Shown here: positions 1-64,000 of the stretch, one piece after another
Numbering within the stretch: the first letter of the stretch is position 1
How the letters are laid out: each line of letters opens with the position of its first letter
Assembly (NCBI GenBank): GCA_964106915.2
Contig: OZ066921.1
Strand: one strand, 5' to 3'
Source: Podarcis gaigeae
Lineage: Eukaryota
Length of the DNA: 64,000 bases
Program-made: the position numbers and the translations under genes
The notes under the pieces: model-generated
Told to the model about the DNA's origin: nothing
Database searches by the model: none
The model's input: the letters and a program-made list of their open reading frames with translations, nothing else

Positions 1-1032
1 ATTTCCAGCTCTTGAAGAGGGGCTTGGAAATCCCTCAGTCTTGATGAAATGGATAGATGCAGTCAGTGGTAGACCTTGGTGGCCTCTCGCCTTCAATTGG
101 ACATCATTGCTGAGGTTCCCCAAAAGCTCAGTGCCCAGTGCAACCGAACCAGTTGCGTTCCCCTAGATCCGCCTTGGATGAAGTTTGTCCTTTTTGAGAG
201 GAACAGCATGGCCTTTCAGCTGTATCCAGGATAGCCGGTTGTGGACACAACAGGTAAAGCAATCTTTCTCTTTCTCTGGAGGTCAGCTTGCTTTGCCTTG
301 GTCAGATTCCAACATTTTGGGCAGCACAATCCCATGCGTCAGGCAGCCAAGCCACAAGCCAGCAGCACTGAGATCTTTGGCAGACACCTTGGCAGTCTGA
401 GCTCTTAAATACTGTGATTGCTCGACAGCGTCTTGGGCAGTAATGATCTGTTATAATGAGCCGGCAGGCAGGAACGGGTCCCAGAGGCCGCACAGTGGCC
501 GCTGTTCCTTCTGAAAATGCCTGGGAGCACAGGGTGGGTCCATTGCTAATGGCAGAGTGCTAGAGCCCTGACAGAGGGGAGATTAAGATGGCAGATTGGA
601 GCTTGAAGGTGTTTCTGGGGCTTTGCCTCCCAAGTGTCATCTGATGCCAGAATGGGAAACTCATCTCAGGACTTTAGCAGGAAAGCAGCGAGTACAAATA
701 ATGCTCATTGAGGATGAGTGGCTCCATGGGGGATTAGCTCAGGCGGAAATAATAGGCCATATTTTATAAAGGAAATCTCTTTCTCACAGAGGTGCTTTTG
801 TGTGTGCACGTGCGTGTGCGTGCTGGGACCAGGGATACCATGAAGGTCTAAGACAATGTGACTAACCAGTAGCCCTCTAGATGTTGTAGGACTCCCAGTT
901 CCCAGCAGCCAGCATGGCTAGTGGTCGGGGTGATGGCAGCCCCTGATGTTCCCAGCCTTTCCTTCAGGCCATGGTAGTTCTAAAAAGAGTCTCAGAGCAG
1001 TCTGACACCTTTACCCAAGACTGTCACAAATA

Positions 1033-1283
1033 CAGTCGTACCTTGGACCCCGAACGCCCTGGAACTCAAATGTTTTGGCTCCCGAACGCCGCAAACCTGG
1101 AAGTGATTGTTCTGGTTTACGAACATTTTTTGGAAACCTGAATGTCCAACAGGGCTTCCGCAGCTTCTGATTAGCTGCAGGCACTTCCTGCAGCCAATCA
1201 GAAGCCGCGATTTGGTTTTTGAATGTTTTGGAAGTCAAACAGACTTCCGGAACTGATTCCATTCGACTTCCAAGGTACGGCTC
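1033..1283. mobile_element. Non-autonomous Tc1/mariner-type (Tigger-like) MITE
   Basis: TA flanks; imperfect TIR CAGTCGTACCTTGG / CCAAGGTACGGCTC; internal hairpin at about 1160-1210. Confidence 0.8.
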
Positions 1284-1479
1284 TAGATAAATACATCAGA
1301 ATTCTGAGCAAAGAAATGAGCTTTCAGTTATGGAAATCTGCATAGGTCCTAGCTTGTCCAGGTTTATCACACCTCTGCTAGCTCTCATTGCCCATGCACT
1401 TCCAAGCCCATTTCTATATCTATAACCTTTATGTTCATTTCTCAAGGGTTATTGCAGAGAGCAGTGCCTCTCAAGGTGA

Positions 1480-34222
<32,743 letters not shown>

Positions 34223-34538
34223 GGAAGCACAAGTGCCAGTGGATCAGAGGACTCCTGCTACTGTGCGGCACAACCTCAGAACTGTACCAGGGTCCCTCAG
34301 GGAAGTGGGGTTTGGGAGCCGAGCAGCTGGGCTCTTGAACCCCTGTGGCCTCAGAAGTGCTAGTCTGCAATGAGGGAGTGGCTGGTCCTTGAGCTGTGGC
34401 TCCTGAGAGCAGACTGGGCCATTGCCTGCCTAGAACATTGCTCCCACGGGCAGATTTTGCAGAAATTTGACACTTATTGAAGGGTGTCCCTTAGGAGGGA
34501 AGGACTGTCTTGGGGCTTCTGCTGGGATCAGTCAATGC

Positions 34539-34544
34539 AATAAA
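34539..34544 (+). terminator. Candidate TANGO6 polyadenylation signal (AATAAA); alternatives at 35266 and 35863
   Basis: first AATAAA seen downstream of the stop codon; usage not demonstrable from sequence. Confidence 0.45.
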
Positions 34545-35685
34545 TTTAATAGGGGAAAACTTTCTTGTGTGGAAAGTATGCATGCCTTCATAGACCAGGG
34601 TCACATACCCCACCTGACTGGTAGCAGATGGTGTCCAGTGGAGAGGGAGTCAAATTTAGAGCAGGTATAAGAGGAGTAGCTATGATCATGAATCACAGAG
34701 TCCCTGGCTGTAATCCCTGGTTGGCTGTGAAGTCACCAGCTGGCCCTACGTGAACTCCTGCCTTGTATCCTCTTCCTTGCTTTTTATGGGATGTTTCTTA
34801 TTTGCATGAAATGAAGCTGAAGTGTGGTCCCGTCCTTCACAGGCCCTTGACTGGGGCATTCCATTCTGCCTTTTGCTTTTTGTTTTGGACTGGACTGTAA
34901 ATGAAGCAGAGGAAAATTTGTCTAGATTTCTTTTTAAAAAAAATCCTGCATGACTCAGTTATAGGAAGTCAGCTCAACGAGTTTACACCTAATTGTACTT
35001 TGGAAATTCTGTAAAAAATGTATTTTAAAGAAATAACAGGAGGGGAACAAGTTCACACCTCAGAATGGCATGATGGAGCTTGAACAGTCCTCAGCAATCC
35101 CTTCTGTGGTGGCTAGAAAGGGACACTCAAGGCCACTGCTATGTTAGCTGTCTGATTAGTCCTCCCCAAAATCTTCACCTAGTGTAGCCTCGTAGCTTAG
35201 CTCTAACAACAAAAAGAGTCAGTCAAGGCAAAATCCAGTATGTCCACCTTTTCGGTACACAATACAATAAAAGGAAGGTATGGAATGGCAGCTGCTGGGC
35301 AAGGCCTTCCACCACTCCAACCCTTTTCTTGAGAACTAGAGTAAAAAAGGTGCCACAGAGCATTAAAGGGAAACACTTCTTCTAGTCATCTTATGCAACA
35401 ATGTTGACTGCTGCAATTGCATTCTTGACAACCTGGAAACGCTCACACCTACTTCATACAAATTGCTTTCATTGAAATACCCTGTTGTGTGTTGGAAACT
35501 TTGCTGATGCATTGAAATGCTTCTTCACGCTTGACTAATCCTAACACTCATCGGGAGTACTAGCAGCTGCATGAATAGTGTATAATCTGTGGGCATGGAG
35601 CCTTCCACCAGGGATTGCTAACCTGTGCCCCCCTCCCCAGATGTTCCTGAAGTCACATTGCCCCCAGCCAGCATGGCCAGCGATG

Positions 35686-35775
35686 ATGGATGTTATAGTC
35701 CCAACAACATCTGGAATGCCAAATACTTCATGGATGTTATAGTCCCAACAACATCTGGAATGCCAAATACTTCAT
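35686..35775. repeat. Perfect 44-bp tandem duplication at the end of a palindromic MITE
   Basis: ATGGATGTTATAGTCCCAACAACATCTGGAATGCCAAATACTTC occurs twice (35686, 35730). Confidence 0.95.
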
Positions 35776-38700
35776 ATCTTCAGCTCACACACACATAGGC
35801 AAAAAGCTTGCAGTCTGGGGCATGCAATGGAGAAAAGAGGAAGGAATGAAATAACACAGGCAAATAAAGTTGAATGTACTTAAGTTCCACTCTTGTTAGG
35901 TATGAGGATTAAAGGGCCAAGCTAAAGGGCATGAGGAATACCTGGCATGGGCCACTTGAAATGGAGAGAGTATGGCCTGGGAAAGAGGGATAAAATAACA
36001 CTTTGAGGCCAGTATCAGGATGTTCATAATCCCTTCCCCCAAACTATTTCTGCATAGATGACCTTTGGGATCATTTCCAACGCTACAATTCTATGATTCT
36101 GTGTTGGATTCACCGACTGAAGCTGATTCTGCAGTGGTTCTGTTGTGTTTTCCTTGGCCCTGAACAGTGTGTGAGAGTTTAGGACAGGACTGAGTGAGGA
36201 GCATCAGTCCACACCGTCCCTGGCCCCTCAACATCGCTTGCCATTGACCATGCTGGCTCGGGCTGTTGGGCATTGCAGTCCAGCAAGGAGGTGCACAGGT
36301 TTCCTGCTCCAGGTTTATAGAGAAGAAACCAGGTGAAGGGTTGCTTCTTTGGGGCATAATGGTACCAATGCCCATTATAGTGCTGCCCCGCCTTCATCTC
36401 CCCACTCCTGGCTTCCAAAGAATCAGCATCAATTTCCCTGTAAGGAGCAGCCCAATCCCTGAGCCCCTGCTCTCATCCCCTTCGTTTTTCTCCTCTGCAA
36501 GTCCTGCTGGAGGGTGTCTGCTTGTCCCCAGGTGACCCCTCAAGCAGTCTGTGAACGGAGTGTGTGCTAACATCCAGCAGGTGTCCATCAGGAAGGAAGG
36601 GGTGCTCCAAAGACCCACAGTGCTGGGTTGGGGGAGCAGGCGCAGAGGGGTGAAATCTGTCTGTTTTGCTGCCAAGAGGCTACCACAGCTTCTGGTAAAG
36701 AGGTTGCTTTCTATGGGGCGTCATGGATATGCTGGGAGCTCAGGTTGTGCCACCAGCACTTCTGCTGGCAGTTGTTATGTGACTCTTCCGCAGCCTGCAA
36801 GGAACCAGCACACTGCAGGGAGAAGAACCAGCAGCTGATGGCTAACACACACAAAAAAGGAGAGAAAGGGGGGTGGGGGAAAGCGAACTGAAGACAATTG
36901 TTCTTCCCAAGTTCCTGGATCACGCAAGGAAAGCCGTCCCTGAGAATAGCAACCCTGGTGAAGCTATTTCTGCAGCCAGGGGGTGTTTAGAGAGATGGTT
37001 TTTATAGACTCCAGGAATAGCTATACAGTCTGTGCGTTGGAGGAAAGGGGGGTTGGGGGGGGGGAAGCAGCCGCTCAGAAACTGTCATTGTCCTTGCAGG
37101 GGGAGTGCCGGGTTGCTGCAGGTTCCACTCCCTGGGGTAGGCGGTTTCTGTGCCCTTCTCTGTCCCAGGGCAGGGGGCTGCAGTCCCCGGAGTCCCTTAA
37201 AGGGTTCAGCCTTGCCTAGGTAGAAGGTTGACTGTTTGGGTTTTTTCCCCCTTTCTTTTTTGGTACCTTCCTGCCCTGGGATGATTTTGCCTGGGCTCTG
37301 GCTCCTCCGCCCCTCCACGCTTGCTCCAGCCAAAGGTTATTGAATGAAAAGTCTCTTTTCTTCTTGGCTGCAATTCCGCCTCTGCAAACAAGGCGATTCC
37401 TGTGCAGGAGGGGGTGGGAAGCTGCTTCTCTACCTTGGAAAAGCAGGGTTTTTCCCCCCCTTCTCCCGAAGAGGCACAGAACCCTGAGCGAGAAGCCGTG
37501 CCTGGGAGCTGCCTTTGCATCGAAAGGTAAGATGTTGCAATGCTGGCGGTTCCACAATGGAGTGGGTTTGAAAGGCAGCACCTGCTGATACGGTCCTGGG
37601 CGGAGGGTGTGCATCTTGCCTGTGGTCCCCAACGGGCACTCTTGTCCCTGCTCCAGCCTCAGCCAGGCACCTGTGGTTTGCCATGGGGCAATTCCTGCTG
37701 CAGCTGGTCTAGCAAAGAGGAGAGGAAACCTTAAGCTCACAGCAGTCCTTTCTCTGCTCCCTCATTGTCCTTTAGATACTGGACCCCGGCAACTCGTGGG
37801 AGGGGGCCAAGGGGGTGTGCCTTGCAGCTGCGGCATGCCAAAAGGGACCCTCTTATAAGTGTCATTTCTGCTGAGGGTGTCCCCCAAAGGGACCCCTTTC
37901 GCAGTATCGCTCCTGGCCATTGTGCGCTTGACCCTTTGGGTGCTCTCTGAGTGCCTCCGCTGGATCCAGGGTGGCACACACTGAAACTCAGCCCCAGGCA
38001 CTGCCTTCAGTTCCTGAAAAGGTGCAAGTGAGCTTGTATTAATCCTTTTGCATAAAGTGTGGTCCTCTTTTCGAGACTGTCTCTGAATGACAAGTGGGAG
38101 GCGGTGAGCAGGCAGGGAAGAAATGGATCTGGATGCCTGGCTCTTCGATGGGCTCATTGCGTGGCCTTGGGCAAACTGTCGTCTGGTGGGACTTGCTTGT
38201 TCATCTGTAAAATGGGCATCACAGTGATCTTGTGGGGTGGCTGTAAGGGAAAGCAGCATAACAATTGTAAGCATCTTGCGCTGTTTTTAACAACACGTAA
38301 ATCATTTCACTAACTGACTGGCTAGTGGGTTGCAGGGTGCCTCTGGAACAGTTGTGTCTGTTCGGGTGGGATAGCATCAACTGGGTGCTTCTGAGCAACC
38401 TAGTTGCGTGTTGCGGCTCCACAGTAAACCAGAAGGCCTAAAGAAGGCTTATGGGCATTATTTGTAACTTTTGGGATCAGAAGGCCTTTTCTAACTTTTG
38501 TTGCTTTTGAACCTAAATGGCTCGCTGTTTAGACAAGTTCACTGAGACTGTGTGGAGGGTGAAGGAAAGGCCTAGATGAGCACTGGGGAGAGGGGGGATC
38601 AGGAAGGCCCCGGAGGAAAAGTAGCTCCTCAAACTGTCAGCCTCTCAAAGGCCCCCTATTTTAAAATAACACTTGCTTTGGACGGTGGAAGGTATTGAAA

Positions 38701-40116
38701 GGGATGCTTGTGAGGCTTGGCAAGGGAAAGGAAATGAAGGACAGGCCTACTTTTCCAACCAGCCTCGCCCAAGGAAGCTGAAGGTCCAAGAGGGTTTTGT
38801 GCTGCAAAGAGATTTGGAGGCCTCTTGAGAAGCACCCTTGCGAAACTTAAAAATCACTCCCAGGATTCTTTGGGGGGGGGAGTCATGGGACTTGCCCTGT
38901 GTTTGCTTTTGCTTGTGGGCACAGCTGTGGGGTCTAAAGAGATTTCTGAGAGCGAGGCAAGGCTCAGCTCTGGCCTCTCTCCTGAAAGCCCTGCAGTTTG
39001 CCCCCTCCCATCTGATGTTCCTCAGCCCCTGGCAGTGCCCACCCCTTGCCTCATGTTCCCCTCCCAGAGACAGGCTTTCTGGGGCAGGACCAGACCAGGG
39101 AGCTTCCACCTCTCTGGCATTTTACACCAAGAGCTTTAGAAGCCAGGCCAGCCATTTCCTAACTGTGAGCTTTTAAAACCTATTTTACTTTCTTTTTTGT
39201 GTGTGCCTGGACTTGGGGGGGGGGGGTATTTTAGGAAGGGGTTAGGAGACCATAAACCACCAGAGTTGAAAAACCTTCCTGGGCCTGTTGAGAAACCAAA
39301 AGCCAGACGGAGGTCAAAGCAGAGGTGGAGAAAATTGCTCAAGGTATCCTAAATTTTCTGTTCTGGTGCTTCAGTTGGGCCTATCATAGAGTGAACCAGG
39401 GAACTGGGGATAGTTGTGGTGGAATCCTTTCCCTTGTGTAAGATTCAGAGGTCCCCTAATAGACCCACCTTTCTGAAGCATTAGAGACAGTCAAGGCAGG
39501 CACAGCATGTTGGGTGGTGTAGAGTTGTGATCCATTCATGCTCTTTTTAATGACATGGTGGCTAGGATTTTGCTCCTGCCTATGGCTTCAGGGATCTCTG
39601 TATTCAGGGCTAGGAACCTGTGATCCCAAGCTCAGGTTGCCTAGTGACTTTGGAAGTAGGGGATCAGGTCTGTACTTTCCCATGAAGTGTGTGCCTTGAT
39701 TTGAGCCCCCTGGAATTTGCCAGCATCTCCCTGACTTGTATATGTCCCTCTAGTGATCAGAGTTGCAGAGTCCAGATTCTGCAGTGTGTGCATATATGTG
39801 AATATGAAGATGAATGGAGGGGGGTTATCTGATGCAGTTAGGGGGTCTTTTGTTATTTTTCCAGCTCCATGATTTAAGCAAGGGATTAATGGACTCATAA
39901 GTCATGGTAGTTCCTTAAATATGCACCAAGTAAGGGTTGTTAGTTGTTTTATAGTAGTTTTTGTAAGAATAACAGGGTCATTAATGTTGAGCTAATCTCT
40001 GGCATGTGGATGTGTGTGTGGATGCGGAGAAGCCGTGAGGGTACTAAGCAGGCAGGTCAACTCTTAAGTTCTGCAATTGATAGGCTTGTGGTATAGTATA
40101 TGCAGAAATCCTAAAG

Positions 40117-40310
40117 CAGAGCTTTCCAAACTGTGTGTTGCAACATGTTAGTGTGTCAGCTGCAATGTGTAGGTGTGTCGTGCAAACACTCCCCGCGCTC
40201 CTCCTGGGGCTGGGAAAGGGGTTAGTTTAACCTCCAGTTTGCTATTAAAAGTGAATTACTGTGTCACGAAATAAAGCATGTCTAAAAAGTGAACAACCTG
40301 AAAAGCTCTG
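40117..40310. mobile_element. Non-autonomous hAT MITE
   Basis: TIR CAGAGCTTT / AAAGCTCTG; perfect 8-bp TSD TCCTAAAG (40109-40116, 40311-40318). Confidence 0.88.
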
Positions 40311-43300
40311 TCCTAAAGTCTTACATGCCAGTTTATCTTGACAACTAGATTTTTGAGTTCAAGGAAATTACAAAGGTACCTGGGCCACCGGCCATTTGCT
40401 GACTACAGAATTCTCTGGGCAAATTTCTTCTAGGAATAAACACACACACTTTCATCTCTCTCAGTTTTTACATGTTTTTGAAGAGGCCCTGGCAAAATAG
40501 TGCATCTCTATGACTTTCCTTCCCTCTTCAGTTCAGGACCAAATAAACCTTTTTGTTTGTTGTCAGAAAATAATGGATGCAGGACTCAGGTGCACCTGTC
40601 AGGGATCAAAGTGAATGCTACCCACCCACACAGTATTTCAGTTATTTGGGGAAAGATGAGAGGAGAGCTGAATGAAATCCATAATCTCGCTCTCCTGCTT
40701 CCCCATAATTTTTACCAAATCTTCCCTGCACCCTTGCCTCTTTGAAGAGTCTTCTAAAGAGACTAGCTGGGTGAGACATCACTCAAGGAAAGGGAGTCAT
40801 GGCCACTACAGACCCCCTCTAATTTGAGCACTGCACCCACCTGAGGTGGGTTGGATCCCATGATACAGAACTGATTATTTTACCTCCACTGTCTACCACA
40901 GTTGCCAATCGGTTTCTAAATGCAGGTGATTTTGTAGCCAGTTGTACTCATTTCGTTTACATTATCAGTTAAAGCAGCCCTCGCCAACCTGGGCCCTTTA
41001 TATGTTTTGTACTACAACTCCATCAACCTCAGCATCATTCAGGGGTGCTGGCTAAGGCCAATGGGAAGTTGTAGTTCAAAGCATCAGAAGGACTCCAGGC
41101 TAGCAAAGGCTGTGCTGGTCCATTACGTATGTTCAGCAGATCGACTTCCCAAATATACATGTGATAGCCTGACCTGAAAGAGGGAGAGAAAATCCAGTTT
41201 GCAAAAGATTCCTTGCCTGGAGGTAATTCACTTGCCACCGGTGGCCAGGATAGTGGCTGTTTACAAGGCTAAATTAAGTTGCTAAAATTAGCAGCAGAGG
41301 AATGATCTGAATAGTAACAATTGGCTATGAAGTGAATGTTTGGGTATCATGAACAATAACTCAAGGGGAAGAAGATTTAAGATCACTCAACGGTATTGCT
41401 AATGAAGAGTGCACTTAAGCCAACTCTTTAACTTGGACACACCTTGGGGAGTCCATTCTGCGTTAGTTAATGCAGCAGCTAAACTAGGCAAAGTGGCTAT
41501 TCTGTGACTTCCAGATGTTACTGGACTCCCATCATCCCTGATTATTAGCCATGTTTTCTGGGGCTGTTTGGAATTGGAATCTAACAATATTGGGAGCGGG
41601 GGAACAGATTAGCCTTTCCTGGGGTAAAAGGGTTATTTGCTGTTAGGAAAAATCCAGAATTCTAATAAAGTACTTCATTGCTTGATTGGATTTTGGAATT
41701 CTCTTTTCTACAGAATCCTTCCACTGTAGTGTTACTGATGTTCTAATTATTGTAATTTCCTTGGAAATCTCTGCAAACACCCAACCCTTTTTGCTAAGTT
41801 TAACTTAACAAAAAAGAAGGGTATTATATTTCACATGCATCTGAAGGCAAGGAGGTGTGAGATTTGTGTGTGTGCGTGTGCGTGTGCGTTGAGGTGACAG
41901 GCAAGTGACAACAAGATTCTCTTAAGAAACAGACTTGTGTGTGATTCCTTAGTTCTCATCTGTGCTCTTGCCTACAAAGACTCTTGATAAAGTTATTATC
42001 CTCATTGAGGATTGTGTGCACAATCAAGTTTGGCAGGCCATACCCAGCGCTCTCTCTCTCTACTATAAGTGGCTTCACTGTAACTCACACAAGAACAAAA
42101 TGATCATAGATATCACCCAAAACTAAAAATGCTTTAGAACACCCATCTATCTGAGCATCTCATTTTCCACAGTGGCCAAACAGATGCTTCAGTGGGAAGC
42201 TCACGAGTAGGATATGGGGACCTCTTAGCGCATGTTCCTCAACTCCTGCTTCTGATACTGCAGGTAGCATACTGGCATCCTGGCTAGCAGCCACTGACAG
42301 CATCACCCTCTTTATCCTTCCCTTTAGCTACTCCCAGTACCCTTAATCTCCCCACTTTTAAAGCCATCTAAGGTTGTGTATACATCACCAACTTGAAATG
42401 CAGCCAGGCTGTTATTTTTCTCAATGTGGATCGAAGGTGGTTTGGGGGGAAATGCATCAGAATGCAGTATTTCCTAAGAAACAACAGGATAGATATGGAT
42501 TGTGGCTAACTTGGTGTATATACCACTTCCCACATCAGCAGGGTGGGAGTGCATTGGATGCACAGCAAATGGAAGTGTGTACACAGCCTAAGCTAAGCTG
42601 GTGTTTTTCATTACATCTTTGCTAACTCTATCCTTTGTCAAGAGGCTGTAGAAAAATATATTTGTGATAAAGGTAGGGGAGTTCTTAGGTCTTCTTCTTA
42701 ATATTTTTAGATGTTCTGACTCTACTCAGCCAGAGACACTGAAAAAAGAGCAGATAAAAAGGTGATTCTCATTTGTATAATGAGTAGGACTGTTTGTTGA
42801 TTTCTTGTTTGGATTTAGTTGGTTAAATTTGCATAAGTAAAAAACAATAATTTTGAAGCAAATGGCTTACTTTGTTTTTAGACAATGGATGTACATGTTT
42901 CACAGCAGATCTTCTCTAGGAAAATTCATTTCATCTGTTAGGAAGAAGGGAGAATGTACCTTATAATATTGTGCTTAGCCACTTGCACTTGTTACAAATC
43001 TTTGCATTGGAAATTATATATATTGAAATAAATATAAATGCTTCCTGATTTATTGAGGGCAGCTTCATAGTGAATTAAAAGCTTTTTTAATTGATTAATC
43101 AATGAAACGTTGCAGTCCCTAATACTGACTGGCAGAAAAAAGACTGGGTACGCTGTGATGGGAGTTCTTTGTTGCAGCTCCTTCGGGAGAGCAACAAAAC
43201 TGACAAGAGACTTTTGTGGCACCTTAAAGGCTAACAGATTTAGGATGGCAGGAGCTCTTGTGGACTGTTTCATCCAATGTACAAAGGATGCTTCTAATTA

Positions 43301-43929
43301 TTGGGACCTAATCCGATGCAGTGGATTTCAGGCCAGGAAGGCTATTGCCGGAATAAATCTTTAGGGTACCCCATGATTCTGGTTTTGAGGCTTTCCCCCC
43401 TCTCCCTGGTCCTCAGACTTGCTGTGCTGCTTCTCTGATGCCAGGGGCCACCAGCAAGGGCAGCTGAGTTGCCTCAGTGGAAATCTCATCTTTTATTCAG
43501 GTCCCTGCATGGAAAATAAGTGTGTGTGCAAGAACCTGAGCCTCCATCAGTCTGCATGTGGAGGAACCTTTCAATCCTCCTCACTGTTGCCTTCGCCTGG
43601 CTGCTGCCCTCCAGATGTCTTGGAGTTCAAAGCTCCTGGAGGGCACAGGGCTGTTGAAGGCTGAGAAAGAAAGAGGGTGGCTTGGCAGTGTCCTACGACG
43701 AAAGGGACAGGATTCCACCCCGCTTTGGTCTTTAGGCTGCAATGAACCTCCACATGCTGGGCACAAGCACCATGCGAGCTAGGGGTGGGGAGTAACTTCT
43801 GCGTTAGTGTACCCTTCAAGGAGGTACCGTATCTCTCCAGATGTATGGCTAGCAACTTCCAGCCTGCGCGGTTGGAGGTGACTTTTGGGGGATGTATTCA
43901 CGAGTGTTTTAATTCACTCACTCACATTC

Positions 43930-45320
43930 ACACACCCCGTCTTGAGCCGGTCCCCCCCTTCCGCCAGCCGGCTCCCAACCGACCCTTGGCATTGGACGTG
44001 ACATGACCAGAGTTGGGGGCTTCGCATGGAAGGCTACCCAGCCCCCAGCCCCACTCTGCCTTTCCTTTTGCGACCTTTCTTTCAGTCCCGACCTGACTCC
44101 GCTTGTGCAGCCTCTGAGTGGGGCAGGCGTGGGCTCCGTCGGGGCTCGAGCGGGGCGGCGGCGCGTGGGTGGCACCTCGGGAGGGGGGCAGGCCTGCTTC
44201 TGCCCCTTGCGCGCTCCTCCCCCGCCCCGTCGAGGATGGGGTTGGGCTGGGCGCCTCCCTCCTCATCAAAAGCGCCGCGCCAAGCTGAGCAGGCGGGAGC
44301 GGCCGGGGGGAAGCCGCGGCACGGTGAGTCCGAGGTCCCTGGCAGGGGTGCGGGAGGGCGATGGCCGTCCAGCCCTTGGCAAAGACACGTGCCACACCCG
44401 ATTCCCCGAGGCGCAGGAGCCGCATGTGCTGGTTCGGGCTGGTGGAGTGGGGAAGCGCTCTGCACATGCTCCGCGGTGGGCTCGCTTTCGCTCCAAAGCC
44501 AAACCTGGGGAGGGGAGGAGGACACTGTTCTCTGGACCAAGGTCTCAGCCTTTCAGGCTGGCCCTGGACAGGGACAAGGCTTTCTCATCTGCTTTCCCGC
44601 TTCGGGACGGGCTGAGCTGGGCTCCGGGGAGCCTCAGCCTCTCCCACAGGGCTTGCGTCCTGCGAGGCTCGGTTCGGGGCCACCATCACCGCCCTCTCTG
44701 CCTTTGTCCGAAGAGGCGCCCCCCCCCAAAAAAAAATCCTACCCGCCCGCTGCGAAGAGCCCATCTCTGTGCCGGGTCTGCCCGCTCCCGCCGGCCTGGT
44801 TTCCGCTCCTACGGAGACTGGGCGATGCAAATGAACCATTTCTCTCTCTTTCCCCAAGACCAGGCATGCATGGTGAGGAAGAATAAGGGGGCTTCCGCGG
44901 GGACTTAGCGGCATGGGGGAAAGAGGGTGTTGTGGGGTTGCGCCCTGTACGCCCCCCCCCCAACTTATGGGGCTGCGAGTCCACCGGGACACCAAAGGCG
45001 CCCCGGGTGCATTTGCCCTCCTTGCTCTCATGCGCGCACAGCAGGTCAGGCTGTGGAAGTGCAGGGCCGCTGACTAGCCGGGCAGGATTAGGCGCGCTTT
45101 GCAGTTGCGGACACGAGGTTCTCGGAGTCGATTGCTGGTGAGGTTCCGCGGCAAGAAGGCGCAGCTACAGCCTGGCCCAGCGGCGCTCTACTGCAGCCCC
45201 GCGCTCCTGGCGCCCTCCAAATGTTCCTGGACTACAACTCCCAACAGCCCAGCGTGGCCCGGCCTCAGGGATGATGAGAATTGGAGTCAAAGAAGACCTA
45301 GCGGGCCACAGACTTCCTGC
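43930..45320 (+). promoter_or_regulatory. HAS3 CpG-island promoter with probable non-coding exon 1 (donor ACG|GTGAGT after 44323)
   Basis: High CpG density; inverted CCAAT (ATTGG, 43991) next to ACGTGAC; GC boxes; consensus donor at 44324; the HAS3 ATG exon begins at an acceptor, so a 5' non-coding exon is required. Confidence 0.75.
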
Positions 45321-45669
45321 TGCATCCAGAGTATCAGAGGGGGGCAGATGTATTAACATGTGGCTCTCCTACCACTGCCATCAACTGCAACAGCTTTTCA
45401 TCCAGTCCTGGGGGGGGGGGGGGGACTGAAAATGCCTGAGCCAGAGTAGCTGAAAGCAGAACTGTCTGTTTCCTACAGTGCTATAGTTTTGTTTGATTGC
45501 CTATTTGCATCTTTTGTTTGAAGTATTGTTCCACAGTTATTTTTATTGCTGTTTTTAGTGCACTAATTGTAAACTGCCCTGGGATCCTGCCAGATTAAAG
45601 GCTGGGTAAAAACACAACCTGTCAGGTGCCCTCCGACTGTCGGTCATAGTTCTAATGCAGAAATGCTGC

Positions 45670-45830
45670 AGCATTGTGGTAGAGCATCTGCTTTGCATGC
45701 AGAAGGTCCCCTGTTCATCCCCATGTGGACCTGGGAGTGCCCCTAGCCTCAAACCCTGGAGAGCCACTGCCAGTCAGGGTTGACAGTGCTGAACTAGATG
45801 GGTCAATAATTGCCCCACTCTGTATAGGAC
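45670..45830 (+). mobile_element. tRNA-derived SINE (Squam3-like) in HAS3 intron 1
   Basis: family head and body. Confidence 0.75.
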
Positions 45831-46074
45831 ACCTTGCCTTTCTCTATTCTTGCTCTGAGTTGTAATGCAATAAGATCTGAAAAGCAGGGGCACCCCTCCA
45901 GAAGTTGTTATGCTTCAACTCCGGTCACCACTGCTCATGCTGACTGGGGCTGATGGGATTTGGAGTCCAACACCCTCTGAAGGTACACCGCCACCGCCGC
46001 TAAGGAGTCAGGGAGGGCTCTTGCGTCTGTTGCTGTGGCCACAGTCTAACCGGGCCTCTCTGCCTCCTCTCCAG

Positions 46075-46695
46075 ATGCCAGTGAGGCTCTCCACAGCCCT
46101 GCGTGTTTTTGGGACCAGCCTCTTTGCCGTGGTGGTGCTGGGGGGCATCCTTGCTGCCTACGTCACGGGCTACCAGTTCATCCACACCGAGAAGCACTAC
46201 CTCTCCTTTGGGCTCTATGGTGCCATCCTGGGCCTCCACCTCTTCATCCAGAGCCTCTTTGCCTTCCTGGAGCACCGGCAGATGCGCCTGGAGGGCCGGC
46301 CCCTGAAGCTGCGCTCCTCGGTGGCCCTCTGCATCGCCGCCTACCAGGAGGACCCCGACTACCTGCGCAAATGCCTGCGCTCCATCCAGCGCATCTCCTT
46401 TCCCAACCTCAAGGTCGTCATGGTGGTGGACGGCAACGGGGAGGACGATGTTTACATGCTGGACATCTTCAATGAGGTGATGGGCTCCGACCGGACAGGC
46501 TGCTACGTGTGGAAGAGCAACTTCCACGCCCGGGGGAAGGGCGAGTCGGAGGCTGGCCGCCGCAGGGCCATGCGCCACATCCAGAGCCTCGTCCGGCACA
46601 ATACATATACCTGCATCATGCAGAAGTGGGGCGGGAAGCGCGAGGTGATGTACACGGCCTTTTGTGCCCTTGGAGACTCTGTCGACTACGTGCAG
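46075..46695 (+). CDS. HAS3: HAS3 first coding exon
   Basis: ccAG|ATG start, GTGAGT donor, 621 nt. Confidence 0.96.
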
Positions 46696-49600
46696 GTGAG
46701 TGTGGGGGGGGGGGCAGAGCCCTGCTCCTTGCCCTTGCTAGCCTGCTGTTGCTCTTCCTTCTCTGTGTTTTCCCATTCATGCTCATCCCACGACCCAGGC
46801 ACTTGTCAGAAAGCAGAAAATGGGAGGGGGGAGTATTAGCTACATGCAAAATGATTTGGAGAGATACTTGGGTCTGGGCTCCTTGGCCCCCATAGTAAAC
46901 ACAGCCCTAAATGGCAACTCTCTGTCTCCCTGCACCCTGATACATTGGTGATGTGAGCTTGAGGGAAGCAGGGCTACAATGAGCTGCTTCTTCACACTCT
47001 GGGGCCTGAACATGTAATCAGCCCCTCTTTGGAGCAGCTGGTTGCTTCTCCTTAGCTCAGTGGTAGAGCATCCGCCTTGAATGCACAAGGTTCCAAGTTC
47101 AATCCCTGGCATCTCCAGGGAGGGTGGGAGAGAGACCCCTGCCTGAAATCCTGGAGAGCCGCTGCCAGTCAGTGTTGAGACAATATTGAGCAAGATGGAC
47201 CAATAGTTTGACTCAGTATAAGACAGCTTTCTATGATCCTGAGTGGTAGAGCACCTGTTTTGCATGCTGAAGGTCCTGGGTTCACTCCCCAGTGACATTT
47301 CCAGCTTGGGAAGGATGGAAAGCTACTGTGGACAATACTGAGCTGGGTGGACAAATGGTCTGATTTGGTATAAGGCAGCTTCCCCAGTTCCTTAAGCCCT
47401 TTGTATAGAATCTTGAGGACTGGAATCTTGATTTATTTTTTAAGGAAAGGCCACAATCGAGTTGCAAAGCAGTGGATTCAATCCCCAGGTTCAATCCCCA
47501 GTATCTCCAGGTAGGGCTGGAAGAGACCTGTCTGAAACCATGGAAAGCTGCTGCTGATCAGTGCAGGCAACACTGAGCTAGATGGATCCAGGCAGCTTCC
47601 AATGTTCCTCCTGAGCTCATAACTCAGCCTCCAATCTGACAGCAGGAAAACAGTTCTTCTTTCACCCTGGTGTAAACTCAGAGGCTTCTCCTCTGCTCCC
47701 TTCCACTAATGCACTGTAGTTCTGAGCAGCAGGTGTAACAGAAAGGGATGGCAGAATGTAATTATTGAGGGTAGATATATATTGATATATTCCATATATA
47801 CACACCCCTTTCTTTCATAATGGAACCCAAGCATGGTTCCCAAGCAATCTCTCATCCAAGGGCTGACCAGCCCCAGACCTGCATCACTTCAGCAATATGA
47901 TGGCCTAATGTGCCTTCAGCACCTTCTGGGGGACCTCCTTGCAAGCAGAAAACTGGCAGGCAAAGGAGAGAGGTGGTACCTCAGCCCTTTGCTAGGTGCT
48001 CTGCTTTTAAATTTACAGGAGGTTTTAACTTATGGAGGCATTCAAAACAGGACCTGGAGGTGAAAAGTGTTGCAGTCCATTCTTCCATTTCATTCTGCTG
48101 TCTGAATAGACCATCTCTGGGCTCCTTGCATAAGAGAGGAGGCAGGTGCAGGGTATGCCCATACTGTATCTCTCATTTTGGGATTTGCTTCTGTTTTCTG
48201 CTTCCCTGCCCTCCAAAAATGCAGGATTCTTCAGCTGGGCCTGATCCCCCTTCTCTGGCCTGCATGGCTGCTGAACAGGTATCAGCTGCCCCCTCAATAT
48301 AGGACGCTACCTTATACAGTCAAGACCCCTGGTCCATCTAGTTCACTATTATCATACATGTCCAGGGTTTCAGGTAGGGGACCAGGAGATGCCCTTGGGG
48401 ATTGAACCTTCTGCATGCAAAGCAGGTGCTCTGTTACTAAGCTAAAGCCCTTCACCGTACATTCTCTTGGGTGCAGATGCCCTGTGATTCTTCTGCCTTC
48501 ACCTGCTTGGGGACCTTACAATGCCTGTTTGGCAATGGAGACTGGCTCCCTCTCTCGTCTGTACCTGGTGTGACATCCACCTCCCTGCCACGTTCGGTCT
48601 GTGTTCACATGAAGAAGTGTCCAGGAGAGTTTGTGTCACTTCTCTATCATTCACTTACACTTATTATTATCATTAGTTAAACTTGTTAACTTGCGTGTGT
48701 GTGTGTGTATACACATACACTCACTCAATATGCACAGGCACAGAGATCTGAGTGCATTCCTCATTCTCCTCCCCTGGCCCTCCTCTCATTGGAGCTTCAG
48801 GAAAGTTGCAGTTCTCCTCCACCCTGGTTGCAAAAGAGCCCTTTACTCCCTGGGAAGGTGTGGAGCAGGGTCCCCCAGGGCAACATGCACAATTGTTCTG
48901 AAGGAGGTGGGGGCGTGCATTCCACTTGAAGGAAACGTCCATATGTACACTTTCTCTCCCCATACAAACAGTGTAATATTTGTCAAAAAGAAGCTGCCAT
49001 TTGTGTGAACATTCCTTAAGGGAAGGGACAGACAAGGGTGTCCTGACAAGGTATCTTTCTTTCCCTGGCAGGTATGTGACTCTGACACAGTCCTCGATCC
49101 AGCCTGCACAGTGGAGATGCTGCGCATCATGGAGGAGGATCCTCGCGTCGGTGGAGTTGGCGGGGATGTCCAGGTGTGGACCTGAGAGCACATGGCCATG
49201 CAGTGTCTGGCTCAGATAATGCTCACGGGGATGGCTCCTTTGGGCAGCCTTCCCAGAGTTGGTCCTCTTCCAGCTGTTTTGAACTACAACTCCCATCAGG
49301 CTCAGTGTCCTGCAGCTTACTGGATGGGGTGCATGGAATTTGTAGTTCAAAACAGCTGGAAGAGGAGGCCTTCTGTCCCTCAATAATTGGGGTCAGCCAC
49401 AGGTCAGCTTGATACGCATCTGTGGGTAAAGAAAACTGGTACAGGAGCCAACCTGTCCATTGGAGGGAGGGTTGTGGAGGGCCCATGATGCAGTGTTGCC
49501 TCTTTCCCCCAGATCCTGAACAAGTACGACTCGTGGATCTCCTTCCTGAGCAGTGTGCGCTACTGGATGGCCTTCAACGTGGAGCGGGCCTGCCAGTCCT

Positions 49601-50436
49601 ACTTTGGCTGTGTCCAGTGCATCAGCGGCCCCTTGGGCATGTACCGCAACGCCCTGCTGCAGCAGTTCCTGGAGGACTGGTACAACCAGACATTCCTGGG
49701 CAGCAAGTGCAGCTTCGGGGATGACCGCCACCTCACCAACCGGGTCCTGAGCCTGGGCTACCGGACTAAGTACACGGCCCGCTCCAAGTGCCTGACTGAG
49801 ACGCCCACCAGGTACCTCCGCTGGCTCAACCAGCAGACGCGCTGGAGCAAGTCCTACTTCCGGGAGTGGCTCTACAACGCCCTCTGGTTCCACAAGCATC
49901 ACCTGTGGATGACCTACGAGTCGGTGGTGACGGGCTTCTTCCCCTTCTTCCTCATCGCCACCGTCATCCAGCTCTTCTACCGCGGGCGCGTCTGGAACAT
50001 CCTCCTCTTCCTTCTGACGGTGCAGCTGGTGGGCGTCATCAAGGCCACCTACGCCTGCTTCCTGCGCGGCAACGTCGAGATGATCTTCATGTCCCTCTAC
50101 TCCCTGCTGTACATGTCCAGCCTCCTGCCGGCCAAGATGTTTGCCATCGCCACCATCACCAAGTCCGGATGGGGCACCTCCGGCCGCAAGACCATCGTGG
50201 TCAACTTCATCGGCCTCATCCCGGTCTCCGTCTGGGTGGCAGTGCTGTTGGGTGGGCTGGCCTACACTGCCTACTACCAGGACCTCTTTACAGACACGGA
50301 ACTGGTCTTCCTCATCTCGGGAGCCATCCTCTATGCCTGCTACTGGGTGGCGCTGCTCGCCCTTTACCTGGCAATCGTGGCCCGGCGCTGCAGCAAGCCC
50401 CAGGAGGAGTACAGCTTGGCGTTTGCGGAGGTGTGA
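46075..50436 (+). CDS. HAS3: Hyaluronan synthase 3; exons 46075-46695, 49072-49173, 49513-50436 (548 aa)
   Basis: N-terminus [17 protein letters not shown]...[18 protein letters not shown]; GT2 motifs [17 protein letters not shown] and QQTRW; C-terminus YSLAFAEV; 1647 nt in frame. Confidence 0.98.
47051..47610 (+). mobile_element. Cluster of three head-to-tail Squam3-like SINEs in a HAS3 intron; antisense copy at about 48300-48450
   Basis: three successive heads and bodies starting near 47051, 47240 and 47450. Confidence 0.8.
49072..49173 (+). CDS. HAS3: HAS3 second coding exon ([12 protein letters not shown]...GGDVQ)
   Basis: gcAG acceptor, GT donor, 102 nt, DSD motif. Confidence 0.96.
49243..49375. 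mobile_element. Short palindromic MITE; family also at about 870-960, 5040-5180, 5605-5725, 11985-12110, 27345-27480, 35620-35720, 40975-41112, 45195-45320, 45890-46000, 51380-51515, 59678-59812
   Basis: Recurrent pattern ccagatgttttggactacaactcccatc...gatgggagttgtagtccaaaacatctgg. Confidence 0.8.
49513..50436 (+). CDS. HAS3: HAS3 terminal coding exon ([18 protein letters not shown]...AEV*)
   Basis: ccccAG acceptor; contains ORF 49555-50436. Confidence 0.97.
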
Positions 50437-53400
50437 TGAGGATGAGGGGGGGGGGCGGGGAGTGCAATAATGGCAAAGGACTGGCAGCGTTTCCCCACAT
50501 AGTTGTGGGGCTTCAGGAGGGCTGGCCCCCCACCCTGCTCAGGACCTGATCCAGTTTTGAAATGTCCATCCCGGAAGCAAATTGGCAGATTCAGGAGTGC
50601 ATCAATGGGGAAGGAAGCCGGAGCCTCACAGAACGGATCCTGCTCAGTGGGCTTCCGGATCCTGCCCCTGCAGAAAGCTCAACAGCTCCTGGGAAAAGTT
50701 TCCACCACCAGGTGTCCCTGTCGTTCTATGCAAATGACACTGCCTCTCCCCAGAATAGCACCAATGTGGCAGGGACGTTGGGGGTGCAGTTTTTACAGGG
50801 AGCAATAATAATCTCCTCGTAGAGATCTATTAAAGAAGGGGCCCTTCTGTGCCCAGCGAAGAGACCATCAATAGGTTTTTTATCTTCCCTTGGAAGAGCT
50901 TTAAGGAGTTTGTGAGGGTTATTCTCTGTTCATGGGAGAAGCAAGTGGGACTTGAGCCACTGACGTCAAGGGGTTGCTTTCTAGGCGGAGGCCCCACAGG
51001 AGGTGGGGTGACAGGGCAGAACATGTGCTCCTTCCAAGAGGGGCTCCCTTCTGCCTGTAATCACTGCAGCTGCAGGACTGGAGAGAAATTTACTGAGAAG
51101 GAAAGGCTGGCAGTAGAAAAAACCATGTTTGGGCCAAAGCGGGAACATGCTGTTGCCCAAAGAATACATCACATGACTAGGCTGTCCATTTCTAAACAAA
51201 CACAAAATACTTGAAAGCTCCCTGATTGGCCCAATACAGCATGAGCCACAGCTATTGTGAATTCGATAAAACAGGTTGCAAACTGGATTGGTCAAATGTC
51301 TTCAGCTCCTTCTGGAGTTTTAGAGGGTGGACCACCTATTGCTACCTCCCTCTTTAGTCCAGGACTATGGATCATGCAAGTGGCCCTACAGATGCTGTAG
51401 GGACTCCCAGTTCCCTGACCAGTTACTGAACTCCAACTCCTGTCATCCCTGACATTGCTGGCTGGAGCTGGTATGAGCTGGGAGTCCAACAACATCTGCT
51501 TGGAGAAGGCTGCTGTAGCCCAGGTATCTTCAACCTTTTTGGACCTTTTCTGTCCCAGGACCCACTTTTTACCAAAGCATGCATGTAGAGATCTATTGCT
51601 TAACCTTCCACAATATTTGCATGGTGGTAGTACCCGACCAATCTTAGAGCACGCCATGACCCACCAGTTGAAGACCAGTGTTCTAGACCATATTTTGTTA
51701 TGCTTGGGTAGGTGTGTTAAAATACTTTAATGCTGTGAACAGAGCTGCCTGTCTGGAGATCTTCCTTTGGACCAGCCTCTCTCTCTTGGCCTCTGCTTAG
51801 CCTGGGCCTCCTAACTTTCTGGTGCTTCTCCTACAGACTTCCTCTCCCCCTGGTGCTCTGCCAACATGGCCACGTTACACTTCCAACTCAGAGAAGGGGG
51901 AGAAACTGTGGACAGTGGTGCTGCTTTTGGGAGGCCATTACCACCCAGTCTAAAAGCCATTTCTTGATTCACAATCTGCATCTCTGCCCAGCCCTTAAAA
52001 CTCCTTCCAGTCTCTGGCAAGAAGGTGTCTGTGTTGAAAGGGAAGCGGGGCTCCCAGCTTCAGCTGGCAACAAGCTCTGGGCAGCTTTTATGCCAAACTC
52101 ACATTGCTGAGATGGAAGTGCTCACCAGTTGTTCCTTGCCTGTTCCTAAGCTAGCAGGTCAGCATGGGAACAAAATGCTTAGGCACTTGCTGTAGTAAAT
52201 CCAGCATAGGCAAAGGCACAGATTTCCTGCAATTCCATTCGTGCAGAATGTGGAGGTCTGAAAAATCTCAGATTCCCTCCTTTTTATGGCTAAAAGAAAA
52301 CAAACCAAGTTTCTACAATTCGTATTTTTACAAAAAGTTCTGCAAATGTATAAGCAATATTTGCAAAGCACCTCGGAGGTGTTTTGAGTAGGAATGCTTC
52401 TTTAGTAGCTTACTTGTATTGTTCCTTTGGCCTCCACTCTGCTTCTTGAAAAAAGGGGGTTCTAAATTCAACAGAGTTATAAAACAGATGCCAAATAAGG
52501 CAGGCACATTTATGTTTAGACATATTTGTGTGGACCTTGATTTACAAAAATGTGTTTGCTTGCAAAAAATTAAAACAGGTTGCTGCTGAATTTGCTTAGA
52601 GCAGCACTATTCCAAAGTTGGCTCTTTCTTGCTTCTCAAGAGAAGCACTAGAAGGCCCTGTATGCTGGAGACTGGCTGACATTGGCCACACAACTTCCCC
52701 GTCCCCACAAGCACTGAATCCAATTGGTCGACAAGGAGCAGAGTGAAGAAACTTTCTGATTAGAGCAGATATATATTTATTATTACGGTACCTTTCACCT
52801 CCAAACTAAAGAGGGTGTTGTGTATATATGTGTGTGTGTGCGCGCCACACATACACACACTGGACAGGCTCCGACAACTTTTGTTTTCCTTGCTATGTAA
52901 GGGAGCTGAATAATCCCTGGGATGCAAAAGTAACTTGGATGCTTTTGCTCCAGATATGCTTTTTTTTGGGGGGGGTATGAGGGAGGTGGGCACACAGTCT
53001 TTTAGTGCATTGGATTTTTGTTTTTCCAAATACAAATTTGCCCATCAGCAATGAGGCTAGATACCTGATTTTTTACAAAACCAAGCAACTTCTCAGGATT
53101 CCACAAGAGACTTCTGTACCAAAATAATGTTCTGTGCTATGACCATGCCACCTCCTAGGTACAGAGGGCACCTGATCTATCTTTTGGCATTGGTGCTGTT
53201 CAGGAGCCTTACCAGTGCCCATCTTCCTATACTCCTTTCTGCCTCAGGGCAGTAAGCTGAGTCTGACTTTGTCCTGCTGCTGCTGCTGCTGCTAGGGGTT
53301 CCACTGCCCCAATTCCAAGTTCTCTCTCTGCTGCTTTCTTTCTGCCCATCCCACACAAGGTCCTGAATGCTATCTGAGGTTGTACCTGGAAATTCCTGCC

Positions 53401-54359
53401 TCTCCTGCCATGTTGCTTCATGTGAATTGACAGGAACAAGAAAAATAAGAGACAAGGAAGCAGTGGGCAAAGGGCAGCTTGCTACTCCCATGGGCCCAGG
53501 TGGCTGGGAGGACTAAAGTGGCTGGGAGGACTAAAGACTAAAGTGGCATCAGTGCCGATTCTGTCCTGCCATCTCTGGAAGGCAGATGGAGTCTGCACCG
53601 CCATCTAAGAAAGCAATAATGGCTCTTGGGCTGCAAGCTCCCTTTATTTAGGCACAGACTAGTGAAGAACTTTCCTATGCTGGGGACTGACTGCATAAAC
53701 AAAGCTGAGATAGATGTCTCCTTCCACTACTGTCACCAGAAAGGGCTGGTTCCCACCCCGCTCTGGATTCAGCATAACCTCACACCCTAAGGGCTGCTTG
53801 CCTAGCTGTTTCCCAGGGGCCCCAACCAGCTTGAAAAAAAATGGTTCTAAGCAATTCTTTGGGTGGCTGGGGGAGTGTATGGTACTCCCTGGCAAGAAAG
53901 AATGGCTGCTTTGCAGGCTAGGAGAGCTTGCAGCCCACACTAGAGCCTGCCTTTTAAAAGGCTGCCCTGTTGGGGGGAGCCATGTGAAACAGTAACTGCT
54001 TGCTCTGTAACCTGCCTAAGGCAGATGCCTCCCAGCAAAGAGCTGCCAAATCAAACTGTTGTATGGACAGGGCTGATCAGTGTTGAGAGTGCATGAGTAT
54101 CTGACAGCCTTTAAAGGCTGCTCCCAAGAAACACTGTGGCAAAAGATGGAGAGCTTCCTCAAGTTCCTCTTTCCAGCTGTGCATCCTTCCTAATTGCGAA
54201 TGTCTGGAAATGCTGCTTTCTGCCCGTGCTGTTCTCTGCGGCCTGCGCTGGTCCCAGGCATGAGAGTGGAGGGATGGGTGGGTAGGATGCCAGGCTTTGC
54301 TCCCCCTCACTTCCCTGTTCTGGGCTGCATCCCCTTTTCTATGTTACTCCGTTTGGGTT

Positions 54360-54545
54360 TCTCTTATTTAAAATGAAATTTGTAGAATTTTTTGTACTCT
54401 TTGGTAACAAACACTAGTTGATTGCTTAAAGTTATTTGTAAACTTATTTATTTTTTACCTGCATTTTCATATTTTTTATAAAGGTTGTGTGTTTTTTTTT
54501 TACTATGATGCATTTGTTACAATAAAAAATACCTTGCAAACAAGA
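54360..54545 (+). terminator. AU-rich 3' UTR terminus with AATAAA at 54521-54526 (probable HAS3 poly(A) region)
   Basis: Sharp AT-rich block with TATTTA elements followed by AATAAA; assignment to HAS3 is an inference. Confidence 0.5.
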
Positions 54546-55578
54546 TGGTCTAGAGTATATTTGGGACGTTTTCTGCCCATCCCCTCCCTTCACCAACGAG
54601 CACACAATCTGAGTGGGGTGGGAGGAAGACACTGGCAGGGGCAAAGAACCAGGTCTAAGCTAGCTGAAATCTGCAGGAAATTTCAGCCTGATTTCCCTTT
54701 CAGCCATTCTGATTTCCTATTTGCCAACAAGACCTCCCCAAAGAACTGGAATTCAATAGTCACCCCCTCCCCCAAAATGTCCTAGAGACAAAAAATAAAG
54801 GCAGACCAGAACCTAATCATCTCCTAGTGTCTGAAAAAGAGAAGCCCATTTCTCAAAAGGCACTTTAGCAACAGCTGAGCTCCCCACCCAGGGAACCCAA
54901 GAGGCAAAAAGCGCAATGCTATGTTCTCCAAGAGTGCTGAGCTCCTTGAAGAATGGAATCAAGAACCCAGGGAGAACTAAGTGACCAGAAGGGACCATAA
55001 CGGGGCTTGAGTTTCTGCACGAGATAACACTAGAGAGTCATCCATGCTGACTGGAACTGGTGGGAGTGTTAGTCCAGAAGACATCAGGTTTGCAGAGGTC
55101 ACCAGCCCTTGAAAAAGGATCTAAGCAGAAACCAAGAGCAGAGTCCTCCATCCCTGGGGTGAAGATCTGGCTAATATTACTCAGGTGCCCCAATAACTTT
55201 TATTTGTTCACTGGTCTCTGGATTTTGGGGCAAGGGGCTCAGCACTTTAGCAAAGACACCGGGTTGAATCCCACAGCTGAGCTGCTCTTGGGGAAAGCAC
55301 TGGCTATTTGAACACACTGGGCATGGGTGCTGGATTGTCCCAGACACTGGCTTTAGTCCCACAGAGACTGGCATCTGAGATAAGGCAGTTCTCCCAAGGG
55401 CTGGGTTCACACAACAGATTGCATAACCTGGAACGGAAAGCACTGAGTTCCAACAAGCTGGCTAAGTGGACAGGATTTGTCCCTTTCGGCACAGTCCCCG
55501 GCACTCTGCAAGGAAGTAGGCAGACCTTCCTCCATGCGAACGAGGCACCAGTGTGCTTGGAGGTGGGCTGCAGCATCC

Positions 55579-56153
55579 TCAGGCTTTCTTGGCCACATTG
55601 GTGATGATGGGCTTGGGGCGGGTTTTGAAGAGCAGCTTCTTCTTTATGAGGGCGGTGACTGAGTAGTGGCCTGGTCCCAAGCTCGCCTCGCCTCCAGCCA
55701 CCGCTTGCTTGGTCAGGACGGCAAAGGGCTTCTCTAGCCGCACAACTTTACCATACAGGATGTGGTGCCCCACAATGAGCACAGGGACTCCCTAGAGAGA
55801 GAGATTAGACAGTGGGGGCACTCAAGCCTTGCAGAGAGAGTGGTATGGAAGGAAGCCAGTCTCAACCAAGAACTCCCCTCACATCCGCAAGCACCTGGCT
55901 AGTTTCTCACCTCTTTGGTGTAATGTAGGTCCCCCAAGAGCCTCCCTGCCAGGCCAGCCCCAGATCGCGATTCCAGCTCTCCTTGGAGCTCCATCAGCAC
56001 CCACTCCGCCAGACCTCCAACCCCATCCCTGCAAGGAAAAGACGAGGAAGGGAAGAGCTGTTATAGGTCACGAGGTGTAGCAAAGAGATCATTCCCGAAC
56101 CATCCCCGCTAGAAGCCAGTGCAGACTCACCGGGACACGACCAGCTGCACCAT
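55579..56153 (-). CDS. CHTF8: Chromosome transmission fidelity factor 8; exons 56153-56131, 56028-55911, 55791-55579 (117 aa)
   Basis: Spliced product [62 protein letters not shown]...[16 protein letters not shown] matches Ctf8; GT-AG introns of 102 and 119 nt. Confidence 0.96.
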
Positions 56154-56629
56154 CGTCCCACGGTTCCTCTGCAACAAGGAGAACAGGGGTTTGAAAGCAG
56201 GGTGAGAACGGGCAAGACGCAGATTTTCCCTCGTTCACCCCAGCGGGGCTCCCGGCCCAGAGGCAGCTAAGGGGCAGTCCCCCACCCCCAGCAGTGCCAA
56301 TCTCGGGCGGAGATCCCCCTTTCCTACGAAGACCCGCCCGCGGGCTCCCCTCTTCCTGGCCCTGCGATGCCGAGGGCGGTGGCCAGTCCGGTACCCTCAG
56401 GCGAGCAAACTGACGCAGCCGCAGCATCCAGCAAATAGGGCGAGCCGCTTCCCTGTGCTTGTTCCAAGGACAGGAACTCTGCAGGCGCTCAGAGTCACTC
56501 TCATCCCTGGACGCCAGGGGATCCAGAAACTCCGCGCCCCGGCGTCTCTGTTGGAGCGGCACTCTGCACGCGCTCAAGAGCGCGCTCGGCGCTTTTCTTT
56601 TTCTCTTCCCCCCCAGCTCCGCCACGCAC

Positions 56630-56805
56630 CTCACTCAGAATCTCCCGAACCTCCCGCCTCGCCGAAGCCCCGGAAGTCCCTCCCCTCGCCCCTAGATGAC
56701 TTCCGCTTCCGGGCTTAGAGGGGCGGCGCGCACGTGGAAACCGGGCTCGCTTCGCTCTGTCTCCGCGCTCTCCGGACGCTCGACCGGTGCTATTCCCTGC
56801 CTGCC
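56630..56805. promoter_or_regulatory. Bidirectional CpG-island promoter of CHTF8 (-) and UTP4 (+); CHTF8 non-coding exon 1 probably ends at 56630
   Basis: ETS/GABPA-type CCGGAAGT (56670) and tandem ACTTCCGCTTCCGG (56699-56712), GC box (56720), E-box CACGTG (56731); head-to-head genes; minus-strand donor GAG|GTGCGT. Confidence 0.85.
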
Positions 56806-56967
56806 ATGGTCGAGTTCGAGGTGCACCGCGCACGGCTCTTCGCCTTTGTGCCGTCCGGGATCCGGTGCGTGGCTGCGTCCCGCCCTTCTCACCACCGCCT
56901 GGCCGTGGGCCGCCTCGACGGCTCCCTCGAGATCTACGACCTGCAGGCCAACATGTTCCAGGAGAAG
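56806..56967 (+). CDS. UTP4: UTP4 coding exon 1
   Basis: strong Kozak gccATGG, GTGAC donor. Confidence 0.93.
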
Positions 56968-59900
56968 GTGACTCTGGCTCCCCAGTGGTTGGCATTCAGG
57001 GGTAGACTGCCCGTGCACTTGAGGGCTCCACCTGGCACCCATTTGACAGGTCTCCACCTCTGTGAGGTTTTAATGGCATCTTAGCCATTGTCTGACCCCA
57101 GATCTTGTGGCCTTGAGTTCCACAAGCTAGTTCTTTCCTCCGTGAAGTAATATTAGCTTATCCAGGCACAGCTGAGCTCACAGTGGCAGAGAGCCCTTTG
57201 GCTCCGCTGAGGCTGGGAATTGGAGCCCCAAAGAATTGCTTCCCTGGGGGATGCCCTGGCTAAACAGCTACTTGCTGGGCATTCTTTGGGGCACGAGGCT
57301 GGGTGGCACACTGACTCACCAAGCCTCTCTGTACTTTACTTCTGTAATCAGGAGGTATATCAGTCAGTGTTTGGGGTTTCTGGCTGCAAAGTTCTCCAGT
57401 CTGAGCCCAGCACAGGTTCATCGTGTGTGTGATTCCTCCCAGCTAAACTTTGTGTATGTGTGTTAAAAGGAGGCCATTGACACCCAGAGCCTACAAGAAA
57501 CACCTTTCCTTAAACCAGAAAACTGTTCAGGATTGCTTCTTGGTTTAGGGGTCCTGCACCTTCCCCTTACCTATGACTTATCTCTCCAGGTCATTGCTGG
57601 CCACGATACGAGGATCCCAGAGGCGCTCTGCTGGGCAGCAGGAGACCGGCTCTTTGGTGCAGGTCTCAGTGGCGAAATTGTTGAATACAACTTGGAGAAG
57701 CTGAATGTCAAATATTCGTTGGATGCTTTTGGAGGTCCTATCTGGAGCATGGTGACTGATCCAACTGGGACTCAATTGGCGGTAGGTGCCCCTAGTATCC
57801 CAGAGAGGGGCAGCTTGAAAATGTGGTAATGAAGTCTTGTGCTAGCAAGAGAACATCCCTTAGAGGAGGGAATAGCACTTGATGATTTAGAACAATAAGG
57901 GGTGTAGATTCAGGTAAGTAGCCTCCCTTTCCTATAAATTCCTATAAATTCTAATTGTTATTAATACAAAATACCTTTTACTTATGGTCACCAATCTAAG
58001 CAATGCACTTTACTATACATCATTTGATATCTGTAATAACTAGTAATTTTGCTGTATACACTTTGACCAGGAGGGTTTATTTCACATGCACATTAGGAGA
58101 AGCTTATTGATAGTGCAGTTTGACAGTTGGATCAGTTATCTGCGGGGGTGGGCACTCCCTTGTCTCGGGTGTCTTCCAACTAGACAGCCATCTCTCTCTA
58201 GGGGATGCTCCTGCTCTCTGGATTTCCAACATCAATCGGGGGTTTGGATTAAACAGCTTATAAAGCTCCCTCCAGCTCTTCAATTTTCTGCATTTCATTC
58301 TCTTCTTCACTCAGTGTCCTGCTTCCTGAGGCTTAAATTTTTTCCTTGTGAGAAGGTACTTTTACAGCACCAGCTTGGCATCTGTTTCTGTGTTTGTGTC
58401 ATTGATAATCTTGTGTAGTTCGGTCAGTCAGAGCTCAAATTATTGGGCAAAGCCCTCGACTCTTGGCTGTCTACCAGACAGGACTCTGAACAGGCTACTG
58501 ACCCTCTCTCTTGTTCTTACAGCTTGGTTGTGATGATGGATCCATTAAGCTCTTCAACATCTTACCAGATAGAATCGAGTTTGAGAGGCAGCTGGACCGA
58601 CAGAAAGGTTGGTTGTGGGTGGGGGTGCATGTGGGGGTCATGATGACCAACAGGATGAGCTCTGAGTCCATGTGCAGGAGGGGTAAAGGTAAAGGGACCC
58701 CTGACCATTAGGTCCAGTTGTGGCCGACTCTGGAGTTGCGGCGCTCATCTCACTTTATTGGCCGAGGGAGCCAGCGTACAGCTTCCGGGTCATGTGGCCA
58801 GCAGGACTAAGCCGCTTCTGGCGAACCAGAGCAGCACACGGAAATGCTGTTTACCTTCCCACCAGAGCAGTACCTATTTATCTACTTGCACTTTTACGTG
58901 CTTTTGAACTGCTAGGTTGCCAGGAGCAAGGGCTGAGCAACGGGAGCTCACCCCGTTGCAGGGATTCGAACCACCAACCTTTTGATCGGCAAGCCGTAGG
59001 CTCTGTGGTTTAACCCACAGCGCCACCCGCGTCCCTTGCAGGAGGGGTAGGGAGCCTGATTTCTTGTTGCTTGCAGAGGAAATGAGTTTGAGTCTTGGTA
59101 CGTCTTATATCTGAGACTCTCCTCTTCTGCCCCACCTTACCTTATAGGACGCACCATGTCCCTTTCCTGGCATCCATCAGGGACCAAGATCGTAGCTGGC
59201 TCCACTAACATCATCCGTGTCTTTGATGTCAAATCAGGTGAGTTCTGGAGTTAGGCATGTTTTATGCTGGGGCCAGGAATATGGTGTGTGTGTGTATGTG
59301 TCATTAGCTCATCCAAACAAGCTTCACCTTCATGATTTTGGTCTGTGGTGGCCATTAAGAATCAAGGACTGCACCCTCTTGACTGTGTCCCTTCCATACA
59401 CCCAGGTTCAATGGCAAGGAGAGGGCTGGCTTGCCCAAAGCTGGTGAACTCCCTTCCATTAGAGAGGGACCCATAATTCAGTGACAGAGCACATGTTTTG
59501 CAATCTAAAGATGTTAGGTTCAATTCCTGGCACCTCCACTTTGATGGCACATTATGGGAAAGAGCCTCTGCTCTGCCTGGAGAGCTGGGTTTGCCAGCCT
59601 TCTGTGGCCTGTGGGCATATTTACATACTGCAGAAACTCTTGCAGGCATCATATACATGCTGTAGCATATTCTGTTGCAGGTGTGGGGAACCTTTAGTCT
59701 CCCAGATGTGGCTGAGCTACAACTCCCATCAGCCCCAGCTAGCATGGCCAGTTGCCGGGGGTGATGGGAGTTATACTTCAGCAACATCTGGAGGGCCAGA
59801 GTTTCCTCACACCTCTTCTGTTGGCTACAACAGGGTGCTTCTTTCAGTCCTCATTTCAGCAGGAGGAGGAACCCTGGGTAGGCAGAGGTGCACCCACTGG

Positions 59901-61848
59901 TGCCATGTTGGTGACCCTCCCCATAGCGCCCTGTAAGCATTTGAGCAAAGGGGCTTTCCTCAAGGCCTTGTAAAGGCCTGGTTGGTTTGGGGTGACTGTT
60001 GGCAGCTGAGGCTAAGCAGACCCTGAGCGAGCCTGGTGCCTCCTTTGCAGGCCATGCTGTCCAGCGGATCCTCGTGGACCGGTGCTTCAAAGGGTCCCGC
60101 AAGCGGTTGCCTGTGGTGGTGTGGGACATACTCTTCCTTTCGGATGGCACAATTGTCAGCGCGGACTCTGCTGGGAAGGTGCAGTTCTGGGACTCGGAGA
60201 TGGGGACGCTGCTGTGGAGCCACCCTGTCAGCAAGTCAGCCGTGCTTTGCCTGGCTGGGTCTGAGGTAAGTTGCATGTTAAAGCCAGAGCAGCACTGGGG
60301 GCGGGGGAGGGTTGCAGCGTTTGCTTGAGTTTGACAAGCAGAAAGGAAAGCAGGAGTCACTTATGTGGCAGGACAGGGGGAGTGTGAAATTGAACTGCAG
60401 AATAACAACAGTCCAAGATTTGGAAAGTTGCAACCCAAGGCAAACTTTCTTACTCCTAAGGGGGAAGATAGACAGCTATCTTAGGGGATTGTGTGAGCAG
60501 AGTCCTCATTGGAGTGCAGCTTATTCCCATGCAGCCTTTGCCAACTGTGGCACTGATGGGAGCCGTAGTCCACCAGATCTGGATGGTCCCAGGTTGGCGT
60601 AGGTTGCTCTTGAACTCTTGGCCCTGTGATAATATGATGCCAGCTATCAGAAATTCATTTAAATCAAGACTTTGTGGCAGATAAAAGCACTTTGTGTGTT
60701 ATCCAGAGCCTCTAAAAGCCTGAGTGTGTATATGTGGCCATTCAGGGAAATGATATTGTTCTGTGCTGAATCTGAGCTTGACTGGGACATCCAGCTGACC
60801 AGTGCTGGTGGCCAGGAGGCTGAGCTTGATGGATCTATGGTCTGAGCCAACATGGCAGCCCATGGTCTGTGTAATGTGACTTCAGTGTGCGTCAGTTCAC
60901 TTATTTTTATTGCATGAGGTTCTGCATCGACCTGTTCTCTGCCATTAATACTTCCTCCCTGCAAACCTTTAGCTTGCCCAACTTTCTCCACAGGCAGAAG
61001 ACAGTATTTTGGTTGGCACTTCGGAGGGGATGGTATATCAGTTCCAGCTGCTACCGGTTAAGCTAGACAGTGCTGAGCTCCAGTGGGTGCGAACAAGGCC
61101 CTTTAAGCACCACACCCATGATGTGCGGACAGTAGCACATCTTGCAACAGCATTCATCTCTGGAGGTAGAGTTCACTGCAGTCGTGTGTGTGTGTGTGTT
61201 TGATTGCTTTGTGGTAAAGTACCTGCTTTGCATACAGAAGTTCATGGGTTCCATCCCCAGATGCCCATTTAAAAAGGACCACGTAGGTAGGAGGTGATGG
61301 GAAAGGCCTCCCTCTGCCTCCTGAGACCAAGTCAAAGTAGACAACATTGGTCCAAGTCACTGGTCTTCAACTAATGGGTCACTGTCTGATCCAAGGTGGG
61401 TCACAACATGAGCACTTCCACTATGCAAATACAGTGGTACCTCTGGATGCGAACGGGATCCATTCCGGAGCCCCGTTCGCATCCTGAAGCGAACGTAAGA
61501 TGCGCGTGCGCGGGTCGCGTTTCACTGTGCATGCACGTGACGTCATTTTGAGTGTCTGTCCATGCACAAGCAGTGAAACCCGGAAGTAACACGCTCCGTT
61601 ACTTCCGGGTCGCTGTGAAGCGCAACCTGAAAATATTTAAGCTGAATTGTATTCATCCCTAGGTATGACTGTATATGGCAAATGATTAAGGAATTGGTCC
61701 CCAAAACATATTTGGGTTAAAAGCAGGCCCTTGGTGTGAGAAGGTTGAAAACGACTGGTCTAGGAGAACCAGTAGTCTGATCTGGTGTGTGCACATACTG
61801 CCTATAGAAGGTGCTGTAATCTGTTGCATCTTGACCTGGTTTGCCCAT

Positions 61849-61896
<48 letters not shown>

Positions 61897-63863
61897 TATC
61901 CCAGTTTTTGCTCCCAAGTTGCTCAAGGTAGTGCATCTGGTTCTCCTTCTCATTTAATCCTCACAACAACCCTCTGAGGTAGGTTAGGCTAAGAGATAGT
62001 GACTGACTGAAGGCCACCCAGCGATCTTTATGGCCGAGTGGGGATTTGTAACCACTATCCCACCCTGGCTTTTTCCCTTCTCATTTAGGTCTGGACGGGG
62101 AACTTGTGATCCGACAATTCATGGAGAATTTGGATCCCAAGTCTCATGAATCTACCCTCCAGAGAGTCACCTTCCCTCACGTGAGTAGCGGGATTGGCGC
62201 CTGCTATCTAGCAATGCCTTCTCTTCTCACAGATGGCTTCTCATAGCTTCTTCCTTCCTACAGTGGTCCTGTGCACTAGAAGGACGCAGGGGCAAGCCAT
62301 GCACACTCTGCTCCCCACCCCACTTCTCACCTGCCACTTCTTTTCCCTCTCGCAGAGGTGCCTTGTCTCCTGTGCCCGGATAGCCCGCCTCCTCCTCTTG
62401 CAATACCCAAAACATCTGGAGCTTTGGCGACTTGGAGCCACCAACACAGCAGGTGAGAGCAAACGTTGCTTTCAGAGCCTTGATGGTCTAGTGTGTTTGA
62501 GGTGCCCCTAGAGGAGACATGTCCCTTGGTCACCTGGGCCTGTGTTGAGCTCCAGGCTGCCCTTTCCAGCAGGTGCAGCAAGAGCTTTGGGCTGCTGGGA
62601 AGCTTGGCAGTCCCCTCACATATTAGGACATCCTAGAGAGACTTGATGTGTAAAGATGCTCTTGGTTCTTGTTCCAGGAAAGGATGGTGAAGTCCTGCCT
62701 GTTTCCTGTCCCCCAGAACACCTTCTCCAGCTCAAGGCCAAGGTGAGGGAGCCATGATTTCTTGTCCCCTCTTGATTGTGGATGCTTCAGATTCTCAACA
62801 TGCCCCGTGGGCATGAATTGTGCAGGAAATATCTCCACTTCAGATACAAACAGTTTTGTGCAAAAGCAGGCTATGGGGGTTTTTTTTTAGCATTAGAACA
62901 AAGAGGAGACAGTCTCTTGTGCTCCCTGAAATAAAATGTTTATTTAGCTCAATGCATTTCAGAGTTGAGCCTGCAAATGCTTGCAAATTCCTTGAACCTT
63001 AAAGAGACTTCTTCTGGACACCTGAACTGAAAAGAGCTTCAAAAAATCTACAAGACTTTCTGGATACAGAAATAAGGAAAACATCTTACAGCCTCATAGT
63101 TTAAAACTGCTTTTAGTTCAGGCATACAGTAGTCCCTCAGGTTAAGTACTTAACTCGTTCCGGAGGTCCGTTATTAACCTGAAACTGTTCTTAACCTGAA
63201 GCACCACTTTAGCTAATGGGGCCTCCTGCTGCTGCCACGCTGCTGGAGCACGATTTCTGTTCTTATCCTGAAGCAAAGTTCTTAACCTGAGGTAATATTT
63301 CTGGGTTAGCGGAGTCTGAAGTGTATGTAACCCTAGGTACCACTGTACAGAGTAAGTTTTTGTTTCTTTAAGGATCAAAGAATTTGCAAGCATTCACAGC
63401 TCCTGGTGAAGGAGTTTCAACTCTGAAACATGTTGAACTAAATAAACATCTTATTTCAGGGAGCACCAGAGCCTGTCTCTTCCCTGTTCAGCTGACCCTG
63501 GTGCTTCCCCCTCTGCTTTTCTGCTTGCTATGGTTCCCCTACATCTGCTTAACTGTAGTTGTTCCCAAGCCAACTGAAATCAAGGCAATCTTGCAACATG
63601 TTGATTTTGCTGGGTCTCCAGAGGTGGCAAATCCCACCGTTTCCTGAGGGTGTGGCCACACATGTTCATCTCTCTTAGTCCCCTGTATCTTTTTGGAGGA
63701 ACCTAGCTCAGCTTCTCCCTTCATCTGGATTCCTTCCTAGGACCCTGAGCACATTGCCAGCAGCTGCGTCTCACCCTGTGGCTCCTGGATTGCCTACTCC
63801 ACAACTTCCAGGTTCTATCTGCACCAGGTCCAGCTCAGCAGCGACCATATTGCTATCAAGAGG
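56806..63863 (+). CDS. UTP4: UTP4 (U3 snoRNA-associated protein 4, cirhin), 5' part; exons 56806-56967, 57590-57781, 58523-58607, 59148-59237, 60051-60265, 60994-61165, 62089-62180, 62356-62452, 62678-62742, 63741-63863
   Basis: Ten exons in frame (1293 nt, 431 codons). MVEFEVHRARLFAFVPSGIRC, DAFGGPIWSM, LSDGTIVSADSAGKVQFWD, HHTHDVRTVAH and SPCGSWIAYST match the WD40 protein UTP4. Gene continues past the window. Confidence 0.96.
57590..57781 (+). CDS. UTP4: UTP4 coding exon 2
   Basis: VIAGHDTRIPEALCW...GTQLA, AG/GT boundaries. Confidence 0.93.
58523..58607 (+). CDS. UTP4: UTP4 coding exon 3
   Basis: LGCDDGSIKLF...LDRQK. Confidence 0.92.
58686..59036 (-). mobile_element. Full-length Sauria SINE (Podarcis/lacertid type) in a UTP4 intron
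   Basis: Minus strand starts GGGACGCGGGTGGCGCTGTGGGTTAAACCACAGAGCCTA and ends in an (ACCTTT)-type tail; perfect 13-bp TSD TGCAGGAGGGGTA (58673-58685, 59037-59049). Confidence 0.92.
59148..59237 (+). CDS. UTP4: UTP4 coding exon 4
   Basis: RTMSLSWHPSGTKIVAGS...FDVKS. Confidence 0.93.
60051..60265 (+). CDS. UTP4: UTP4 coding exon 5
   Basis: HAVQRILVDR...VLCLAGSE, GTAAGT donor. Confidence 0.93.
60994..61165 (+). CDS. UTP4: UTP4 coding exon 6
   Basis: AEDSILVGTSEG...TAFISG. Confidence 0.93.
61432..61671. mobile_element. Tc1/mariner-type MITE nested in a hAT-like element (61358-61757)
   Basis: TA flanks; TIR CAGTGGTACCT / AGGTATGACTG; CpG-rich with internal hairpins. Confidence 0.85.
61847..61894. 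repeat. (ATTT)n microsatellite (SINE tail)
   Basis: direct reading. Confidence 0.9.
62089..62180 (+). CDS. UTP4: UTP4 coding exon 7
   Basis: LDGELVIRQFME...RVTFPH, GTGAGT donor. Confidence 0.92.
62356..62452 (+). CDS. UTP4: UTP4 coding exon 8
   Basis: RCLVSCAR...LELWRLGAT. Confidence 0.92.
62678..62742 (+). CDS. UTP4: UTP4 coding exon 9
   Basis: KDGEVLPVSCPPEHLLQLKAK. Confidence 0.9.
63127..63345. mobile_element. Tc1/mariner-type MITE
   Basis: TA flanks; TIR CAGTAGTCCCT / AGGTACCACTG; internal ttaacctga repeats. Confidence 0.85.
63741..63863 (+). CDS. UTP4: UTP4 coding exon 10
   Basis: DPEHIASSCVSPCGSWIAYSTTSRF...IKR, GTGAGT donor. Confidence 0.92.
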
Positions 63864-64000
63864 GTGAGTGAGAATTCTGCAGGGTGGAGACTCTGGCCTG
63901 GGTGTTCTGGTCTGGGGCATGCTAAAGCATCATCCGGGAAAGCTGAATGTTGGGAGATTCTGGACAGACAAAAGGAAGAACTTCTTCACAAGGGCATAGG

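What the first reader, a model, noticed from the sequence alone, without database searches (positions are those of the whole stretch)
55085..55578. No intact DERPC ORF behind CHTF8, but a frameshifted DERPC-like remnant
Established (from memory): in human the CHTF8 last exon also encodes DERPC, a long Pro/Gly-rich protein that starts at the CHTF8 stop and is built of GxNPxxFPR-like repeats. Seen here on the minus strand: an ATG 2 nt after the stop (TGAggATG, 55576) opens only 90 codons, yet similar motifs occur across the three frames: RVPGTVPKGTNPVHL and DNPAPMP (ORF 55576-55304), VNPALGRTALSQMPVSVGLKPVS (ORF 55443-55177), ASAFPKSSSAVGFNPVSLLK (55304-55245) and DPFSRAGDL (about 55121-55095). 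A minus-strand AATAAA lies at 55199-55204. Inference: the two-ORF CHTF8/DERPC arrangement may predate mammals and have decayed in this lineage, or this is the precursor sequence. The stop-start adjacency also hints at reinitiation yielding a 90-aa peptide.
Basis: partly seen in the sequence, partly recalled or inferred. Interest (0 to 1): 0.7.

Follow-up and report, generated by a model that had tools for sequence, protein, structure and literature searches.

The report
Decayed DERPC gene behind lizard CHTF8
In a lizard genome, the spot where mammals encode a second protein (DERPC) in the last exon of the CHTF8 gene holds a short, broken copy of that gene, which suggests the two-protein arrangement is older than mammals and was lost in this lineage.

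Summary
The window is from a lacertid lizard: CHTF8 matches Zootoca vivipara at 114 of 117 residues. The described features are real: stop, ATG at 55576, 90 codons, AATAAA at 55204. The 540 nt behind the stop carry a degenerate repeat. Asn-Pro codon pairs number 5 against 1.3 in shuffles (14 of 2000). The units differ most at third codon positions (27, 21, 15 of 66; 288 of 20000 controls), a sign of past coding. Compared by eye with published human DERPC peptides, two 20-codon blocks in one frame and in human order have 7 and 9 identities, with 19 and 17 codons within one base. Chance expectation over all placements is 0.05 and 0.02 (second not corrected for its gap). No machine alignment with DERPC was possible, and no other reptile or bird was seen. 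Best reading: a decayed DERPC orthologue (one to three frameshifts, two stops), now 3' UTR. The remnant is a third of human length and runs to 55038, beyond the reported range. Reinitiation to a useful 90-aa peptide is unsupported.

The parts
56131..56153 (-). CHTF8 first coding exon part (ATG at 56153, 23 nt)
   Evidence: GT donor; spliced frame of 117 codons; 114 of 117 residues identical to Zootoca vivipara XP_034973726
55911..56028 (-). CHTF8 internal exon, 118 nt; skipping it would turn the CHTF8 frame into a 26-codon upstream ORF that stops at 55736-55734
   Evidence: skipping itself is not shown
55579..55791 (-). CHTF8 last coding exon part, ending in TGA 55581-55579
   Evidence: Pfam Ctf8 PF09696, E 1.1e-07, above cut-off; 96% identical to Zootoca CHTF8
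55304..55576 (-). 90-codon ORF, the 5' part of the DERPC remnant; A at -3 of the ATG; Asn-Pro units at 55477 and 55336
   Evidence: by eye Met1, Pro4, Trp15, Leu20, Pro22 equal human DERPC at the same index; tail probability 0.018 for positions 2-27
55339..55410 (-). Possible repeat unit in a second frame (Asn-Pro at 55407); the weakest of the blocks
   Evidence: loose by-eye likeness to human residues 102-121, not scored
55245..55304 (-). Block B, third frame: 20 codons, ungapped against human DERPC 368-387
   Evidence: by eye 7 identical and 19 of 20 within one base, expected 1.5 and 9.1; 0.049 expected over all placements
55239..55241 (-). In-frame TGA in the third frame
55199..55204 (-). 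AATAAA hexamer; its TAA (55202-55200) is the second in-frame stop; use as a poly(A) signal not shown
55095..55157 (-). Block D, third frame: 21 codons against human DERPC 479-498 with one unmatched codon
   Evidence: by eye 9 identical and 17 of 20 within one base, expected 1.3 and 8.5; 0.019 expected over all placements before any gap correction
55038..55076 (-). End of the remnant: a last unit like human 500-508, then TGA 55040-55038
   Evidence: by eye 2 identical and 8 of 9 within one base; not scored
54447..54452 (-). AATAAA in an AT-rich stretch, a rival and somewhat more typical 3' end for CHTF8
   Evidence: 4 GT and 5 TT dinucleotides downstream against 1 and 2 for the 55204 site

Best explanation
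The first 540 nt of the CHTF8 3' UTR in this lacertid lizard are an unprocessed pseudogene of DERPC. An amniote ancestor had a second reading frame in the last CHTF8 exon, starting at or next to the CHTF8 stop and built of Asn-Pro-x-x-Phe-Pro-Arg-type units. Mammals kept it as the 524-aa DERPC. In this lineage selection lapsed: the frame took one to three frameshifts (one certain, near 55312; a compensating pair around 55410 and 55338 if the 55407 unit is real) and two stops, and the codons drifted away from Gly, Pro and Arg. The locus now works as a single-protein gene for the Ctf8 subunit, and the remnant is untranslated or translated without use. Shown: gene structure, frames, stops, repeat and codon-position signal. 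By eye: block matches to human DERPC. Inferred: orthology, age, loss of function, no translation. Inferred for the old route of expression: skipping the 118-nt exon leaves a 26-codon upstream ORF and lets ribosomes reach the second start, with every stop in the last exon; the lizard keeps this layout.
For: Position: CHTF8 between a hyaluronan synthase and UTP4; the TOGA2 preprint states that CHTF8 and DERPC share the last exon with end-to-start overlap. Blocks B and D are in one frame and in human order, and the first ATG after the stop lines up weakly with human Met1 (0.018, one placement). Independent of the human sequence: Asn-Pro excess, self-similarity, identity among four units of 27, 21 and 15 of 66 at codon positions 1, 2 and 3, reached by 288 of 20000 random sets of Asn-Pro sites. 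Decay: stops in all three frames and no Phe-Pro-Arg, composition, CpG o/e 0.16 as in the downstream UTR (0.18) against 0.40 in the CHTF8 exon. UniProt once listed the human protein as 'CHTF8 isoform 2', in line with a splice-dependent product.
Against: No program aligned the region with DERPC; block matches are hand tallies with a scoring chosen by me, and each block alone is only borderline after correction (0.049; 0.019 before a gap correction that could raise it some tens of times). The N-terminal match is weak (4 identities of 26). DERPC is repetitive, so unit-to-unit assignment is ambiguous: block B also fits human 465-480 by eye. No protein search found a DERPC relative. Under strict scoring about one window tile in ten is as self-similar. 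The six pairs behind the codon-position count are not independent. No second genome was seen.
Confidence: 0.8

Rival explanations
1. The remnant is real but its first 90 codons are still translated, by reinitiation or scanning after exon skipping, into a new small protein.
For: ATG at 55576 has A at -3, the best context among the nearby ATGs except 55535; the frame is open from 55747 to 55304 (147 codons) and passes a stretch where a repeat unit seems to sit in another frame, as if two frameshifts compensate; the exon-skipped form would leave only a 26-codon upstream ORF.
Against: 90 of 2067 ATGs open such a frame; DERPC character is lost; no hit and the exact peptide is not among 15 billion sequences; an out-of-frame ATG at 55598 comes first; reinitiation after a 117-codon frame is inefficient in vertebrates (established knowledge, recalled).
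Confidence: 0.07
2. The sequence never coded in reptiles: it is a conserved 3' UTR repeat from which mammals later built DERPC (precursor).
For: No non-mammalian DERPC protein turned up; the LLPSight preprint lists only mammals; many matches are single-base rather than identical residues, as DNA-level homology would give.
Against: Third positions differ most among the units; the matches keep codon register over 20 codons; neutral DNA would not stay this close over more than 300 million years (recalled figure); Rfam shows nothing near its gathering score.
Confidence: 0.06
3. Chance resemblance between a mildly repetitive UTR and a low-complexity protein.
For: Each single test is modest (P about 0.01-0.05); motifs were chosen after inspection; searches were blank.
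Against: Several partly independent signals coincide at the one position predicted beforehand; the null uses the region's own codon frequencies; the other strand and the downstream UTR score at chance.
Confidence: 0.05
4. The gene is intact and the breaks are assembly errors.
For: Single-base indels are the usual long-read error.
Against: Two in-frame stops and broad residue decay besides the indels; the neighbouring CHTF8 and hyaluronan synthase exons are unbroken.
Confidence: 0.02

Closest known systems
Human CHTF8/DERPC locus (DERPC, UniProt P0CG12, 524 aa, 51.4 kDa, pI 12.4)
   Same: Second frame begins at the CHTF8 stop in the shared last exon; Asn-Pro-centred repeat units; blocks like human 1-37, 82-87, 368-387, 479-498 and 500-508 by eye; same frame relative to the CHTF8 stop if the human overlap is the four-base ATGA type (recalled, no call).
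   Different: Broken by frameshifts and stops; about 180 codons against 524; no counterpart seen for the long central Gly/Pro tract that carries the methyl-arginine sites; ATG lies two bases after the stop, not overlapping it.
Unitary (unprocessed, single-copy) pseudogenes of vertebrates, general class (recalled)
   Same: Lost orthologue left in place at the syntenic site with frameshifts and stops.
   Different: It lies inside the transcribed last exon of a living essential gene, so it stays expressed as UTR.
Dual-ORF vertebrate transcripts such as MIEF1/MIURF and SLC35A4/AltSLC35A4 (named in the TOGA2 legends)
   Same: Two unrelated proteins from one locus in different frames.
   Different: There the extra ORF is short and upstream; here it is long and downstream, and in this lizard it is dead.

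Membership tests
DERPC orthologue (gene lineage) | Lies in the last exon of CHTF8, beginning at the CHTF8 stop | tested here: met
   ATG two bases after the stop; human layout from the TOGA2 legend
DERPC orthologue (gene lineage) | Sequence similarity to DERPC above chance | tested here: met
   Hand tallies for two blocks and the N-terminus with a computed null and motif scans; no machine alignment, so moderate strength
DERPC orthologue (gene lineage) | Same neighbours (hyaluronan synthase tail to tail, UTP4 head to head) | tested here: met
   for the lizard; the human order and the label HAS3 are recalled
Functional DERPC protein | One long open frame | tested here: not met
   5 to 7 stops in each of the three frames over 55578-55030
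Functional DERPC protein | Gly/Pro/Arg-rich repeats with Phe-Pro-Arg and Asn-Pro-Arg methylation sites | tested here: not met
   Gly 4%, Pro 11%, Arg 4% in the 90-aa frame; no Phe-Pro-Arg in any frame
Functional DERPC protein | Translation shown by proteomics or ribosome profiling | not testable with these tools
Unitary pseudogene | Disabling mutations at the orthologous site | tested here: met
Unitary pseudogene | No intact copy elsewhere in the genome, and breaks shared by relatives | not testable with these tools
   Only this 64-kb window and no other vertebrate genome were available
Ctf8 family (the host gene) | Pfam PF09696 above the curated cut-off | tested here: met
   32.8 bits against 22

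The most novel reading that the evidence does not exclude
DERPC arose before mammals as a short (about 180-aa) repeat protein in the CHTF8 last exon; mammals tripled it by adding the arginine-methylated Gly/Pro tract, while lacertids broke it but kept the start codon and a 90-codon frame that is now translated from an exon-skipped transcript as a new, unrelated microprotein born from a pseudogene.
Probability: 0.06. Interest if true: 0.65.

Novelty: new member of a known kind. Interest (0 to 1): 0.38.

Why it matters
DERPC is a proteomically confirmed but poorly understood human protein that looks like a mammalian invention in the papers seen (one search lists only mammals). A decayed orthologue in a lizard would date the dual-coding locus to the amniote ancestor or earlier, predict intact copies in some reptiles or birds, and mark which units are old (the Asn-Pro-x-x-Phe-Pro-Arg type at both ends) and which may be a mammalian expansion (the central methylated tract). 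It also shows the gene is dispensable in at least one lineage. It is a single gene-loss record, easy to check in public alignments, and may already be visible in orthologue tables that I could not consult.

Tried and rejected
Protein searches for a DERPC relative: 90-aa ORF against proteins of 159-2000 aa, 0 of 17 candidates; 147-aa frame against 259-2000 aa, 0 of 337; phmmer against 1.84 billion representatives, 1 hit, only over the part that overlaps CHTF8 codons in the shifted frame, unnamed, sequence not read; CHTF8 last exon against proteins of 203-2000 aa, 7 hits of 125 candidates, 5 of the 7 read and none a CHTF8-DERPC fusion. Pfam: nothing for 6 of the 7 remnant or downstream frames (the seventh a sub-threshold phage-fibre match, E 0.078) and nothing for the third frame read with X at its stops. 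ESM Atlas: the 90-aa ORF gave only unnamed clusters at 0.85 or below with low recognition; the third frame stayed unsearched there. PDB: nothing for the 90-aa ORF (best E 1) and nothing at 0.001 for the CHTF8 last exon. Rfam 50400-57200: 3 matches, all far below gathering score. Tandem Repeats Finder found no array in the remnant; autocorrelation was flat. A non-coding 71-nt tandem unit was considered because the Asn-Pro sites are 70, 71 and 71 nt apart, and set aside: neighbouring units align poorly (score 22), alternate units better, and third positions differ most. The original DERPC paper (Sun et al. 2002, seen only as a reference) is not held. No structure or complex prediction was run: the peptide has no alignment and no binding is claimed.

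Full report
Setting. The minus-strand gene at 56153-55579 is CHTF8: three coding exon parts (56153-56131, 56028-55911, 55791-55579) with GT-AG ends give 117 codons, the last exon matches Pfam Ctf8 above cut-off, and the protein equals Zootoca vivipara XP_034973726 at 114 of 117 positions. The organism is therefore a lacertid lizard close to Zootoca; the species was not determined. UTP4 starts head to head at 56806 (PDB match) and a hyaluronan synthase ends tail to tail at 50436 (the label HAS3 and the same order in human are recalled).

What is known of the human locus. The TOGA2 preprint (10.64898/2026.06.30.735536; passages seen) says that CHTF8 and DERPC have distinct ORFs, share the last exon, and that the end of one overlaps the start of the other; it does not mention lizards, snakes or crocodilians. 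DERPC is P0CG12, 524 aa (supplement row of PMC13515763), pI 12.4 (supplement row of PMC8007824), formerly labelled CHTF8 isoform 2 and a CARM1 substrate (supplement rows of PMC5458078), with 16 methyl-arginine sites, many 12-15 residues apart (supplement rows of PMC7069091). Supplement files 3-5 of PMC8417332 print peptides covering residues 1-444 and 465-509 (92 of 142 places in file 5 seen; two rows around residue 360 are three letters short). These show Asn-Pro-x-x-Phe-Pro-Arg units in the C-terminal third and a different Gly/Pro-rich unit ending in Asn-Pro-Arg in the middle.

The observation. The stop, the ATG at 55576, the 90 codons, the five motifs and the AATAAA are all as described. 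The second 'ORF' has no ATG at 55443. All three frames over 55578-55030 carry 5 to 7 stops, so there is no intact DERPC.

Evidence from the lizard sequence alone. Asn-Pro codon pairs stand at 55477, 55407, 55336, 55265 and 55224: 5 against 1.32 expected, reached by 14 of 2000 shuffles and 2 of 256 window tiles; Phe-Pro pairs are not enriched. The region aligns with itself at lags near 140 nt; the score is reached by 1 to 28 of 1000 shuffles depending on scoring, but by 4 to 24 of 232 genomic tiles, and the downstream UTR is at chance. Around the first four Asn-Pro sites, with the anchor left out, pairwise identity is 27, 21 and 15 of 66 at codon positions 1, 2 and 3; 288 of 20000 random sets of four Asn-Pro sites show as large a first-and-second over third excess, and 593 of 20000 as much total identity. 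The pairs are not independent and the span was my choice, but this is the pattern of repeats that diverged while coding. Three short DERPC-type motifs scored by codon distance put the region above 983, 985 and 1000 of 1000 shuffles.

Comparison with human DERPC. No DERPC protein came out of the searches, so no program alignment was run. I compared the window codons with the printed peptides by eye and computed the chance of each tally from the region's own codon frequencies. Block B (55304-55245) against residues 368-387, ungapped: 7 identical and 19 of 20 within one base of a codon for the human residue, expected 1.5 and 9.1; 1.8e-07 per placement, 0.049 over all 505 x 530 placements. Block D (55157-55095) against 479-498, with one unmatched codon: 9 identical and 17 of 20, expected 1.3 and 8.5; 7.2e-08 per placement, 0.019 overall before a gap correction. 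The N-terminus, anchored Met to Met with no search: 4 of 26 identical (Pro4, Trp15, Leu20, Pro22) and 15 of 26 within one base, expected 1.6 and 11.2, tail 0.018. Unscored: 55336 matches residues 82-87 at 5 of 6, and 55076-55050 follows 500-508 at 8 of 9 within one base just before the final stop at 55040. B and D share a frame and keep the human order. Each block alone is borderline; together, at the one site predicted in advance, and with the internal signals, homology is likely. Because DERPC is repetitive the unit assignments are not unique (B also fits 465-480).

How it works. The most likely state is a dead gene inside a live one. The remnant spans 55576-55038, about 180 codons, with one certain frameshift near 55312, perhaps a compensating pair near 55410 and 55338, and stops at 55241 and 55202. 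The 90-aa frame has Gly 4%, Pro 11%, Arg 4%, Cys 7%, Leu 13%, no frame holds Phe-Pro-Arg, and CpG depletion equals that of the downstream UTR. That so much codon-level likeness survives suggests the protein stayed under selection for much of the reptile branch and was lost later (inference). The missing central tract is either a mammalian expansion or a lizard deletion; one genome cannot tell.

The reinitiation idea. Reinitiation after a 117-codon frame is unlikely in vertebrates (recalled). A more plausible route, for the ancestor and for any residual translation, is skipping of the 118-nt exon: the CHTF8 ATG then opens only 26 codons, ending at 55734, with a weak out-of-frame ATG at 55598 and the 55576 ATG (A at -3) downstream, all in the last exon. 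That human DERPC is made this way is my recollection and was not found in print. Nothing shows that the lizard peptide is made, and 90 of 2067 ATGs in the window open as long a frame. The AATAAA at 55204 contains one of the in-frame stops; its downstream context is weaker than that of the site at 54452, and neither has an upstream TGTA within 60 nt, so its use is undecided.

Novelty. Searches for DERPC (36 papers, 35 listed), DERPC with CHTF8 (3), the full name (7), CHTF8 with reptile or bird terms (15 of 3624 listed, none holding CHTF8) and DERPC with pseudogene or origin terms (15 of 4223 listed, none holding DERPC) showed, in titles, abstract starts and the passages read, nothing on DERPC outside mammals. 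The LLPSight preprint (10.64898/2026.03.01.708814, passage) names eight mammals. Passages of PMC3670891, 10.64898/2026.03.26.714600, PMC7141683 and 10.1101/2020.03.10.981001 add nothing on evolution. Subscription papers, orthologue databases and the TOGA2 supplements and annotation tracks were not visible and may already list DERPC in turtles or birds. The finding is best filed as a broken member of a known locus type: not a functional DERPC (two defining features not met), very probably of DERPC descent.

Verdict. Observation confirmed; interpretation partly supported. Decayed DERPC orthologue 0.80, live truncated peptide 0.07, non-coding precursor 0.06, chance 0.05, assembly error 0.02. Interest 0.38.

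Noticed in passing
window 56194-56427, minus strand: The 87-residue N-terminal extension of the Zootoca RefSeq CHTF8 isoform X1 (P0013) aligns here at 78% but changes frame before the CHTF8 ATG (tblastn frames -2 then -3), so the extension is not open in this species and is probably an annotation artefact.
   Followed up: partly
window 54447-54526 and 54794-54799: Poly(A) hexamers on opposite strands (minus 54452; plus 54521 and 54794) lie so that the hyaluronan synthase and CHTF8 3' ends could overlap by about 100-400 nt.
   Followed up: no
P0015 (Gambusia affinis gene model) against window 55576-56009 and 46171-50373: This fish gene model joins CHTF8 to the antisense frame of the hyaluronan synthase exons, which shows the same tail-to-tail neighbours in a teleost; by eye no DERPC-like units lie between them, but the model is spliced.
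   Followed up: partly
window 56153-56806: CHTF8 and UTP4 start codons are 653 nt apart, head to head, in a GC-rich stretch: a likely bidirectional promoter.
   Followed up: no
window 55304-55747, minus strand: The DERPC frame is open for 57 codons upstream of its ATG, across the CHTF8 last exon (147 codons in all); no ATG or evident splice acceptor uses it.
   Followed up: partly
window 49393-50538 and 46000-46737, minus strand: Long open frames (381 and 245 codons) opposite the hyaluronan synthase exons, as expected from GC-rich third positions.
   Followed up: no
window 53500-53536: A perfect 18-nt tandem duplication, 2.1 copies.
   Followed up: no
window 9336-9881 and 59362-59936: Stretches that resemble lizard short interspersed repeats (label recalled, not tested).
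   Followed up: no
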